A DNA stretch of 64,000 nucleotides, taken from contig JAAVIA010000052.1 of the NCBI GenBank assembly GCA_014799405.1, positions 8,131-72,130 on the forward strand. The letters run 5' to 3'. This DNA comes from Lachnospiraceae bacterium. GTDB lineage: Bacteria > Bacillota > Clostridia > Lachnospirales > Lachnospiraceae. The position numbers and the translations under genes were made by a program. Shown here in pieces: positions 1-64,000 of this stretch (positions within the stretch are counted from its first letter, which is position 1; each line of letters begins with the position of its first letter). The notes beneath the pieces are model-generated. The model had not been told where the DNA came from. It saw nothing but the letters and a program-made list of their open reading frames with translations, and did not search any database.

Positions 1-1
1 C

Positions 2-2500
2 TTTGATAAAAGTGATGGACTCACCAAGGATATAAATACTCTGTGCCATAGTACAATAGATGCAAACGGAATACTTTATATATGCTGTAACAATGGCATT
101 TGTACGTTAGATACAAGAGAAACCTGGTATAATAATGTTGCGCCAAAGATAAGGGTTACGGCTATAGATGTAGATGGGACAAGGTATGAGTATGATGATT
201 TGTCAGATGGACTTGTAGTTGACAGCAACACGACACGTATAACGGTATATTTTGCAGTATTCAGCTTCACAAACAGAAATAATATTTCCGTAGAATATTT
301 TCTTGACGGTTTTGACGAAAATCCAATTGTAATAAGCGGAAGTAATGCTATGGAGGCAGTGTACACAAATCTTGACGGAGGAACGTATCAGTTCAGGATA
401 AAGGCATATAACGGCGATGGTAAAATGTGTAACGAGGAGGTTGCGTTTCAAATTGAAAAGCAACAGAGCTTTTTTGAGAAAAGTGCATCGAGATATTTTA
501 TACTCATAACGATGCTTTTAGGAATATGCCTCATTTTTTATGCAGGTTTTAGAGTAAGAAAAATATTAATCTCAAATAGCAAGGAAATAGAAAAGCTTTC
601 TAAGGAACATGAACAGGCGGTAAAATCAAGCAGCATAAAAAATGATTACCTTGCAAATATGAGCAATGAGATAAAAATGCCTATAAATGTAATGATGGCT
701 AAAGCGGATGAATTGCTTCAGCTTCACACAGAGGATGATGAGTATAAAAAAAGTATATTAAGCATATACGAGACGGGCGGAAAAATATTAAATAAGGTTG
801 ACGATATTATTCTTCTTGCAAAGATAGAGGCAGGAAAGGTAGATGTAGTCAATGAAAAATACTCTGTGACAACAATGATTTATGAGTTGTCTGAGCTTGT
901 AATGCAAAGCATAGGCGAAAAAACCGTGAAGTTTTTTGTGGAAATAGGAGATATTCTTGCTGATAATGTTGTAGGAGATCAGGAAAAAATAAAAAATATT
1001 TTAAAAAGGATTTTGGAAAATTCCGTAAAGTATACAAAGGACGGCTCAATAACACTTTCTGTAGACTGCTATGAATATACAGACAGGTCAAATAAAAACG
1101 CTGTGAATTTTGTGTTTACCGTATCGGATACGGGAATTGGTATTCAGGAGGAGCGGCTTGAAACAATATTCGAGGTATTTCAAATAGTTGATAATAAAAA
1201 GAACAATATTCATTCAGGAAACGGGGTCGGACTTGCTATAGCAAAGGGGCTTGCTGATACAATGAATGCTGACCTGGAAGTGGAAAGTGCTTATGGCGCA
1301 GGCTCGACCTTTACCCTTTCTGTAAATCAGACCGTGGCAGACAATGGTATGGCAAACTCTGCCTCAAAGGTGGAGGAGATGGTGTCCAAGGAGGTAGCGG
1401 AAAAGCTTTGGCTTCCGGAGGTAAATGTACTGCTTGTTGAGGATGATGAGGTAAGCAGGCAGGTTGCACAGAAGGTTCTTGGTCAGTTTGACCTTAGGGT
1501 GGATGTTGCAACCTCCGCTATCGGAGCCATAGATATGGTTTTGAATAATGATTATGACGTGGTATTTATGGATTTAACGCTGCCTATTATGAGTGGTATA
1601 GATGCCATGAAGGAGATAAGGGAGCTGGATGGGAAAGAGTACAAAATTATGCCTATTGTTTCCATGGATACAGATGCGATAGGGGATAATAATGACAAGC
1701 TTTTGGAGCAGGGCTTTACTGATACACTTGTGAAGCCTATGGATGTAAGGAGAGTGGCAGCAATATTTAAGGATTGCCTTCCTGAAAGCAAGCTTAAGGA
1801 AAAAACAAACGATATTGCAAAATATATACATGATTCAAGATACAGAGATGGCTTGGAAAAGCTTGCGGCTTATGTTGATGTGGAAAATGCGATAGAGCGT
1901 ATAGGAGGAAGTATAGACGTATTTAACAGACTTGTTGTTGCATATTATAATCAGAATGAGAGTGCACCTGATGAGATTTCAAAAAAGCTTGAGAAGGATA
2001 TAAGAGGCTTTAAGACCAAAATCCATACAATAAAAACAACAAGCACAAATATTGGAGCTTTAAGCATTGCAAAGGAGGCGTCAAGGCTTGAGGCTGCCAT
2101 CAACATAGGAAATAAGGAATATGTCAGGAGAAATCTAAGGGAGTTTGCTAAAAATCTGAAGGATATCCTGCAAATCATTCAGGAATATTTGGAATTTGCA
2201 GACATGTTGACAGGGATTACGGATGAGGAATATAATCAAAAGCTTGCCGAAAATAAGTCTTTAGATGAGGCTGATGACGGCACGGATACTACATTAAACG
2301 AAGAAGCATTAGAAAGCATAAAGAAATATGCAGTTGATAATGACTTTGAACTTCTTGATGCCACAATGGAGATGATATCCACTATGGAATTTGAGGGGGA
2401 GGATAAAGAGTTTTTAGATGCGCTTGATGAGGCTGTGACCACAAGGGACAGTGATGCAATTGTGGAGCTTGTAACAACATATGTAAATTTAAAATTATAG
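2..2500 (+). CDS. Hybrid sensor histidine kinase/response regulator (Y_Y_Y, TM, HisKA-like, HATPase, REC, HPt); 5' end truncated by the window edge
   Basis: Frame is open from base 2 (FDKSDGLTKD...). Y_Y_Y-like YTNLDGGTYQFRIKA, one TM helix, N-box ENSVKY, G1 DTGIG, G2 GNGVGLAI, REC (LLVEDD, FMD, VKP), HPt-like IHTIKTTS. H-box reads MSNEIKMP, with no His. Confidence 0.9.
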   Translation, partial: FDKSDGLTKDINTLCHSTIDANGILYICCNNGICTLDTRETWYNNVAPKIRVTAIDVDGTRYEYDDLSDGLVVDSNTTRITVYFAVFSFTNRNNISVEYFLDGFDENPIVISGSNAMEAVYTNLDGGTYQFRIKAYNGDGKMCNEEVAFQIEKQQSFFEKSASRYFILITMLLGICLIFYAGFRVRKILISNSKEIEKLSKEHEQAVKSSSIKNDYLANMSNEIKMPINVMMAKADELLQLHTEDDEYKKSILSIYETGGKILNKVDDIILLAKIEAGKVDVVNEKYSVTTMIYELSELVMQSIGEKTVKFFVEIGDILADNVVGDQEKIKNILKRILENSVKYTKDGSITLSVDCYEYTDRSNKNAVNFVFTVSDTGIGIQEERLETIFEVFQIVDNKKNNIHSGNGVGLAIAKGLADTMNADLEVESAYGAGSTFTLSVNQTVADNGMANSASKVEEMVSKEVAEKLWLPEVNVLLVEDDEVSRQVAQKVLGQFDLRVDVATSAIGAIDMVLNNDYDVVFMDLTLPIMSGIDAMKEIRELDGKEYKIMPIVSMDTDAIGDNNDKLLEQGFTDTLVKPMDVRRVAAIFKDCLPESKLKEKTNDIAKYIHDSRYRDGLEKLAAYVDVENAIERIGGSIDVFNRLVVAYYNQNESAPDEISKKLEKDIRGFKTKIHTIKTTSTNIGALSIAKEASRLEAAINIGNKEYVRRNLREFAKNLKDILQIIQEYLEFADMLTGITDEEYNQKLAENKSLDEADDGTDTTLNEEALESIKKYAVDNDFELLDATMEMISTMEFEGEDKEFLDALDEAVTTRDSDAIVELVTTYVNLKL

Positions 2501-2895
2501 AATGAGGCTGTCGTACCAAAATCTGAGTGTATGGCTCGCCTGTGGTTGTCACATGCTGCTATATACACATAAAACATGCTTTCGCTCGTCTCCGACGTAA
2601 CGGTACTAAGAGTTTGGGTTTCGATGCATAGCTACATGGCACATAAAAATCGTTTGAAGACGTGGGTACTTAAATTGCCGGTTCAAGATTCCTTTATATA
2701 GAGATATCTTAAACCGGCAATTTTTAGTACCGTTACGTCGGAGACGAGCGAAAGCGTGTTTTTATGTGCCATGTAGCTATGCATCGAAATCCAAACTCAA
2801 GTACCGACGTCTTCAAACGGTTTTTATGTGTATATAGCAGCATGTGACAGCCGCAGACAAGCCATATCAAATCTGAGTGCGACAGCCTCATTTTT
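2501..2895. repeat. Modular long imperfect palindrome (REP/REPIN-like) between convergent genes, with permuted internal blocks; probably also a terminator
   Basis: Inverted block pairs: 2501-2516/2877-2892 (15/16), 2547-2574/2822-2849 (28/28), 2574-2608/2725-2759 (34/35), 2610-2649/2759-2798 (39/40), 2651-2670/2800-2819 (19/20), 2672-2689/2706-2723 (17/18). T-run at 2891-2895. Confidence 0.9.
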
Positions 2896-3991
2896 AACTA
2901 TAAATTTTTATGAGGTTCTCAAGCTTCGAGGTTGCATTTATCATCATAAGGTCAAGTAATGTAATTGCGCACATTGATTCAACTATCACAACGGCACGTG
3001 GACCGATGATTGGGTCATGACGTCCTTTTATCTCAATTTCCGTTTCCTCATGTGATGAAGTTATTGTCTGTTGCTTTTTATATATGGACGGAGTGGGTTT
3101 AAAGGAAGCCCTTACAAGAATATCGCTGCCATCGCTTATGCCGCCTAATGTACCGCCTGAATGATTTGTAGCCTTAATCGGATTTCCATTTTCTATTCTA
3201 AAAGCATCGTTATTTTCTGAACCCTTGGCACGTTGAACAAGGATGCCGTCGCCCACTTCAACTGCTTTTACGGCACCGATGGACATTATGGCTTTCCCAA
3301 GGCTTGCATCCAGCTTGTCAAATACAGGCTCGCCTATGCCTGCGGGAACACCGCTTATTATACATTCAACTGATGAGCCAATAGAATCCTTGTCTGCCAT
3401 GACTTCTTTTAGAAGTGCCGTTGCAGCCTCCGCAGCAGCAGAATCAGGCATATAGTGTGGATTGTTAAATATTTCTTTTTTTTGAAAATTGGAATAATCA
3501 ATTACAATATCCCCTATTGAGCGTGTATATGATAAGAGATTAATGCCAAGTGTACTTAAAATCTTTGAGGCAATTGCCCCTGCGGCAACCCTTCCTACGG
3601 TTTCACGAGCTGAGGAACGCCCGCCACCTCTGTAATCTCTGAAACCGAATTTTTCATCAAATCCAAAATCTGCATGTCCAGGTCTGTAGCAGTATGCAAT
3701 ATTTCCGTAATCCTTAGATTTTTGATCCTCATTGTAAACAATAAGGGAAATAGGGGTGCCTGTTGTTTTTCCGTCAAAAACGCCTGATAAAATCTGAACC
3801 GTGTCCGATTCGTTTCGCTTTGTTGAAAAATCGCTCTGTCCCGGCTTTCTTCTGTTTAAAAATACCTGAATATCATCTTCAGAAAGAGGTACATTTGACG
3901 GACATCCGTCAACAACTACACCAAGAGCCTGACCATGAGATTCACCCCATGTACTAATTTTAAAAATGTTACCATATATAGAACCTGCCAT
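2894..3991 (-). CDS. aroC: Chorismate synthase
   Basis: [21 protein letters not shown] and GRHDP motifs. Confidence 0.98.
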
Positions 3992-4054
3992 AATAAAATC
4001 CCCTTTAAAGTAAGATTAGTTATATTTTGGAAAAAAATAATACACAATTATCCG

Positions 4055-4083
4055 TTGACTTCAATGAAAACCATATATATAAT
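4055..4083 (+). promoter_or_regulatory. Sigma-A-type promoter of the patatin-plsC operon
   Basis: TTGACT-17 bp-TATAAT. Confidence 0.65.
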
Positions 4084-4209
4084 TACTTATATGTTTCGTC
4101 GTTTTACGACATTTTAATCACAGAAAATGCATTATTAATATATTATATCCACAAATTATAATTGTCAATGACGATAATTATGCTTACAAACAGGAAAAGG
4201 ATGAGGGTA

Positions 4210-5058
4210 ATGAGTAAGGTTGGACTTGTGTTGGAAGGTGGTGCATTAAGGGGAATTTTTACTGCCGGTGTTCTTGACTTCCTTCTTGAACAAAATATAT
4301 ATTTTCAATATGTAGTTGGTGTATCTGCCGGTTCGGGCAATGCGGTAAACTTTGTAGCACGCCAGATTGGACGTTCAAAAAAGGTCATAACCCATGAAGA
4401 TACAAAATCGTATTATGGAATGGAGCAGCTTAAGGAAAGCAGAAAGCTGCTTAATTTGGATGTGCTTGTTGACGACTATGCGCTTAATGTTTTTCCTTTG
4501 GACTTTGATACATATTTTGCTTCCGATACGTTTTGTGAGTGTGTTGTTACAAATTGTATTACGGGGGAGGCTGAGTACTTATCCAGTGATGGAGATAGAG
4601 ACAGGCTTCTTCTTAACTGCAAGGCATCCTGTGCAGTGCCATTTGCGTGTCAACCTGTTCTTATAGAGAATGTGCCATATTTAGACGGTAGTATTTCTGA
4701 CGGTATTCCCATAGAGCATGCTATGAAGCAGGGGTGTGATAAGCTTGTTGTTGTTTTGACAAAGCCTGCGGGAAGCTCCGCAACGGATTATTCGAAAATA
4801 AAAAGGGTAATAGGACTTAAATATCAAAGAAAATATCCGAATCTGTGCAGTACAATGATTTCGAGAAAGGCGTCATATGATAAACAGATGGAGGCGCTGC
4901 TTGAGCTTGAAAGAGAGGGCAAGGCATTAATTTTAAGACCGCAGGATAATACCGTAGGACATTTTGAAAATGACAGCTCAAAGCTTAATGAATGTTATGA
5001 GATGGGTTACAAATACACGGAAGAACAATTTGAAAGGCTCAGAGAGTTTATGATGTAA
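4210..5058 (+). CDS. Patatin-like phospholipase
   Basis: Gly-rich GGALRG, nucleophile elbow GVSAG, DGS motif. Start placed after the GAGG RBS. Confidence 0.9.
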   Translation: MSKVGLVLEGGALRGIFTAGVLDFLLEQNIYFQYVVGVSAGSGNAVNFVARQIGRSKKVITHEDTKSYYGMEQLKESRKLLNLDVLVDDYALNVFPLDFDTYFASDTFCECVVTNCITGEAEYLSSDGDRDRLLLNCKASCAVPFACQPVLIENVPYLDGSISDGIPIEHAMKQGCDKLVVVLTKPAGSSATDYSKIKRVIGLKYQRKYPNLCSTMISRKASYDKQMEALLELEREGKALILRPQDNTVGHFENDSSKLNECYEMGYKYTEEQFERLREFMM

Positions 5059-5072
5059 GCAGGTGTATAAAA

Positions 5073-5795
5073 ATGTTAAATTTACGTTTTAAATATGTTG
5101 TTGCTTCAAGCGGATTATTTGTCCTGTGGGCAGTCCCAAAGGCTAATAAAATGATTAGGGAGAAGGAAAAATATAGTCTCAAGGTTCGCTATGAGCATGC
5201 CAAATGTATAATGAATCATATGCGGAAAAGGGCACGCACAACAACAGTAGTTACAGGAAAAGAAAATATTCCTTCTGATGGCGGATGTATTTTTTATTCA
5301 AATCATCAGGGAAAGTACGATGCGTTAGGAATTTTACTTGCATTGGATAAGCCGTGCGGAATGCTTTTCGGAAAGGTACAGGCAAGCAGACTTTTAAGCA
5401 GGCAGGTTGTAGGTCTTGTTGAAGGCGTTGTAATAGACCTTACGGATCCCAGAGATGAGGTGAAAGCTATCAGGAAGGTTACGGAAGAAGTGGGAAAAGG
5501 TCGTTATTTTCTTATTTTTCCCGAAGGCGGTTACACAGATAACAAAAATAAGCTTCAGGAATTTCATACCGGCTGTTTTAGCTGTACATTAAAGACTAAA
5601 ACACCTGTTGTGCCTGTTTGCATTTATGATTCGTATAAATCCATGAACAGTAATACCTTTGAGAAGGTCGAAACACAGGTGCATTTTTTAAAGCCGATAT
5701 ATTATGATGAATATAATGGTATGAAAAAGCCTCAGCTTGCACAGCTTGTCAAGGACAGGATACAGGAAAAGCTGGATGAAATTGAGGGAGTATAA
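5073..5795 (+). CDS. plsC: 1-acyl-sn-glycerol-3-phosphate acyltransferase
   Basis: NHQGKYD (HX4D) and FPEG motifs. Confidence 0.85.
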   Translation: MLNLRFKYVVASSGLFVLWAVPKANKMIREKEKYSLKVRYEHAKCIMNHMRKRARTTTVVTGKENIPSDGGCIFYSNHQGKYDALGILLALDKPCGMLFGKVQASRLLSRQVVGLVEGVVIDLTDPRDEVKAIRKVTEEVGKGRYFLIFPEGGYTDNKNKLQEFHTGCFSCTLKTKTPVVPVCIYDSYKSMNSNTFEKVETQVHFLKPIYYDEYNGMKKPQLAQLVKDRIQEKLDEIEGV

Positions 5796-5935
5796 TGTTA
5801 CATGTTTTATATCATATATTTTACATGGTATAAGTTGTGAAAGCATGTTATAATATGCCCTAAAGAGGGATCAAACGAAGTTGGGAGGATTCCTTAGGGC
5901 AAGACCTAAGACCTATCGGAATGAGGAGGAGCATA

Positions 5936-7915
5936 ATGAGTCAGCTGGTTTATACAAATGCAAAATGTCAGGGATGTAATCGTTGCATTTCGGTATGTCC
6001 AGTGCTTACTGCAAACTATTCTGTCCGTACAGAAGTTGGACAGCGGATAGAGGTACATAGCGAAAATTGTGTTGCTTGTGGTGCCTGCTTTGATGTTTGC
6101 GAGCATAATGCCAGAGAATATTATGATGACACGGAACAGTTTTTTCGTGATTTAGAACGTGGCGAACAGATATCTGTGCTGCTGGCTCCGTCATTTCAGG
6201 CCAATTATCCAGAGGAATATGCCTCTATATTGGGCGGACTGAAGGATTTAGGCATCAATCGTATTATAAGTGTAAGCTTCGGTGCTGACATTACCACATG
6301 GGGATATATCAATTATATTTCAGAGAATGATTTACAAGGAGGGATTTCACAGCCTTGTCCGGCAGTTGTTAATTACATTGAGCATTATGCACCGGATTTG
6401 ATACAGAAGCTGATTCCGGTTCATAGTCCTTTACTGTGTACGGCGATTTATGCAAAAAAATATATGCATATAACGGATAAGCTGGCATTTATCAGTCCAT
6501 GTATTGCAAAAAAGATTGAGATTACGGACCCAAATACGAATGGCTATGTATCATATAATCTGACCTTCAATCATTTCATGGAGTATGTAAGAAAGCATCA
6601 TATCATTGGAAAAGATGCATCCGATGAGATAGAATATGGTTTGGGAGCTGTTTATCCAACCCCGGGAGGACTTAAGGAGAATGTCTATTGGTTTTGTGGA
6701 GAAGATGCATTTATACGACAGGTAGAGGGAGAAAAACGTGCATATGCCTTTTTAGAGGATTACAGGAAGAGACTTGCCAGAGGGCAGAGATTACCATTTA
6801 TGGTTGATATTCTAAACTGCGACAGAGGTTGCCTTTACGGAACAGGTATTGAAACGGAAAAAAATTATTCTGAGGAAAATTATTATAATCTGCAGGAAAT
6901 CAGAGAACGCTGTAAGAAAAACAGTGAAGAAAATCCATTTTCAAAAAAGCTTACTCCAGTGGAACGTTTAGAACAATTTAACAGGCAGTTTTCCGAATTG
7001 GATATTCGGGATTTTATGCGGAACTATTCTGATAAATCCACCAGTATTTCTTTGCGTGAGCCAAGTGAGAAAGACTTGGAGGATATATTTATTTCCATGA
7101 ATAAAAAAAGTTGGGCACAAAGGAATATTAACTGTGGAGCATGTGGATATGGAAACTGTCTGGAAATGGCAGCGGCAATTTACAATGGCAGTAATATACC
7201 GGAAAATTGTGTTCACTATATGAAGGATGAGCTTCATGCATTTTCTGTCAGGATGAAAAAACAAAATGAGGAATTAAAGCGTGCGATTCAGGAGGAAAAG
7301 GAAGGCGAGCTGTTCATTAATCAGATTATACGTGCGTTTGCAAAAAGTATTGACCTTAAGGACCAGTATACAAAGGGACATTCCTTCCGTGTGGCAGAGT
7401 ATGCAAGGTTGATTGCAACGAGGATGGGATATAATGATAAAAAGCTTGAAAATATTTATCATATTGCCCTGCTCCATGATATTGGTAAGGTTGTAATACC
7501 GGAAGAGATTTTAAATAAGCCGGGGAAGCTCACAGATGGTGAGTATGAAATGATTAAGCTACACGCACAATATGGTTATGATATTTTAAAGGAAATTGAC
7601 AGCCTTCCGAATCTGGCACTTGGTGCGGGATATCATCATGAGCGCGTAGATGGAAAGGGATATCCGAACGGAAAGCAGGAAAAAGAAATTCCGCAGATTG
7701 CCAGAATTATTGCAGTTGCAGATACATTTGATGCCATGCATTCCACCCGTCCATACAGGAAATGTATGCCAATGGAACATATTATTAATGAATTGAAACG
7801 GGTTTCGGGAACCCAGTTAGATGCCCATATTGTGGATATTCTTTTGGAGCTTATTGATGAGGGCGCTTTTGAGGATGATATTCAGGGACAATATGCAGTT
7901 GAAATGGATAAGTAA
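5936..7915 (+). CDS. Sensory-type [FeFe]-hydrogenase-like/Fe-S protein fused to an HD-GYP cyclic-dinucleotide phosphodiesterase
   Basis: 2x[4Fe-4S] ferredoxin (CQGCNRCISVCP, CVACGACFDVC). H-cluster-like motifs SQPCP, SPCIAKKIE, DILNCDRGCLYG. FeS domain CGACGYGNC...C. HD-GYP motifs HSFRV, LHDIGK, HHERVDGKGYP, ADTFDAM, RPYR. Start ATG 5936 follows GAGGAGG. Confidence 0.88.
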   Translation: MSQLVYTNAKCQGCNRCISVCPVLTANYSVRTEVGQRIEVHSENCVACGACFDVCEHNAREYYDDTEQFFRDLERGEQISVLLAPSFQANYPEEYASILGGLKDLGINRIISVSFGADITTWGYINYISENDLQGGISQPCPAVVNYIEHYAPDLIQKLIPVHSPLLCTAIYAKKYMHITDKLAFISPCIAKKIEITDPNTNGYVSYNLTFNHFMEYVRKHHIIGKDASDEIEYGLGAVYPTPGGLKENVYWFCGEDAFIRQVEGEKRAYAFLEDYRKRLARGQRLPFMVDILNCDRGCLYGTGIETEKNYSEENYYNLQEIRERCKKNSEENPFSKKLTPVERLEQFNRQFSELDIRDFMRNYSDKSTSISLREPSEKDLEDIFISMNKKSWAQRNINCGACGYGNCLEMAAAIYNGSNIPENCVHYMKDELHAFSVRMKKQNEELKRAIQEEKEGELFINQIIRAFAKSIDLKDQYTKGHSFRVAEYARLIATRMGYNDKKLENIYHIALLHDIGKVVIPEEILNKPGKLTDGEYEMIKLHAQYGYDILKEIDSLPNLALGAGYHHERVDGKGYPNGKQEKEIPQIARIIAVADTFDAMHSTRPYRKCMPMEHIINELKRVSGTQLDAHIVDILLELIDEGAFEDDIQGQYAVEMDK

Positions 7916-7952
7916 TTCTGTTTTTTAAGATTAAAACATTGACACAAAAGTG

Positions 7953-7981
7953 TTTACATTGAGCAGTTGTTGTGTTATTAT
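7953..7981 (+). promoter_or_regulatory. rpsO promoter
   Basis: TTTACA-17 bp-TATTAT with an extended -10 TG. Confidence 0.6.
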
Positions 7982-7984
7982 AGG

Positions 7985-8060
7985 CAATGCCATCACTTAG
8001 TTATCGGCTCACTCCGACCATAACCCGGTGATTGGATATAATCTTTTTAGGAGGAAAAAA
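7985..8060 (+). ncRNA. Ribosomal protein S15 autoregulatory leader (Firmicutes type)
   Basis: Nested stems CCATCAC/GTGATTGG, GTTAT/ATAAC and TCGG/CCGA directly upstream of the rpsO RBS. S15 leaders are established at this position. Confidence 0.65.
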
Positions 8061-8062
8061 AT

Positions 8063-8329
8063 ATGATAACTACTGAGATGAAGAAAGAAATCATTGAGAA
8101 GTACGGAAGATGTGAGGGCGACACGGGTTCACCTGAGGTACAGGTTGCACTTCTTACTGCAAGAATTAATGATTTAAATGAGCATTTTAAGGCTCATCCA
8201 AAGGATCATCACTCAAGGAGAGGACTTCTTAAGATGGTTGGTCAAAGAAGAAATTTACTTGCTTATCTTAAGAGTAAGGACATTGAGCGTTACAGAACTC
8301 TTATTGAGAAGCTTGGACTTAGAAAGTAA
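8063..8329 (+). CDS. rpsO: 30S ribosomal protein S15
   Basis: [13 protein letters not shown] and [16 protein letters not shown]. Confidence 0.99.
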
Positions 8330-8334
8330 ATCAT

Positions 8335-8367
8335 AAAAAGAGGCTGCCGATTTTGGCAGCCTTTTTT
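8335..8367 (+). terminator. Intrinsic terminator after rpsO
   Basis: AAAAAGAGGCTGCC-gatttt-GGCAGCCTTTTTT. Confidence 0.85.
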
Positions 8368-8384
8368 ATTAACAGTAAACTTCG

Positions 8385-8452
8385 TTTTCTACCGGTATGC
8401 TCCTTACGGAGCTTGCTAAGATGCGAACTGCGGCGGCAAAGATATTTTGTTC
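8385..8452. repeat. 68-bp structured intergenic element, copy 1
   Basis: Aligns without gaps to 10835-10902 at 50/68. Shared core TGCTA(A/G)GATGCGAACTGC. Hairpin GCTCC-TTAC-GGAGC. Confidence 0.75.
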
Positions 8453-8618
8453 GTTTTAGCATGAAGATACTTTATTCTTGAAAAAAAGGAAATTTGCTGA
8501 TATTCTAAAAAAAGTAAAATAATTGTGTCAGATTTTCCATGTGAATTTGTAATACATTTTGATGTACTTTGTAAATTTGAGCATGGATGTGATGCTGCTA
8601 AAAACCTGGAGGCACGAT

Positions 8619-10070
8619 ATGGAAAAGTATAATGTGATGAATTATGTTTTAGATAAATATAAGGATGTGGAAGCGGAAAAGTATATAGGGATTTTTGGCA
8701 ATCCAATAAAGCATACCCTTTCACCTGTTATACATGATACAATAAGTAAAGCTTTAAATTTAAACGAAAGATATATTCCGTTTCATATAGAAAATAATTT
8801 GAATTTGGCAGTTATGGACGCATTTGACAGGGGGATTTTGGGGCTTAACATAACCGTTCCTCACAAGCAGAGTGTTATGGAATGTCTTGTGGAGGTGGAT
8901 GAGGCGGCAAAGGCCATAGGAGCAGTCAATACTCTTGTCAGAACAGAGAAGGGATATGTGGGGTACAATACTGATATGCCGGGACTTGCCAAGGCGATAG
9001 AGAGCGAGGGGGTAAGTCTTGAAAATAAAAATATCATAATTCTCGGTGCAGGCGGTGCAGCAAGGGCAGCCGTATATATGTGTATAAAATATGGTGCAAA
9101 AAAAGTTTACATAATTAACAGAACAGTGGAGAATGCAAGGAAAATTGCTGACGATATGAAGGCTGTTTTTTGTGTTTATGACAGCTGTGGCAAAAAAAGT
9201 AAATGCCCTGAAATATGCGCCGTTGCTGCTGACCAATATAAGGAAATACCAAATGACAAATATATTTTTATTCAGTGTACGTCAGTGGGGCTTCATGAGG
9301 GCGACGGACTTCCGGTTGTAGATGATGTGGAGTTTTATAAAATGGCGTTGTTTGGAGTGGATTTAATATATAACCCTGTAAAAACGCCGTTTATAAAGCT
9401 TTTGGAAAATCTTGGCATAAAAACCATGAATGGGCTTAAAATGCTTTTGTATCAGGGTATTATGTCTAATGAGCTGTGGAATAAAAAGACTGTTGATAAA
9501 GATACGACAGACAAGGTGTACAGAGCACTTTGTGCAGCAGTTTACGGTACAGGGGATAATATTGTCTTAGTCGGCTATATGGGTTCGGGAAAAACAACAA
9601 TAGGCAAATATATTTCATGTGAGCTTGGATATGAATTTATTGATACAGATGAATATATTGTGAAGAAAGAAGGTATGTCAATAAATGATATATTTTCTAA
9701 AAAAGGGGAGGAATATTTCAGAAGGCTGGAGACCGATACTGTAAGGGAATTAGGAGCTGTCTTACATAATGCAGTGATAGCTACAGGAGGAGGACTTCCC
9801 ATAAGAGATGAAAACAGGAAACTGCTTAAAGCCTTGGGAACGGTTTACTATCTTAAAACGGAAGCAGATACTATTTTCAGGAGAATTTCGGGAAATGAGG
9901 ACAGACCGCTTCTTTTGTGTGAAAATCCATATGAAAGAATATGCAGCATGCTTAACGAAAGAGAACCTAATTATTTGCTTTCTGCCGATGTTTTGATTTC
10001 TACTGATGATAAGAGTGTAGAGGATGTGGCAAGGGAAATTTATAATAGCTGTAAAAAATCTGAAAAATAA
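8619..10070 (+). CDS. aroE-aroK: Shikimate dehydrogenase-shikimate kinase fusion
   Basis: AroE motifs GNPIKHTLSP, NITVPHK, GAVNT, GYNTD, GAGGAA. C-terminal AroK with LVGYMGSGKTT, DTD, ATGGG, RPLL. Start after GGAGG. Confidence 0.93.
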   Translation: MEKYNVMNYVLDKYKDVEAEKYIGIFGNPIKHTLSPVIHDTISKALNLNERYIPFHIENNLNLAVMDAFDRGILGLNITVPHKQSVMECLVEVDEAAKAIGAVNTLVRTEKGYVGYNTDMPGLAKAIESEGVSLENKNIIILGAGGAARAAVYMCIKYGAKKVYIINRTVENARKIADDMKAVFCVYDSCGKKSKCPEICAVAADQYKEIPNDKYIFIQCTSVGLHEGDGLPVVDDVEFYKMALFGVDLIYNPVKTPFIKLLENLGIKTMNGLKMLLYQGIMSNELWNKKTVDKDTTDKVYRALCAAVYGTGDNIVLVGYMGSGKTTIGKYISCELGYEFIDTDEYIVKKEGMSINDIFSKKGEEYFRRLETDTVRELGAVLHNAVIATGGGLPIRDENRKLLKALGTVYYLKTEADTIFRRISGNEDRPLLLCENPYERICSMLNEREPNYLLSADVLISTDDKSVEDVAREIYNSCKKSEK

Positions 10071-10266
10071 TTCCCTATTTTATTTTTCTTTTGTATAAAA
10101 TGTACTTGTTAATTATTTTAGATTATGGTATTATGTGATACACGCATATAACAGATAATAAATGTATTGCCACCCGTACAATTTATATGTGGTTGTAATT
10201 ATGATTTCATTTTATTTCCACCCATAAGATGAGGTATATTGTTAATAATCGGAAGAAGGTGAAATA

Positions 10267-10803
10267 ATGAGTGATAGTGAAAAACTTGATTTGATTTTGA
10301 CCGGAGTACTTGATTTAAATACAAGAATGTATAGGGTCGAGGAAGATTTAAAAGAGGTCAGGGAAGATGTAAAATTTTTAAAAGACAGAGTAAATAAAAT
10401 TGAGGAAGAAGTAAGACATTTAAAAGACCGAATGGGTAGAGTTGAGGCGGAAGTAAGGCTTTTAAAAGACAGAATGGATAAGGTTGAGGACGACTTAAGA
10501 GAAGTCAAAGAGGAAGTAGGAATACTGAGGGAAGACTTAAAAGAAGTCAAAGAGGAAGTAGGAATACTGAAGGGAGACTTAAAAGAGGTCAAGGAAGAAG
10601 TTACAAACACTAATCTTATAATTGAAAATGAAATTCGTGTCAACATTCAAAGAATAGCGGAAGGACATCTTGATTTGTCAAGGAACATGCATGATGTTAT
10701 AAGACCGAATAATGAGATGGAAGTGCTTGTAGTAAGAGTTGGGGTTTTAGAAACAGAGGTAAAATATATAAAAAAGAATTTACATATGAATGTTGCAAAG
10801 TAA
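10267..10803 (+). CDS. Coiled-coil hypothetical protein with heptad repeats
   Basis: (L/V)-x6 heptads such as LKEVKEEVGILREDLKEV. RBS GAAGGTG. Confidence 0.8.
   Translation: MSDSEKLDLILTGVLDLNTRMYRVEEDLKEVREDVKFLKDRVNKIEEEVRHLKDRMGRVEAEVRLLKDRMDKVEDDLREVKEEVGILREDLKEVKEEVGILKGDLKEVKEEVTNTNLIIENEIRVNIQRIAEGHLDLSRNMHDVIRPNNEMEVLVVRVGVLETEVKYIKKNLHMNVAK
10492..10601 (+). repeat. 42-bp in-frame tandem repeat (about 2.6 copies)
   Basis: GACTTAA(G/A)AGA(A/G)GTCAA starts at 10492, 10534 and 10576. Confidence 0.85.
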
Positions 10804-10834
10804 TTTTTATTTTCGTGTTTGATAGGAAACTGTG

Positions 10835-10902
10835 TTTCCTATCGGCACGGTTCTTGCGAACCCTGCTAGGATGCGAACTGCAGTGCCGAAGGCACTTTGT
10901 TC
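10835..10902. repeat. 68-bp structured intergenic element, copy 2
   Basis: 50/68 to 8385-8452. Hairpins GGTTC-TTGC-GAACC and GTGCC-GAA-GGCAC. Preceded by GATAGGAAAC-tgt-GTTTCCTATC. Confidence 0.75.
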
Positions 10903-11008
10903 TAAATATAAAATTTAGAGTATATGGCGTATATTTAGGTAGAGGAAATATACGCCATTTTTATCTTGAAGAAACAAAATATAAATGGTATACTGTTTTA
11001 GATTGTAA

Positions 11009-11083
11009 TTAGAATAAAACCGAGACTTCTGAAAAAAATATTTTTTTCATGTAATGTTTTTTTCAGTTGTTTCGGAATTCTAA
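11009..11083 (+). promoter_or_regulatory. pnp 5'-UTR long hairpin (probable RNase III processing/autoregulation site)
   Basis: TTAGAAT..CCGAGAC..CTGAAAAAAA pairs with TTTTTTCAG..GTTTCGG..ATTCTAA. It lies downstream of TTGAAG-17-TATACT. Confidence 0.55.
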
Positions 11084-11110
11084 TGCAAAATATTTTTAAG
11101 GAGATTAATT

Positions 11111-13192
11111 ATGTACAAGAAATTTGAGATGGAGCTTGCTGGAAGAACGCTTCGGGTTGATGTCGGCAGGGTTGCGAAGCAGGCAAATGGCGCAGCACTT
11201 ATGCACTATGGAGATACAGTTGTTTTATCAACAGCTACAGCTTCTGAGAAGCCTAGGGAGGGGATTGATTTCTTTCCACTTTCAGTTGAGTATGAGGAGA
11301 AACTTTATTCAGTAGGCAAAATACCTGGGGGCTTTAATAAGAGAGAGGGTAAGGCAAGTGAAAATGCCATTCTTACATCAAGAGTTATAGACCGTCCTAT
11401 GAGACCACTTTTTCCAAAGGATTACAGAAATGATGTTACGCTGAATAATCTGGTTCTTTCTGTTGACCCTGAGTGCTCTCCTGAGCTTACGGCAATGCTT
11501 GGTTCCGCTATTGCAACAGCTATATCTGACATACCGTTTGATGGACCATGTGCAACTACTCAGGTGGGTATGATTGACGATGTTTTGGTATTTAATCCAA
11601 ACGCCACCCAGAATCTTGTTTCAGACCTTAAGCTTACCGTTGCTTCTACAAGGGATAAGGTTATTATGATAGAGGCAGGTGCAAATGAAATTCCTGAGGA
11701 GAAGATGATAGAGGCTATATATGCAGCCCACGAGTTGAATCAGAAGGTTATAGCTTTTATCGACCAGATAGTGGCAGAGTGTGGAAAGCCTAAGCATGAA
11801 TATACAAGCTGTGCAGTTCCTGAGGAGCTTTTTGAGGCTATAAAGGCTATAGTAACACCTCAGCAGATGGAAGAAGCTGTATTTACAGATGAGAAGCAGG
11901 TTAGAGAGGAAAATATAAGACAGATAAAGGACAAGCTTGAGGAAGCCTTTGCAGATAATGAGGAATGGCTTGAGGTGTTGGATGAAGCTGTTTACCAGTA
12001 TCAGAAGAAAACAGTAAGAAAGATGATATTAAAGGATCACAAGCGTCCTGATGGAAGACAGATTACACAGATAAGACCGCTTGCCGCTGAGGTTGATACT
12101 ATTCCTAGAGTTCATGGCTCAGCTATGTTTACAAGAGGTCAGACACAGATATGTAATATTGTTACACTTGCACCTTTGTCAGAGGCTCAAAAGTTAGACG
12201 GACTTGATGAGAATGTTGTATCAAAGAGATATATGCATCATTACAATTTCCCATCATATTCGGTTGGAGAGACAAAGCCTTCAAGAGGACCGGGACGTCG
12301 TGAAATTGGACATGGTGCGCTTGCAGAGAGAGCTCTTGTTCCTGTGCTTCCAAGCGAGGAGGAATTCCCATATGCCATTCGTTCCGTTTCGGAGACGTTT
12401 GAATCAAATGGTTCAACATCCATGGCATCTACATGTTCATCCTGTATGGCGCTTATGGCAGCAGGAGTGCCTATAAAGAAAATGGTAGCCGGTATATCCT
12501 GTGGACTTGTAACCGGTGATACGGATGATGACTATGTGCTTCTCACTGATATTCAGGGACTTGAGGACTTCTTTGGAGACATGGACTTTAAGGTTACAGG
12601 TACTACTGAAGGTATCACTGCAATTCAGATGGACATTAAAATACATGGACTTACAAGACCTATCGTTGAGGGTGCTATTGCAAGATGCCGTGAGGCAAGA
12701 CTTTTCATTATGGATACATGTATGAAGCCTGCAATAAGCCAGCCAAGACCAACCGTAGGAGAGCTTGCTCCAAAGATTATTCAGACTGTTGTTGATCCTG
12801 AAAAAATTGGTGAGATTATAGGTCAGAGAGGAAAGACCATCAATTCAATTATAGAGGAAACAGGTGTTAAGATTGATATTGATGATGACGGACGTGTTTC
12901 TATCTGTGGTGTTGAGCAGGCCGGTATGGATAAGGCACTTAAAATTATACGCTCAATTGTTGACCCTATTGAGGTCGGAAAGACATATGAAGGTAAGGTT
13001 GTAAGAATAATGAACTTTGGTGCATTTGTTGAACTTGCTCCAAATAAGGATGGATTGATTCATATTTCCAAGCTTGCAGATCATAGAGTTGAAAAGGTTG
13101 AGGATGTTGTTAATATCGGCGATGAGGTTAAGGTTAAGGTGCTTGATATTGACAGAATGGGCAAGATAAGCTTAAGCCTCAAGGACGCATAA
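11111..13192 (+). CDS. pnp: Polyribonucleotide nucleotidyltransferase (PNPase)
   Basis: Two RNase PH domains (DFFPLSVEYEEK, RREIGHGALAE, DMDFKVTGT), then KH and S1. Confidence 0.99.
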   Translation: MYKKFEMELAGRTLRVDVGRVAKQANGAALMHYGDTVVLSTATASEKPREGIDFFPLSVEYEEKLYSVGKIPGGFNKREGKASENAILTSRVIDRPMRPLFPKDYRNDVTLNNLVLSVDPECSPELTAMLGSAIATAISDIPFDGPCATTQVGMIDDVLVFNPNATQNLVSDLKLTVASTRDKVIMIEAGANEIPEEKMIEAIYAAHELNQKVIAFIDQIVAECGKPKHEYTSCAVPEELFEAIKAIVTPQQMEEAVFTDEKQVREENIRQIKDKLEEAFADNEEWLEVLDEAVYQYQKKTVRKMILKDHKRPDGRQITQIRPLAAEVDTIPRVHGSAMFTRGQTQICNIVTLAPLSEAQKLDGLDENVVSKRYMHHYNFPSYSVGETKPSRGPGRREIGHGALAERALVPVLPSEEEFPYAIRSVSETFESNGSTSMASTCSSCMALMAAGVPIKKMVAGISCGLVTGDTDDDYVLLTDIQGLEDFFGDMDFKVTGTTEGITAIQMDIKIHGLTRPIVEGAIARCREARLFIMDTCMKPAISQPRPTVGELAPKIIQTVVDPEKIGEIIGQRGKTINSIIEETGVKIDIDDDGRVSICGVEQAGMDKALKIIRSIVDPIEVGKTYEGKVVRIMNFGAFVELAPNKDGLIHISKLADHRVEKVEDVVNIGDEVKVKVLDIDRMGKISLSLKDA

Positions 13193-13209
13193 ATATTTTT
13201 CAAGCATGA

Positions 13210-13243
13210 ATATGCCCCGTTTACGCTAAGGCGGGGCATATTT
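13210..13243 (+). terminator. Intrinsic terminator after pnp
   Basis: ATATGCCCCG ... CGGGGCATAT followed by TT. Confidence 0.7.
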
Positions 13244-13280
13244 GCTATAATTTAAGAAGATATGATATGGAGGGCAAATA

Positions 13281-15683
13281 ATGAGATACGGCTATTTTGA
13301 TGATGCAGAAAGAGAATATGTGATTGACAGACCCGACACTCCGGCACCTTGGGCGAATTATTTGGGCTCACCTGAGTATGGTGCTATTATTTCAAATAAC
13401 GCCGGAGGATATAGCTTTGTAAAATCCGGGGCAAACGGCAGAATTTTAAGATATGTATTTAACAGTTTTGATCAACCTGGCAGATACATATATTTGAGAG
13501 ATAACGACACACAGGATTATTGGTCTGCATCTTGGCAGCCTGTCGGAAAGTCACTTGATAAATATAAAAGTGAATGCCATCATGGAACAGGATATACTAA
13601 TATTAAGGCGTCATACGATGGCATTGATACAGAGGCGCTTTATTTAGTCCCTCTTGATAAAACACATGAGGTGTGGAATCTCAAGGTTACAAATAATTCA
13701 GACAAGCCAAGAAATTTGTCCGCAATCGGATATTGTGAGTTTACAAACGATAACAATTATGAGCAGGATCAGGTAAACCTTCAATATACGTTATTTATAA
13801 CGAGAACATATTTTAAGGAAAACAGAATAAAGCAGGTTATAAATGAAAATGTAAACAAGGGTACTCCTGTAGATGGAAATGTTACGTTTACAAGATTTTT
13901 TGGATTGGCAGGTGGAGAGGTTGCCAGCTATTGCGGTGATAAAGAGACTTTTTTAGGGTTATATCATTCATATGCGAATCCTTTGGCAGTTATAAATGGT
14001 AACTGTGGAAATAAATTAAATTATAACTCAAATTCATGTGGAGCATTGGAAACTAAGATGTCTCTTGCTCCAGGGGAAACCAAATATATAGCGTTTATCG
14101 TAGGAATGAAGAATGATGCTGAAGCAGAAGAAGTTATGAAGGCTTATGCTGACGTAAAGTCACAGGCTGAAAAGGAGCTTACTGAGCTTAAGAAATATTG
14201 GGGTGATAAGCTTGATAATTTGCAGGTTAAAACTCCAAGTCCTGAATTTAATTCAATGATAAATACATGGAATGCATATCAATGCTTTATGACATTTATA
14301 TGGTCAAGAGCTGCGTCATTTTCATACTGTGGTTTAAGAAACGGATACGGATACAGAGATACCGTTCAGGATATACAGGGTATCATACATCTTGCTCCTG
14401 AAATGGCACTTGAAAAAATACGTTTTATGCTCTCGGCTCAGGTTGATAACGGAGGAGGACTTCCTCTTGTTAAATTTAACCATAATGCGGGACATGAGGA
14501 TACCCCTGATGATGCTTCATATGTAAAGGCAACCGGTCATCCTGCATACAGGGCAGATGATGCGCTTTGGCTTTTCCCTACCGTATATAAGTATATTGCA
14601 GAGTCGGGGAATGTAGATTTTATAGACGAGGTTATATTGTTTGCAAACGGCGGCGAGGGAACCGTATATGAGCATTTAAAGAGAGCAATTGATTTTTCCA
14701 TGAACCGTTTGGGAAATAACAACATGCCTGCGGGACTTCACGCAGATTGGAATGACTGCTTAAGGCTTGGAAAGAAGGGAGAGTCAACATTTGTTGCAAT
14801 GCAGCTTTATTATGCAATGACTGTTCTCCATGACTTTGCCGTAAGAAAAAATGATACTGAGTATATTGCATATCTTGATAAGATACAGAAAGAGCTTGGC
14901 GACACCATTCAGTCGAAGTGCTGGGAGGATGACAGGTATATAAGAGGCTACAAGGAAGACGGCATGATAATAGGCTCGAAGCATGATCCTGAAGCCAACA
15001 TGTGGCTTAATCCACAGTCATGGTCAGTTATAAGCGGACTTGCAACTAAGGAACAGGCAGAAAAAGCTCTTGAGTCGGTACACAGGGAACTGAATACACC
15101 TTATGGAGTAAGGGTTATGGCGCCTGCCTATGAAGACCATGCATTTGATGGTGCGCTTATGTTGCTGTTTAATGCTTCCACGAAGGAAAACGGAGGTATA
15201 TTCTCGCAACCACAGGGGTGGATTATACTTGCCGAATCACTTATGGGACATGGAAATCGGGCATTTGAGTATTTTACTGAAAGCTCTCCTGCATCCATGA
15301 ATGACAAGGCAGAAATCCGTAAGCTTGAGCCATACTGTCATGGACAGTTTACAGAAAGCGTAGACAGTCCTTTTGAGGGCAGGTCACATGTTCATTGGCT
15401 TACAGGTACCGCATCTACAGTTATGGTAGGGTGTGTCGAGGGCATTTTGGGAATAAGACCTGACTTTGAGGGACTTAGGCTGGCACCTTCTGTTTCCTCC
15501 GATTGGAAAGAATTTGAAATTTCCAAAATGTACAGAGGGAAGAAGCTTAATATTAAGGTATCAAACCCTGACGGGGCACAGAGTGGATATAAGACATTAA
15601 CATTAAATGATGAAAAACTGTCTGACAATTATATACCTTTTGACAAGCTAAAAGATGAAAACGATATTTTGCTTATCATGTAA
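13281..15683 (+). CDS. GH94 glycoside phosphorylase (cellodextrin/cellobiose or chitobiose phosphorylase type)
   Basis: N-terminal GYFDD...PDTPAPWANYLG, YRDTVQD, catalytic ADWNDCL, HWLTGTAS. Confidence 0.92.
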   Translation: MRYGYFDDAEREYVIDRPDTPAPWANYLGSPEYGAIISNNAGGYSFVKSGANGRILRYVFNSFDQPGRYIYLRDNDTQDYWSASWQPVGKSLDKYKSECHHGTGYTNIKASYDGIDTEALYLVPLDKTHEVWNLKVTNNSDKPRNLSAIGYCEFTNDNNYEQDQVNLQYTLFITRTYFKENRIKQVINENVNKGTPVDGNVTFTRFFGLAGGEVASYCGDKETFLGLYHSYANPLAVINGNCGNKLNYNSNSCGALETKMSLAPGETKYIAFIVGMKNDAEAEEVMKAYADVKSQAEKELTELKKYWGDKLDNLQVKTPSPEFNSMINTWNAYQCFMTFIWSRAASFSYCGLRNGYGYRDTVQDIQGIIHLAPEMALEKIRFMLSAQVDNGGGLPLVKFNHNAGHEDTPDDASYVKATGHPAYRADDALWLFPTVYKYIAESGNVDFIDEVILFANGGEGTVYEHLKRAIDFSMNRLGNNNMPAGLHADWNDCLRLGKKGESTFVAMQLYYAMTVLHDFAVRKNDTEYIAYLDKIQKELGDTIQSKCWEDDRYIRGYKEDGMIIGSKHDPEANMWLNPQSWSVISGLATKEQAEKALESVHRELNTPYGVRVMAPAYEDHAFDGALMLLFNASTKENGGIFSQPQGWIILAESLMGHGNRAFEYFTESSPASMNDKAEIRKLEPYCHGQFTESVDSPFEGRSHVHWLTGTASTVMVGCVEGILGIRPDFEGLRLAPSVSSDWKEFEISKMYRGKKLNIKVSNPDGAQSGYKTLTLNDEKLSDNYIPFDKLKDENDILLIM

Positions 15684-15792
15684 AAAAGGTAACCCTTGGT
15701 GGCTAGTTGTTAATGTTTTAGCGTGATAGAATTTTCCTAATGAATAATTGAGTTTTCGATAATTCATATGGGGTGTTTCATATATTATATGA

Positions 15793-15850
15793 GAAAAGAG
15801 GTTCTGATTTTTTCCTAATTAATTGGGAATTAATCAGAACCTTTTTTCTT
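15793..15850. terminator. Hairpin with A/T tails downstream of the GH94 gene
   Basis: AAAGAGGTTCTGATT ... AATCAGAACCTTTTTT. Confidence 0.6.
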
Positions 15851-15943
15851 TACGCAAAAGTTAGAAAAACCTTATCATATACCGTGCAACAGCGAATAAT
15901 TAAAAAAAGTATGTGTATAATAACAAAAAAACGGAGGTTTATT

Positions 15944-16678
15944 ATGTGCAGCGAAAATAAAAATGATGATGAAAAAAGAGAGCCTGAAAAATATGACGGA
16001 AAAACTGAAAAGTATGACAGCAGACTTATAAAGGATTTGGGACAGTATGTTCTTAAAGCTAAAACAGACGGAAAAGGTATAGTTTTACTTAATATAGCAG
16101 GTGAGATAGAAGGACATGAGTCCCTTGGAGGCAATTCAAAGGTAAGTAAGTATGAGCTCATTCTTCCTCTGCTTGCACTTGTTCAAAGTGATGAGAATAT
16201 AGAAGGACTGCTTGTTTTATTAAATACTGTAGGTGGTGATGTGGAGGCAGGACTTGCAATAGCTGAAATGATAGCATCTATAGATAAGCCTAAGGTTTGC
16301 CTTGTATTAGGCGGTGGACATTCCATAGGAGTACCGCTTGCTGTTTCGGGTGATGTAACATATATAGTGCCTACTGCAACGATGGTTGTTCATCCAATAA
16401 GGATAAACGGTACAGTGCTTGGAGTAAGGCAAAATTATGAATATATTGAAAGAATGCAGGACAGAATTATAAGCTTTACCGCAAGTCATAGCAGGATAAA
16501 GGAAAATGAGTTGAGGGATATTATGTTTAACACCAGGGAACTTACCAAGGATATCGGATCTGTTCTGATTGGGGAGCAGGCGGTAAAAAAAGGAATCATT
16601 GACAATGTAGGTGGAATAAACTGTGCCATGAATTGCTTATATGACTTGATAAATAAAAAGAAAAATAGTACAATATGA
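15944..16678 (+). CDS. tepA: ClpP-like translocation-enhancing protein TepA
   Basis: LNTVGGDVEAGLAIAE, GGGHSIGVP and HPIR ClpP-fold motifs. Sits upstream of ftsK/spoIIIE as in Bacillus. Start after GGAGG. Confidence 0.85.
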   Translation: MCSENKNDDEKREPEKYDGKTEKYDSRLIKDLGQYVLKAKTDGKGIVLLNIAGEIEGHESLGGNSKVSKYELILPLLALVQSDENIEGLLVLLNTVGGDVEAGLAIAEMIASIDKPKVCLVLGGGHSIGVPLAVSGDVTYIVPTATMVVHPIRINGTVLGVRQNYEYIERMQDRIISFTASHSRIKENELRDIMFNTRELTKDIGSVLIGEQAVKKGIIDNVGGINCAMNCLYDLINKKKNSTI

Positions 16679-16796
16679 GGGGCTTGCTTGGAAAAATATT
16701 ACTTTATGTTGTGTTTTTAGTTATATAATATGCAAAGCTGCCATATGCTGACGGGACAGCTTTGCATAGATAAATTATGGATAAGGAGACATATGA

Positions 16797-19448
16797 ATGG
16801 CTGAACAAAAAAATGCCGGACGGAGTTCGTCAAAAAAAGGTTCTACGAGAGCTTCGGGCGGTACTAAAAAAGGCAATAAGACAGGCAGTACATATACAAG
16901 CGAACAAAAACAGGCTGCGTTAAAGGCTTTAAATGATGAAAGCAGTTCACGAAAAAATGAGATATATCTTTTTATATATCTTGCTGTTTCCGTGTTTCTC
17001 GTTTTAAGTAATTTTGGAGTTGGTGGTGTAGTCGGTAATTTTATTTCAAAAATAATATTTGGTTTTGTGGGCTCTGTAGCATATATTCTTCCTTTTTATA
17101 TTTTCTTTTCGGCTGCGTTTCTCCTTTCAAACGGTGCTCAGAAAAAAATTGTCAAAAGAGTTTTGTGTATAGCTATATTTATTGTTGCTCTTGCTTTTAT
17201 TTGTCAGATTATAAGCGGTGTTGATGAAGTATCCGTAAAAACGCTCTATGAGGAGGGAGCAAAGCATAAAAAAGGGGGCGGTGTACTTTTAGGAGGTATT
17301 CTTGCACTACTTTATAGGCTTATAGGAATGTCGGGCTCAATTATACTTATAGTACTGCTTACGATTATCGGAATAATAATAGTTATGGATGTGTCCATTG
17401 TGCGAATGATAAAGGATGGCTTCGATAAAGATGATGATGATTACGAGGAGGATTTGGATGAGGAGGCACTTATTTCAAACCAGCGTAAAAATAAGAACAT
17501 GTTAAATAATATCAAGGTTTTGGAATCTGCCGAAAGTAAGAAATCTAAAGGGAAAAATAAAAAGAAAAAGCCAAATCCTGAGGAGATTCATGAGCTTAAG
17601 CCGCTTCCGCCAAAGGACTTCTTTGATGGGGAGAGTCTTGATTATTCAGGAGAAAAAGATACTTTTAAAGCCGACAAGGAGGATTTTAACGGCAGTTCAA
17701 AGGACTTTTTTGCTGATAATGAAGCAGAAAGTAAGCAGGTTGTAGAGGCACCGAAGGGAAGAAGGAAGAAAACAAAAGAAACATATAATGACATGCTTGA
17801 TGAAAGAGACAGTATATCTGATGAAATAAAGAAAAAAACAGCTACGGCAGCGGATGTTTCTAAAAAAACAGAAATGGAAAAAAGTAATTTTGCCATATCA
17901 GATAAAGCAGAGCAAAATTCTGTGACACAAAAATCCGCAGGTAGTGGACAATCGACAGAAAGCATATCCCCTGAGGACTATAAATTTCCGCCGACTAATC
18001 TTTTAAAGACGGCAAAGGCAGGAAGAAGCTCGGACAATGATGCATATGTCAGGGAAACAGCCATGAAGCTTAAAAGCACGTTAGAGAATTTTGGTGTAAA
18101 TGTAACAATAACGGATTACAGTTGCGGTCCTTCCGTCACAAGATACGAGCTTCAGCCGGAACAGGGTGTCAAGGTAAGTAAAATAGTCGGACTTGCAGAC
18201 GACATTAAGCTTAACCTTGCGGCAGCGGACATAAGAATAGAAGCGCCTATACCGGGAAAGGCGGCAATTGGAATAGAGGTTCCAAATAAGGAAAGTCAGG
18301 CAGTATATTTCAGGGATTTGCTAGAATCGGATAATTATAAAAAATTCCCATCAAAAATAGCCTTTGCAGTGGGAAAGGATATAAGCGGTCAGGTTGTTGT
18401 TGCGGATATAGCAAAAATGCCCCATCTTCTTGTCGCAGGAGCAACAGGCTCTGGTAAATCGGTGTGCATAAACACGCTTATAATGAGTATTCTCTACAAG
18501 GCAAGACCTGATGAGGTTAAGCTTATCATGGTGGACCCTAAGCAGGTTGAGCTTAGCATATATAACGGTATTCCTCATATGCTTATACCGGTTGTTACCG
18601 ACCCTAAAAAGGCGGCAGGAGCGCTTAATTGGGCAGTAATGGAGATGACAAACAGATACCAACTTTTTGCACAGTATAATGTGCGTAATCTTCAGGGCTA
18701 CAATGAAAAGGTAAAGGCTGTGACAGGTGAGGAGGAAGGCAACGAGGAGCTTAAGAAGCTTCCTCAGATTGTCATTATAGTTGATGAGCTGGCTGACCTT
18801 ATGATGGTGGCGCATGGTGAGGTTGAGGATGCTATTGTAAGACTGTCTCAGCTTGCAAGAGCGGCAGGAATACATTTGGTAATAGCAACGCAAAGACCGT
18901 CAGTAGACGTAATTACGGGACTTATAAAGGCAAATGTTCCTTCACGTATAGCCATGACTGTATCATCGGGCGTTGACTCAAGGACAATTCTTGATATGAA
19001 CGGAGCAGAAAAGCTGCTTGGCAAGGGAGATATGCTCTTTTATCCTACGGGCTATCCAAAACCGGTGAGAGTGCAGGGTGCATTTTTATCAGATGAAGAA
19101 ATTGCAGATGTTGTTGACTTCTTAAAAAAGCAGTCGGGAGATGTTGAGTATGACAGCAAAATCACCGATGAGATAGATAAGTCAAACGTAGGAGGCTCGT
19201 CTCAGGCAGGAAGCAGCGGTTCAGAATATGATGATTATTTTGTCGATGCAGGAAAATTTATAATAGGCAAGGAAAAGGCGTCTATTGGTATGCTCCAAAG
19301 AGTATACAAGATAGGCTTTAACAGAGCAGCAAGAATCATGGATCAGCTTTCAGATGCAGGAGTTGTGGGACCTGAGGAGGGCACTAAGCCAAGAAAGGTG
19401 CTTATGACCATGGAAGAATTTGAAAATTATGTTGAAGAAAATATGTAA
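16797..19448 (+). CDS. ftsK: DNA translocase FtsK/SpoIIIE
   Basis: 4-TM N-terminus, acidic linker, HLLVAGATGSGKS, DELADLM, LATQRPS, gamma domain (IGFNRAARIMD). Confidence 0.97.
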   Translation: MAEQKNAGRSSSKKGSTRASGGTKKGNKTGSTYTSEQKQAALKALNDESSSRKNEIYLFIYLAVSVFLVLSNFGVGGVVGNFISKIIFGFVGSVAYILPFYIFFSAAFLLSNGAQKKIVKRVLCIAIFIVALAFICQIISGVDEVSVKTLYEEGAKHKKGGGVLLGGILALLYRLIGMSGSIILIVLLTIIGIIIVMDVSIVRMIKDGFDKDDDDYEEDLDEEALISNQRKNKNMLNNIKVLESAESKKSKGKNKKKKPNPEEIHELKPLPPKDFFDGESLDYSGEKDTFKADKEDFNGSSKDFFADNEAESKQVVEAPKGRRKKTKETYNDMLDERDSISDEIKKKTATAADVSKKTEMEKSNFAISDKAEQNSVTQKSAGSGQSTESISPEDYKFPPTNLLKTAKAGRSSDNDAYVRETAMKLKSTLENFGVNVTITDYSCGPSVTRYELQPEQGVKVSKIVGLADDIKLNLAAADIRIEAPIPGKAAIGIEVPNKESQAVYFRDLLESDNYKKFPSKIAFAVGKDISGQVVVADIAKMPHLLVAGATGSGKSVCINTLIMSILYKARPDEVKLIMVDPKQVELSIYNGIPHMLIPVVTDPKKAAGALNWAVMEMTNRYQLFAQYNVRNLQGYNEKVKAVTGEEEGNEELKKLPQIVIIVDELADLMMVAHGEVEDAIVRLSQLARAAGIHLVIATQRPSVDVITGLIKANVPSRIAMTVSSGVDSRTILDMNGAEKLLGKGDMLFYPTGYPKPVRVQGAFLSDEEIADVVDFLKKQSGDVEYDSKITDEIDKSNVGGSSQAGSSGSEYDDYFVDAGKFIIGKEKASIGMLQRVYKIGFNRAARIMDQLSDAGVVGPEEGTKPRKVLMTMEEFENYVEENM

Positions 19449-19525
19449 ATATAATATAGTGAAGTGATTAAATGCTGTTTCTTTAATGTTAAGTAATCAG
19501 GGGTAAATTTATAAGGAGATTAAGT

Positions 19526-21193
19526 ATGACTGATATTGAAATTGCACAGCAGGCTGAAATGAAAAACATAAAGGATGTAGTGTCGGTGCTTGATATAACA
19601 GAGGATGATTTGGAAATGTATGGAAAGTACAAGGCTAAGCTCTCTGATGAGTTTATGGCTTCCGTGAAAGACAATAAAGACGGAAAGCTTATTCTTGTCA
19701 CTGCAATAAATCCTACACCGGCAGGGGAAGGCAAAACTACCGTGACGGTTGGGCTTGGTCAGGCTATGGGCAGACTTGGTAAAAAGTCCGTGATTGCACT
19801 TCGTGAGCCCTCTCTTGGACCATGCTTTGGTATAAAGGGTGGTGCCGCAGGAGGAGGATATTCCCAGGTTGTTCCAATGGAGGACTTAAATCTACATTTT
19901 ACGGGAGATTTTCATGCAATAACATCTGCAAATAATCTCCTTGCCGCACTTATGGACAATCACATACATCAGGGCAATGCTCTCAGAATAGATACAAAAA
20001 GGATTGTTTTTAAGCGATGTCTTGACATGAACGACAGGGTACTTAGAAATATTATTGTTGGAATGGGTAAGAAAACAGACGGAGTTATGCGTGAGGATGG
20101 ATTTGTCATTACCGTTGCATCAGAGATTATGGCGATACTCTGTCTTGCTTCCGATATAAATGACCTTAAGGAAAGGCTATCAAAAATAATAGTTGCCTAC
20201 AATGTAAACAATGAGCCTGTTACGGCAGGTGACCTTAAGGCAGTGGGAGCAATGACTGCACTTTTAAAGGATGCAATAAAGCCAAATGTAATACAGACCC
20301 TTGAGCATACACCGGCAATTGTTCATGGAGGACCCTTTGCCAATATTGCACATGGCTGCAATTCAGTAAGGGCAACTAAAACAGCGTTAAAAATTGCAGA
20401 TTACGTTATAACGGAGGCGGGCTTTGGCGCGGATTTGGGAGCAGAGAAGTTTTTTGACATAAAGTGCAGAATGTCGGGACTTGTACCTGATGCAGTTGTG
20501 CTTGTGGCTACCATAAGGGCGTTAAAGTATAACGGTGGAGTGCCAAAGGAGGAGCTTGGAAATGAAAATGTGGAAGCTCTTAAAAAGGGTATAGTAAATC
20601 TTGAAAAGCACATTGAGAATCTTATGATGTACGGCGTGCCGGTAGTAGTTACACTAAACAGATTCATGTCTGACACGGAGGCAGAGCTTGATTTTGTAAG
20701 AAAATTCTGTGAAGATAAGGGCTGTGACTTTGCTCCTGCAAATGTGTGGGAGAAGGGTGGTGAAGGCGGAATAGATCTGGCAAACGCAGTTATTCATACA
20801 CTTGAAAATAAAAAGAGTGACTTTAAACTTTTATATGAGGATAGTCTTTCCATAAAGGAAAAGATAAGGACTGTAGCCACAAGGATATATGGTGCGGACG
20901 ATGTAACCTACAGCAAGGAGGCGGAGACTGCAATAGCAAAGATAGAGGCAATGGGATTCTCCCATATGCCTGTATGTATGGCAAAAAACCAGTATTCACT
21001 TTCTGACGATGCCTCTAAGCTTGGCAGGCCTACAGGCTTTAATATAAATATCCGTGAGGTTTATGTAAGTGCAGGTGCAGGCTTTGTTGTTGCGATAACG
21101 GGACAGATAATGACGATGCCGGGACTTCCTAAGATACCTGCGGCGGAGGGAATATATGTTGATGAAAACGGCGTGATTGCGGGACTGTTTTAA
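19526..21193 (+). CDS. fhs: Formate--tetrahydrofolate ligase
   Basis: [39 protein letters not shown]. Confidence 0.99.
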
Positions 21194-21217
21194 TTTGTTG
21201 CTGATAAAATAATAAAT

Positions 21218-21273
21218 GGCTGCCACATGAATGATTTAAAATGCAGATATGTTAAATCATCAGAGTGGCAGCC
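21218..21273. terminator. Bidirectional terminator-like hairpin with a nested inner stem
   Basis: GGCTGCCAC/GTGGCAGCC arms enclose ATGATTTAA/TTAAATCAT, between convergent genes. Confidence 0.65.
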
Positions 21274-21294
21274 TTATTAAATAAAAATGTTTAT

Positions 21295-21546
21295 TTACAT
21301 ATATTGAGTTGTTCCACCATATAACATATTTTTATGAAGCTCCTTATTATATTCGGGTGCACTTATTGTAATGATTTCATTTTTGGTATCTGCGTAAATG
21401 GTCTTTTGAATTGTTACAGTGCCGTTCTTTGAGGAACCATAACTGTTGCCGCCGCTGTCAGCAAGATAAGGCTCTTTACTGTTTCGTAAAATGTCATAGT
21501 CTAAAAAGTAATTCTCCAAAATTTTTTCTTTTTCCGGTTTCTTCAA
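21295..21546 (-). CDS. Small hypothetical protein (about 83 aa)
   Basis: TTG start 7 nt after a strong AAAGGAGG RBS on the minus strand. No recognisable domain. Confidence 0.5.
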   Translation of the reverse strand: MKKPEKEKILENYFLDYDILRNSKEPYLADSGGNSYGSSKNGTVTIQKTIYADTKNEIITISAPEYNKELHKNMLYGGTTQYM

Positions 21547-21857
21547 AAAAATTCCTCCTTTGTTTGGCGGAAGATAAAATAATATGGTGTAATTTTTGTC
21601 AGTATTATAAAATAATATCTTCTCTGCCTGTATTATAGTGATAATAAAGCATCGAAGAATTAAGCTTTTGAATACGAGAAACAGGTTAACCCCGTCAAAG
21701 ACAAAATAGAACAATGCTTTAATGGGATATTACCATATGCGTGTGTGAAATGCAAGTGTTTTTATTAAGTGAATATTCATACTGGCAAATGTCACGTGCC
21801 AATGATATAATCTAAAAAATTTGGTTTGTCCTAAATAATACGAGGTGATTTTACAAA

Positions 21858-23555
21858 ATGAAGACAAGTAATGAGCTGCGGACACTTCTCCACAGCATAG
21901 ACCACAAGGGATATCCCAATTATAAGCAGACAGCAGGGGGATATCATTTTAAGCAATTTGACCTATATATTGACCATGTGCAGGGAGATCCGTTTGCATC
22001 ACCGTCCAGTCTGCATATTGAGGTATTTCACCAACAGGCAGGGTTCCCTGAGTCGTACTACAAGGGACGTGATGCAAAGGTGGCAAGGATTGCATTGCAG
22101 GACTATCTGACAAGACTGTTATGTGCACAATTTGAACAATATAATTTTAAGGCTAAGGGTTCCGGCAAAAGTGGCTTGATTTCTATTAGCCGGTGTGGAC
22201 AGGCAGTACTTGAGCGTACTGCCTGCCAAATTACGGATGAAAAAATAATTATGCGGTTTCATGTTGGATTTCCTGCCTTTGGAAGAACGATTCATTCAGG
22301 AGAACTGGAGAAGATTTTATTTGAATTTTTTCCTAAATGTGTGGAGAATAGTTTGTATTATGTAAACTTAGATAAGAAAAAGGTGGAAGCAGCTGTATTT
22401 CTTGCGGAGGATCAAAATGCATTGCGCCAAATATTAAAGCAGGAGAAGCTGGTGGCATTTGTTGCAAATGGTTCTGTTTTACCAAGGCGAAGTGGAGTAT
22501 CTAATCTCCCATTAAAAGAGGCTGTTCCGTTTGTATCGCCTGTGTCAATGGAGAGGAGCTTTTCCCTGCCACATATTGGAAAGATAAGCGGTATGGCAGT
22601 TCCGGAGGGGATAACACTTATTGTAGGCGGTGGCTATCACGGAAAGTCAACGCTTTTGTCAGCCATGCAACAGGGTGTTTACAATCATATCCGGGGTGAC
22701 GGCAGGGAATTTGTTGTTACTGACGAAACCGCAGTTAAGCTTCGGGCAGAGGATGGACGCTCCATTAGAAATGTGGATATTTCATTATTTATTAATGACT
22801 TGCCAAACAACAAGGATACCAGCTCTTTTTATACGGAGGATGCTAGTGGAAGCACATCTCAGGCGGCCGGTGTCGTTGAGGGAATAGAAGCAGGTACAAG
22901 ACTGTTTTTAATTGATGAAGATACATCCGCAACTAATTTTATGGTTCGTGATGAATTTATGCAGCAGGTAATCAGTCGTGAGAAAGAGCCTATTACACCG
23001 TTTTTGGAGCGTGCCAGAGATTTGTATGAAAAGTCGGGAATTTCTACCATTCTTGTTGCGGGAAGTTCGGGCGCATTTTTCTACATTGCCGATTCTATTT
23101 TACAGATGGATTGCTACAATACAGTTGACATAACATCAAAAGTAAAGGCGATGTGCGATAGCCATATAACACCAAGGACCCAGGCACCCAATTATTGTAT
23201 TCCGGAATTTCAACGTGTCCTGCCAAAGTATTCCGGTGGAAAAAACAGTCATCGCCCTATGAAAGTAAAAGCATTTGGTGTGGAATCACTTTCTTTGGAT
23301 AAATCCAATGTGGATGTGCGTTACGTGGAGCAATTGACGGATGCGGAGCAAACGACAGCGCTTGCTTATATGTTACGGTATATATTAGAAAATAAGCTGG
23401 ACGGAAAAAACACCGTGCAGGATATTGTAAAAGCAGTGGAGCTTTTATTGGAGAGCAAAGGGTTTGCACCATTTTGTGGCACCTATATACCATGCGGACT
23501 TGCAAGACCAAGAGTGCAGGAGATTTATGCGTGTCTGAACCGTTTCAGGGGATAA
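21858..23555 (+). CDS. ABC-class ATPase domain protein (COG3044-type, soluble, no permease)
   Basis: N-terminal HVQGDPFASPS, Walker A GGGYHGKST, AEDGRSI, DASGSTSQAA, Walker B DEDTSATNFM. Confidence 0.88.
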   Translation: MKTSNELRTLLHSIDHKGYPNYKQTAGGYHFKQFDLYIDHVQGDPFASPSSLHIEVFHQQAGFPESYYKGRDAKVARIALQDYLTRLLCAQFEQYNFKAKGSGKSGLISISRCGQAVLERTACQITDEKIIMRFHVGFPAFGRTIHSGELEKILFEFFPKCVENSLYYVNLDKKKVEAAVFLAEDQNALRQILKQEKLVAFVANGSVLPRRSGVSNLPLKEAVPFVSPVSMERSFSLPHIGKISGMAVPEGITLIVGGGYHGKSTLLSAMQQGVYNHIRGDGREFVVTDETAVKLRAEDGRSIRNVDISLFINDLPNNKDTSSFYTEDASGSTSQAAGVVEGIEAGTRLFLIDEDTSATNFMVRDEFMQQVISREKEPITPFLERARDLYEKSGISTILVAGSSGAFFYIADSILQMDCYNTVDITSKVKAMCDSHITPRTQAPNYCIPEFQRVLPKYSGGKNSHRPMKVKAFGVESLSLDKSNVDVRYVEQLTDAEQTTALAYMLRYILENKLDGKNTVQDIVKAVELLLESKGFAPFCGTYIPCGLARPRVQEIYACLNRFRG

Positions 23556-23598
23556 GGGATGTTTTTGACGGTAGATAGTATACTTGGGAGGAGATTGT

Positions 23599-24165
23599 AT
23601 GAGTACAGATAAATTTGCAGTAGTTGATACTGAGACAAATTGGTATGACGAGGTAATGTCTATTGGAGTAGTAGTTGCTGAGTCAGAAACTATGAAAAAA
23701 ATTGATTCAATCTATTACATAATTGACCCTGCGTATCGAGTAGGTGGAATGTACTCAAATGAATTGAGGGTTGATGAAGAAGGCGTTTGCGTTGCAAGTA
23801 GAAGTCAGGCATTGAATGAAATCAAACAATGGTTGGATTCTTATAACGTACAGAAGCTGTTTGCCTATAATGCCAGATTTGACAAGATGCATCTGCCTGA
23901 ATATTCAAGGTATAAATGGTATGATATTATGCGGTTGGCAGCATATCGCCAATATAACAGGGCTATACCGGACACTGCGGATTGTTACAGGACCGGGAGA
24001 ATGAAACGGGGATATGGTGTTGAAAGTATATTGATAATGCTCAGTGAAAATCATGAATACATGGAAACACATAATGCAGTTTTGGATGCAGAGGACGAGC
24101 TGCAAATTATGCAATTGCTTGGACATGGGCTAAGTGAATATGATATTGCGTTTATATCAGACTAA
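23599..24165 (+). CDS. DEDDh 3'-5' exonuclease
   Basis: ExoI VVDTET, ExoII YNARFD, ExoIII HNAVLD. RBS GGAGGAG. Confidence 0.85.
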   Translation: MSTDKFAVVDTETNWYDEVMSIGVVVAESETMKKIDSIYYIIDPAYRVGGMYSNELRVDEEGVCVASRSQALNEIKQWLDSYNVQKLFAYNARFDKMHLPEYSRYKWYDIMRLAAYRQYNRAIPDTADCYRTGRMKRGYGVESILIMLSENHEYMETHNAVLDAEDELQIMQLLGHGLSEYDIAFISD

Positions 24166-24204
24166 GAAGCAAAGGCTTTAGAAGCTGCGGGGTAGAGGAA
24201 CGTT

Positions 24205-24525
24205 ATGAACTTGCAAAAAAACAGAGAGGAGCCATTTATGATATATAAAATAAAAGATGAATTTTTTGCATTAAGCGTTATTGCAGTGCTTTGTCCTATT
24301 ATAACAATTATTATAGGTTTGTTTGATAAAATGGAGCCGTACTCCCTTTTACATTTTAGGGTTGATTTGTTGTCAGGAGCTATAATCGGAAGTATTTTTG
24401 GAATCATAGCAATAGCGGGTAACAGAAAGAGAAAAAAGAAAGTTATTACTTGTTTGTCGGCTATACCATTTGTCCTTATAATATTAAATCTGGCAGTAGA
24501 TTTTTTATTTGTAAAGGCTGTTTAG
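24205..24525 (+). CDS. Small membrane protein (about 3 TM)
   Basis: Three hydrophobic segments. Alternative start at 24238. Confidence 0.65.
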   Translation: MNLQKNREEPFMIYKIKDEFFALSVIAVLCPIITIIIGLFDKMEPYSLLHFRVDLLSGAIIGSIFGIIAIAGNRKRKKKVITCLSAIPFVLIILNLAVDFLFVKAV

Positions 24526-24648
24526 ACATTCATTTTACGGTATTAATATGCTTATTTATGGAAAGAAGGACTTATGAAAGTCCTTTTTTCTATTGCAACA
24601 AAAAGAGGAAAGATATAAAATGGGATAAGTGGTATAAATTGGTGGAGT

Positions 24649-25767
24649 ATGTATATGGATAGAAAAATATCAACAGCGCTTAAAATGCTGGCGCTTTCAA
24701 TAGCGCTTGTTTTTATCTATAAGCTTGGTGTTGAAAATAAAAATGACACAGACAGGAATGACTCACAGTATGCCTATGTAAGTACGTCGGCAGACGGAAG
24801 GGAAAGCAGAATAAGAGATTACCGTATGGGAACGTCAGTAAGTGTTACGACTTACGGCGTAGGAGCAGAAGAATCGGCTGTCTTGGCATTTGAGTGTATA
24901 GACAGACTTGACGGACAGGTGCTTACCTTGGAAATTGACAGGCTTGTTGCGGATTATAAGGTGGGAGAGCCTTACAGGGTAAGTGATGAACTTTATAATG
25001 CGTTAAGACAGTCCCTTGATATATGTGCCGACAGTAACGGAGCGTTGGATATAACCATTGAGCCTTTAAATAGACTTTGGGGCATTGAGGGAAAATATGA
25101 CGGCTTTCAGGTTCCCAGTGATGATGAAATAAGTGCAGCACTTGATGTGGTGGGATATGAAAACATAAGCGCTTATATAGATAAGAGTAAAGATAGTAAT
25201 AATGTCAATAATGATGCAGGGTATATTGTAATAGACAAAGAAAATATGGATTTTGCCATAGGAGCCGTAGGTAAGGGATATGCCCTTGATATAATAAGGG
25301 AAGCACTTGAAAAAAGCGAAATACAGGGTGCATGCGTGACAATCGGAGGAAGCATTCTTGTATATGGAAGTAAGACGAATGGTGAAGGCTTTACCGTGGG
25401 CATAAGAAATCCGAGAGGAGATGAAGCCGATCTTATAGGACGTCTTATATTTGAGGCAAATGACATGGTCTGTATTTCAACCTCAGGCGACTATGAAAAG
25501 TATGTTGAGTCAGATGGCGTAAGATACCATCATATATTTGACAGAAGCACAGGGTATCCTGCAAAAAGCGGTCTTATATCTGTTACCGTAGTGTGTGAGT
25601 CGGGACTTTACAGCGACGGACTTTCAACAGCCTGTTTTGTACTTGGATATGATAAATCACTGGAACTACTTGAAAAATATAACGCTGATGCCGTGTTTGT
25701 GAATGATGACGGAAATATAATCATAACGGACGGACTGAAAGGGAAATTTATACCTATAGATGACTGA
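24649..25767 (+). CDS. apbE: FAD:protein FMN transferase
   Basis: MGTSVSV, GALDITI, GAVGKGY, STSGDYEK, HHIFD, SDGLSTA. Confidence 0.92.
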   Translation: MYMDRKISTALKMLALSIALVFIYKLGVENKNDTDRNDSQYAYVSTSADGRESRIRDYRMGTSVSVTTYGVGAEESAVLAFECIDRLDGQVLTLEIDRLVADYKVGEPYRVSDELYNALRQSLDICADSNGALDITIEPLNRLWGIEGKYDGFQVPSDDEISAALDVVGYENISAYIDKSKDSNNVNNDAGYIVIDKENMDFAIGAVGKGYALDIIREALEKSEIQGACVTIGGSILVYGSKTNGEGFTVGIRNPRGDEADLIGRLIFEANDMVCISTSGDYEKYVESDGVRYHHIFDRSTGYPAKSGLISVTVVCESGLYSDGLSTACFVLGYDKSLELLEKYNADAVFVNDDGNIIITDGLKGKFIPIDD

Positions 25768-25790
25768 CGTTCAAGAAGGAGGACAAAGCT

Positions 25791-26309
25791 ATGAAAAAAT
25801 TATTGATTGTTGTTGACATGCAGAAGGATTTTATTGATGGAGCCCTTGGGACAAAGGAGGCGTGTGCCATCGTAAGTCCCGCTGCTGACTATATAAAAAA
25901 GGCAATGGATGAGGATGTGGAGGTTGTATTTACGAGGGATACACACCATGAGGATTATATGGATACCCAGGAGGGAAAAAAGCTTCCTGTTCCACATTGC
26001 ATCGAGGGCAAGGTCGGTTGGGAAATATGTGATGAATTAATGCCTCTTGCAGAAGGGAAACTTATATTTGACAAGCCAACCTTCGGAAGCGTTAAGCTTC
26101 AGGAATATGTTGCAAGAGAGGGCTTTGATGAGATAACCCTGCTTGGGCTTTGTACGGACATATGCGTTATATCAAATGCAATGCTTGTTAAGGCAGCACT
26201 GCCTGAGGCATCTGTGCGTATCGTGGGAAGCTGTTCGGCAGGTGTTACGCCTGAGAGCCATGACAACGCATTAAAGGCCATGTCTATGTGTCAGATAGAA
26301 ATTATTTAA
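25791..26309 (+). CDS. Isochorismatase-family cysteine hydrolase (nicotinamidase-like)
   Basis: VVDMQKDF, DTH, PHC, K, GLCTDIC. Confidence 0.88.
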   Translation: MKKLLIVVDMQKDFIDGALGTKEACAIVSPAADYIKKAMDEDVEVVFTRDTHHEDYMDTQEGKKLPVPHCIEGKVGWEICDELMPLAEGKLIFDKPTFGSVKLQEYVAREGFDEITLLGLCTDICVISNAMLVKAALPEASVRIVGSCSAGVTPESHDNALKAMSMCQIEII

Positions 26310-26362
26310 GAGCTGCGTTAAAGCGTATGTAGTTATTTTCTTTAGAAGGAAAGGTGCAAGCT

Positions 26363-26944
26363 ATGAAGTGGTTAGAGCATTTAAAAACCATAAACAATCA
26401 CAAATATTTGGTAATGAAGCACTGCTTTGCGGTAGGGCTTTATAAGCAGGGAATATTACACGATTTGTCCAAATATTCATGGACGGAATTTTCCATGGGT
26501 GCAAAATATTATCAGGGAAACAGAAGCCCGAATGATGCAGAGCGTGAGGATAAGGGTTATACTACCTCATGGCTTCATCACAAAGGACGCAATAAGCATC
26601 ATCTTGAATATTGGATTGACTATAGCTTAGATAAGTCAAAGGGCATTGTGGGAATGCCTATGCCCAAGGAATATATTATAGAAATGTTCTGTGACAGAAT
26701 AGCGGCGTGTAAAACCTATAATAAGGACAACTACAATGAAAGTCAGCCCCTTGAATATTATTTGAAGGGAAGGGCAAGCAAGCTGCTTCATCCCGACACA
26801 AGAAAAACCTTGGAAAAATATCTTTATATGCTCAGCGAAAAGGGTGAGGAATACACGTTTAAGTATATAAAAAATAAAGAGGTTATACCGCTTAGAATAA
26901 AAAAGCTTTCAAGATATTTTCCGTTTCTTGAGTACATTTTTTAA
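26363..26944 (+). CDS. HD-like hypothetical protein (resembles DUF5662)
   Basis: HK...HDLSKY, HHKGRNKHH, EMFCDR pattern. Family assignment is from recollection. Confidence 0.7.
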   Translation: MKWLEHLKTINNHKYLVMKHCFAVGLYKQGILHDLSKYSWTEFSMGAKYYQGNRSPNDAEREDKGYTTSWLHHKGRNKHHLEYWIDYSLDKSKGIVGMPMPKEYIIEMFCDRIAACKTYNKDNYNESQPLEYYLKGRASKLLHPDTRKTLEKYLYMLSEKGEEYTFKYIKNKEVIPLRIKKLSRYFPFLEYIF

Positions 26945-26980
26945 CAAAGGCTAAAGCATAAAGAAGGGTAAGGTAAATTC

Positions 26981-29900
26981 ATGGAGTTTACACATTTACA
27001 TGTGCATACCGAATACAGTCTTTTGGACGGCTCGGCAAAAATAAAAGAGCTTGTCGCAAGGGCAAAGGAGCTTGGAATGAAAGCTCTGGCTATTACAGAC
27101 CACGGCGTTATGTACGGTGCAATTGATTTTTATAAGGCATGCAGGGCTGAGGGTATAAAGCCTATTATCGGCTGTGAGGTATATGTTGCTCCAAATTCAA
27201 GATTTGACAGGGAGCTTGTTAAGGGTGATGACAGATATTATCACCTTGTTTTGCTTGCAAAAAATGACTTAGGATATCACAACCTTGCAAAGATTGTATC
27301 AACCGGCTTTATTGAGGGCTATTACTATAAACCCCGTGTGGATATGGAGGTGCTTAAGCAATACAGCGAGGGCGTCATTGCTTTAAGTGCATGTCTTGCA
27401 GGTGAGGTTGCGGTAAACCTTAGAAAAAATAATTATGAGGATGCAAAGGAAGCAGCTTTAAGACATCTTGAAATATTTGGCGAGGGCAATTATTACCTTG
27501 AGATGCAGGACCATGGAATACCGGAGCAGAGAATTGTAAATACGGGAATTATGCGCCTTTCCAAGGAGACGGGTATACCGATGGTAGTTACAAATGATTC
27601 CCACTATATAACGGCTGATGATGCTGAAGCCCATGATGTGCTTTTATGCATACAGACGGGAAAGCTTGTAAGTGACACGGACAGAATGAAATATGAGGGA
27701 GGACAGTATTACCTTAAATCTGCCGAGGAGATGGCAGAGCTTTTTCCCTATGCACCCTCCGCACTTGAAAATACGTGTAAAATTGCTGATATGTGCAATG
27801 TGGAAATTGTTTTTGGCGAGCAGAAGGTTCCAAGATTTGACGTTCCTGATGGGTATGATGCATTTTCCTACCTGAAAATGCTGTGTGAGAAGGGACTTGA
27901 AAAAAGATATAATCCTGTTACCGAGGAGCTTAAAGAGAGGCTTACCTATGAGTTAAACACGATAAAAGACATGGGCTTTGTGGACTACTTCCTCATTGTT
28001 TCTGATTTTATAAGATATGCAAAGGATAACGATATAGCCGTTGGACCGGGCAGGGGCTCTGCTGCGGGAAGCATTGTTTCCTATTCGCTTGATATAACAA
28101 ATATCGACCCTATAAAATTCAATCTGCTTTTTGAGCGTTTTCTTAATCCTGAGCGTGTAACAATGCCGGATATAGATATAGATTTTTGTCCTGACAGACG
28201 TCAGGAGGTTATAGATTATGTAGTAAAAAAATATGGTAAGGAAAAGGTTGTACAGATAGTGACCTTTGGTACAATGGCAGCAAAAATGTGTGTCAGGGAT
28301 GTTGGACGTGTTATGGATTTACCATACAGCCTTTGTGATAAGGTTGCAAAGGCGATACCCGGTGATTTGGGAATGACAATACCGAAGGCCCTTAATGTGA
28401 GTAAGGAACTGAAGGACCTTTATGATACGGATGAAAGCGTTAAAAAGCTTATAGATATGGCAGTGAAGCTTGAGGGGTTGCCAAGACACTGCTCCATGCA
28501 TGCAGCCGGTGTTGTTATAGGCAGGGAGCCTATCATAGAATATGTACCCCTTTCAAGGGGCGGTGAGGATGCAATCACTACCCAGTATAATATGACGACC
28601 ATAGAGGAGCTTGGTCTTCTTAAAATGGATTTCCTTGGACTTAGAAACCTTACCGTCATACAGGAGGCTGCGGAGCTTGTTAAGGAAAATCACGGTATAG
28701 ATATAGATATGGATAATCTCGATTTTGATGACAAAGAGGTTTACGAGATGATTTCTGCAGGAAGGACCGAGGGTGTTTTTCAGCTTGAAAGTTCAGGAAT
28801 GAAAAACTTTATGAAGGAGCTTAAACCTGCAAATATTGAGGATATTATTGCAGGAATATCACTTTACAGGCCGGGACCTATGGATTTTATTCCCCTGTAC
28901 ATAAAGGGAAAGGAAAATCCTGATAAAGTAACCTACGACCATCCGACACTTGAAAAAATATTGGCGCCCACATACGGATGTATCGTGTATCAGGAGCAGG
29001 TTATGCAGATTGTTATGGAACTTGCAGGATATACGCTTGGCAGAAGTGACCTTGTGCGAAGGGCAATGTCCAAGAAAAAGGCTGATGTGATGGCGAAGGA
29101 ACGCCAAAATTTTGTATACGGAAATGCCGATGATGGTGTTCCGGGATGTATAAACAGGGGAATAAGCGAGGAAATTGCCAATAAAATATTTGATGAGATG
29201 ACTGACTTTGCAAAGTATGCATTTAACAAATCCCATGCGGCAGCCTATGCAGTTGTGGCATTTCAGACCGCATATTTAAAATGCCATTATCCTGTTGAAT
29301 TTATGGCAGCACTTATGTCCTCCGTAAAGGAAAATTCGGGAAAGGTAACCGCATATATACAGACACTTAGGTCCATGGGAATAAAGCTTCTTCCCCCTGA
29401 CATTAATCTTGGAAGGGGAGACTTTTCAGTTTCAGGCAGCAGTATACGATATGGATTGTCGGCAGTCAAAAGCGTTGGGGACGGAGTAACTGACGTAATT
29501 AGACATGAGGTTGAGACAAACGGACCATTTAAGAATTTGGAGGATTTTGTAAAAAGGCTGTCCAATAAGGAGGCAAACAAGAGAACAATTGAAAGCTTCA
29601 TTTTATCTGGTGCATTTGACGGGTTTGGAGCAAACAGAAGGCAGATGATGATGGTTTACGGAAAGATTCTTGAGCAGGAGACACAGGAGAAGAAAAACGC
29701 CATGAGCGGTCAGATGTCGTTGCTTGATTTTCTCGGTGAGGAGGAGAAAAGTGATTTTGCCGTTAAGTATCCTGATGTGGAGGAATACAAAAAGGATGAG
29801 CTCCTTGCAAAGGAAAAGGAAATGCTTGGAGTATATCTGTCTGGACATCCCATGGATGATTACATGGACATTATTGAAAAATCCGTAAATGTAAAATCCT

Positions 29901-30463
29901 CTGATTTTGCCATAGAGGATGAGGACGAGGGCTTTGGCGTTTTTGACAGGCAGCAGTGTAAAATTGCAGGTTCCATAGAGGCAGTTACGATAAAGACAAC
30001 AAGACATGGGGACAATATGGCTTTTATAACCCTTGAAGATTTATACGGCACTGTTGAGGTCGTTGTATTTCCAAGAGACTATATGAAACACAGAAGTTAT
30101 CTTGTAAAGGACGGCAAGGTAATGGTAACCGGAAACGCCTCCGTGTCAGAGAGTGAGGCAAAGCTTCTGCTTTCGGAGATAACATCTCTTGACGAGGTAA
30201 GAAACGATATTGAGGATGAAAAAAGGGACGTATGGCTCAGGTTTGATGACGAGGAGGCATATAATAAGGCTTCCTTGGATGTTATTGGATATATAAAGGA
30301 AAATAAGGGGAAATCAAACGTAATTATTTTTCTTGAGGCTGAAAAAAAGATGAAAAGCCTTGGGGATATGAAAGTGCGTTCCAATGAGGATGGCATGGCA
30401 AAAATGAGAATGGCATTTGGTGAGGAAAATGTCCGTATTGTAAGTAAGATATTAAAAGTGTAA
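26981..30463 (+). CDS. dnaE: DNA polymerase III alpha subunit
   Basis: PHP domain HLHVHTEYSLLDG, GRGSAAGS, PDIDIDF, KMDFLGL, FNKSHAAAY, OB fold. Confidence 0.99.
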   Translation: MEFTHLHVHTEYSLLDGSAKIKELVARAKELGMKALAITDHGVMYGAIDFYKACRAEGIKPIIGCEVYVAPNSRFDRELVKGDDRYYHLVLLAKNDLGYHNLAKIVSTGFIEGYYYKPRVDMEVLKQYSEGVIALSACLAGEVAVNLRKNNYEDAKEAALRHLEIFGEGNYYLEMQDHGIPEQRIVNTGIMRLSKETGIPMVVTNDSHYITADDAEAHDVLLCIQTGKLVSDTDRMKYEGGQYYLKSAEEMAELFPYAPSALENTCKIADMCNVEIVFGEQKVPRFDVPDGYDAFSYLKMLCEKGLEKRYNPVTEELKERLTYELNTIKDMGFVDYFLIVSDFIRYAKDNDIAVGPGRGSAAGSIVSYSLDITNIDPIKFNLLFERFLNPERVTMPDIDIDFCPDRRQEVIDYVVKKYGKEKVVQIVTFGTMAAKMCVRDVGRVMDLPYSLCDKVAKAIPGDLGMTIPKALNVSKELKDLYDTDESVKKLIDMAVKLEGLPRHCSMHAAGVVIGREPIIEYVPLSRGGEDAITTQYNMTTIEELGLLKMDFLGLRNLTVIQEAAELVKENHGIDIDMDNLDFDDKEVYEMISAGRTEGVFQLESSGMKNFMKELKPANIEDIIAGISLYRPGPMDFIPLYIKGKENPDKVTYDHPTLEKILAPTYGCIVYQEQVMQIVMELAGYTLGRSDLVRRAMSKKKADVMAKERQNFVYGNADDGVPGCINRGISEEIANKIFDEMTDFAKYAFNKSHAAAYAVVAFQTAYLKCHYPVEFMAALMSSVKENSGKVTAYIQTLRSMGIKLLPPDINLGRGDFSVSGSSIRYGLSAVKSVGDGVTDVIRHEVETNGPFKNLEDFVKRLSNKEANKRTIESFILSGAFDGFGANRRQMMMVYGKILEQETQEKKNAMSGQMSLLDFLGEEEKSDFAVKYPDVEEYKKDELLAKEKEMLGVYLSGHPMDDYMDIIEKSVNVKSSDFAIEDEDEGFGVFDRQQCKIAGSIEAVTIKTTRHGDNMAFITLEDLYGTVEVVVFPRDYMKHRSYLVKDGKVMVTGNASVSESEAKLLLSEITSLDEVRNDIEDEKRDVWLRFDDEEAYNKASLDVIGYIKENKGKSNVIIFLEAEKKMKSLGDMKVRSNEDGMAKMRMAFGEENVRIVSKILKV

Positions 30464-30492
30464 CGATATAGTACAATTGTGGAGGACCGTTT

Positions 30493-31281
30493 ATGGTTAT
30501 TAGGTCAGGCTCAAATGAGAAGGTTAAGCAGCTTAGGAAGCTTGTTAAATCATCTAAGGAAAGAATGGAAAAAGGTTTGTATATAGTTGAAGGCATAAGG
30601 ATGTTTCGGGAGATACCGGAATCTCAAATTGTTGAGGTATATATAAGTGAGGGAGCACTTGAAAAATATGAGGCTGATACCTCTGCCCTATTGTGTGATT
30701 GCCATGTTTTATCAGACAGTGTATTTCAGACTGTATCGGATACGAAGTCACCTCAAGGAATCCTTGCAATTGTAAGGATGAGGGATTATACTCTTGAGGA
30801 TATTTGCGGTTACACATTTGATTCAGATAAATGTCCGTTTATTTTAGTAGCGGAAAGATTGCAGGATCCCGGAAATCTCGGCACCATTATACGGTCCGCC
30901 GAGGCAGCAGGTGTTACAGGAGTTATTTTAAGTAATGGCTGTGCAGATATTTATAATCCGAAAACCGTAAGGGCTACAATGGGTTCATTGTTCAGAATGC
31001 CAGTGTATTTTTCGGAAAATTTGAAAGAGGATATTAATTTACTTCATAATAATAATATAAAGATATATGGCGCACATCTTAAGGGGAAGAGCATGTATGA
31101 AGCAGATTTCACAAAACCATCGGCATTTCTTATAGGAAATGAGGGGAATGGGCTTAGTGAGGAAATAGCTGCCGCAGCGGATGAGCTTATTTATATTCCA
31201 ATGAAAGGAGGGGGAGAATCTTTAAATGCAGCGGTTTCCGCATCTGTTATATGCTATGAGGTTTTGCGCCAAAGACTTTGA
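30493..31281 (+). CDS. TrmH/SpoU family RNA 2'-O-methyltransferase
   Basis: QDPGNLGTIIRSA, IGNEGNG, IPMKG..ESLNAA. Confidence 0.93.
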   Translation: MVIRSGSNEKVKQLRKLVKSSKERMEKGLYIVEGIRMFREIPESQIVEVYISEGALEKYEADTSALLCDCHVLSDSVFQTVSDTKSPQGILAIVRMRDYTLEDICGYTFDSDKCPFILVAERLQDPGNLGTIIRSAEAAGVTGVILSNGCADIYNPKTVRATMGSLFRMPVYFSENLKEDINLLHNNNIKIYGAHLKGKSMYEADFTKPSAFLIGNEGNGLSEEIAAAADELIYIPMKGGGESLNAAVSASVICYEVLRQRL

Positions 31282-31444
31282 TGTTTTTTATTTCGATGGT
31301 TTTCGAGAATTATATATGTAAAACCATGTCGAAGGGTTTATTTTTATTTAAGGTCTATTTTATTATTTTATGAATATATTTAATATGTACATGTAAACTT
31401 TGTATAAAATCATTCACATTACGATTTAAAAGGGGAGGAGAAAT

Positions 31445-32077
31445 ATGACAGAGAAGATTTTAAATAACAATCAGGTAGTGGTGGCAGGAGAAATAGTATC
31501 GGACTTCAGGTTCAGCCATGAGATATTCGGGGAAGGATTTTACATGGTTGACCTTATCGTCAGCAGATTGAGTGATGCCCATGACGTTATACCACTTATG
31601 GTATCAGACAGATTATTTGATGTGGAGGGCTCACATATTGGTGAAAAGGTTCTTGCAAAAGGACAGTTTCGTTCCTACAACAAGCATGAGGAAAATAAGA
31701 ATAGACTTATTTTGTCAGTGTTTGTAAGAGAAATTGAACTACTTGGGGAGGATGACGACAGGGACAATAAGCCGAATCAGATTTATCTTGACGGATATAT
31801 ATGCAAGGAGCCTATATACAGAATGACTCCGCTTGGCAGGGAAATTGCCGACATATTGCTTGCGGTAAATCGTGCGTATGGAAAATCTGATTACATACCT
31901 TGTATATGTTGGGGTAGAAATGCCAGATTTGCAGGAAAGCTTGCTGTTGGAGAGCATGTTGCCATATGGGGCAGAATACAGAGCAGGGAATATCAGAAAA
32001 AGGTTGGTCAGGATGAGATTGTAAATAAGGTGGCTTATGAGGTATCAGTAAGTAAAATGGAATGCCTGGAAAGCTAG
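31445..32077 (+). CDS. ssb: Single-stranded DNA-binding protein (tandem OB folds, clostridial type)
   Basis: Two OB folds: NNQVVVAG...GQFRSYN and NQIYLDGY...RMTPLGREI...GRIQSREY. Confidence 0.8.
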   Translation: MTEKILNNNQVVVAGEIVSDFRFSHEIFGEGFYMVDLIVSRLSDAHDVIPLMVSDRLFDVEGSHIGEKVLAKGQFRSYNKHEENKNRLILSVFVREIELLGEDDDRDNKPNQIYLDGYICKEPIYRMTPLGREIADILLAVNRAYGKSDYIPCICWGRNARFAGKLAVGEHVAIWGRIQSREYQKKVGQDEIVNKVAYEVSVSKMECLES

Positions 32078-32137
32078 TTGGCATTATGTCATTGACATAT
32101 ATATTATAGGTATGCTAATATGTTTGGTATAGTTACA

Positions 32138-32384
32138 TAGTAGAGGTGCAGAATTCAAAAGTACCCTGTGCGATGTCTTAGAGCAGAGGAACGCAGGCGA
32201 AAGGGGATTTTGCCGAAGAAAGATATTATCTAAGTAATATTTTTCTGGTTGTGCAGTTAATAGCTGTACGACTGTCATCGGAAGCTGTATTGGGTTTTCG
32301 TAGAAAACCTGATATGTAGCGTCACCGTTTCGCCGAAGGCGAATTAGGATCGGTGACGTTCCAAGTAAGATGGAGCGCTACTAG
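32138..32384 (+). ncRNA. Lysine riboswitch with enlarged, branched P5
   Basis: TAGTAGAGGTGC...GAAAGG...TGCCGAA...ACTGTCA...GGAGCGCTACTA consensus blocks, upstream of dapA-dapB. Confidence 0.92.
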
Positions 32385-32406
32385 TGGAATAAATAAGTTT
32401 TTATTT

Positions 32407-32445
32407 TACGGTTGGCACTTTGTCGGTGCTGACCGTATTTTTTTT
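32407..32445 (+). terminator. Expression-platform terminator of the lysine riboswitch
   Basis: TACGGTTGGCAC/GTGCTGACCGTA stem followed by T8, just before the dapA RBS. Confidence 0.85.
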
Positions 32446-32459
32446 AGGAGGATAATATT

Positions 32460-33347
32460 ATGGCAATTTTTACGGGTGCAGGTGTTGCAATTGTGACACC
32501 ATTTAATGAGGATGGTTCAGTAGATTACGATTCATTTAGGAAACTTATTGAGTTTCAGGTTGAAAATGGTACTGATTGTATTATTGTATGCGGAACGACA
32601 GGGGAGGCATCAACACTTACACATGAAGAACATCTTGAATGTATCAGATTTTGTGTGGAGGTAGTAAACAAGCGGATACCTGTGGTGGCAGGAACCGGCT
32701 CAAACTGTACCGAAACCGCAATATATCTCTCCAAGGAGGCAGAAAAATATGGCGCCGACGGACTTTTGCTTGTGACCCCTTACTACAACAAAGCAACACA
32801 AAAGGGGCTTATTGCACATTTTACGGCTATTGCAGACAGTGTTTCAATTCCGATAATTCTGTATAATGTACCAAGCAGGACAGGAGTAAATATTTTACCT
32901 GAAACAGCAGTTGCACTTGCAAAGAATGTTGAAAATATCGTGGCTATAAAGGAAGCATCGGGAAACATTTCCCAGATAGCAAAGCTTGCTGCGTTGGCAG
33001 ACGGATGTATAGATATTTATTCGGGAAATGATGATCAGGTTATACCGATTCTTTCTCTTGGAGGAAAGGGTGTCATATCTGTTCTTTCAAATGTTGCACC
33101 AAGGGAAACTCATGATATGGTTGCAAAATATCTTGAGGGTGATGTGAAAGGGGCTTTGGATATACAGCTTAAGGCAATCTCTCTTTGTGACGCACTATTC
33201 TGTGAGGTAAATCCTATTCCTGTTAAAAAGGGTGTTGCACTTATGGGATATTGTAATGGAAAGCTCAGAATGCCGCTTACGGATATTGAGGAGGCAAATG
33301 AGGCTAAGCTTACAAGGGCAATGAAAGATTTTGGAATAAAGCTTTAG
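32460..33347 (+). CDS. dapA: 4-hydroxy-tetrahydrodipicolinate synthase
   Basis: GTTGE, PYYNK, LYNVPSRT, IKEASG. Confidence 0.98.
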   Translation: MAIFTGAGVAIVTPFNEDGSVDYDSFRKLIEFQVENGTDCIIVCGTTGEASTLTHEEHLECIRFCVEVVNKRIPVVAGTGSNCTETAIYLSKEAEKYGADGLLLVTPYYNKATQKGLIAHFTAIADSVSIPIILYNVPSRTGVNILPETAVALAKNVENIVAIKEASGNISQIAKLAALADGCIDIYSGNDDQVIPILSLGGKGVISVLSNVAPRETHDMVAKYLEGDVKGALDIQLKAISLCDALFCEVNPIPVKKGVALMGYCNGKLRMPLTDIEEANEAKLTRAMKDFGIKL

Positions 33348-33358
33348 GAGGAAGTACG

Positions 33359-34114
33359 ATGATAAGGATAATCATGCATGGCTGCAATGGAAAAATGGGT
33401 CAGGTAATAACCGGAATATGCAAGGAAGACCCTGCTGTCAATATTGTTGCAGGTGTAGATGTGGTGGACAATAGGGATAATGGATATCCGGTTTTTACAG
33501 ATATTGAGAAGTGTGATGTCCCGGCAGATGTTATAATAGATTTTGCTGCTGCTGTTGCAGTTGATAAGCTTCTTGATTACGCAGTGGCAAAAGCTATACC
33601 GGTTGTTCTTTGCACAACGGGCTTAAGCCCTGAGCAGCTTAATAAGGTTAAGGTGTCCTCAGAGAAGGTTGCCCTGCTTAAATCAGCCAATATGAGCCTT
33701 GGAATAAACACGCTTATAAAGCTTCTCAAGGATGCGGCAAATGTTTTTGCGCCTGCCGGATATGATATAGAAATCGTTGAAAAGCATCATAACCAAAAGG
33801 TGGATGCACCGTCAGGAACTGCGCTTGCATTGGCGGATTCTATAAATGAAGCAAGAAACAACGAATACGAATATGTTTACGACCGTTCACAGGTAAGGCA
33901 GAAAAGAGGAGCAAAGGAGCTTGGCATATCTGCCGTGAGAGGTGGAACAATAGTAGGTGAGCATGAGGTTATATTTGCAGGTGTAGATGAGGTTATAGAA
34001 TTTAAGCATACTGCATACTCAAAATCAGTATTTGCCAAGGGAGCTGTTGAGGCGGCAAAATTTCTTTCGGGAAAACCTGCGGGAATGTACGATATGGCAG
34101 ATGTGATATGTTAG
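33359..34114 (+). CDS. dapB: 4-hydroxy-tetrahydrodipicolinate reductase
   Basis: GCNGKMG, CTTG, EKHHNQKVDAPSGTA. Confidence 0.98.
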   Translation: MIRIIMHGCNGKMGQVITGICKEDPAVNIVAGVDVVDNRDNGYPVFTDIEKCDVPADVIIDFAAAVAVDKLLDYAVAKAIPVVLCTTGLSPEQLNKVKVSSEKVALLKSANMSLGINTLIKLLKDAANVFAPAGYDIEIVEKHHNQKVDAPSGTALALADSINEARNNEYEYVYDRSQVRQKRGAKELGISAVRGGTIVGEHEVIFAGVDEVIEFKHTAYSKSVFAKGAVEAAKFLSGKPAGMYDMADVIC

Positions 34115-34120
34115 AATAAT

Positions 34121-34246
34121 TCCGTACTGCGAATAATGCTTGTTTATTTATAATACAAGCATTATTCATAGGACGGATAAACGAACACGAGCATGAAATG
34201 CGAGGGTTTGTTGTGATTACGAGAGCACTGTGTGCGGAGTAATCAT
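34121..34246. repeat. Three-hairpin structured intergenic element (REP-like or ncRNA)
   Basis: 13-bp perfect stem 34131-34143/34155-34167, then two look-alike hairpins (ACGA-GCAT-gaa-ATGC-GAGG and GAGA-GCAC-tgt-GTGC-GGA). Confidence 0.6.
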
Positions 34247-34280
34247 AATTATTAAAACATATAAAAACAGGAGATAAAAT

Positions 34281-34595
34281 ATGTATCAGGACAATGTCGT
34301 TCTTTGCAGTGCATCAAAATATACTCAGAAATATTATCTGAATGAGGACTTTGAGGGGCTTCCTGAGGAGGTAAAAAAGGAGCTTCAGATTATGTGTGTC
34401 CTTTTTACCGAGGATGTTGGTGGAATTATTATACTTGAGTATGATGTAGATGGAAACCTTCAAATAAAGACGGAGGCATATGAGGAAGACATATTGTATG
34501 ATGAGATAGGCAGCGTTCTTAAAGTAAAGCAGCTTCAGGAAACTAAGAAGGAGCTTTTTCATCAGCTTGAGCAGTATTTTGAAGCATTCTTTTAA
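34281..34595 (+). CDS. Conserved hypothetical protein (resembles DUF6145)
   Basis: VVLCSASKYTQKYYLN..LP..VKKELQIMCVLF and DEIG pattern. RBS CAGGAG. Confidence 0.75.
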   Translation: MYQDNVVLCSASKYTQKYYLNEDFEGLPEEVKKELQIMCVLFTEDVGGIIILEYDVDGNLQIKTEAYEEDILYDEIGSVLKVKQLQETKKELFHQLEQYFEAFF

Positions 34596-34652
34596 ATGAA
34601 ACTATAATGAGTAAATTTGCCGGATTTTCTCGGTATAAAATGAGGTAAAAAC

Positions 34653-35417
34653 ATGTTATTTGCGATAGATGTTGGAAATACAAATATAACAGTAGGTTTA
34701 TTTGATAAGGACAAGCTTATAAATACATTCAGAATGACAACGGGAATTGCCAGAACCTCCGATGAGTACGGAATGTTTCTAGGTGACTGGTTAAGTCTCA
34801 GAAATATGAAATTATCTGATATAGATGCAGTTATAATAGCGTCAGTTGTTCCAAATGTCATGCATTCCCTTACAAGTGGAATAATAAAATATTTTCATAT
34901 TCAGCCGATTATAGTGGCGCCCGGGATAAAGACGGGAATCAATGTGACGATACCGAATCCAAAAACGCTTGGAGCGGACCGCCTTGTGGATGCGGTGGCA
35001 GCATATGAGCTTTACGGTGGACCTATAATAGTGGTTGATTTTGGAACTGCAACAACACATGACCTTGTACTTGCAGACGGAAGCTTTCATTCAGGCGTAA
35101 CATCCCCCGGAATAAGGCTTGCGGCAAGCGCACTTTGGACAGGCGCAGCAAAGCTTCCCGAGATAGAAATAAGAAGGCCTGACACCATACTTGCAAAGGA
35201 TACGGTATCAAGCATGCAGGCAGGCGTATTTTACGGCTACATTGGTCAGACGGAATACATTATAAGAAAAATAAAAGAGGAAGCAAAGCTGGAAAACATA
35301 AAAGTCGTTGCAACAGGCGGACTTGGCAAGCTTATATCAGAAAACACCAATGACATAGATATATACGATCCAAACCTGACCTTACAGGGCTTACGTTTAA
35401 TATATGAAAAACAGTAA
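34653..35417 (+). CDS. coaX: Type III pantothenate kinase
   Basis: [24 protein letters not shown]. Confidence 0.97.
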
Positions 35418-35438
35418 AATTATATTGGGGTAAACAAT

Positions 35439-36377
35439 ATGATAGATTTCAAAGACAAACTCATACTTGCACCAATGGCAGGAATATGTGACCTGCCATT
35501 TCGTTTGTTATGCAAGGAGCAGGGCTGTGACCTGCTATATACGGAAATGGTAAGTGCAAAGGGAATGTACTATAAAAACAAAAATACGGAACCTCTTATA
35601 ATGACAAGACCCGACGAAAAACCCATAGGCGTCCAGATTTTTGGAAGTGAGCCGCAGCTTATGGCGCAGCAGGCAGAAATACTCTGTGACGGAGGGTTTG
35701 ATTTTATAGATATCAATATGGGGTGCCCTGTGCCAAAGATAGTAAATAACGGTGAGGGTTCTGCACTTATGAAAAATCCGCAGCTTATTGGTGAAATCGT
35801 TTATGAAGTCTCAAATAAATGCAAGCTTCCCGTAACAATAAAAATCCGTGCGGGCTTTTCAAAGGATATGGTAAATGCACCTGAGATTGCCGTTATTGCA
35901 GAAAAAGCAGGTGCAGCGGCAATAGCGGTACATGGAAGAACAAGGGAACAGTTTTATCAGGGAACAGCTGACTGGGAGGTTATACGCAAGGTAAAGGAAG
36001 CGGTGTCAATACCGGTAATTGGAAATGGAGATATAACAAATGGCAGTGATGTGATTAAAATTAAGGAGCAGACAGGCTGTGACAGTGTAATGATAGGTCG
36101 GGCGGCAAAGGGCAATCCGTGGATATTTAAAGAAATAAAAGAATATTTAGCAAATGGAACGGTAATTCCAAGACCGGACATATCAGAAATACGTGACATG
36201 ATACTCAGGCATGCGGCTCTTATGATAGAATATAAAGGAGAATATACGGGAATACATGAAATGAGAAAGCATGTTGCATGGTATACCCAGGGTTTAAAAA
36301 ACTCTGCAAAGCTTAGGGCGAGGGTAAATGCGGTTGAAAGCTATAAGGAGCTTGAGGCGCTTATAGAAACTCTGTAA
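35439..36377 (+). CDS. dusB: tRNA-dihydrouridine synthase
   Basis: LAPMAG, DINMGCP, GSALM, VHGRT, IGNGDI, MIGRA. Confidence 0.95.
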
Positions 36378-36381
36378 AATA

Positions 36382-37161
36382 CTAACAGCCGATTTTATAA
36401 AGCTTGTCAGAAACGGCAAGCTTTTCGTATTTATCAAGATAATCCTGCTTTTTACATGAGACAATATAATTTTTATTATATCGTTTTTTAATTCCGTTTT
36501 TATTAAGTATATCGACAGCCTTATTGTATGCAATTGCAGCGGATACTTCGTCATCATATCTGCCGACAAGATAGTTGCCGTTGACATGTATATAGGTCTC
36601 AAAAATGTTTTTGCCCTTTAAGTTTTTTTGCCTTACGCCTGTATAACCGTTTATAATTTTGATGTTTGAATAACGATAGTCATCAGGGTCGTTATTTACC
36701 ATAATATAATCCCTGCCATAAACGGCAAAGGGACGTATTCCGTATCTGGATAAAATTTTGTACTGGCTGCCATAATCACTGACAAAAAGATAACCGCCCT
36801 TTTTTTGTATTTTATGTGCCGAATAAAAAAATAAATCGTCACGGTCAAATTTAAGTATATGATTTGCGGACATGTAATACTCAAAAAAACGGTTTTTTAA
36901 AAAAATAGGATTTGGGATATAAAGTCCGTTAATTACATAGTTGGAAAGCACGATAAATTTGTCGTGGGGTAAGGCAAGCTCTGACGAGTAATCATCAGGA
37001 GTAAGCTTACAGTCTATAATATTTTTGCCGTCAAGGTATGCCCTTTTTGCTGTTTCAATGTCATCATAGCTGCCAAGACTAATATGCTTGCCGCGAAATG
37101 TGATGGAAACTCTGTATGAGACGGATTTGTCTTTTTTTTGTGTTATGTAAACACCTTTCAT
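36382..37161 (-). CDS. Hypothetical protein with two AP2-like DNA-binding domains flanking a degenerate HNH-like segment
   Basis: KGVY...YRVSI...HISLGSYDDIETAKRAY and YTGV...FETYI...LVGRYDDEVSAAIAYN. Confidence 0.7.
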   Translation of the reverse strand: MKGVYITQKKDKSVSYRVSITFRGKHISLGSYDDIETAKRAYLDGKNIIDCKLTPDDYSSELALPHDKFIVLSNYVINGLYIPNPIFLKNRFFEYYMSANHILKFDRDDLFFYSAHKIQKKGGYLFVSDYGSQYKILSRYGIRPFAVYGRDYIMVNNDPDDYRYSNIKIINGYTGVRQKNLKGKNIFETYIHVNGNYLVGRYDDEVSAAIAYNKAVDILNKNGIKKRYNKNYIVSCKKQDYLDKYEKLAVSDKLYKIGC

Positions 37162-37384
37162 TATATGTAATTCTCCTATGATATTTATGTGAATCAGAAA
37201 ATTTATGCATATAAAATGCTATAAGCATTATTTTAAATTATATATTATGAAGCAATCTATATGCAAGATAAAAGTGATTCATTAAATATATGCTACATAT
37301 TGTGTATGTTATGTATAACCTGTACAAAATATACAACAACATATGGATATTTTTCACAACCTTTAATAAAAAATTAAAAAAAAC

Positions 37385-37413
37385 TTGACCGTAAGCTTTA
37401 TGTTAACTATAAT
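37385..37413 (+). promoter_or_regulatory. Sigma-A promoter of the 3D-domain gene
   Basis: TTGACC-17 bp-TATAAT. Confidence 0.7.
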
Positions 37414-37431
37414 TCAAAATATATAAAAAGA

Positions 37432-37448
37432 TGTAATTGAAATGTAAC
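37432..37448 (+). promoter_or_regulatory. WalR-box-like direct repeat
   Basis: TGTAAT-TGAAA-TGTAAC matches TGTWAH-N5-TGTWAH. Confidence 0.5.
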
Positions 37449-37483
37449 AAATTCGAAAAAGAATATTCACACAGAGGTGAAGA

Positions 37484-38296
37484 ATGAGAATTAGGAATTG
37501 TTCAAAAGCTTTTAAAGCGTTATACAGAAAAGTTAAAAGTGATAAGCGTGTAAATACCGTGAAAAAATACGCAGGAAAATATTATAAGCAAATAGGTTCT
37601 GTTGCGGTTATTGCGTCACTTGTTGCTATCTGTGCAGGAACAATGATAACGAATGCAAGCAACAAAAATGTTCCTGTGGGTGTTATGATGACTGTATCGG
37701 ATGTTGCAGCAGGGCGAAAGGCTTTCGCAGGAGAAACCTTTGTGGTTACCTCTGTTACTTATGATGAGATGCAAAATACAATATATGATGCAGATCAGCT
37801 TGCAAAGCTTGAAAAGTCTGAGAAACAGATAGAGCAAATTCTTGCATCAAGACAGCAGAGCAAAAAGGAACAGGTAGCCGTTGAACAGCTTACAGCACAG
37901 GCTGCTGAGCCCGTTACGGCAATTGTGACCGCATCTGTGCAGGAGACACAGCAGGCATCTGCAACAACATATGCAGATGAAAATGGTACTTATGAGCTTG
38001 TCGGTGAATTTACCCTTACCGCATATTGCCCTTGTACAATATGCTGCGGACAGTGGAGCAATCCGGCTAATCCTACAACAGCGAGCGGAACAACGGCGAC
38101 GGCAGGAAGAACGATAGCCGCTGACACGTCCAAATTTCCATTTGGAACGCAGCTTGTTATAAACGGACAAATATATACCGTTGAGGATGTGGGAGGAGCT
38201 ATAACGGGAAACAAAATAGATATATATTTTAACACACATCAGGAAGCAATAAACTTTGGACGTCAAAGTGCACAGGTATACAGAGTGGTACAATAA
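37484..38296 (+). CDS. 3D-domain cell-wall protein (lytic transglycosylase-like)
   Basis: N-terminal TM, linker, then FTLTAYCPC, IAAD, VEDVGGAI, IDIYF. Confidence 0.9.
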   Translation: MRIRNCSKAFKALYRKVKSDKRVNTVKKYAGKYYKQIGSVAVIASLVAICAGTMITNASNKNVPVGVMMTVSDVAAGRKAFAGETFVVTSVTYDEMQNTIYDADQLAKLEKSEKQIEQILASRQQSKKEQVAVEQLTAQAAEPVTAIVTASVQETQQASATTYADENGTYELVGEFTLTAYCPCTICCGQWSNPANPTTASGTTATAGRTIAADTSKFPFGTQLVINGQIYTVEDVGGAITGNKIDIYFNTHQEAINFGRQSAQVYRVVQ

Positions 38297-38321
38297 AGCG
38301 TGTTATAAATGACAATGATAC

Positions 38322-38382
38322 AACAGACAGTCAAATTGTATGTTCAAACGTTTTTTATGAATACATAGTTTGACTGTCTGTT
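38322..38382 (+). terminator. Long hairpin terminator after the 3D gene
   Basis: AACAGACAGTCAAA..TATGTTCA / TGAATACATA..TTTGACTGTCTGTT followed by T-rich sequence. Confidence 0.7.
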
Positions 38383-38504
38383 TTGTTATTTCTTTTTATT
38401 TACACAGCTTGTTTTTGTGTAACTTGTGTGTTAATATGTCGTTGAACAAAATGTCAAATAAAATACCATAAAAGAAACAATTTTTTTATAAGGAGTTTGA
38501 GAAC

Positions 38505-39992
38505 ATGGAACTTATATACAAAAGTACAAGAAACCCTGAGGAACAGGTAACTGCCTCCGTGGCAATTTTAAAAGGACTTGCAAATGATGGCGGGCTTTTT
38601 GTGCCTGACAGCATCCCGGCCCTTGACAAAAGTCTTGACGAGCTTGCAAAAATGGATTACAGGCAGGTCGCATTAAATGTAATGAAGCTTATGCTTACCG
38701 ATTTTACGGAGGAGGAGCTTAACTATTGCATAAACAGCGCATATGACGATAAATTTGACACAAAGGAAATTGCACCGTTAAACAAAAAATCCACGGGATG
38801 TTTTCTTGAGCTGTTTCATGGCTCTACAATTGCCTTTAAGGATATGGCACTTTCAATTTTGCCGTATCTGCTTACAACCTCTGCAAGGAAGAACAATGTA
38901 AAAAATGACATAGTTATACTTACAGCTACCTCGGGAGACACGGGAAAGGCTGCACTTGCGGGCTTTGCTGACGTACCGGGGACAAAGATTATTGTTTTTT
39001 ATCCTAAAAACGGGGTAAGTCCGATACAGGAAAAGCAGATGGTTACACAGAAGGGCGACAATACGCTTGTCGTTGGCATTACGGGTAATTTCGACGATGC
39101 GCAGACGGGCGTAAAAAAGATGTTTTCAGATGAGGAATTTTGCAGTCTGCTTGATTCAAAGGGATATCAGTTTTCATCAGCAAACTCCATAAATATAGGA
39201 CGTCTTGTTCCACAGATGGTTTATTATGTATATGCTTATACAAGACTGATTGCAGACGGCGAAATAAAATCAGGTGAAAAGATAAATGTTGTTGTTCCTA
39301 CAGGCAATTTTGGAAACATACTTGCAGCTTATTATGCAAAGGAAATGGGAATACCGATAAATAAATTTATATGTGCTTCAAATGAAAATAAGGTGCTTTA
39401 TGATTTCTTTGATACAGGCTGCTATAACAGAAACCGTGAGTTTATTCTCACCTCATCACCATCTATGGATATACTTATATCAAGTAATCTTGAGAGGCTT
39501 ATATACAGGATAGCTGGAAATGATGCGGCTAAAAATCGTGAGCTTATGGAGGCATTAACCGGAAAGGGAGAGTATGTAATTACGGACTCCATGAAGGAGG
39601 GGCTTAAGGATTTCTACGGAAATTATGCAACCGAGGAGGAGACCGCCGCTACAATTAAGAAAATATACGATACTGACAAATATATTATAGATACTCATAC
39701 CGCTGTTGCCGCAGCAGTATATGGTAAGTATAAAGACGAAACAGGCGACAATACACTTGCGGTAATTGCTTCAACGGCAAGTCCATACAAGTTCACAAGA
39801 AGCGTTATGAATGCCATTGATACGGAGTATGATAAGAAGTCTGATTTTGAGCTTGTTGATGAGCTTTGCAGACTTTCAGGTGTTAAGGTTCCGAATGCAA
39901 TTGAGGAAATAAGAACGGCGCCTGTAAGACATGATACGATTTGTGATAAGGAAGCTATGCCTGATGAGGTAAAAAAATTCCTCGGAATATAG
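38505..39992 (+). CDS. thrC: Threonine synthase
   Basis: ELFHGSTIAFKDMAL (PLP Lys), ATSGDTG, SANSINIGRL, VPTGNFGN. Confidence 0.97.
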   Translation: MELIYKSTRNPEEQVTASVAILKGLANDGGLFVPDSIPALDKSLDELAKMDYRQVALNVMKLMLTDFTEEELNYCINSAYDDKFDTKEIAPLNKKSTGCFLELFHGSTIAFKDMALSILPYLLTTSARKNNVKNDIVILTATSGDTGKAALAGFADVPGTKIIVFYPKNGVSPIQEKQMVTQKGDNTLVVGITGNFDDAQTGVKKMFSDEEFCSLLDSKGYQFSSANSINIGRLVPQMVYYVYAYTRLIADGEIKSGEKINVVVPTGNFGNILAAYYAKEMGIPINKFICASNENKVLYDFFDTGCYNRNREFILTSSPSMDILISSNLERLIYRIAGNDAAKNRELMEALTGKGEYVITDSMKEGLKDFYGNYATEEETAATIKKIYDTDKYIIDTHTAVAAAVYGKYKDETGDNTLAVIASTASPYKFTRSVMNAIDTEYDKKSDFELVDELCRLSGVKVPNAIEEIRTAPVRHDTICDKEAMPDEVKKFLGI

Positions 39993-40003
39993 CGATAAAT
40001 ATC

Positions 40004-40044
40004 AGACAGTTCGATTGCACCATCCTGTCTATAAAAAAAACTAG
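40004..40044 (+). ncRNA. preQ1-I riboswitch
   Basis: P1 AGACAG/CTGTCT, loop TTCGATTGCACCATC, tail ATAAAAAAAACTAG, upstream of the que genes. Confidence 0.9.
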
Positions 40045-40073
40045 GGCAGACCTTAATCCAATGTAAAACTAGG

Positions 40074-40120
40074 GCTGTCATAAGATTGTATTTTTTTACT
40101 ATTTACTTATGGCAGCTTTA
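40074..40120 (+). terminator. Probable expression-platform terminator downstream of the preQ1 aptamer
   Basis: GCTGTCATAAG/CTTATGGCAGC stem followed by TTT. Confidence 0.5.
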
Positions 40121-40145
40121 AATTTATCTTTATGGGAGGCGAAAA

Positions 40146-40565
40146 ATGTATACGTTAAAAACAGATTCTGACTTTGACAGCGCACATTTTCTAAAGGGCT
40201 ATGACGGAAAATGCTCAAACATTCATGGACACAGATGGACCGTGGAAATTGAGGTTTACAGTGAAGGTCTTGAAGAAAACGGAAGTCTGAGAGGAATGAT
40301 AGTTGACTTTGCCAAGCTTAAAGAAGATTTGAAAAAAATAACAGACGAGTTAGACCATTCTCTCATAATTGAAAGAGGAAGTCTGAAGGAAAAAACTCTT
40401 GAAGCTCTTTTCGATGAAGAATTTAGGATAATTCAGCTTAATTTCAGACCTACGGCGGAAAATTTTGCAAAATATTTTTATGACAGTATGAAAACTCAGG
40501 GGTACAGCGTTAAAAAGGCGACGGTATATGAAACGCCGAAAAACTGTGCTACCTTTCAGGAATGA
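40146..40565 (+). CDS. queD: 6-carboxy-5,6,7,8-tetrahydropterin synthase
   Basis: FDSAH, CSNIHGHRW, LDH, PTAEN, ETP. Confidence 0.95.
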   Translation: MYTLKTDSDFDSAHFLKGYDGKCSNIHGHRWTVEIEVYSEGLEENGSLRGMIVDFAKLKEDLKKITDELDHSLIIERGSLKEKTLEALFDEEFRIIQLNFRPTAENFAKYFYDSMKTQGYSVKKATVYETPKNCATFQE

Positions 40566-40600
40566 ATGCTGCAAAATATGTAACAGAGGTAATATGAAAA

Positions 40601-41269
40601 ATGGATACATTTAATGTGGTTGAAAAATTTGTAAGCATAAACGGAGAGGCGGCCCATGCAGGTGAGCTTGCCTGCTTTATAAGGTTTGCAGGCTGCAATC
40701 TTAATTGCAGCTATTGCGATACAGCATGGGCAAATAAAAAGGATACTTCATTTGAAGCCTTAAGCAGTGAGGAAATATATGATTACATATTAAGGTCTCA
40801 GGTTTTTAACGTGACCCTGACAGGCGGGGAGCCGTTACTTCAGCCTTATTTTGATAAGCTGCTATATAGGCTGTCAAAAAATGATAACCTTAGAATAGAG
40901 GTAGAGACAAACGGTTCAATCGATGTATCAAAATATTTTGACATAGGCAATAATATAGAATTTACCATTGATTATAAACTGCCTAAAAGCGGCATGTCAG
41001 ATAAGATGTGTCTTGATAATTTTGAAAATGCAAGACCCGTGGATGCGGTTAAATTTGTAGTTTCTGATTATAATGATTTAGTGGAAGCAAAAAAAGTTAT
41101 AGATTATTATGGATTGGCTGATAAAACAAGGGTGTATTTAAGCTCTGCATTTAATATTATTACGCCAAAGGATATAGTTACATTTATGATTGAAAATAAT
41201 ATGAACAAAGTTCGTATACAGCTTCAAATGCATAAATATATTTGGGAGCCTGACAGGAAGGGAGTATAA
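40601..41269 (+). CDS. queE: 7-carboxy-7-deazaguanine synthase (radical SAM)
   Basis: [34 protein letters not shown]. Confidence 0.95.
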
Positions 41270-41270
41270 A

Positions 41271-41849
41271 ATGGCAATAGATAAGGAAAAAATAAAGGAG
41301 CATATAAAGGGAATACTTGTTGCACTTGGTGATGACCCTGAAAGAGAGGGATTAAGAGATACGCCTGACAGGGTTGCGCGTATGTATGAGGAAGTATTTG
41401 AGGGGATGAATTACACAAATGACCAGATTGCCGAAATGTTTTCAAAATCCTTTGAACAGCCGGAGGGGCTGTCACAGGACATGGTTCTTGTCAGGGATAT
41501 TGATATATTTTCCTATTGTGAGCACCATTTGGCACTTATGTATGACATGAAGGTGTCGGTTGCATACATTCCAAGAGGAAGGGTATTAGGGCTCAGTAAA
41601 ATTGCCCGTATAGCCGATATGGCGGCAAAACGTCTGCAGCTTCAGGAGCGTATAGGCTCGGATATAGCATATATTATGGAAAAGGTAACGGGGTCTCCTG
41701 ATATAGCCGTTATTATCGAGGGTAGCCATAGCTGTATGACTGCAAGAGGAATAAAAAATGCACATGCAAAAACCATGACAACTACAATGAGGGGAAACTT
41801 TGAAACCGACAAGGATTTACAGGAAAGACTTATGCTGCTTTTAAAATAG
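41271..41849 (+). CDS. folE: GTP cyclohydrolase I
   Basis: [32 protein letters not shown]. Confidence 0.97.
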
Positions 41850-41922
41850 AAAGTCATAAAGATAAAAGCAGTATCATTTATTAAAATGGTTATAAAAAAT
41901 ATGAAGAAAAAACGAAAGGTAC

Positions 41923-42588
41923 ATGGGAAAAATGAAAAATAAAAAGGAAGCAGTTGTTGTTTTCAGCGGAGGACAGGACAGCACCACCTGCTTATTATGG
42001 GCAATAAAAAAATATGACAGCGTATATGCAGTGTCCTTTGATTATAACCAAAGACATAGAATGGAGCTTAAGTGTGCAAAGGAAATATGCGATAAATATA
42101 ACATCAGCCATACCATACTTGACATGTCGCTCTTAAATCAGCTTGCGCCAAATTCACTTACAAGGTCTGAAATAAAGGTTGACAGCGATGCACCTGAAAA
42201 TGGAACACCCAACTCCTTTGTTGATGGAAGAAATATGTTATTTCTTACATTTGCAGCTGTATTTGCAAAGCAAAAAGGCATTACGGACATCATTACGGGT
42301 GTCTCTCAAAGTGATTTTTCGGGATATCCCGATTGCAGGGATATTTTTATAAAATCACTGAATACTACATTAAATCTTGCCATGGATTATGAATTTGACA
42401 TAATCACGCCGCTTATGTGGATTGATAAAAAAGAAACATGGGAACTGGCAGATAAGCTTGGAGGTTTTGAGACGGTTAAAAATATGACTCTTACATGTTA
42501 TAATGGCATAATGGGTGACGGATGTGGGGCTTGTCCTGCGTGTAAGCTCAGAAAGAAAGGCCTGGACGCATACTTAAAGACAAAATAG
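41923..42588 (+). CDS. queC: 7-cyano-7-deazaguanine synthase
   Basis: FSGGQDS, YPDCR, TLTCY..CGACPAC. Confidence 0.97.
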
Positions 42589-42599
42589 GAGGTGGTTGT

Positions 42600-43604
42600 A
42601 TGAAGAAATTACTTTTTATTATAAATCCAAAAGCGGGAAGAACAGCAATAAAGGGTGACTTATTTGAAATAATAATGACATTTTCACGTCATGATTATGA
42701 TGTCTCCATTTATCCTACAAAGGGACCGAATGATTCCGCAAGAAAGGTTCGTGAGGACGGAGCAAAATATGACATGATTGTATGTGCCGGTGGTGATGGA
42801 ACATTAAGAGATACCGTATGTGGTTATATGGATATGGGAGAAAAAAAGGTTTCCTTAGGATATATACCGGTAGGTACTACAAATGATTTTGCAAGAAGTC
42901 TTGGTATATCAAGAAAAACTATTGAGGCTGCAAATCAGATAGTAAACGGCACGGAACAGTTTGTGGACGTGGGGAGATTTGAGGATAAGCATTTTATTTA
43001 CATTGCTGCGTTTGGAATTTTTACGGACATATCCTACAGCACGAAGCAATCATTAAAAAGGGTTCTCGGGCACAGTGCCTATGTTGTTGAGGCACTTAAA
43101 AACATAGCAAACTTCAAGTCATATAAGCTTGAAGCACAGTTTGATGATGCGTTGATTACGGGAGAATATATATATGGAATGATAACAAATTCCTTTTCTG
43201 TTGCAGGCTATAAAATAAGAGGCACAAAGCATGTTGTTTTGGACGATGGCAAGTTTGACTGCTTTTTTATAAAAAAACCTCAAAATCCTGCGGAGCTTCA
43301 GCAGATTCTGTCAGCAGTTCTGACAAATGATGATGTTGAGGGCAATGAAATGTTTTTTCAAATAAAAGCGGCAAAAATCCATATAATAAGTGAGACTCCT
43401 ATTGAGTGGACTCTTGATGGCGAATTTGGCGGAGAATCCAATGAAGTTACAATAATAAATGAAAAACAGGCTGTGGGCATTTACCATGATGCAAGCTATG
43501 CAAAGGGAATAACGGAAAGTGACAGCAGTGATGAAAGTGCTGCTACTGATTTGGAGGAATTTGATGACATGTATGATGAGGACTACTATGATGGCTGGGA
43601 GTAG
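42600..43604 (+). CDS. Diacylglycerol/lipid kinase family protein (YegS/DagK)
   Basis: INPKAG, AGGDGT, PVGTTNDFAR, LDGE. Acidic C-terminal tail. Confidence 0.9.
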   Translation: MKKLLFIINPKAGRTAIKGDLFEIIMTFSRHDYDVSIYPTKGPNDSARKVREDGAKYDMIVCAGGDGTLRDTVCGYMDMGEKKVSLGYIPVGTTNDFARSLGISRKTIEAANQIVNGTEQFVDVGRFEDKHFIYIAAFGIFTDISYSTKQSLKRVLGHSAYVVEALKNIANFKSYKLEAQFDDALITGEYIYGMITNSFSVAGYKIRGTKHVVLDDGKFDCFFIKKPQNPAELQQILSAVLTNDDVEGNEMFFQIKAAKIHIISETPIEWTLDGEFGGESNEVTIINEKQAVGIYHDASYAKGITESDSSDESAATDLEEFDDMYDEDYYDGWE

Positions 43605-43714
43605 GCGGCTGTTTGCTTATGTATCTTAAATTGGGGCATTTCCTTTTCCTTTACATTTTTTGAAAATTAGAATATAATGTAAGGTAATATGTGTATAGAA
43701 AGGAATATATTACC

Positions 43715-45073
43715 ATGGGTAAATATTTTGGTACAGACGGCTTTAGAGGAGAGGCTAATGTTTTTTTAACTGTAGAGCATGCATATAAAGTGGGAAGATA
43801 TGTAGGTTATTATTTTGGAAAAAAGAAAACAGACGGTGAAAGGGCACGCATCGTAATAGGAAAGGATACAAGGCGTTCAAGCTATATGTTTGAGTATTCC
43901 CTTGTGGCTGGTATCACGGCAAGCGGTGCTGACGTATACCTTATGCATGTGACGCCGACTCCAAGTGTGTCATATATAACAAGAGTCGATGAGTTTGATT
44001 GTGGCATAATGATATCTGCAAGCCACAATCCCTTTTATGATAATGGTATAAAGCTTATTAACAGCCGGGGCTCAAAGATGGAGGCTGAGGTTGAGGAGGA
44101 AATTGAGCGATACATTGACGGCGAAATACCAGAGATACCATTGGCTGTAAAGGAGAATATCGGAAGAACTACGGACTATTCAATGGGAAGAAATAGATAT
44201 ATCGGATATCTTATGACGCTCCCTACCCGTTCCTTTAAGAATTTAAGAATTGGTCTTGACTGTGCAAATGGTGCTGCCTCCACTGTTGCAAAGGCAGTTT
44301 TTGATGCACTTGGCGCAAAGACATACGTTATAAACAATGACCCTGATGGTACTAATATCAATACAAACTGTGGTTCCACCCATATAGAGGGGCTTCAGAA
44401 ATTTGTAATTGAAAATAATTTGGATGCGGGATTTGCATATGATGGTGATGCTGACCGTTGTCTTGCCGTTGATGAAAAGGGTAATCTTGTTGACGGAGAT
44501 AAAATACTGTATATTTGCGGAAAATATATGAGGGATAATGGAAAGCTTACAGGAAATACAATCGTGACGACAATTATGTCAAATCTTGGCTTGTATAAGG
44601 CGCTTGACGCAGAGGGCATAGACTATGCTAAGACAACTGTGGGAGACAAATATGTCTATGAGTGTATGATGGAAAACGGATATGTTCTTGGCGGTGAGCA
44701 GAGCGGACATATTATCTTTTCAAAATATGCAAGGACCGGTGATGGTGTTCTCACATCTCTGAAGCTTATGGAGACGGTAATAGAAAGTAAGACAACAATG
44801 TCCGAACTTACAAGAGATATAAAAATATACCCTCAGCTCCTTGAAAATGTTAAGGTTGTTGATAAAAAGCCTGTTATGGAGGATGCTGATGTCCTTGCTG
44901 CTGTAGATGCAGTGGCAGAAAAATTAGGAGATAATGGACGCGTACTGCTTCGTGAAAGTGGAACGGAACCTGTTGTCAGGGTTATGGTTGAAGCAGAAAC
45001 TGATGAAATATGTAACGATTGTGTAGCCTCGGTAGTACAAATAATAAGGTCTAAGGGCTATGAGGTACAGTAA
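43715..45073 (+). CDS. glmM: Phosphoglucosamine mutase
   Basis: YFGTDG, ISASHNP, DGDADR, GGEQSGH, RESGTEP. Confidence 0.97.
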   Translation: MGKYFGTDGFRGEANVFLTVEHAYKVGRYVGYYFGKKKTDGERARIVIGKDTRRSSYMFEYSLVAGITASGADVYLMHVTPTPSVSYITRVDEFDCGIMISASHNPFYDNGIKLINSRGSKMEAEVEEEIERYIDGEIPEIPLAVKENIGRTTDYSMGRNRYIGYLMTLPTRSFKNLRIGLDCANGAASTVAKAVFDALGAKTYVINNDPDGTNINTNCGSTHIEGLQKFVIENNLDAGFAYDGDADRCLAVDEKGNLVDGDKILYICGKYMRDNGKLTGNTIVTTIMSNLGLYKALDAEGIDYAKTTVGDKYVYECMMENGYVLGGEQSGHIIFSKYARTGDGVLTSLKLMETVIESKTTMSELTRDIKIYPQLLENVKVVDKKPVMEDADVLAAVDAVAEKLGDNGRVLLRESGTEPVVRVMVEAETDEICNDCVASVVQIIRSKGYEVQ

Positions 45074-45088
45074 TCTAAAGGTGTTAAG

Positions 45089-46477
45089 ATGAAAAGAAAA
45101 CTTAGAAAGCTTGAAACATCAATAATATTTATATTGAAGATGTCTCTTTATGCCATATTGTTTTTTATATTTTACATTATGTATGCACAAAAAAACAGGC
45201 AGCTTTATAATGTATCCAGAACATCAGTCATTGTAACTGTTTCATGCCTTATCATGGGGTATATGTTTTCTAATATATACGGAAGATATGACATAGGAAA
45301 GAGAAAAAGCAAACCTATCGTAAATTCTATTTTTCTTACTATATTATTTACAAATATAATAGGCATGCTTGCACTTTCCGTCATGAACACAAATACACAA
45401 AATAATCATGTTTTCCAATTGGAACAGCCGTTTTTAATCATTCCCATAACTGCAATTCAGTATATTGTCATACTTATATATGTATATGGCGGCAATGCGC
45501 TATACTTCAAGTTGTATGATCCTGAAAAATGTATTATCATAACCTCGTCCCAAAGAAGCCTGAACGAGGTTATTCGTGGAATAAAAAAGTACAAGCTGCA
45601 ATACAGCATAAAGAGGGCTGTGGATTACCGCAATGAAAATTTAAAACAATATATTAAAGAAAATGATACGGTTTTTATATATGATGTTCCGGTGCAGGAA
45701 CGCACGGATATAATAGAATACTGTTATCAGAATATGAAAAATGTTTACTTTAATCCAAGCATGCATGACGTTGTGGAAAGAAATACAAAGCATATTATTT
45801 TGGATGATGTTTCACTGTTTGGAAACTTTTCCAAGGGACTTACACTGGAGCAGAGAATATTAAAGAGAGCATTTGATATTGTAATATCGATTGTTGCGAT
45901 TGTTATTACATCGCCGATTCTTTTGGTGGCAGCCATATGTATAAAGGCTGAGGACGGTGGAAAGGTTATTTTCAAGCAAAACAGGGCTACAAGATACGGA
46001 AGAATATTCTCCGTATACAAGCTTAGAACCATGAAGGAGGACGTGGAGAACTATTCGGTTGTTGAGGATGATGCAAGGGTAACGAAGGTAGGTAAAATTT
46101 TAAGAAAATACAGAATAGATGAGATACCACAGTTTTGTAATGTTTTAAAGGGAGAAATGAGTGTTGTCGGACCAAGACCGGAAATGCTTGCAAATATATT
46201 CAGCTACACATCGGAATTTCCTGAGTTTGAGTACCGCTTACGTGTAAAGGCAGGCATAACGGGACATGCGCAAATAGCGGGGAAATATAATACATCGCCA
46301 AGGGACAAGCTTATTCTTGACCTTATATATATTGAGGAATACAGCTTTTGGCTTGACATAAAGCTCATATTTCAGACAATTACCGTACTGCTTAAAAAGG
46401 ATAGTACGGAGGCATTCAAAAAAGAGGATGAAATGAAATTTGAGGAGTATGGCACTGAGGACGGTCAGGAACAATAA
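45089..46477 (+). CDS. Polyprenyl glycosylphosphotransferase (sugar transferase)
   Basis: N-terminal TMs, KRAFD, KLRTM, DEIPQ, MSVVGPRPE, GITGHAQ. Confidence 0.93.
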   Translation: MKRKLRKLETSIIFILKMSLYAILFFIFYIMYAQKNRQLYNVSRTSVIVTVSCLIMGYMFSNIYGRYDIGKRKSKPIVNSIFLTILFTNIIGMLALSVMNTNTQNNHVFQLEQPFLIIPITAIQYIVILIYVYGGNALYFKLYDPEKCIIITSSQRSLNEVIRGIKKYKLQYSIKRAVDYRNENLKQYIKENDTVFIYDVPVQERTDIIEYCYQNMKNVYFNPSMHDVVERNTKHIILDDVSLFGNFSKGLTLEQRILKRAFDIVISIVAIVITSPILLVAAICIKAEDGGKVIFKQNRATRYGRIFSVYKLRTMKEDVENYSVVEDDARVTKVGKILRKYRIDEIPQFCNVLKGEMSVVGPRPEMLANIFSYTSEFPEFEYRLRVKAGITGHAQIAGKYNTSPRDKLILDLIYIEEYSFWLDIKLIFQTITVLLKKDSTEAFKKEDEMKFEEYGTEDGQEQ

Positions 46478-46512
46478 ATATGACTATATTTTAGATTATT
46501 TAGGAGAAATGT

Positions 46513-47355
46513 ATGAAAAAGATATTGGTAACAGGCTGCAACGGTCAGCTTGGCAGGGCAATCAATGAGGTATACAAGAATGAACAGGCAGAGCTCATAA
46601 ACACGGACGTGGAGGATTTGGATATAACGAGCATTACTGATGTTATTGGTTTCATTTCTGAAAGGAAGCCGGATGTTATTATAAACTGTGCCGCACACAC
46701 AAATGTAAACGCATGTGAAACACAGTGGGACTTGGCATATAAGATAAATGCCATCGGTCCGAGAAACTTAAGTATTGCAGCAGCAAAGACGGGGGCAAAG
46801 CTGATACATGTTTCTACAGATTACGTGTTTGACGGAACAGCCGTGGAGCCGTATAACGAATTTTCAAGGGTTGCGCCGCTTGGAGCATATGGTAAGACTA
46901 AGCTTGCAGGCGAAGAATTTGTAAAACAGTTTGCAGACAAATTTTTTATTGTGAGAACTGCATGGCTTTACGGCGATGGGAAAAATTTTGTTAAAACAAT
47001 GCTTACCCTTGCTGAAACCCAAGATGAGGTAAGTGTGGTAGGAGATCAGATTGGTTCTCCTACAAGTGCAATGGAGCTTGCAAGGATGATAAAGTTTATT
47101 GAGCCTACGGAAAATTATGGAGTATTTCATGGAACATGTGAGGGCTTTTGCTCATGGGCGGATTTTACTGAGGAGATATTCAGGCTTGCAGGACTTTCCA
47201 CAAGGGTTAAGCATATTACAACAGAAGAATATCCAACTCCGGCAAAGCGTCCCGCATACTCCGTTTTGGATAATTATATGCTAAGGCTCACAACGGATTA
47301 TAAGTTTGCTGAGTGGAAGGATGCACTTAAGGAATATATGGACAACAGAAAATAA
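46513..47355 (+). CDS. rfbD: dTDP-4-dehydrorhamnose reductase
   Basis: GCNGQLG, NCAAHT, STDYVFDG, YGKTK. Confidence 0.96.
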   Translation: MKKILVTGCNGQLGRAINEVYKNEQAELINTDVEDLDITSITDVIGFISERKPDVIINCAAHTNVNACETQWDLAYKINAIGPRNLSIAAAKTGAKLIHVSTDYVFDGTAVEPYNEFSRVAPLGAYGKTKLAGEEFVKQFADKFFIVRTAWLYGDGKNFVKTMLTLAETQDEVSVVGDQIGSPTSAMELARMIKFIEPTENYGVFHGTCEGFCSWADFTEEIFRLAGLSTRVKHITTEEYPTPAKRPAYSVLDNYMLRLTTDYKFAEWKDALKEYMDNRK

Positions 47356-47359
47356 GAAT

Positions 47360-47401
47360 AAAAAGAGGGATGTCGCACGAAAGAACGACAGCCCTCTTTT
47401 T
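47360..47401. terminator. Bidirectional terminator between rfbD and the PilZ gene
   Basis: AAAAAGAGGGATGTCG...CGACAGCCCTCTTTTT. Confidence 0.8.
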
Positions 47402-47406
47402 ATGTA

Positions 47407-47769
47407 TTATTGTTTTGCTGAATTCTTATATCGCTCAGCATACTCATCGAAAAGGTGATGATACATGGATGGAAGCCCCACAAATTCACATCCGTATCTA
47501 TATCCTGCTTCACCGATTGGTGTTTCATAGAGGATTTTGACAACTGACAAAATAATCTCGTCAGTGCCAACAAATTCAATTGTGGCATTAAAATAGTAAT
47601 CAACAGGAAGCTTGCTGGCAGACATAAAACCGATACCTGCCTTTGAAATATCAAAAACCTCAATCTCTGCATTTAAGGCATCTATGTTTATTCCATCCTG
47701 CTTAAAAAGGTTTGAAACCTCAAGCTTAAGTTTAATTGGTAATCGTTCGTATTTTCTTTTCTCTTGCAT
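47407..47769 (-). CDS. Stand-alone PilZ-domain protein
   Basis: KRKYER (RxxxR) and DISKAG (DxSxxG) c-di-GMP motifs. Start after GGAGG. Confidence 0.88.
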   Translation of the reverse strand: MQEKRKYERLPIKLKLEVSNLFKQDGINIDALNAEIEVFDISKAGIGFMSASKLPVDYYFNATIEFVGTDEIILSVVKILYETPIGEAGYRYGCEFVGLPSMYHHLFDEYAERYKNSAKQ

Positions 47770-48027
47770 AAAAAAATCCTCCGAATACATTTATATAGTG
47801 TGTTGTGCACATTATACCAAAAAATTATATATATTTCCATATTTTTTTTCATATGTCATAATATAAGATTTGAATATGAAAATCTTGGCAAGATATGCTA
47901 CAAAAATAGCATAAAATATTTGACAGTTTAATCCATCTAAGGCATAATTTACATTGTTGCAGATACTGCCGTGAAGGCTGTTAAGTGCACATAGTTTTTT
48001 AGACAAAATAATGGAAGGATGTATGTT

Positions 48028-49479
48028 ATGAACGATAAATATGTAAGCCCGCTGTCAGAGAGATATGCAAGCAAGGAAATGCAGTATATTTTTTCACCTG
48101 ACATGAAATTTAAAACATGGAGAAAACTTTGGATTGCACTTGCAGAAGCGGAGAAAGAACTTGGACTTAAGGATGCAGACGGAAATCCAAGAATAACGGA
48201 CGAGCAGATTGACGAGCTTAAAAGCCATGTTGAGGATATAAACTATGAGGTTGCAAGAGAACGGGAAAAGCTTGTGCGTCATGATGTTATGAGCCATGTA
48301 TATGCTTATGGCATGCAGTGTCCAAAGGCGGCAGGCATAATCCATTTGGGAGCAACAAGCTGTTATGTCGGGGACAACACGGATGTAATCGTTATGACAG
48401 AGGCATTAAAGCTTGTGAGGAAAAAGCTTATAAATGTAATAGATGAGCTTGCAAAATTTGCAGATAAATATAAGGACCTTCCTACACTTGCGTTTACGCA
48501 TTTTCAGCCGGCACAGCCTACTACGGTAGGAAAGCGTGCAACACTTTGGATGCAGGAGCTTTTACTTGATTTAAGCGATATAGAATATATGATAGACCAG
48601 CAAAAGCTGCTTGGTTCAAAGGGAACTACAGGTACCCAGGCAAGCTTTCTTGAGCTTTTTAACGGCGACCATGAAACGGTAAGAAAAATAGATGGTATCA
48701 TAGCCGGTAAGATGGGCTTTAAGGAATGCTATCCGGTTTCGGGACAGACATATTCAAGAAAGGTTGATGCAAGGGTATTAAATGTTCTCAGCGGAATAGC
48801 AATGAGCGCGCATAAATTTTCAAATGACATAAGACTTTTGCAGCATCTTAAGGAGATAGAAGAACCATTTGAGAAAAATCAGATTGGCTCCTCTGCAATG
48901 GCATATAAGAGAAATCCTATGAGAAGTGAGAGAATAGCATCCCTTGCAAACTATGTGATGGTTGATGCTCTTAATCCTGCCATAACCGCTGCTACACAGT
49001 GGTTTGAGAGAACACTTGATGATTCGGCAAACAAGAGAATATCCGTGCCGGAGGCGTTTCTTGCTGTGGACGGTATACTTGATTTATACCTGAATGTCGT
49101 GGACGGGCTTGTTGTATATGACAAGGTAATATATCAGAGATTTATGAAGGAAATTCCTTTTATGGCTACGGAAAACATTATGATGGATGCCGTAAAACGC
49201 GGTGGAAACAGGCAGGAGCTTCATGAAAAAATAAGAGAGTATTCCATGAAGGCAGGAGAGCAGGTAAAGAAATACGGAAACGAAAATAACCTTGTTGACC
49301 TTATTGCGGAGGATGACGCCTTTGGAATGAGCAGGGAGGAAATTGTCTCACTGCTTGAGCCGATTAATTTTGTCGGACGTGCACCGGAGCAGACGGAGGA
49401 GTTTCTTTGCGAGGTTGTGAAGCCGATACTTGATGCAAACAGGGATATACTTGGGGTTAAGGCTGAGATAAATGTATAA
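48028..49479 (+). CDS. purB: Adenylosuccinate lyase
   Basis: RHDVM, HLGATSC, FTHFQPAQ, GSSAMAYKRNP. Confidence 0.97.
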   Translation: MNDKYVSPLSERYASKEMQYIFSPDMKFKTWRKLWIALAEAEKELGLKDADGNPRITDEQIDELKSHVEDINYEVAREREKLVRHDVMSHVYAYGMQCPKAAGIIHLGATSCYVGDNTDVIVMTEALKLVRKKLINVIDELAKFADKYKDLPTLAFTHFQPAQPTTVGKRATLWMQELLLDLSDIEYMIDQQKLLGSKGTTGTQASFLELFNGDHETVRKIDGIIAGKMGFKECYPVSGQTYSRKVDARVLNVLSGIAMSAHKFSNDIRLLQHLKEIEEPFEKNQIGSSAMAYKRNPMRSERIASLANYVMVDALNPAITAATQWFERTLDDSANKRISVPEAFLAVDGILDLYLNVVDGLVVYDKVIYQRFMKEIPFMATENIMMDAVKRGGNRQELHEKIREYSMKAGEQVKKYGNENNLVDLIAEDDAFGMSREEIVSLLEPINFVGRAPEQTEEFLCEVVKPILDANRDILGVKAEINV

Positions 49480-49488
49480 ATAAAAACA

Positions 49489-49517
49489 TTGACCCTGCAC
49501 ATAAAAACAAATATAAT
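49489..49517 (+). promoter_or_regulatory. Sigma-A promoter upstream of the MCP gene
   Basis: TTGACC-17 bp-TATAAT. Confidence 0.65.
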
Positions 49518-49585
49518 AATGTGTGTATGTGATATGTAAGAGCTAATGATTATGCTTTAGTAAATAAAAATGGAGGTTACGGTTA

Positions 49586-51574
49586 ATGGGCAAAGGAAAA
49601 AAGATGGGTGTACGCTTCAAGCTTATCAGCTTGATAATTCCGATATTCATTATTATGGTTTTTGCTTTTTTCGTACTTTGCAGAGGCGTTATTTTGAAAC
49701 TTGCAACAGATAGGTTTGAAACGGAATCTGAGGTTTATGCTGAAAAAATCAGTGCGTGGACGGGACAGATTTTCAGTGAGCTGAATGTATATAAAAATAC
49801 AATAGACGAGGCGGGCTTTAGGGATGATGCTGCTATACTTACATATATGGAAACCTCCTGTGATAAAAATCCTGCTTACCCTGTAGGTCTTTATATGGGT
49901 GATGACTCGGGTATATATCTTGATGGTTCAGGATGGGTACCGGATGATGATTGGGTGCTTACGGAGCGTGATTGGTATATTGAGGGTGTAGAAAATGAAG
50001 AATTTGCATTTGGCGAGCCATATTATGATTCACAGACAGGAGATGTTTGTGTGAGTGCAACCGTGCGTATGGATTACGATGCGGCAGTCAGGGTTCTCGC
50101 TGTGGATGTTTATTTGAATTATCTTTCCGAGCTTGCAACGGAGATTACGGAAGGCAGCATTGAAAATGCATTCTTTGTGACAAAGACGACAAAGACGATA
50201 CTTGCTCATCCTGACAGCAGCATGGTGGATGTAAAACTTGACGATGCAGGTCTTGATAAGCTTTATGGCAATATAAACAAAGCAATCAGTGACGGAAAGA
50301 CAAAGCTTTTGTTGCTTGAGGGTAAGGACGGAAAATATTATGTTTCTATAAACGGAATTGGAAATACAGACTGGTATCTTGTTACATGTATGAAACGCTC
50401 CGATGTTTTGAAAGATCTTACCCATGTTGAGATTATTATGACTATTATAGCCGTCATTGCAGCGTTTGTACTTATATTTGTTATAATCAGAATCGTAAAT
50501 GGTATTGTAAAGCCTGTTGAAAATGTAACAAATGTATTGAAGAATGTGGCTGCGGGTGATTTCTCACATGACATTGATGTTAAGGGGAATGATGAAATTG
50601 CAAATATGAGCCGCAATATGCAGAATTTCCTGACAAATATGCGTACTACGATATCTGACATTTCACACACAGCTGACTGGCTCAATAAGCAGTCTGAGAG
50701 AAATGGTCGCGTGTCTGAAGAATTGGCTGATTCGTCAATGCATCAGAGCAATGCTGTAGATACGCTCAATGAAATGGTGGATTCGCTTTCAAAGGCTGCG
50801 GAGGATGTTTCCGTACATATGTCTGAGCTTACAAATGTTATTTTAACTGCAAAGACAGAGTGCGAGCGTGCAGGAGATATTATGCTTCAAACGGTTGACG
50901 CCTCTGAGGGTGGAAAGGGCGACATGCGGAAGGTAAGTATCGGAATGTACAACATAGAAAATACAATAGGCAACCTTGCCAGTCAGATAAAAAGGGCAGG
51001 AGAGGTTACATCAAATATCAGCAATATGGTAACACTTATTACTGATATTGCAGATGAGACAAATCTCCTTTCTCTTAATGCGTCTATTGAGGCTGCACGT
51101 GCAGGAGAAGCAGGCCGAGGCTTTGCGGTTGTTGCGGAGCAGATAAGCAATCTGGCAGAGAACAGTAAAAATGCGGCGGAGGACATTGCAAGGCTTACGG
51201 AAGAAATTAGCCTTACTATGCAGGAAGCAGAGGGTCAGATGGAACAGAGTGTGTACGAAGTAAAGGAAAATGCAATTGTTGTCACACAGACTACTGAAAC
51301 CTTTGATATTGTATATGAAAAGGTAGCTGAAACAAACAAAAAAATTAAGTATTTGGTTGAGCTTATGGAAATGGTAGACAAGGTTGCATTTGATATGCAG
51401 GAAACTGCAAAAGAGCAGGTTGAGGCAACGGAGCAGATATCTGAATCAGCAAAGGAGCTTGGAGATTACACTCAGACGGTAAGTGCAAATAGTGATACGG
51501 CAGCGGAAAATGCAAGAGTACTTGAGACGGAATCAAAGAATCTTATAAACCGTATGGGACAGTTTAGAGTATAA
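49586..51574 (+). CDS. Methyl-accepting chemotaxis protein (dCache, HAMP, MA)
   Basis: Two TMs, dCache (TERDWY, PYYD), HAMP, signalling tip [30 protein letters not shown]. Confidence 0.96.
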
Positions 51575-51598
51575 AGTAATTGGAGGTATTGTAACAAA

Positions 51599-52879
51599 AT
51601 GGTACAAGCAATAGTAGGCGCCAATTGGGGCGATGAGGGGAAAGGCAAAATAACGGATATGCTTGCCCAGGAGGCAGACATAATTGTAAGATTTCAGGGA
51701 GGGGCAAATGCAGGACACACTATAGTTAATAGCTATGGAAAGTTTGCATTACATACACTTCCGTCGGGTGTGTTTAATGACCACACTACAAATATTATTG
51801 GAAATGGTGTGGCACTTAACATTCCGGTGCTTTTTAATGAGATAAAGTCCATTACTGACAAAAATGTCCCTATGCCCAAGCTTTTGGTATCAGACAGGGC
51901 GCAGATGGTTATGCCCTATCATATAAAGCTTGATGAGTATGAGGAGGAGAGGCTTGCAGGCAAATCCTTTGGTTCAACGAAATCCGGTATAGCGCCTTTT
52001 TATTCTGATAAGTATGCAAAGATAGGCTTTCAGGTAAGTGAGCTTTTTGACGAAGCATCGCTCAAAGAAAAAATTGAGAGAGTAATTGTACAGAAAAATG
52101 TTATTTTAGAGCATCTTTACCATAAACCGACGCTTAAGGTTGACGAGATATTTGATACGCTTATGGAGTACAAGAGTATGGTTGAGCCTTATGTGTGTGA
52201 TGTTTCCGCATATCTTTATGAGGCAATAAAGGAGGGCAAGAACATTCTTTTGGAAGGACAGCTTGGTTCACTTAAGGATCCTGACCATGGTATATATCCA
52301 ATGGTTACTTCCTCCTCAACCCTTGCAGCATACGGAGCAATAGGTGCAGGTATACCACCTTATGAGATAAAGAAGATAATTACCGTATGTAAGGCATATT
52401 CCAGTGCAGTAGGTGCAGGCGCATTTGTAAGTGAGATATTTGGTGATGAGGCGGATGAACTAAGACGTCGTGGCGGTGATGGAGGCGAGTATGGTGCCAC
52501 AACAGGCAGACCGAGACGTATGGGATGGTTTGATTGCGTTGCATCAAAGTACGGATGCCGTATTCAGGGAACAACAGATGTTGCATTTACGGTGCTTGAT
52601 GTCCTCGGTTATCTTGATGAAATACCTGTATGCATAGGTTATGAGATAGGCGGTGAAATTACAACTGATTTTCCTACGACAACAAAGCTTGAAAAAGCAA
52701 AGCCTGTTATAAAGACACTGCCTGGTTGGAAGTCGGATATAAGAGGAATCCGGAATTATGAGGAGCTTCCTGAAAACTGTCGTAATTATATTGAGTTTAT
52801 TGAGGAACAGATAGGCTTTCCTATTACAATGGTATCAAATGGACCGGGCAGGGATGATATTATATACCGCAAGAAATAA
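51599..52879 (+). CDS. purA: Adenylosuccinate synthetase
   Basis: NWGDEGKGK, QGGANAGHT, GATTGRPRR, VSNGP. Confidence 0.98.
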   Translation: MVQAIVGANWGDEGKGKITDMLAQEADIIVRFQGGANAGHTIVNSYGKFALHTLPSGVFNDHTTNIIGNGVALNIPVLFNEIKSITDKNVPMPKLLVSDRAQMVMPYHIKLDEYEEERLAGKSFGSTKSGIAPFYSDKYAKIGFQVSELFDEASLKEKIERVIVQKNVILEHLYHKPTLKVDEIFDTLMEYKSMVEPYVCDVSAYLYEAIKEGKNILLEGQLGSLKDPDHGIYPMVTSSSTLAAYGAIGAGIPPYEIKKIITVCKAYSSAVGAGAFVSEIFGDEADELRRRGGDGGEYGATTGRPRRMGWFDCVASKYGCRIQGTTDVAFTVLDVLGYLDEIPVCIGYEIGGEITTDFPTTTKLEKAKPVIKTLPGWKSDIRGIRNYEELPENCRNYIEFIEEQIGFPITMVSNGPGRDDIIYRKK

Positions 52880-52887
52880 AAATATAC

Positions 52888-52916
52888 TTGACATTATACT
52901 GTATAGTTAATATAAT
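52888..52916 (+). promoter_or_regulatory. Perfect consensus sigma-A promoter
   Basis: TTGACA-17 bp-TATAAT. Confidence 0.8.
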
Positions 52917-52971
52917 TGTTTTTGCGTACAATAACTTCAAAACAAACTATAAAATGTTTGGAGGCGGCTAT

Positions 52972-53217
52972 ATGAGTAAGGAAGCAAAAGAATTATTTAA
53001 TGCACTTGTCGAGGAATTAGGAAGAACGGAAGAACGAATCAATCAAAGAATAGATAAAAGTATTGAGAGGTTGGAAGAAAAATTTGACAAGAGCTTGATG
53101 AATTTACAGCATGAGGTTAATGCATTGAAGTTGGAATATACAACCAATCAGGTAATAGTGGATGAGGTAAGTATGCTAAAACATCGGGTTGATGTTTTAG
53201 AGAAAAAAATGGCATAA
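52972..53217 (+). CDS. Small coiled-coil hypothetical protein (81 aa)
   Basis: GGAGG RBS, heptad pattern, own promoter and terminator. Confidence 0.75.
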   Translation: MSKEAKELFNALVEELGRTEERINQRIDKSIERLEEKFDKSLMNLQHEVNALKLEYTTNQVIVDEVSMLKHRVDVLEKKMA

Positions 53218-53223
53218 TTTTAG

Positions 53224-53267
53224 AAGGCATACCATTTTAATTTTATGATTAAATGGTATGCTTCTTT
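53224..53267. terminator. Bidirectional terminator
   Basis: GCATACCATTT/AAATGGTATGC stem followed by a T-run, between convergent genes. Confidence 0.7.
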
Positions 53268-53720
53268 TTATGTCTCAACTTTTGGTATATGACTGTTTAC
53301 AAGCTCATATATTTTTTCGCAAAGCTCCTGCTTCATGGTAAAGGGAATGGAATATAAATCTCTTCCTGCTTTCAGATTAAGCATATAAAACAGCATAGAT
53401 TCATCCGGTATTATCATTGTTATAAATTCAACCTTATCGTAGGTGTAATTTGTTTCGCCATAATGGTGGACTACCTTTATTCCATCGTCAGAAAAAACAT
53501 AGGTTATGTCAAATGCCTGTTTCCTTAAGGAGGACATGACAAGATATATGCCGTATGCCCCAAGACCAAATGCAAACAGAGCTGTAAGCATTATGCGGTT
53601 CGACAGACCCTTAAATATTGTAATAAGCTGAATTGCCGATATGGAAATAAAAATAAGTCCCATAATTCTGTAGGCTATTCTATTGTATTTTCTTTTAGGT
53701 ACAGTGTAATTGTATCTCAT
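53268..53720 (-). CDS. Two-TM membrane protein with PH-like (YcxB-like) C-terminus
   Basis: Two hydrophobic helices followed by YVFSDDGIKV. RBS GGAGG. Confidence 0.7.
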   Translation of the reverse strand: MRYNYTVPKRKYNRIAYRIMGLIFISISAIQLITIFKGLSNRIMLTALFAFGLGAYGIYLVMSSLRKQAFDITYVFSDDGIKVVHHYGETNYTYDKVEFITMIIPDESMLFYMLNLKAGRDLYSIPFTMKQELCEKIYELVNSHIPKVET

Positions 53721-53739
53721 AATATGCCTCCATACGATT

Positions 53740-54606
53740 CTATGAATTTGCAGATGTATTTTCAGAGCTTCGTCCGTTTATCTTATCATACTTTATATTT
53801 ATAAAATAAAGTATAATTCCTATAAACATGCCACCTAACAGATTGCCGATTGTGACCGGAATAAAGTTTTGAAGTATGCCTCCAAAATCTAAATGCTCAA
53901 GCTGTGCTTCTGTTATACCATATAATTCCTTGGCAAGGGCAACATAATGAGAATCCGTCTTTGCCAAAATGCCCACAGGTATGTAATACATATTAGCAAC
54001 AATATGCTCAAATCCGTCTAAAACAAATACGAATATTGGAAACCAGGTTGCAAGGATTTTACCTGCAACATCCTTTGCAGCCGTACCATTCATAATAGAC
54101 ATGCATACAAGAAAGTTACAAAGAATGCCGGAGGCAAGTCCGTTCACGAATGATATGTTGGATTTATCTACAGCCACCTTTATCGTGTATGCACCAAGAG
54201 CTCCTCCACTTAAATTCAAATTGCCGCTGTGAAAAACTAACACATCTATTATAAATGCGCCGAAGAAATTAGCCAAAAATACAACAAGTAAATTGCGGAT
54301 AAGATGCATAACGGTAAAACGCTTGTCCAAGGTTGCCATAATCATAAGACAGTTGCCTGTAAAAAGCTCACCGCCTACAAGAACAATCATCAAAAGTCCT
54401 ATGGGAAATACAGCACCGCCTAAAACCTTGGCAAGACCCAGATTCGAAATGCTATGTACAGCCGTACTGCTTGTTACACCGCCTAGAGCGATAAACATTC
54501 CGGCAAGAATCCCCAAGGTAATCATTTTGGGAAGTCCCATATTTGCTTTTTTGACTGCACCCTGCATATTTAAGTCAACGATTTCCTTTGGTGTATTTAT
54601 CTGCAT
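53740..54606 (-). CDS. Formate/nitrite transporter family protein
   Basis: GGELFTGN, GILCNFLVC, FEHIVANM, VTIGNLLGG. Confidence 0.95.
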   Translation of the reverse strand: MQINTPKEIVDLNMQGAVKKANMGLPKMITLGILAGMFIALGGVTSSTAVHSISNLGLAKVLGGAVFPIGLLMIVLVGGELFTGNCLMIMATLDKRFTVMHLIRNLLVVFLANFFGAFIIDVLVFHSGNLNLSGGALGAYTIKVAVDKSNISFVNGLASGILCNFLVCMSIMNGTAAKDVAGKILATWFPIFVFVLDGFEHIVANMYYIPVGILAKTDSHYVALAKELYGITEAQLEHLDFGGILQNFIPVTIGNLLGGMFIGIILYFINIKYDKINGRSSENTSANS

Positions 54607-54808
54607 ATAATATACCTTCCTTTTTATAAATTATTCGTTTTCCATAAAAATGGTAAAAAGCCATTTTCTCTAGTGTATATGAAAGAGCATCAGAAAGCAA
54701 TCAGTTTTATATTTTTTTGACCAGAAAGATTACGATAATATTCTTTGACTTATACGTATGTTTTGATATAATTTAGTATTATATAAAATCATAGGGAATA
54801 GATAGAAT

Positions 54809-55618
54809 ATGAACAAAAAAAGCAACAAATTGGCCTACGGCTTCATATATAAGATGCGAATACAAAAAGCACTTGCATATCGCTTTGATGTGTTTGCAAA
54901 CATTATATTTCAGTGTATTGCCATGTTTGCAACTGCATTTTTTTGGAAAGCAATATACAGCGGATATGACAGTGTACAGGGAGCAGAGGTTGGTGACATG
55001 CTTACATATACGGTTGTTTCCGCAGTGATGTCCATACTTTTTGTGACAACGGTTGAACTTAAGCTTATGGAAAGTGTGGAAAAGGGAACGGTGGCTATGG
55101 ACATGCTGAAGCCAGTACCATTATTCTCTATATATTTCTTTGAGGACCTAGGAAATATAACATCACTGATTTTTATAAACGGACTGCCGATTCTTTTAAT
55201 AGGAAGTCTGTTTATAGGAGTGCCGCTTCCTGCTGACAGGGTGAGTGCCGCCTTGTTTTTTGTAAGTCTCATTATGTCATTTTTTATAAACTGGCTTTTT
55301 GCGGCACTGTTTTCCCTGCTTTCCTTTGTAACAATTAATATGTCTCCGCTTATTCAGGTTAAAAAGCATATTTTAAGGCTTTTATCAGGAAGCATTATAC
55401 CTGTATGGTTTTTTCCTCAGTGGGCGCAGGGGATATTAGGTGTGCTTCCGTTTGTATACATTTATCAGCTTCCCCTTGATCTTTTTATAGGCAGATATAC
55501 GTTACATACGGCAATACCAAAGCTGATGGTACAGCTTGTGTGGCTTGTAATATTAAGCGGGGTATTTTATGCAGCCCAAAAGAGCATGACAAAAAAGGTT
55601 ATGGTACAGGGAGGGTAG
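54809..55618 (+). CDS. ABC-2 family permease
   Basis: AYRFD, LLKP, SGSIIPVWFFP; about 6 TM. Confidence 0.88.
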   Translation: MNKKSNKLAYGFIYKMRIQKALAYRFDVFANIIFQCIAMFATAFFWKAIYSGYDSVQGAEVGDMLTYTVVSAVMSILFVTTVELKLMESVEKGTVAMDMLKPVPLFSIYFFEDLGNITSLIFINGLPILLIGSLFIGVPLPADRVSAALFFVSLIMSFFINWLFAALFSLLSFVTINMSPLIQVKKHILRLLSGSIIPVWFFPQWAQGILGVLPFVYIYQLPLDLFIGRYTLHTAIPKLMVQLVWLVILSGVFYAAQKSMTKKVMVQGG

Positions 55619-55621
55619 TAT

Positions 55622-56416
55622 ATGGAGCATATAAAACATTATATTGACGTAAGCCTGTATCATGTAAAGCTTGCCGTGCTTACAATGCTTGAATATCCTG
55701 CAAACTTTGTAGGTTGGCTTTTGTCAAATCCCATTCAGTTTGTATTGGGATTTGCAACAATTAAATTTGTTGTCGCAAGATTTGGAACAATAAACGGCTG
55801 GGACTACGGACACCTTGCATTTTTATATGGAATCGCAGTCATATCCCATGCTTTTTCAATGATATTTTTTGTGCAGGGATGGTTTATGGGCGGATATGTT
55901 GTAAGAGGAGATTTTGACCGTTACATGCTTAGACCCTTAAGTGTGCTGTTTCAGTTCTTTTTTACAAGATTTAACGTTGTAGGCTTTACTGATTTAATTC
56001 CGGGAATATGTGTGTTTGCCTATGGATGCCATAAGGTGCATTTTCAGTGGAATGTAGGAAATGTCATGGCTGTTGTCCTGCTTATTATAGGGGCTACACT
56101 TATTCGTGGAGGAATTTACATTATAATGGGTACATTTTCTTTTTGGACAAAAAGCATGAATGATTTTGCAGGATTTACCCAGGAATTTTTTGATAAGACA
56201 ACAATGTATCCTCTTTCTATGTATCCGAGGATGATGCAGATAATACTTACATATATTATTCCCATAGGGTGGATAAGCTATTATCCTGCAAAGGACCTTT
56301 TGTCGGGAGTAGGGACGGGAGCCATTATATCACTGGTGATTGGGGCTGTTACAATGACCTTGGCCGCACTGTTTTTTAAAGTTGGACTTAGAAGCTATGA
56401 AAGTGCAGGACAGTGA
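55622..56416 (+). CDS. ABC-2 family permease
   Basis: EYPANF, GDFDRYMLRP, YPLSMYP, YESAG; about 6 TM. Confidence 0.88.
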   Translation: MEHIKHYIDVSLYHVKLAVLTMLEYPANFVGWLLSNPIQFVLGFATIKFVVARFGTINGWDYGHLAFLYGIAVISHAFSMIFFVQGWFMGGYVVRGDFDRYMLRPLSVLFQFFFTRFNVVGFTDLIPGICVFAYGCHKVHFQWNVGNVMAVVLLIIGATLIRGGIYIIMGTFSFWTKSMNDFAGFTQEFFDKTTMYPLSMYPRMMQIILTYIIPIGWISYYPAKDLLSGVGTGAIISLVIGAVTMTLAALFFKVGLRSYESAGQ

Positions 56417-56473
56417 AACAACATAAATAAAAAACGGTAAGTATAAGGTATGGTAATATACAGGGAGAACTAT

Positions 56474-57445
56474 ATGGACACAATCGTAGTTGAGAATTTA
56501 ATAAAAGAATATAAAATTGCCAAGAAGGAAAAAGGACTTGCAGGTGCAGTCAAAAATTTGTTTGTAAGAAAATATGAAATACTCCGTGCCGTGGATGACA
56601 TAAGCTTTACAATCTCCAAAGGAGAGATAACTGCATTTATAGGACCAAATGGTGCTGGGAAAAGCACTACCGTAAAAATGATGTCAGGCATACTCGTACC
56701 TACCTCCGGCAATATTTTAATTAACGGCAGAAATCCGCAGAAGGATAGGGTCCGTGTGGTACAGGATCTTGGTGTTGTATTCGGTCAAAGGACACAGCTT
56801 AACTGGGACCTCAGGCTGGGCGAAAGCTTTGAGATGATGAGGCACATTTACAAAATTCCGAAAGCCATGTACGAGGAAAACCTGAAGGTTATGGATGATA
56901 TACTTGGTATAGAAGAAATAATAAATATTCCCGTAAGACAGCTTTCTCTTGGGCAGAGGATGAGAGGTGACCTTGTATCCGCAATGCTCCATTCACCATC
57001 AGTGCTGTTTTTGGATGAGCCGACGATTGGGCTTGATGTTGAGGGCAAGTATGCAATCCGCAAATTTATAAAGGAAATTAACCGTGTCAAAGGAACTACC
57101 ATAATACTTACCACACACGATTTAGGGGATATAGAAGAATTATGTAAACGACTAATTATAATAAACAAGGGAAAAATTGTGGAGGACGGACCTCTTGAGG
57201 AGCTTGTAAACCGTATTGCGCCAAACCGTAATCTTGTTGTGGAATATTATGATGAGAACTATGTTGAACACGAAAATGCAAAGATAATAAATGTGGAGGG
57301 AAATATTGTTACCTATCAGTTTTCAAAAAAGGATATAACAGGTGCAAGACTTATCTGCGATATTTCCGATAAGGCAAAAATAAAGGATGCAACAATAAAG
57401 GAAGTAAAGATTGATGACATAATAAGAATAGCATACAGGGGATAA
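56474..57445 (+). CDS. ABC exporter ATP-binding subunit
   Basis: GPNGAGKST, LSLGQ, LDEPT, TTHD. Confidence 0.95.
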   Translation: MDTIVVENLIKEYKIAKKEKGLAGAVKNLFVRKYEILRAVDDISFTISKGEITAFIGPNGAGKSTTVKMMSGILVPTSGNILINGRNPQKDRVRVVQDLGVVFGQRTQLNWDLRLGESFEMMRHIYKIPKAMYEENLKVMDDILGIEEIINIPVRQLSLGQRMRGDLVSAMLHSPSVLFLDEPTIGLDVEGKYAIRKFIKEINRVKGTTIILTTHDLGDIEELCKRLIIINKGKIVEDGPLEELVNRIAPNRNLVVEYYDENYVEHENAKIINVEGNIVTYQFSKKDITGARLICDISDKAKIKDATIKEVKIDDIIRIAYRG

Positions 57446-57465
57446 AAGCTTGGAAAGGAAGATGA

Positions 57466-58788
57466 TTGATTGTGGAGCAGATGTCATTATTTGATTATTC
57501 ACCAAAGCACATTCCTCTTGCAAGCAGACTCAGACCCAAAATTCTTGATGAGTTTGTTGGACAGGAGCATTTGCTTGGGAAAGGGAAAATACTAAGACAG
57601 CTTATAGAAAAGGATCAGGTGTCCTCCATGATTTTTTGGGGACCACCGGGTGTCGGAAAGACAACACTTGCAGGAATAATCGCCGCAAGGACAAATGCGG
57701 ATTTTATTAACTTCAGTGCTGTCACAAGTGGGATAAAAGAGATAAAGGATGTTATGAAAAAGGCGGAGGACAGTCAGAAAATGGGTGTGCGGACCGTTCT
57801 TTTCATAGATGAGATACATCGTTTTAACAAGGCACAGCAGGATGCATTTCTTCCTTTTGTTGAGAAGGGGAGCATAACTCTCATAGGAGCCACGACGGAA
57901 AATCCTTCTTTTGAGGTAAATGCAGCGCTTTTGTCAAGATGCAGGGTGTTTGTCTTAAAGACGCTTGGGGAGAATGACCTGATTAAGCTTATCGAAAATG
58001 CTATATCATCTCCAAACGGATTTGGGGAACAGGGAGTAAAAATCTCCGATACCCACATAAAGACGATTGCCATATTTGCCGACGGTGATGCAAGAACCGC
58101 CCTTAATACGTTGGAGATGGTTGTATTAAACAGCGAAATAAGCGAGGACGGCTTCACCGTGTCGGATGAGATTATGGAGCAGTGCATAGGAAAAAAATCC
58201 CTGCTGTATGATAAAAGCGGTGAGGAGCATTACAATATGATTTCCGCACTCCACAAATCCATGCGCAACAGCGACCCTGATGCTGCTATTTACTGGATGC
58301 TGAGGATGCTTGAGGGAGGGGAGAATCCTCTCTACATAGCAAGAAGGCTTATAAGATTTGCAAGTGAGGATGTGGGAATGGCGGACAGCAATGCCCTTAC
58401 GGTAGCGGTTGCCGCATATCAGGCATGCCATTTTTTGGGGGTTCCTGAATGTGACGTGCATTTAACACATGCCGTAACATATCTTGCAATGGCGCCTAAA
58501 TCCAATTCGCTTTATGTTGCCTGTGAGAATGGTAAGCGTTCCGTCAGGGAAAATGGGGCGCAGCCGGTACCCCTTAACCTTCGCAACGGGGTAACTAAGC
58601 TTATGCGGGAGCTTGATTACGGAAAGGGTTACGAGTACGCACATGATACGGAGGAAAAGCTTACCCATATGCAGTGTATGCCTGAGGGGATGGAGGAGGA
58701 ACGATATTACTATCCTACAAAACAGGGGAATGAAATACAAGCTTATGAGCGCTTGATGGAAATACGCAAATGGAAACAGGAAAAATAA
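57466..58788 (+). CDS. rarA: Replication-associated recombination protein A (MgsA/RarA)
   Basis: PLASRLRP, WGPPGVGKTT, DEIHRFNKAQQD, SALHKSMR, ASEDVG. Confidence 0.96.
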   Translation: MIVEQMSLFDYSPKHIPLASRLRPKILDEFVGQEHLLGKGKILRQLIEKDQVSSMIFWGPPGVGKTTLAGIIAARTNADFINFSAVTSGIKEIKDVMKKAEDSQKMGVRTVLFIDEIHRFNKAQQDAFLPFVEKGSITLIGATTENPSFEVNAALLSRCRVFVLKTLGENDLIKLIENAISSPNGFGEQGVKISDTHIKTIAIFADGDARTALNTLEMVVLNSEISEDGFTVSDEIMEQCIGKKSLLYDKSGEEHYNMISALHKSMRNSDPDAAIYWMLRMLEGGENPLYIARRLIRFASEDVGMADSNALTVAVAAYQACHFLGVPECDVHLTHAVTYLAMAPKSNSLYVACENGKRSVRENGAQPVPLNLRNGVTKLMRELDYGKGYEYAHDTEEKLTHMQCMPEGMEEERYYYPTKQGNEIQAYERLMEIRKWKQEK

Positions 58789-58881
58789 TGGTAAAATAAT
58801 AGTAAAATAAAACAAATTGGCGTATAATGTATGCGAAAGCGCATATGAAATGGCTGATGTTCAAATTAAAGGAGGTCTTTT

Positions 58882-59529
58882 ATGGATAAAAATGTTTTCA
58901 GAAATATGTCTTACGGGGTTTATGTAGTAACAACCATGGACGGTATGCGTCTGACGGGCTGTGTTGCCAACAGCTGTATGCAGATTACCTCGGAGCCTGC
59001 CGTTGTCGCAGTAAGCATAAATCATGATAACTATACAAATAAGTGTATAAAGGAGTCAAAGAGTCTTGCCGTAAATATACTTACAGAAAATGCTGATATG
59101 ACACTGATTGGTAATTTTGGCTTTCAGTCAGGAAGGGATATAAATAAATTTGAAAGTATACCTTTTGAATGGGCATATGGCAATCCTGTCTTAAAAGATA
59201 GTACATGTGGTTACTTTGCAGGCGACGTTATAGGAAGCTACGAGACAAGCACCCACACGGTATTTTTTGTGGAGGTTAAGGATGCTGCGGTTAAATCCGG
59301 AACACCTATGACCTACGCATATTATCATGAGGTTAAAAATGGGAAAAGTCCTAAGAATGCACCGACATACCTGCCTGAAGAACAGGATGAAAAAGAAGTG
59401 TCCGGCAAAAAATGGGTATGCTCCATATGCGGATATATTTATCAGGGAGATGTTCCATTTGAGGAGCTTTCGGAGGACTTTGTATGTCCTGTGTGCAAAC
59501 AGCCCAAATCTGTATTTGAACAAAAATAA
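58882..59529 (+). CDS. Flavin reductase-rubredoxin fusion (high-molecular-weight rubredoxin-like)
   Basis: Flavin reductase-like N-terminus (SYGVY, STHTVF); C-terminal [10 protein letters not shown]...FVCPVC. Confidence 0.9.
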
Positions 59530-59558
59530 AAAGTTGAGCGTAGCTAAGGAGAAACAAA

Positions 59559-59825
59559 ATGTATTATGTACCTGACGATACAACAGAATGTGGTTATTAT
59601 GAATGTGATTGCTGCAAAACAAGATTTCTTTCCCTTGAGAAGGAAAGTCAGATTGTGTGTCCGTACTGCGCAGAGGATATTGACCTTGAGATAGGTCCTG
59701 ACGAGGAAATGTCCCCTGAAAATAAAAATGCGAGGCTCATAAAGGTAGTGTGTGGTGAGGATGTAGAAAAAATGGATGCACTGCTTAGTCTTGCAATAAC
59801 GGGAGGCAACTACGAATGGATATAA
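59559..59825 (+). CDS. Small Cys-rich (zinc-ribbon-like) protein
   Basis: CDCC...CPYC pairs. GGAG RBS. Confidence 0.7.
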   Translation: MYYVPDDTTECGYYECDCCKTRFLSLEKESQIVCPYCAEDIDLEIGPDEEMSPENKNARLIKVVCGEDVEKMDALLSLAITGGNYEWI

Positions 59826-60712
59826 TTAAGGTGGCAGTTTTAGGACCAAAGGGAACCTTTAGTGACATGGCATTTCTGGAATACAGACAGCTTATGAAGG
59901 AACATTCAGATAAGAAGGGTAAAAAGTATGATATAGAGGCAGCATATTACCCTACCATTGATGAAGTTTTTAATGCCGTCTGTGACGAAAACGGAGATAA
60001 CCAATGTGAAATGGGAATCGTTCCCCTTGAAAATACATTGGACGGATATGTTCAAAGAACATTGGATTTGCTTCTTGAAAAGCAGGTGAAGATCATAGAT
60101 GAGCATATGGTGCCCGTTCAGTTTTCAGCGGTTGCAAATGCAAAAAAAACAGAGGACATTGACACACTTTATGTACAGTTCAAGGCAAATGGACAGTGCA
60201 GAAAATTTATCAACTCTCTTGAAAATGTAAAAATTGTTACGACCGAAAGTAATATGGAATCTTATTACATGCTTGAGGATGTGGCAGGAAGGGCGGCAAT
60301 TGTTCCCGGACATGTTGCTTTAGAGGAAAAAAACAGCAGTTCAAATCGTATGGTTTTAGAGGGTATAACGGATGCAAAGAATAACCATACAAGATTTGTC
60401 GTGTTAAAAAAGGATGATAGAGTAAGCTTTAGCGGGTATTCTGACAAGGAAAAAATCAGAATACCGGTTTACATAATGCCAAAGTCAGACCGTCCCGGAC
60501 TTTTGTATGAGATTTTAAAGGAGTTTTATGACAAGCAGATAAATCTTATATCCATCATGTCAAGACCTACAAAGCAGGAGCTTGGGACATATAATTTCTA
60601 CATAGAGATAGACGCATATGCAGCACGGGTTAGCAGTATTAAGGAGGCACTTGCAAATATAAACAAATATAACGAAATAAAAATACTTGGTATTTATGAG
60701 GAAGAAGATTAG
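59816..60712 (+). CDS. pheA: Prephenate dehydratase with ACT domain
   Basis: LGPKGTFS, VPLENTLDG, NHTRF, DRPGLL, SRP. Confidence 0.9.
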   Translation: MDIIKVAVLGPKGTFSDMAFLEYRQLMKEHSDKKGKKYDIEAAYYPTIDEVFNAVCDENGDNQCEMGIVPLENTLDGYVQRTLDLLLEKQVKIIDEHMVPVQFSAVANAKKTEDIDTLYVQFKANGQCRKFINSLENVKIVTTESNMESYYMLEDVAGRAAIVPGHVALEEKNSSSNRMVLEGITDAKNNHTRFVVLKKDDRVSFSGYSDKEKIRIPVYIMPKSDRPGLLYEILKEFYDKQINLISIMSRPTKQELGTYNFYIEIDAYAARVSSIKEALANINKYNEIKILGIYEEED

Positions 60713-60724
60713 CAGGAGGTAAAT

Positions 60725-61273
60725 ATGGAAGGTTTAAAGAGATACATAAACGACCTTAGAAAGGGTCACGGTGTAAGGCTTATAATGCTTATTTTGGGTG
60801 GCTTGTTTCTTGTGTATCCCGACACGGCGCAAAAAACGCTTGCAAATATTATAGCAATCGCATTTGTTATAATGGGTGTGGCAAAAATTTTAAGCTACTT
60901 TGGAAAGCCGAAACAGGATGCCTATGGGTATATGGAATATAAGTCAAAATCTGTAATTGTTATCGGAATAATATATATTGTTTTGGCGGCTTTTATTGCA
61001 AAGGTGCTTATGTCAATCATACCAATCCTTCTAGGAAGTATCATTGCGGTAAACGGAATAATTAAGTTGCAGTATTCCTTGGAGATAAAGAAAAATATTC
61101 CTGACAGCAGATGGAAGCCTATGCTGCTTGCTGCCGTTATAATGCTTGTTGTGGGTGTTATAATTTTATTTAATCCATTTAAGACAAACAATCTGATTAT
61201 AAGAATAATAGGTGGTATTCTTGTATTTGAAAGTATATTTGATTTAGTTGCAAGCTACAAGTATTCAAAATAA
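60725..61273 (+). CDS. HdeD/DUF308-like membrane protein
   Basis: Repeated hydrophobic hairpins with G-x-L and NP motifs. Confidence 0.75.
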   Translation: MEGLKRYINDLRKGHGVRLIMLILGGLFLVYPDTAQKTLANIIAIAFVIMGVAKILSYFGKPKQDAYGYMEYKSKSVIVIGIIYIVLAAFIAKVLMSIIPILLGSIIAVNGIIKLQYSLEIKKNIPDSRWKPMLLAAVIMLVVGVIILFNPFKTNNLIIRIIGGILVFESIFDLVASYKYSK

Positions 61274-61311
61274 ATGACTAACAACCTGATAAGGAATAAG
61301 GAGGCTTAAAG

Positions 61312-61755
61312 TTGGCTATAGATGAAAATCAGGCAATTGGTCAGGTTATCCTTAGCGAGGACAATATAATTGCAAGATTAAAGGAAAAAGGCTTAAGGCT
61401 GACCGAACCGAGAAAACTAATTATAAATATAGTTGCAAATGAAGAATTTTCCTGTTGCAAGGAGGTTTATTTCCTTGCACATAAGAAAGACCCCAATATA
61501 GGAATTGCCACGGTATACAGAATGATAAACATATTGGAGGAGATTGGCGCCATAAGCAGGAAAAAACTGCAAAAGACTGTCTGTACTGGAAGATGCTGTG
61601 ATATGAAGGGTGGATGCACCATTGTAACGGACAAGAGCAAGCAGATTATTTTGTCTGAGGCGGACATTGAGGAAGCCCTTAAATACATAATGGAAAAAAA
61701 CGGATATTCAACCGTGGAGGAGATAAAGGCAGTTCTTGTGAACCAAACCTTATAG
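61312..61755 (+). CDS. Fur-family transcriptional regulator (atypical C-terminus)
   Basis: GLRLTEPRK...IGIATVYRMINILEEIG winged HTH. TTG start after AGGAGG. Confidence 0.82.
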   Translation: MAIDENQAIGQVILSEDNIIARLKEKGLRLTEPRKLIINIVANEEFSCCKEVYFLAHKKDPNIGIATVYRMINILEEIGAISRKKLQKTVCTGRCCDMKGGCTIVTDKSKQIILSEADIEEALKYIMEKNGYSTVEEIKAVLVNQTL

Positions 61756-61833
61756 TATAGGTATATAGGTCAGGGATATAACTTTAAAAGATACGTTAGT
61801 GCGTAGATGTTAATAAAAAGGAGTACATATTAA

Positions 61834-62439
61834 ATGGGAATTGCAGAATTGTTTGTGCTTGCAGTCGGGCTTTCGATGGATGCATTTGCGGTATCGATAT
61901 GTAAGGGTCTTGAAACAAAAAAAATAACTATAAAGCAGATGGTGCTTGCAGGTTTATGGTTTGGCGGATTTCAGGCACTTATGCCGGGGATAGGGTATTT
62001 TCTTGGACAGTCTTTTGCAGGGGCAATAAAAAAATATGACCATTGGGTTGCATTTGTTCTGCTTGTATTTATTGGTGTTAATATGTGTAAGGAAGCATTT
62101 ACTGATGAAGACACAGATGAGAATGACTCTGATAAAAATAGCGGTGAGAAGAGTGGCGGTAAGAATAGCTTTGGCGTAAAAATAATGTTTGTCATGGCTG
62201 TTGCCACAAGTATAGATGCGCTTGCGGTTGGAATAACCTTTGCATTTTTGCAAGTGAATATACTTGCTGCGGTTGCCATGATAGGCGTGACTACCTTTAT
62301 ACTGTCATTTGTAGGAGTGAAGGTAGGAAATGTCTTTGGTGCAAAATATGAAAAAAAGGCAGAATTGTCCGGCGGAATCATTCTTATTCTTATAGGTCTC
62401 AAAATATTGTTGGAGCATCTTGGAATAATCAGCTTTTAA
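61834..62439 (+). CDS. mntP: Manganese efflux pump MntP
   Basis: [28 protein letters not shown]. Confidence 0.93.
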
Positions 62440-62443
62440 TGTT

Positions 62444-63523
62444 TTAAGCTTCGCAAATAACACCGCCGCCTACCACAATATCATCGTCATATAGAACGAC
62501 AGACTGCCCCTTTGTTATGGCACGCTGTGGTTCGTCAAATTCCACATGTATGGTATCGGAATCAATTTGGGTTACAGTTGCCCATTGTTCCTTATGACGG
62601 TATCTTGCCTTTGCCTTGACCCGCATTGGCTTGCTTATTTCGGACACAGATATAAGGTTAATGTTTTTTGCAGTTAGCGAGCGGGAAAAAAGCTCCTCAT
62701 GGCGTGCAAGTGTTACCGTATTTGTGAAAGGGTCAACATGGGATACATACATAGGTTGTGGGAAGGAAAGTCCCAGTCCCTTACGCTGACCTATGGTGTA
62801 ACGGATGATTCCTTTATGGGTACCGAGAACGTTAACCGATGTATCAATAAAGTTACCCTCAGGATATGTTTTGCCTGTATATTTTTCTATAAAATCAGCA
62901 TAGCGTCCGTCAGGGATAAAGCATATATCCTGACTGTCGCTTTTTTTTGCGTTTATAAAACCATTTTCCTCAGCAAGTGCGCGAACCTCTGCCTTTGTCA
63001 TAGAACCCAGTGGGAAAAGGGCATGGGAAAGCTGTTCCTGAGTAAGGGAATAAAGAACATAGCTTTGATCTTTTGTTATGTCAGATGCCTTTTTTAATTC
63101 GTATCTGCCTGTCATTTCGTTTCGGTTTATCCGGGCATAATGCCCTGTGGCTATAAAGTCATAACCAAGCTCTCTGCTGCGGAGAAAAAGCTCCTCAAAC
63201 TTAAGATGCCGGTTGCATTCGATACATGGGTTGGGGGTCATTCCATTTTCATATGCGGAAATAAATCTGTCTATTACACATTCCTTAAATCTTGTCGAAA
63301 AATTAAAAACAGAAAAAGGTATGCCAAGTCTGTTTGCGATATGTTCCGCATCAATAATATCCTGTGAGGTAGTGCATGAATTGTTTTCGGATATATCAAC
63401 ATCACTGCCATGAAAAAGATTCATTGTTGCTCCCATGCACTCGTAGCCCGACTGCTTTATAAGATATGCTGTTACACTGGAATCAACACCGCCGCTCATG
63501 GCTATAAGTGCTCTTTTATTCAT
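62444..63523 (-). CDS. mnmA: tRNA-specific 2-thiouridylase
   Basis: AMSGGVDS, TPNPCIECN, ATGHY, KDQSY, DSQDICF, YTIGQR. Confidence 0.97.
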   Translation of the reverse strand: MNKRALIAMSGGVDSSVTAYLIKQSGYECMGATMNLFHGSDVDISENNSCTTSQDIIDAEHIANRLGIPFSVFNFSTRFKECVIDRFISAYENGMTPNPCIECNRHLKFEELFLRSRELGYDFIATGHYARINRNEMTGRYELKKASDITKDQSYVLYSLTQEQLSHALFPLGSMTKAEVRALAEENGFINAKKSDSQDICFIPDGRYADFIEKYTGKTYPEGNFIDTSVNVLGTHKGIIRYTIGQRKGLGLSFPQPMYVSHVDPFTNTVTLARHEELFSRSLTAKNINLISVSEISKPMRVKAKARYRHKEQWATVTQIDSDTIHVEFDEPQRAITKGQSVVLYDDDIVVGGGVICEA

Positions 63524-63701
63524 GGTATGCCTCCTTAGTTTATGATATAATAAGTCAACAATCATTCTATGACATTTTTAAATAGATGGCAAGCTAAATA
63601 GACAATTGTGAAATACTTTATTTTGAAAATATAGTTGTACAACGGACGTTATCAAAAGCAGAGTTTCACAATTGACGAGGCAAGTCACAGGAGGAAAATA
63701 T

Positions 63702-64000
63702 ATGGCAGATAAGGCAAAACCTGAAAATGAAAAGACGAACGTAATGAGAATATTAGACAGTAAGAAAATAAAATACAACAGCTATTGTTATGTGGAAACA
63801 GGGGAGACAAATGGTGAGAAGGTGGCAGCCATACTTGGACAAAATCCGGACTGTGTATTTAAGACTCTTGTAACTGTTGGAAAAACAGGAACAAACTACG
63901 TGTTTGTCATTCCTGTAAATCAAGAGCTGGACTTGAAAAAGGCGGCAAAATCTGTTGGGGAAAAATCCATACAGATGCTTGCCGCAAAGGAGCTTCTTCC
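63702..64000 (+). CDS. ybaK: Cys-tRNA(Pro) deacylase; 3' end truncated by the window edge
   Basis: ATG after GGAGG. Translates MADKAKPENEKTNVMRILD...VFKTLV...LDLKKAAK. Absent from the supplied ORF track because it runs off the window. Confidence 0.9.
   Translation, partial: MADKAKPENEKTNVMRILDSKKIKYNSYCYVETGETNGEKVAAILGQNPDCVFKTLVTVGKTGTNYVFVIPVNQELDLKKAAKSVGEKSIQMLAAKELL

Follow-up and report, generated by a model that had tools for sequence, protein, structure and literature searches.

A repeat family of a gut Lachnospiraceae genus in which asymmetric hairpin units are nested in alternating polarity at sites typical of transcription terminators

The segment at positions 2501-2895 (395 bp) of the 64,000-nucleotide stretch of DNA analysed here (the window), which spans the whole gap of a convergent gene pair, is a copy of a repeat family that occurs in only one gut Lachnospiraceae genus and whose members are long hairpins at sites typical of transcription terminators. 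The best-supported reading, to which a probability of roughly 0.75 is assigned, is that of a layered bidirectional terminator hairpin resembling the REP/BIME repeats, with its junction doubly nested in opposite polarity and no sign of ongoing shuffling. The original prediction described the segment as a modular palindrome with permuted blocks between two convergent genes; this observation is confirmed, the genes coding for a sensor kinase (plus strand) and a chorismate synthase (minus strand), and the interpretation attached to it, a REP-like cassette actively shuffled by recombination, is partly supported. The genes, arms and units of the window copy, followed by its inverted block pairs, are:

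2..2500, plus strand: upstream convergent gene, C-terminal part of a hybrid sensor kinase or response-regulator protein; stop codon at 2498-2500, 1 nt short of the element
2501..2529, no strand: 5' arm of the base stem (A), holding GGCTGTCGTACCAAA, the local version of the 15-bp terminal inverted repeat GGCTGTCGCACTAAG, and a direct 11-mer (2519-2529)
2530..2565, no strand: 5' arm of stem B, the closing stem of the outer unit; partner 2831-2866, pair 91%
2566..2830, minus strand: outer asymmetric unit (A-tract, E, GGTACT, D stem with inner unit, AGTACC, C', T-tract); on the plus strand its halves are seen as block C (2575-2601) and block E' (2806-2820)
2608..2639, no strand: 5' arm of stem D, which is apical in the outer unit and closes the inner one; partner 2769-2799, pair 98%
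2640..2768, plus strand: inner asymmetric unit, its fold backed by covariation
Inner unit, 5' half, plus strand: A-tract 2640-2648, E 2649-2664, GGTACT 2665-2670
2671..2725, no strand: apical hairpin F:F' (TAAATTGCCGG ... CCGGCAATTTTT), its tip kept in all composites
Inner unit, 3' half, plus strand: AGTACC 2726-2731, C' 2732-2758 (with GCGAAAGC at 2748-2755), T-tract 2759-2768
2769..2799, no strand: 3' arm of stem D, inverted pair 98%
2831..2866, no strand: 3' arm of stem B, inverted pair 91%
2867..2895, no strand: 3' arm of the base stem (A'), TCAAATCTGAGTGCGACAGCCTCATTTTT, with a T-run at its end
2894..3991, minus strand: downstream convergent gene, chorismate synthase (PF01264, E = 4e-136); its stop codon adjoins the element
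2485-2526 / 2867-2908: region inside which inverted pair A, the outer arms, lies
2530-2574 / 2822-2866: inverted pair B, 91%
2571-2614 / 2719-2762: inverted pair C, 93%
2610-2649 / 2759-2798: inverted pair D, 98%
2640-2676 / 2794-2830: inverted pair E, 89%
2672-2697 / 2698-2723: inverted pair F, 85%

All six inverted block pairs that had been predicted were recovered by inverted-repeat comparison, in the order claimed for them (left A-B-C-D-E-F, right F'-C'-D'-E'-B'-A'). Their identity is high, as stated, but the figure of 94-100% did not hold, the extended arms giving 85-98%; the mismatches are indeed mostly transitions (14, with two transversions). The two short cores said to lie at the swap junctions, CACATAAAA (2566-2574 and 2640-2648) and GGTACT (2602-2607 and 2665-2670), are located at every block boundary. 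A 10-mer reported as direct rather than inverted in the outer arms is a true direct repeat, but its length is 11 nt (AAATCTGAGTG, 2519-2529 / 2869-2879), and it is peculiar to the window copy, no arm-to-arm direct repeat above 7 nt being present in ten other full copies. Insertion into the loop of an old terminator, with the 11-mer as a target duplication, was rejected, since the other copies have A arms and are without the direct repeat.

The minimum-energy fold of the segment is a single nested rod, both as DNA (-140 kcal/mol) and as RNA (-235 kcal/mol); a hairpin or cruciform is therefore possible, and the original prediction was wrong in excluding a simple cruciform. Fold z-scores against shuffled sequences of -22 (DNA) and -24 (RNA) exclude a chance origin of the structure. 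Within the rod, E and C' form an imperfect pairing, as do C and E'. The inner unit, on the plus strand, takes the apical position of the outer unit, on the minus strand. Because the two units are opposed in polarity, C precedes E on the left arm and C' precedes E' on the right. The apparent C/E swap is the standard architecture of the family and not a local rearrangement. In the three-way-junction fold of the unit, 92.3% of the alignment cells are paired, and 15 pairs are double-changed versus 6.7 +/- 1.2 in shuffles (0/500 reach 15) and 2-5 in slid controls. This covariation supports the pairing of E with C' across a three-way junction bearing a GCGAAAGC mini-hairpin and a two-base bulge; the junction has a GNRA-type loop. 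The default RNAalifold pairing, which joins the 5' end of E with GCG(U)G, was discarded as it has fewer supports than the three-way junction and zero double changes. In the 13-copy alignment the between-copy changes in stems B and D are matched on both arms, D covarying strongly. Mutually exclusive RNA folds, which had also been envisaged, are not borne out, as the nested rod dominates and the covariation favours E:C' pairing.

The unit of the family, 130-220 bp in size, is ordered A-tract, E, GGTACT, apical hairpin, AGTACC, C', T-tract, its 5' half being made up of A4-5, CCGTTTGAAGACGTC and GGTACT and its 3' half of AGTACC, GTTACGTCGGAGACGAGCGAAAGCGTG and T4-5. Each member begins at the 15-bp inverted repeat GGCTGTCGCACTAAG, and the terminal pair GGCTGTCGCACTAAG / CTTAGTGCGACAGCC is common to simple, solo and composite forms. 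In this genome (G000) the 15-mer has ~110 occurrences at up to two mismatches, versus one to three for a control pattern, and there are ~50 base hairpins and ~49 cores; the five genomes rich in the 15-mer are also those rich in the core. The genome carries ~13-19 near-identical composites and ~16 shorter solo units, the architecture census counting 13 composites, all of them opposite-polarity nests, and 16 solos. Five related assemblies from different studies were compared, and these hold 22 composites, opposite-polarity nests too, and 27 solos. Block order is identical throughout the ~35 composites of the six assemblies (13 copies aligned in G000), none of which is a same-polarity nest. Two three-level nests were found, with polarities + - + and - + -, and at two sites in G000 (C41:61423-61634 and C10:6305-6515) the outer unit has no inner unit but a small hairpin at its apex. 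Other full copies match the window copy end-to-end at 85-90% on one strand and 69-75% on the other, and among paralogous copies the solo interiors are near-identical and the base stems diverge. The core has two matches in JGI metagenomes. The proposal of a modular, REP-like, multi-copy cassette with the cores as module boundaries is supported.

Among ten cleanly aligned orthologous pairs, the cores are identical at 588/593 positions (99.2%), the rest of the element at 1143/1300 (88%) and the flanks at 6750/7252 (93%). Such a near-invariant core would imply the recognition of a folded single strand by a putative factor. About 20 of the 32 loci are common to more than one species. In G021 and G001 the gene pair of the window copy is separated by hairpins of just 17-26 nt, and in G004 the same locus-specific base stem encloses a solo unit of opposite polarity. 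Nesting at one locus is three levels deep in UBA7076 and two levels deep in G000, the difference being confined to the tip. At one orthologous site the interior is inverted between collinear arms in G004 versus G000 (92.6% flipped versus 81.6% unflipped), and in-place interior inversions between species occur at three orthologous loci; of the invertible element that had been suggested, inversion of the interior over evolution thus stands, but no invertase is implicated. A 17-nt remnant-like stretch is present in G001 and G021 at one presence/absence site, where the outgroup comparison fits gain or loss. From these aligned loci we infer that the family probably changes via recombination and repair on its own inverted arms. 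The events observed are units added or removed at the tip of the hairpin, interiors inverted in place, a junction converted to a perfect palindrome, and deletions.

Every layer is a hairpin that lies between an A-tract and a T-tract. The element is therefore proposed to work as an intrinsic terminator that is layered and bidirectional, or as a hairpin at RNA 3' ends. The A4/U4 tracts flanking the cores are A:U in 65-67 of 67 cases per position, with a G:C replacement once only, at the outermost pair. An outside T-run or A-run accompanies 40/50 base hairpins, and both runs 18/50, the figures for random positions being 24% with one run and 1.6% with both. The elements adjoin stop codons, and at least one gene end faces 56 of the 59 classifiable elements. 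Composites lie between convergent genes in 22/25 cases and solos in 9/34 (Fisher p = 3.6e-6), cross-species counts that include orthologous copies several times, the independent events being fewer; in G000 alone the figures are 12/14 versus 4/16 (p = 0.0013). A terminator role suits this convergent-gene placement and is the most likely, if putative, function. It leaves unexplained the ~55 nt asymmetric core at 99% identity and the invariable alternation of polarity.

Active site-specific shuffling or an invertible switch, in which a recombinase at the CACATAAAA and GGTACT cores permutes or inverts blocks in living cells, was the process originally predicted. It would account for the cores at all module boundaries, the in-place inversions at three orthologous loci, and the different interiors of G000 and G004 within the same base stem at the window's site. 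It is nonetheless very unlikely, as one block order is kept in all composites of the six independent assemblies and the predicted same-polarity isoform, inverted between D and D', is absent from every composite examined. The end-points of the inversions moreover lie inside inverted arms of 40-70 bp, for which ordinary homologous recombination suffices. In agreement with the original prediction, the window contains no cognate enzyme gene; none of the 7 tyrosine and 4 serine recombinase genes is on its contig (C52), and the serine recombinase adjoining a copy elsewhere (C26:22164-23747) has an ortholog in G004 only. Neither this large serine recombinase nor the IS110 and reverse transcriptase candidates track the family, and all were rejected as the cognate enzyme. 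No clean joint of an alternative block order was found in the contigs of four related-strain runs, although rare variants are lost from contigs, which also break within the repeat, and one opposite-strand joint (a single contig of run X4) is the expected product of assembling a palindrome. That the permutation is itself an assembly artefact of a perfect palindrome has a negligible probability: palindromes are error-prone under short-read assembly and six contigs of the window's assembly terminate within copies, but 13 complete copies in this assembly have the same asymmetric order, as do 22 in the five assemblies from other studies, and E and C' are unequal in length and sequence, so that they are not mis-joined mirror images. 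Mobilisation of a non-autonomous REP/REPIN or IS200/IS605-type element in the form of a single-stranded DNA hairpin, with an HUH Y1 transposase (RAYT/TnpA) acting in trans, would suit an extragenic multi-copy imperfect hairpin with bulged bases whose presence or absence differs among species, and the extraordinary stability of GCGAAAGC as a DNA mini-hairpin (PMC13037366). This highly improbable origin is opposed by the lack of PF01797 (RAYT/IS200) matches in five element-rich genomes (G000, G004, G016, G001 and G021; 6/14 control genomes were positive), the absence of TnpB, and a solo polarity of 9:8 relative to replication despite a strong GC skew of +/-0.2. The copies are, furthermore, mostly orthologous with intact cores, unlike the decaying copies of selfish elements.

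The family could also represent a MITE that has terminal inverted repeats of 15 bp (GGCTGTCGCACTAAG) around a variable cargo, its DDE transposase having been lost or left unbinned and its nests having arisen by insertion into the tip of another copy. The terminal repeat kept around variable interiors, its abundance together with the core in the same five genomes, the clean empty sites in G000, and the near-identical paralogous solo interiors on different base stems all point in this direction. Three filled-versus-empty site pairs, however, give no consistent target-site duplication and the outer boundaries vary, and the flanks beyond the repeat are themselves complementary (AAAGG/CCTTT) and terminator-like. 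The search for larger autonomous elements with the 15-bp repeat at their ends returned no ORF-bearing or transposase-bearing case, just chance pairs around ordinary genes, and G000 contains no multi-copy insertion sequence, although mobile DNA may be missing from a metagenome-assembled genome; with IS110 not tracking the family either, this origin is considered quite unlikely. A phage origin was likewise rejected, the core being without a match in viral contigs. An unlikely alternative of another kind is a one-polarity cis-acting structured RNA, such as a protein-binding or processing site in the 3' UTR, of which composites give each converging transcript one sense copy. The covariation for a defined three-way junction with its GNRA-type loop, the conservation of cores at orthologous loci, the enrichment of composites between convergent genes, and the better folding of solos on the sense strand (mean ~-110 versus -101 kcal/mol) argue for it. 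Against it, the polarity of solos does not follow transcription direction (14 co-oriented and 9 opposed overall; 6:5 in G000), r(GCGAAAGC) is far less stable than its DNA form and has only marginal stability (PMC13037366), and the sole match in Rfam 15 is a spurious eukaryotic scaRNA (16 bits versus a gathering score of 65). The whole-element G.U count of solos does favour the sense strand (171 versus 98), but this is due to the invariant core and vanishes in the stems, where G.T mismatches show no excess over A.C either (31 versus 24). Strand preference was abandoned as a discriminator between RNA and single-stranded DNA, there being no bias in stem wobble, transcription or replication direction, and the active form may be RNA, single-stranded DNA or an extruded cruciform. 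Resemblances to K-turns, hammerheads and dif/Xer sites were unconvincing by eye. It is possible, if doubtful, that the junction is a sequence-specific module, a DNA or RNA three-way junction read by a putative factor, whose opposite-polarity copies enter at hairpin tips to a depth of up to three levels, making the family a hairpin-borne element or signal without an HUH transposase; each stack would then present one sense module per strand.

The layered bidirectional terminator hairpin, as the preferred reading, can be set beside several known systems. The REP/BIME/REPIN sequences of Proteobacteria are extragenic, multi-copy, imperfect palindromes at gene ends and form mosaics of a few motifs; their units alternate in orientation and are mostly inherited vertically, and roles in termination and mRNA stability have been proposed for them. 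The present family shares their extragenic location, multiple copies, mosaic build, alternating orientation and vertical inheritance at orthologous sites. It differs in its Firmicute host, in having no RAYT/Y1 gene and no strand bias, and in its geometry, as REP units are side-by-side inverted doublets of 20-40-nt hairpins with a GTAG head, whereas the units here, of ~130-220 bp with a conserved asymmetric three-way junction, are nested one in the tip of another. ERIC/IRU, Correia, RUP/BOX, EFAR and SMAG repeats are imperfect palindromes too, 100 to 400 bp long and situated in intergenic DNA that is transcribed, with indel length variants at fixed points and, as in BOX A-B-C, a modular structure. 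A long intergenic imperfect palindrome, length variants and a modular build are common to these and the present family, but the sequences are unrelated, target duplications (TA or other) are absent, and polarity here alternates strictly, with up to three nested levels and a core far better conserved than the stems. Like bidirectional intrinsic terminators, the element has a GC-containing hairpin with A-tract and T-tract flanks right after stop codons, often between convergent genes. Unlike ordinary terminators, it is 10-20 times longer, occurs with the same sequence at dozens of sites, and holds a sequence-conserved asymmetric junction, which intrinsic termination alone does not need. Integron attC sites, the CTX phage attP(+) and G4-type ssi are similar by resemblance only, being imperfect hairpins in which bulged bases confer polarity, and GCGAAAGC-type mini-hairpins are present at single-strand initiation sites; unlike in those systems, no integrase, HUH or primase link and no strand bias were found here.

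The window copy illustrates that a scrambled-looking sequence can arise without rearrangement, whenever one hairpin carries the same lopsided motif in both polarities. Orthologous cores at 99% identity, stems that drift under a pairing constraint and strictly alternating polarity are an unusual combination among bacterial repeats, as is a two-level form found mainly at convergent gene pairs (22/25) in the absence of the usual repeat-linked enzymes, and the family is possibly a new case of a host-kept repeat. If folded DNA or RNA is recognised at the core, this family would be a Firmicutes counterpart to the long-debated REP/BIME sequences and a tractable model for the tolerance and use of long palindromes in bacterial chromosomes. 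On a practical level, the repeat marks terminators in these gut bacteria and breaks their short-read assemblies.

The gap between two convergent genes holds the element at 2501-2895, which is composed of inverted blocks A to F (primes denote their right-arm counterparts).

stop codon at 2498-2500, + strand, hybrid sensor kinase or receiver protein, convergent neighbour
2894-3991, - strand, chorismate synthase, convergent neighbour

A repeat finder recovers the six inverted pairs of the original prediction in the same positions (85-98% complementary), and the block order is as described there, namely a left arm of B-C-D-E-F and a right arm of F'-C'-D'-E'-B'. Each block boundary carries one of the two short cores, CACATAAAA or GGTACT, and the mismatches are indeed mostly transitions (14 versus 2 transversions). 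The direct repeat noticed in the outer arms is also present and is 11 nt long; direct repeats between the arms of ten other copies reach at most 7 nt, and the 11-mer arose incidentally through substitutions in the A arms of the window copy. This description is accurate except for the statement that a simple cruciform cannot form. A single nested rod is predicted (-140 kcal/mol as DNA, -235 as RNA), with imperfect pairing of E with C' and of C with E', so that a hairpin or cruciform is possible. The fold energy lies 22-24 standard deviations below that of shuffled sequences.

When 2501-2895 was searched against the 61 contigs (2.8 Mb) of the window's own genome (G000), approximately 12 full-length copies were found, whose end-to-end alignments show 85-90% identity on one strand and just 69-75% on the other, together with six further copies truncated at contig ends and many shorter relatives. 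The block order is identical in 13 aligned copies, among which stems B and D vary through matched changes in both arms. Scanning for the two conserved cores yielded composites, consisting of two units of opposite polarity with one nested in the tip of the other, and solos, consisting of one asymmetric unit.

Architecture census of the repeat family
G000: 13 composites, all in one arrangement; 16 solos, each a single E with a single C' after it
Five related assemblies from other studies: 22 composites, arranged as in G000; 27 solos

The multi-copy family anticipated for the genome and its relatives is thus present, while the varied block orders are not. The recurrence of one arrangement in G000 and in five assemblies from other studies excludes an assembly artefact and indicates that the permutation did not arise locally. 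Composite copies sit at the ends of six G000 contigs (C47, C60, C19, C58, C25 and C42), indicating that the repeat fragments short-read assemblies.

The building block was deduced from the solo copies. A closing stem encloses a 5' half made of an A-tract, E (CCGTTTGAAGACGTC) and GGTACT, then an apical hairpin, then a 3' half made of AGTACC, C' (GTTACGTCGGAGACGAGCGAAAGCGTG) and a T-tract. As E and C' are unlike in length and sequence, the unit is asymmetric. Two units make up the window copy.

2566-2830, - polarity, outer unit, closing stem B:B', with the inner unit in the position of the apical hairpin
2640-2768, + polarity, inner unit, closing stem D:D', tip F:F'

Because the polarities are opposite, the left arm contains C, complementary to C', together with E, and the right arm contains C' together with E'; the apparent C/E swap is the exact outcome of this nesting. 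The perfect complementarity of C with C' and of E with E' is a trivial consequence of the same arrangement. Relatives hold three-level nests with the polarities + - + (locus L031) and - + - (loci L002 and L009), and no same-polarity nest occurs among the composites of G000 and the related assemblies. The permuted order is explained by a long hairpin repeat in which copies of an asymmetric junction unit are nested with opposite polarities. Active shuffling by recombination, as originally proposed, is not upheld, since all composites share one block order and the nesting accounts for the swap.

The fold of the unit was evaluated on an alignment (A1) of 67 distinct units taken from six genomes.

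Proposed fold of the unit
P1: AAAAY:RUUUU
P2: CGUUU:AGACG
Mini-hairpin: GC-GAAA-GC, with a small purine internal loop
P3: GACGU:ACGUC, with a UU bulge
P4: CGGUACU:AGUACCG, then the apical stem

In this fold 92.3% of the alignment cells are paired. Two-sided changes occur at 15 pairs versus 6.7 +/- 1.2 in column shuffles, with none of 500 shuffles attaining 15, and fall to 2-5 pairs when the partners are slid as a control. The informative core pairs are 27:99 (C:G 48, U:A 15, U:G 4), 29:86 (G:C 62, A:U 3, G:U 2, unpaired 0) and 41:73 (C:G 59, U:A 5, U:G 2). This covariation indicates that E pairs with C' inside one strand. The alternative pairing of RNAalifold was rejected, showing zero double changes and some unpaired cells. 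The A4 and T4 tracts bracketing each core are nearly invariant (A:U in 65-67 of the 67 units per position), and their pairs are never replaced by G:C, save for one exception at the outermost pair.

The outermost arms bear the 15-mer GGCTGTCGCACTAAG, which occurs in G000 at 194 sites with up to three mismatches and at approximately 110 with up to two (1-3 for a control pattern). Fifty inverted pairs spanning 30-635 bp arise from these sites, among them simple hairpins (30-66 bp), solos (~157-223 bp) and composites (~352-388 bp). A T-run or A-run lies immediately outside 40 of the 50 base hairpins, and both occur in 18, compared with 24% of random positions with one run and 1.6% with both. Elements of the family start only a few bases from stop codons, and divergent-gene gaps hold three of the 59 classifiable copies. 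Convergent-gene gaps hold 22 of 25 composites versus 9 of 34 solos (Fisher p = 3.6e-6; this set includes orthologous loci repeatedly), and 12 of 14 versus 4 of 16 in G000 alone (p = 0.0013). The anatomy is a layered version of that of intrinsic, often bidirectional, terminators, and the element is predicted from its sequence to terminate transcription. A 523-bp hairpin in G000 (C1:58285-58807) combines the 15-bp base arms of the family with an unrelated interior, indicating that several types of cargo occur within the base stem. Five exact copies of GGCTGTCGCACTAAG are also found on several contigs of G033, an assembly from a different family of the same order, and could reflect horizontal spread outside the genus or a binning error.

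The closest known systems are the REP/BIME/REPIN and ERIC-type repeats, from which the family differs in nesting, core conservation and host, and it fails the RAYT test that defines the former. The HUH/RAYT-like enzyme invoked in the original prediction is not supported, as PF01797 (RAYT/IS200) is absent from all element-rich genomes, as is PF07282 (TnpB). The distributions of IS110 and of reverse transcriptase do not track the repeat family. Neither a multi-copy insertion sequence in G000 nor a longer element bounded by the ends of the family was found, and the window indeed lacks a cognate enzyme, with none of the seven tyrosine and four serine recombinases of G000 encoded on its contig. A large serine recombinase (527 aa, C26:22164-23747) stops 7 nt before a composite (C26:23754-24134); its ortholog occurs in G004 only, and the adjacency is probably a coincidence. 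Decaying copies of a selfish element are at odds with the conservation at individual loci. Across ten cleanly aligned orthologous pairs (row sums), identity is 99.2% in the cores (588/593), 87.9% in the rest of the element (1143/1300) and 93.1% in the flanks (6750/7252), indicating that the core is under constraint. The long hairpin repeat would resemble a layered bidirectional terminator in its behaviour.

Solo polarity shows no preference relative to flanking transcription (14 co-oriented, 9 opposed) or to replication direction as derived from the strong GC skew (9 and 8), and the stem mismatches carry no strand signal (31 G.T versus 24 A.C). These data do not favour any strand or nucleic acid as the active form, and they speak against a mechanism coupled to the lagging-strand template. 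Rfam gave no match for 2501-2895. The sequence GCGAAAGC is a classic DNA mini-hairpin of extraordinary stability, the RNA form of which melts at 39 C (PMC13037366); its stability as DNA may be a lead towards a single-stranded DNA role.

Among ~185,000 species the core is confined to six metagenome-assembled genomes, which belong to a single uncultured genus of Lachnospiraceae (6 of its 25 sampled genomes). It has two matches in JGI metagenomes and none in viral contigs. Five genomes are rich in both the 15-mer and the core. Approximately 20 of 32 testable loci are common to different species. Syntenic loci (including L013 and L014), with a chorismate synthase 96% identical to that of G000, occur in record CAZWNL01, the title of which, 'uncultured Bacteroides sp.', is probably wrong.

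At the site of the window copy, G021 and G001 contain hairpins of 17-26 nt (e.g. GGGGCTGCGACAGCCCC), and G004 a solo of opposite polarity, enclosed by a base stem sharing the locus-specific CTCAG variant. Between G004 and G000 one interior is inverted while the A+B arms around it are collinear (identity of 92.6% when flipped, 81.6% unflipped), with likely flips at two additional loci. One locus differs by a third level at the hairpin tip, either gained or lost. Clean empty sites in G000 lack a target duplication, and one presence/absence site compared with outgroups is compatible with both gain and loss. A junction has become a perfect palindrome at L021 and apparently also at C38:30145. In the L021 composite (7340-7740, G004) the outer junction is symmetric, C in the left arm facing C' in the right, and the inner unit is normal; its G000 ortholog (C1:39593-40052) has an ordinary E/C' pair. 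The minimal element at C38:30130-30200 of G000, outside the window, has E opposite its true complement E' (AAAAACGTTTGAGGACGTCGGTAC...CACTACGTCCTCAAACGTTTTT), and its junction appears to have been converted in this way.

A 471-nt metatranscriptome contig from sequencing run X14 joins window positions 2529 and 2889 with CGACAGCC between them, a short-hairpin form as in G021, indicating a close relative without the composite, which is possibly transcribed across the site. A different long hairpin is found at the orthologous terminator, 3' of the chorismate synthase ortholog, in further species of the genus, at L080 (G006) and L082 (G011); its tip contains GAGCGAAGCGAG, a GCGAAGC-type mini-hairpin, within a GAAATCGAG/CTCGATTTC stem, and it may represent a sister family of hairpin repeats.

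Follow-up and report, generated by a model that had tools for sequence, protein, structure and literature searches.

P0001, the 659-residue product of a gene in an uncultured gut Lachnospiraceae bacterium, joins a module resembling the sensory [FeFe]-hydrogenases to a complete HD-GYP phosphodiesterase domain. It is probably a cyclic-dinucleotide phosphodiesterase regulated by the state of its metal clusters. The narrower version, in which H2 is sensed at a complete H-cluster, we put slightly short of an even chance. The preliminary description of this DNA had proposed, in hedged form, that H2 or redox state is coupled to cyclic-dinucleotide breakdown in a one-component protein, and as far as sequence can speak to it, this proposal fits the evidence below.

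The gene and its sensor module

The window, the whole stretch of DNA analysed, is 64,000 nucleotides long. P0001 and the features discussed here lie at the following positions.

5846 to 5854, + strand: candidate extended −10 box TGTTATAAT, about 80 nt 5′ of the P0001 start codon, found by eye
5923 to 5929, + strand: Shine–Dalgarno sequence GAGGAGG, 6 nt before ATG 5936, read from the sequence
5936 to 7915, + strand: whole P0001 gene, uninterrupted between ATG 5936 and the stop at 7915; 659 aa, soluble
5948 to 6115, + strand: N-terminal 2x[4Fe-4S] ferredoxin domain, residues 5–60 (Pfam matches Fer4_10, Fer4_7 and Fer4)
6170 to 6841, + strand: [FeFe]-hydrogenase H-domain, residues 79–302 (Fe_hyd_lg_C, E 3.9e-28)
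6338 to 6361, + strand: L1 motif GGISQPCP, aligned to TSCCP of solved hydrogenases
6488 to 6520, + strand: L2 motif FISPCIAKKIE, aligned to MPCxxKxxE of solved hydrogenases
6800 to 6847, + strand: L3 motif MVDILNCDRGCLYGTG, aligned to ExMxCxxGCxxGGG of solved hydrogenases
7127 to 7213, + strand: C-terminal Fe-S domain Cx2Cx4Cx16C, Cys 400, 403, 408 and 425 (PF04060, E 4.7e-8)
7211 to 7360, + strand: signalling helix, residues 426–475, one helix in the AlphaFold model, joining the Fe-S and HD-GYP domains
7337 to 7831, + strand: HD-GYP phosphodiesterase domain, residues 468–632 (Pfam HD_5, E 1.4e-36)

An ATG at 5921 falls within the Shine–Dalgarno sequence, making ATG 5936 the preferred start. 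The candidate −10 box was not picked by a consensus promoter scan because a good −35 box is absent. No riboswitch was found in the 5′ leader (no Rfam match over 5700–6000 at E up to 1), and the only RNAs that Rfam matched across the whole window are a lysine riboswitch and a Clostridiales-1 RNA. The gene looks monocistronic. Around it in the window are aroC, a patatin gene, an acyltransferase gene, rpsO, aroE-aroK and pnp, but this neighbourhood is not conserved; orthologues sit in unrelated contexts and the neighbours give no hint of a pathway. Public runs gave no RNA evidence of transcription. The only matches were gut metagenome and 'organism A' contig sets, which share 11–15% of P0001 words and so represent relatives, not this sequence. 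A membrane protein was ruled out by the absence of any hydrophobic segment (maximum Kyte–Doolittle 19-residue mean 1.18), and we propose that P0001 is a cytoplasmic one-component signalling enzyme.

The sensor half begins with the ferredoxin domain, whose eight cysteines (Cys 11, 14, 17, 21 and 45, 48, 51, 55) are all invariant in 56 aligned relatives. The Fe_hyd_lg_C match that follows spans positions 3–244 of the 245 in the model, and the solved structures nearest to it are those of T. maritima HydA and CbA5H. [FeFe]-hydrogenases were also the top Foldseek matches of P0001 (E about 1e-11, ~445 aligned columns), and PmGH was returned as well. L1, near-invariant across HD-GYP-linked and MCP-linked relatives alike, has Pro140 where the proton-relay Cys stands, which we take to be the position of C299 in CpI (CpI numbering), and keeps the cubane ligand Cys141. 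In L2, Met is replaced by Ser187, while the ligand Cys189 and Lys192, the equivalent of the CN-binding Lys, are kept. In L3, Met is replaced by Leu293, with Cys295 and the bridging Cys299 kept. Cys141, Cys189, Lys192, Cys295 and Cys299 are invariant in the same 56 relatives. The remainder of the proton pathway is also lost, Tyr124 and Tyr127 aligning at the MEEATE of canonical enzymes. Alignment to solved hydrogenases thus bears out what had been read from the DNA at the outset: four H-cluster Cys and the Lys in place, the proton-transfer Cys changed to Pro and two Met changed to Ser and Leu.

The C-terminal Fe-S domain matches PF04060 over residues 398–426, and its four cysteines are likewise invariant in the 56 relatives. 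The Cx2Cx4Cx16C motif has been reported for both group C and group D sensory hydrogenases (PMC8163306). P0001 therefore has the features that mark the putative sensory group C, namely the cluster motifs, loss of the relay, 2x[4Fe-4S], Cx2Cx4Cx16C and a fused signalling domain; the PAS domain, hallmark of the M2f subclass, is absent. The domain composition given in the preliminary description (2x[4Fe-4S], an H-cluster-like domain, a CxxCxxxxC...C domain and a complete HD-GYP domain) is confirmed by Pfam and by the invariant residues.

The HD-GYP output and the origin of the fusion

The HD-GYP residues His482, His513-Asp514, His543, His567-His568-Glu569, Asp572, Gly575-Tyr576-Pro577 and Asp596 are invariant in 39 orthologues and align to PmGH and V-cGAP3. 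Among solved structures, V-cGAP3 (5z7c, E 2.9e-42) is the closest, followed by PmGH (4mcw, E 8.4e-37). P0001 has seven of the eight metal ligands of PmGH; the Glu of the third metal is Tyr478 here, and a binuclear site is therefore expected in P0001. In the PmGH structure paper, the Glu of the trinuclear site is reportedly E185. Judged by its residues, the HD-GYP domain of P0001 is catalytically complete.

The identity of the substrate bears on how this output is read. The sensor logic would be the same if P0001 hydrolysed 3′3′-cGAMP, pGpG or another cyclic oligonucleotide, and two observations point that way: its best solved match, V. cholerae V-cGAP3, is cGAMP-specific, which counts against a c-di-GMP reading, and V-cGAP3 shares the replacement of the PmGH third-metal Glu seen at Tyr478. 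Against this stand the large c-di-GMP network of the host genome, with 19 GGDEF and 10 HD_5 (HD-GYP) matches, and the report that HD-GYP domains are the main c-di-GMP hydrolases of clostridia (bioRxiv 10.1101/2021.11.05.467447). We consider another substrate improbable and infer that c-di-GMP is hydrolysed. Two signalling elements had also been claimed elsewhere in the window. The MCP is a dCache-HAMP-MCPsignal protein at 49586–51574; the PilZ receptor has weaker backing, since the ORF at 47410–47790 (− strand) has the RxxxR...DxSxxG motif but, at 17.7 bits, falls short of the 22.5 that Pfam requires.

The sensor and output halves meet within a helix. What had been described as a short coiled coil is indeed helical (residues 426–475 between the Fe-S and HD-GYP domains), but AlphaFold models it as a single helix. 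The recombination junction lies inside it, at about residues 446–450: homology to the MCP-linked paralogue stops near residues 430–456, after the Fe-S domain, and homology to the donor HD-GYP family begins at residues 436–451. This junction helix is conserved in P0001 and its 38 orthologues.

Each half has a distinct set of relatives. Over residues 4–430, the sensor half is 59–72% identical to abundant Lachnospiraceae proteins that terminate in an MCP domain (the group C2 type of HydDB); P0001 is placed near HydDB C2 through these nearest MCP-linked relatives, which fit the C2 description. Pfam gave no PF00015 (MCP) match in P0001, so the C2 output itself is missing. In the tree, the proteins with the HD-GYP fusion group as one clade inside a set of 80 MCP-linked sensors (SH-aLRT 99). 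Since the tree requires a single change, the fusion arose when one MCP output was exchanged for HD-GYP; several independent origins were considered and rejected, one change being sufficient. The HD-GYP half is 58–73% identical to the output of membrane HD-GYP proteins with propeller sensors, and this propeller-TM-HD-GYP family is, from these identities, the likely donor of the output module. A resident paralogue was rejected as a recent source, the best of nine other matches in the host genome being 47% identical. P0248 belongs to a separate, far more diverged hydrogenase-HD-GYP lineage (37% identical) in which HD has degenerated to HN.

The fusion is rare, occurring in 2 of 401 sampled family genomes. 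Its carriers are 21 species-level MAGs, none of them cultured, and the P0001 orthologues form 39 clusters at 90% identity, one of which is a 571-aa fragment. Other outputs found on the same sensor module are MCP, histidine kinase and GGDEF-EAL, which indicates a modular input domain. GGDEF occurs in 14 of 57 sensor representatives and EAL in 6 of 57, against a single cluster for the HD-GYP clade of P0001; the link to c-di-GMP is therefore not unique to P0001.

These data also bear on whether the two halves communicate. The HD-GYP domain might be constitutive, or serve only in binding or as a scaffold with no allostery, or P0001 might be a slow metabolic hydrogenase carrying an unrelated domain. 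Inactive HD-GYP domains that work through protein contacts do exist (bioRxiv 10.1101/2021.11.05.467447), and the P0248 lineage has lost the HD pair. In P0001, however, the catalytic residues are all invariant and the junction helix is conserved, the sensor module has repeatedly been joined to signalling outputs only, and the proton-relay residues that fast turnover needs are absent. Control of the donor HD-GYP family, moreover, normally comes from a membrane sensor through the N-terminal helix, which counts for coupling in P0001. A lack of coupling is therefore highly improbable, and we favour allosteric control of the phosphodiesterase by the Fe-S module.

Maturases and the nature of the signal

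If P0001 senses H2, the HydE, HydF and HydG proteins of the host would load the [2Fe] subcluster into the H-domain. H2 would then bind at the H-cluster and be turned over slowly, altering the redox and conformational state of the sensor module. The signal may cross the C-terminal Fe-S domain and then the helix before it reaches the HD-GYP domain, which is probably dimeric, and the altered rate of c-di-GMP hydrolysis could shift motility or attachment. The C-terminal cluster of TamHydS gave no response to H2 (PMC13104023), which counts against this route.

The preliminary description was correct that no hydEFG maturase genes lie in the window. Its question of whether the genome has them is answered by the presence of all three: hydE (556 bits), hydG (942 bits) and hydF (566 bits). 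The host genome also encodes a canonical TSCCP hydrogenase (group-B-type) and an MCP-linked sensor paralogue; together with the maturases and the GGDEF and HD-GYP set, these make H2- or redox-gated c-di-GMP hydrolysis plausible. G100, the second host of the fusion among the sampled genomes, likewise has hydG and hydF, and G198 carries hydG, hydF and the gene of an MCP-linked sensor side by side on the same strand. HydG is 80–91% identical across Clostridia, and the best 80 matches listed for the host HydG come from unrelated taxa.

A wider survey gave a different picture. HydG, HydE and HydF are all absent from 29 of the 80 family genomes that bear the sensor module, 24 of the 29 being at least 90% complete, and this weighs against H2 sensing by the module. 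The base rate of the three maturases in sensor-bearing genomes is about 55%. In two complete genomes (G161 and G295) the sensor is the sole H-domain protein. The sensors of maturase-free genomes have exactly the same cluster and pocket residues as the others, so conservation of these residues is no proof of [2Fe] binding. Canonical TSCCP-type hydrogenases are likewise intact in most of these genomes, and missing the known maturases may therefore not mean missing the H-cluster. Why genomes without maturases keep these sensors, and even canonical-looking hydrogenases, raises the question of what role the proteins have there.

These genomes strengthen an alternative that the preliminary description had already named, a Nar1-like protein with Fe-S clusters only. 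The H-domain would carry its [4Fe-4S] cubane without [2Fe], H2 would not be a ligand, and the cubane and three other clusters would signal to the HD-GYP domain how far the ferredoxin pool is reduced, or that O2 or NO has caused damage. Such a redox or oxidant sensor would account for the intact module in genomes lacking hydE, hydF and hydG, some with no other H-domain protein, and for the missing proton pathway; the four conserved Cys all ligate the cubane, so their conservation is expected either way. It leaves Lys192 and the GG(L)xE and APS pocket motifs without obvious purpose, and it sits poorly with the maturases of the host and G100, with the hydG and hydF genes adjoining the sensor gene in G198, and with the intact canonical hydrogenases of most maturase-free genomes. 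In addition, TmHydS and TamHydS, the sole sensory types tested, bind an H-cluster. We regard this alternative as a real possibility for P0001, with perhaps a third of the weight.

A broader form, in which the whole group C2-type module needs no [2Fe] and is a four-cluster Fe-S redox or oxidant sensor, a hydrogenase in looks only, strikes us as unlikely though not remote. It would explain the unchanged survival of the module in the roughly one-third of sensor-bearing Lachnospiraceae genera from which hydE, hydF and hydG have been lost. On this view redox state would gate c-di-GMP hydrolysis by P0001, and the H2-taxis and H2-signalling roles presumed for the subgroup would be wrong.

With H2 sensing at the H-cluster as the working reading, P0001 is a simple test case for whether group C [FeFe]-hydrogenase modules truly sense H2, as it joins the sensor to a soluble enzyme readout, c-di-GMP hydrolysis, in one polypeptide. 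H2 is a central metabolite of gut Lachnospiraceae. If the coupling is real, decisions on motility and attachment could track H2 gradients, and P0001 would be, within the literature searched, the first direct link of H2 (or Fe-S redox state) to c-di-GMP. Only two members of the group C-type sensory hydrogenases have been studied, neither with its output (PMC13104023). The value of P0001 is tempered by the existence of similar and commoner test objects, in which this module is fused to a histidine kinase or to GGDEF-EAL, and by the fact that every host of the HD-GYP fusion is uncultured and the function of P0001 is a prediction from sequence.

Comparison with known systems

As had been claimed, the output of P0001 matches none of the three group C subtypes to which HydDB gives a name, C1 (histidine kinase), C2 (chemotactic) and C3 (phosphatase) (PMC5037454). 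The closest is C2, 'Chemotactic (putative)' (Sondergaard, Pedersen and Greening 2016, PMC5037454), which has the same module with SQPCP / SPCxxKK / DxLNCxxGC. P0001 differs in having the HD-GYP domain from about residue 446 instead of the MCP signalling hairpin, and its predicted output is second-messenger hydrolysis in place of CheA control. No biochemical study of any C2-type sensor, MCP- or HD-GYP-linked, was found in the literature.

TmHydS (group C, M2f) and TamHydS (group D, M2e), compared by published description, have lost the relay Cys and the proton pathway, as has P0001, and share its two N-terminal clusters and C-terminal Cx2Cx4Cx16C. TamHydS, a sensory hydrogenase with a functional bound H-cluster, even has the same pair of substitutions, Met353 to Ser and Met497 to Leu (PMC8163306). 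Unlike both, P0001 lacks PAS, has its output enzyme fused directly and carries Pro at the relay Cys.

On the output side, HD, HHE and GYP are complete in P0001 as in PmGH (4mcw), V-cGAP3 (5z7c) and the RpfG family, and a helix precedes the domain in many multidomain HD-GYP proteins. The survey of HD-GYP architectures mentions no hydrogenase or Fe-S input, whereas the input of P0001 is a hydrogenase-like Fe-S module. The Reg_prop/Y_Y_Y propeller-TM-HD-GYP proteins of Lachnospiraceae and Oscillospiraceae (~980–1050 aa) share the HD-GYP domain and the helix end; they differ in being membrane-bound and in having an extracytoplasmic propeller as sensor, P0001 being soluble and its Fe-S sensor cytoplasmic.

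Two systems resemble P0001 in logic. The [NiFe]-hydrogenase group 2c, 'Diguanylate cyclase-linked (putative)' (HydDB, PMC5037454), is proposed to connect H2 sensing to c-di-GMP in the same way, but belongs to an unrelated hydrogenase superfamily, has no described fusion and has c-di-GMP synthesis as its output; both remain putative. The globin-coupled HD-GYP protein of Vibrio fluvialis fuses a gas-binding metal cofactor domain to HD-GYP and is reported to show gas-selective control of catalysis (PMC10882959). Its sensor is a haem globin for O2, CO or NO, that of P0001 an Fe-S/H-cluster module.

The novelty of the output, which had been called unfamiliar, holds in part. No study of a hydrogenase/HydS-HD-GYP architecture was found in the openly accessible literature, yet the same module commonly carries GGDEF-EAL, another c-di-GMP output. 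The hydrogenase-like GGDEF-EAL fusions of other Lachnospiraceae genera (~870 aa) are 33–55% identical to P0001 over residues 3–440 and would share its output, c-di-GMP turnover, through different catalytic domains (GGDEF and EAL), and they are much commoner. P0001 is a rare variant of a catalogued sensor class, one whose sensor function is putative.

Architecture and active-site residues

The gene for P0001, the 659-residue hydrogenase-like HD-GYP protein, was translated from ATG 5936, the start adopted in the preliminary description. This start is preferable to the other in-frame ATG at 5921, because the latter falls within the ribosome-binding site. The features of the gene and its product are as follows.

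Features of the P0001 gene and protein
5936-7915, + strand: open reading frame, ATG to stop, 659 residues
6 nt upstream of ATG 5936, + strand: ribosome-binding site GAGGAGG, read from the sequence
~80 nt upstream of the start, + strand: extended -10-like box TGTTATAAT, read from the sequence
Residues 5-60: ferredoxin-type dicluster domain (Pfam)
Residues 79-302: H-domain, Fe_hyd_lg_C (Pfam, E 3.9e-28, nearly entire model covered)
Residues 398-426: small FeS domain, PF04060 (Pfam)
Residues 468-632: HD_5 (Pfam, E 1.4e-36)

Comparison to solved structures matched the N-terminal part to T. maritima HydA, CbA5H and CpI, and the C-terminal part to V-cGAP3 (5z7c, E 2.9e-42) and PmGH (4mcw, E 8.4e-37). 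No hydrophobic segment was found in the whole protein, and P0001 is predicted to be soluble. An AlphaFold model based on 56 sequences (mean pLDDT 73; 80-90 across most of the H-domain) placed residues 426-475 in a single long helix linking the Fe-S domain to the HD-GYP domain. Foldseek aligned this model with [FeFe]-hydrogenases across ~445 columns, as well as with PmGH.

H-cluster motifs of P0001
Canonical TSCCP: SQPCP in P0001; relay Cys replaced by Pro140, ligand Cys141 kept
Canonical MPCxxKxxE: SPCIAKKIE in P0001; Met replaced by Ser187, Cys189 and Lys192 kept
Canonical ExMxCxxGCxxGGG: DILNCDRGCLYGTG in P0001; Met replaced by Leu293, Cys295 and Cys299 kept

HMMER alignments to solved enzymes and a BLAST alignment to the canonical hydrogenase of the same genome confirmed the motif placement first proposed; CpI numbering was mapped by eye from both. 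Tyr124 and Tyr127 align with two Glu residues of the canonical proton pathway. The APS, FGAD, SP and GG(L)xE stretches, which form the lining of the [2Fe] pocket in CpI, are retained. With Ser and Leu at the two Met positions, P0001 has the same pair of residues as that published for TamHydS, a putative sensory [FeFe]-hydrogenase (PMC8163306).

At the sequence level, the cluster-ligand and HD-GYP catalytic sets are both complete and strongly conserved. When 56 relatives are aligned, none of the sixteen cluster cysteines varies, nor does Lys192, and His482, His513-Asp514, His543, His567-His568-Glu569, Asp572, Gly575-Tyr576-Pro577 and Asp596 of the HD-GYP domain are invariant in 39 orthologues. 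Tyr478 aligns with the third-metal Glu of PmGH, a position that is likewise Tyr-type in V-cGAP3, and we therefore expect the metal site of P0001 to be binuclear.

Origin, distribution and surroundings of the fusion

A homologue search of 5.8 billion proteins returned two tiers. The first comprised 39 clusters sharing the P0001 architecture at 64-89% identity (one a 571-aa fragment), all from Lachnospiraceae-type MAGs and named solely 'HD domain-containing protein'. The second comprised hundreds of ~640-aa proteins, 60-72% identical across the first 70% of P0001 and ending in an MCP signalling domain. G000, the genome to which the window belongs, encodes such an MCP-linked paralogue, 59% identical to P0001 residues 4-430, with similarity ending just past the Fe-S domain. 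A maximum-likelihood tree of the sensor module groups all 39 HD-GYP-linked proteins in a single clade (SH-aLRT 99) that lies among 80 MCP-linked proteins, a topology that a single change of output would explain. The HD-GYP half alone shares 58-73% identity with the C-terminal ends of ~980-1050-aa Reg_prop/Y_Y_Y propeller proteins with a transmembrane helix; this similarity starts between residues 436 and 451 (LFINQIIRAF is 459-468), and the closest resident HD-GYP in G000 is just 47% identical to the P0001 domain. The two similarities, of the sensor to MCP-linked and of the HD-GYP half to propeller-linked proteins, mark P0001 as a chimera whose halves come from two signalling families of Lachnospiraceae and meet inside the connecting helix at approximately residues 446-450.

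In a family-wide sample of 401 genomes (roughly one for each genus), a full-length match was present only in G000 and in G100 (87% identical), and a search of the genome of a second species of the G000 genus found the MCP-type protein only. Matches across residues 1-646 or more, at 72-95% identity, occurred in 21 of 185,579 species genomes, all uncultured MAGs and many from animal guts going by isolate names. The best 150 matches among 50%-identity cluster representatives (15 billion proteins) included one cluster only for the P0001 clade. P0248 (706 aa), a far more diverged (37% identical) hydrogenase-like module with an HD-GYP domain, was among the same 150; its first two H-cluster motifs read SSSCYP and GSC, its HD dyad is HN, and it is probably a relative with impaired catalysis or of receptor type.

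The outputs on the sensor module in 57 representatives were histidine kinase (20), MCP (18), GGDEF (14) and EAL (6), and family genomes contain sensor fusions to HK, HK-RR-Hpt, MCP-RR and GGDEF-EAL. The module is widespread and modular; given the GGDEF and EAL counts, its c-di-GMP outputs are common in GGDEF-EAL form, and the HD-GYP form is rare.

The neighbours of the P0001 gene are housekeeping genes, and no conserved neighbourhood was found among the orthologues compared. The MCP reported elsewhere in the window is a dCache-HAMP-MCP protein. The PilZ receptor reported with it is probably the ORF at 47410-47790, which has the expected motif and a sub-threshold PilZ match.

Other features of the window
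2-2500, + strand: hybrid histidine kinase (Y_Y_Y, HisKA, HATPase_c, Response_reg), interrupted by the window start; its Y_Y_Y sensor is of the extracytoplasmic type, as in the HD-GYP donor family
10267-10803, + strand: 178-aa protein matching solely coiled-coil families, below their cut-offs
32133-32388, + strand: lysine riboswitch (Rfam RF00168, 107.9 bits), upstream of ORF 32460-33347
34114-34254, + strand: Clostridiales-1 small RNA (Rfam RF01699, 70 bits)
47410-47790, - strand: weak PilZ-like ORF, 127 aa, RxxxR...DxSxxG motif, PilZ 17.7 bits against a cut-off of 22.5

Maturases and the proposed mechanism

The preliminary description had proposed looking for hydEFG in the genome, and all three are present in G000 (2.8 Mb, 61 contigs, 98.6% complete), scoring well over curated cut-offs. 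hydE lies on the same contig, 3.3 kb past the window end, and hydG and hydF lie together on another. The H-domain proteins of G000 are a 510-aa canonical hydrogenase (TSCCPAW, GPCAAKKLE, GMACPGGC), the MCP-linked sensor and P0001, and there are 19 GGDEF and 10 HD_5 matches. Its gene content thus marks G000 as able to mature H-clusters and as a heavy user of c-di-GMP. On contig C34, 52 nt separate the canonical hydrogenase gene of G000 (L016:790-2322), which is of group-B type, from a downstream gene for a large sensory protein (2375-3703) with a GGDEF domain at C34:4074-4529, a possible second link of hydrogen metabolism to c-di-GMP.

P0001 is probably a cluster-state-regulated cyclic-dinucleotide phosphodiesterase; whether it acts on c-di-GMP or cGAMP is a separate, smaller uncertainty. 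Within this reading we propose, with slightly less than even confidence, that H2 is sensed at a full H-cluster. The sensor module would carry four [4Fe-4S] clusters and, in G000, the [2Fe] subcluster. Reaction of H2 at the H-cluster, slow because the proton pathway is missing, would shift the redox or conformational state of the module, and the long helix containing the junction may relay this change to the HD-GYP domain, altering c-di-GMP hydrolysis. A signal route via the C-terminal cluster is uncertain, since its TamHydS counterpart did not respond to H2 (PMC13104023).

As a test of H-cluster dependence, we asked whether genomes with the sensor module always carry maturases (80 family genomes). 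HydG was present in just 42 of the 80 (35 of 65 when only genomes with 90% completeness or more are counted), and HydE was also missing in 30 of the 38 HydG-negative genomes. A search of these 30 with the G000 HydG protein, which recovered both positive controls, found nothing in 28 and, in the remaining two, no more than a stop-containing frame of 32% identity. HydF was not found in 29 of the 30 and was found in 6/6 HydG-positive controls. Hence 29 of the 80 genomes (24 with 90% completeness or more) keep the sensor without hydE, hydF and hydG together (G084, G046, G386, G213, G161, G173, G206, G355, G295, G151, G326, G070 and 17 others). Sensors from four of them have cluster and pocket residues identical to those from maturase-bearing genomes, and G161 and G295 encode no H-domain protein other than the sensor. 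This persistence of an unchanged sensor speaks for the module being able to function in the absence of the [2Fe] subcluster, and H-cluster dependence is partly refuted. It also favours an alternative in which P0001 is an Fe-S-only redox or oxidant sensor, a serious rival that we hold somewhat less likely than H2 sensing at a full H-cluster.

However, most maturase-free genomes also retain [FeFe]-hydrogenases of canonical appearance, their TSCCP, PCxxK and CxxGC motifs intact (in G084, TSCCPSW / GPCASKKLE / GMACPGGC). The absence of known maturases thus poses a puzzle for every H-domain protein, sensor or not; in these genomes they either work without the [2Fe] subcluster or mature via an unknown route. 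Also weighing against an Fe-S-only sensor, hydG (1088-2497), hydF (2747-3916) and an MCP-linked sensor (from 3948) are contiguous on one strand, head to tail, in G198 (C25:1088-5345, L033), with ~17 nt between hydF and the sensor, a rare direct linkage of maturases with a sensor of the C2 (MCP-output) type. Both sampled genomes with the HD-GYP fusion, G000 and G100, possess maturases. In maturase-free G151, a group-A-like hydrogenase (contig C9, L056, 606-aa ORF) reads TSCSPGW, with Ser apparently in place of the Cys that ligates the cubane in TSCCP.

Comparison with known sensory hydrogenases and HD-GYP proteins

The hydrogenase-HD-GYP fusion described initially is real, and its hedged interpretation as a link from H2 or redox state to a second messenger stands, with H2 as the presumed signal in doubt because maturase-free genomes keep the sensor. 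HydDB divides [FeFe] group C into histidine kinase-linked (C1), chemotactic (C2) and phosphatase-linked (C3) forms, all putative (PMC5037454). The P0001 sensor groups with C2 sequences, but the MCP output that defines C2 is missing; P0001 would resemble the sensory hydrogenases of group C in function, and the most apt description is an output variant of that group that has no name yet. HydDB also lists [NiFe] group 2c as 'diguanylate cyclase-linked (putative)' (PMC5037454), so an effect of H2 on c-di-GMP has already been proposed, although for a different superfamily and for c-di-GMP synthesis, whereas P0001 carries an HD-GYP hydrolase. Hydrogenase, ferredoxin or iron-sulfur inputs do not occur in the HD-GYP architecture survey of Galperin and Chou. 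A globin-coupled HD-GYP protein demonstrates that control of this enzyme class by a gas-binding metal domain is possible (PMC10882959). The HD-GYP fusion is rare and undescribed, and its sensor is of a kind already known as a candidate H2 sensor. The commoner GGDEF-EAL and kinase fusions of the module lessen the uniqueness of P0001, which nonetheless offers a useful way to test H2 sensing within one protein.
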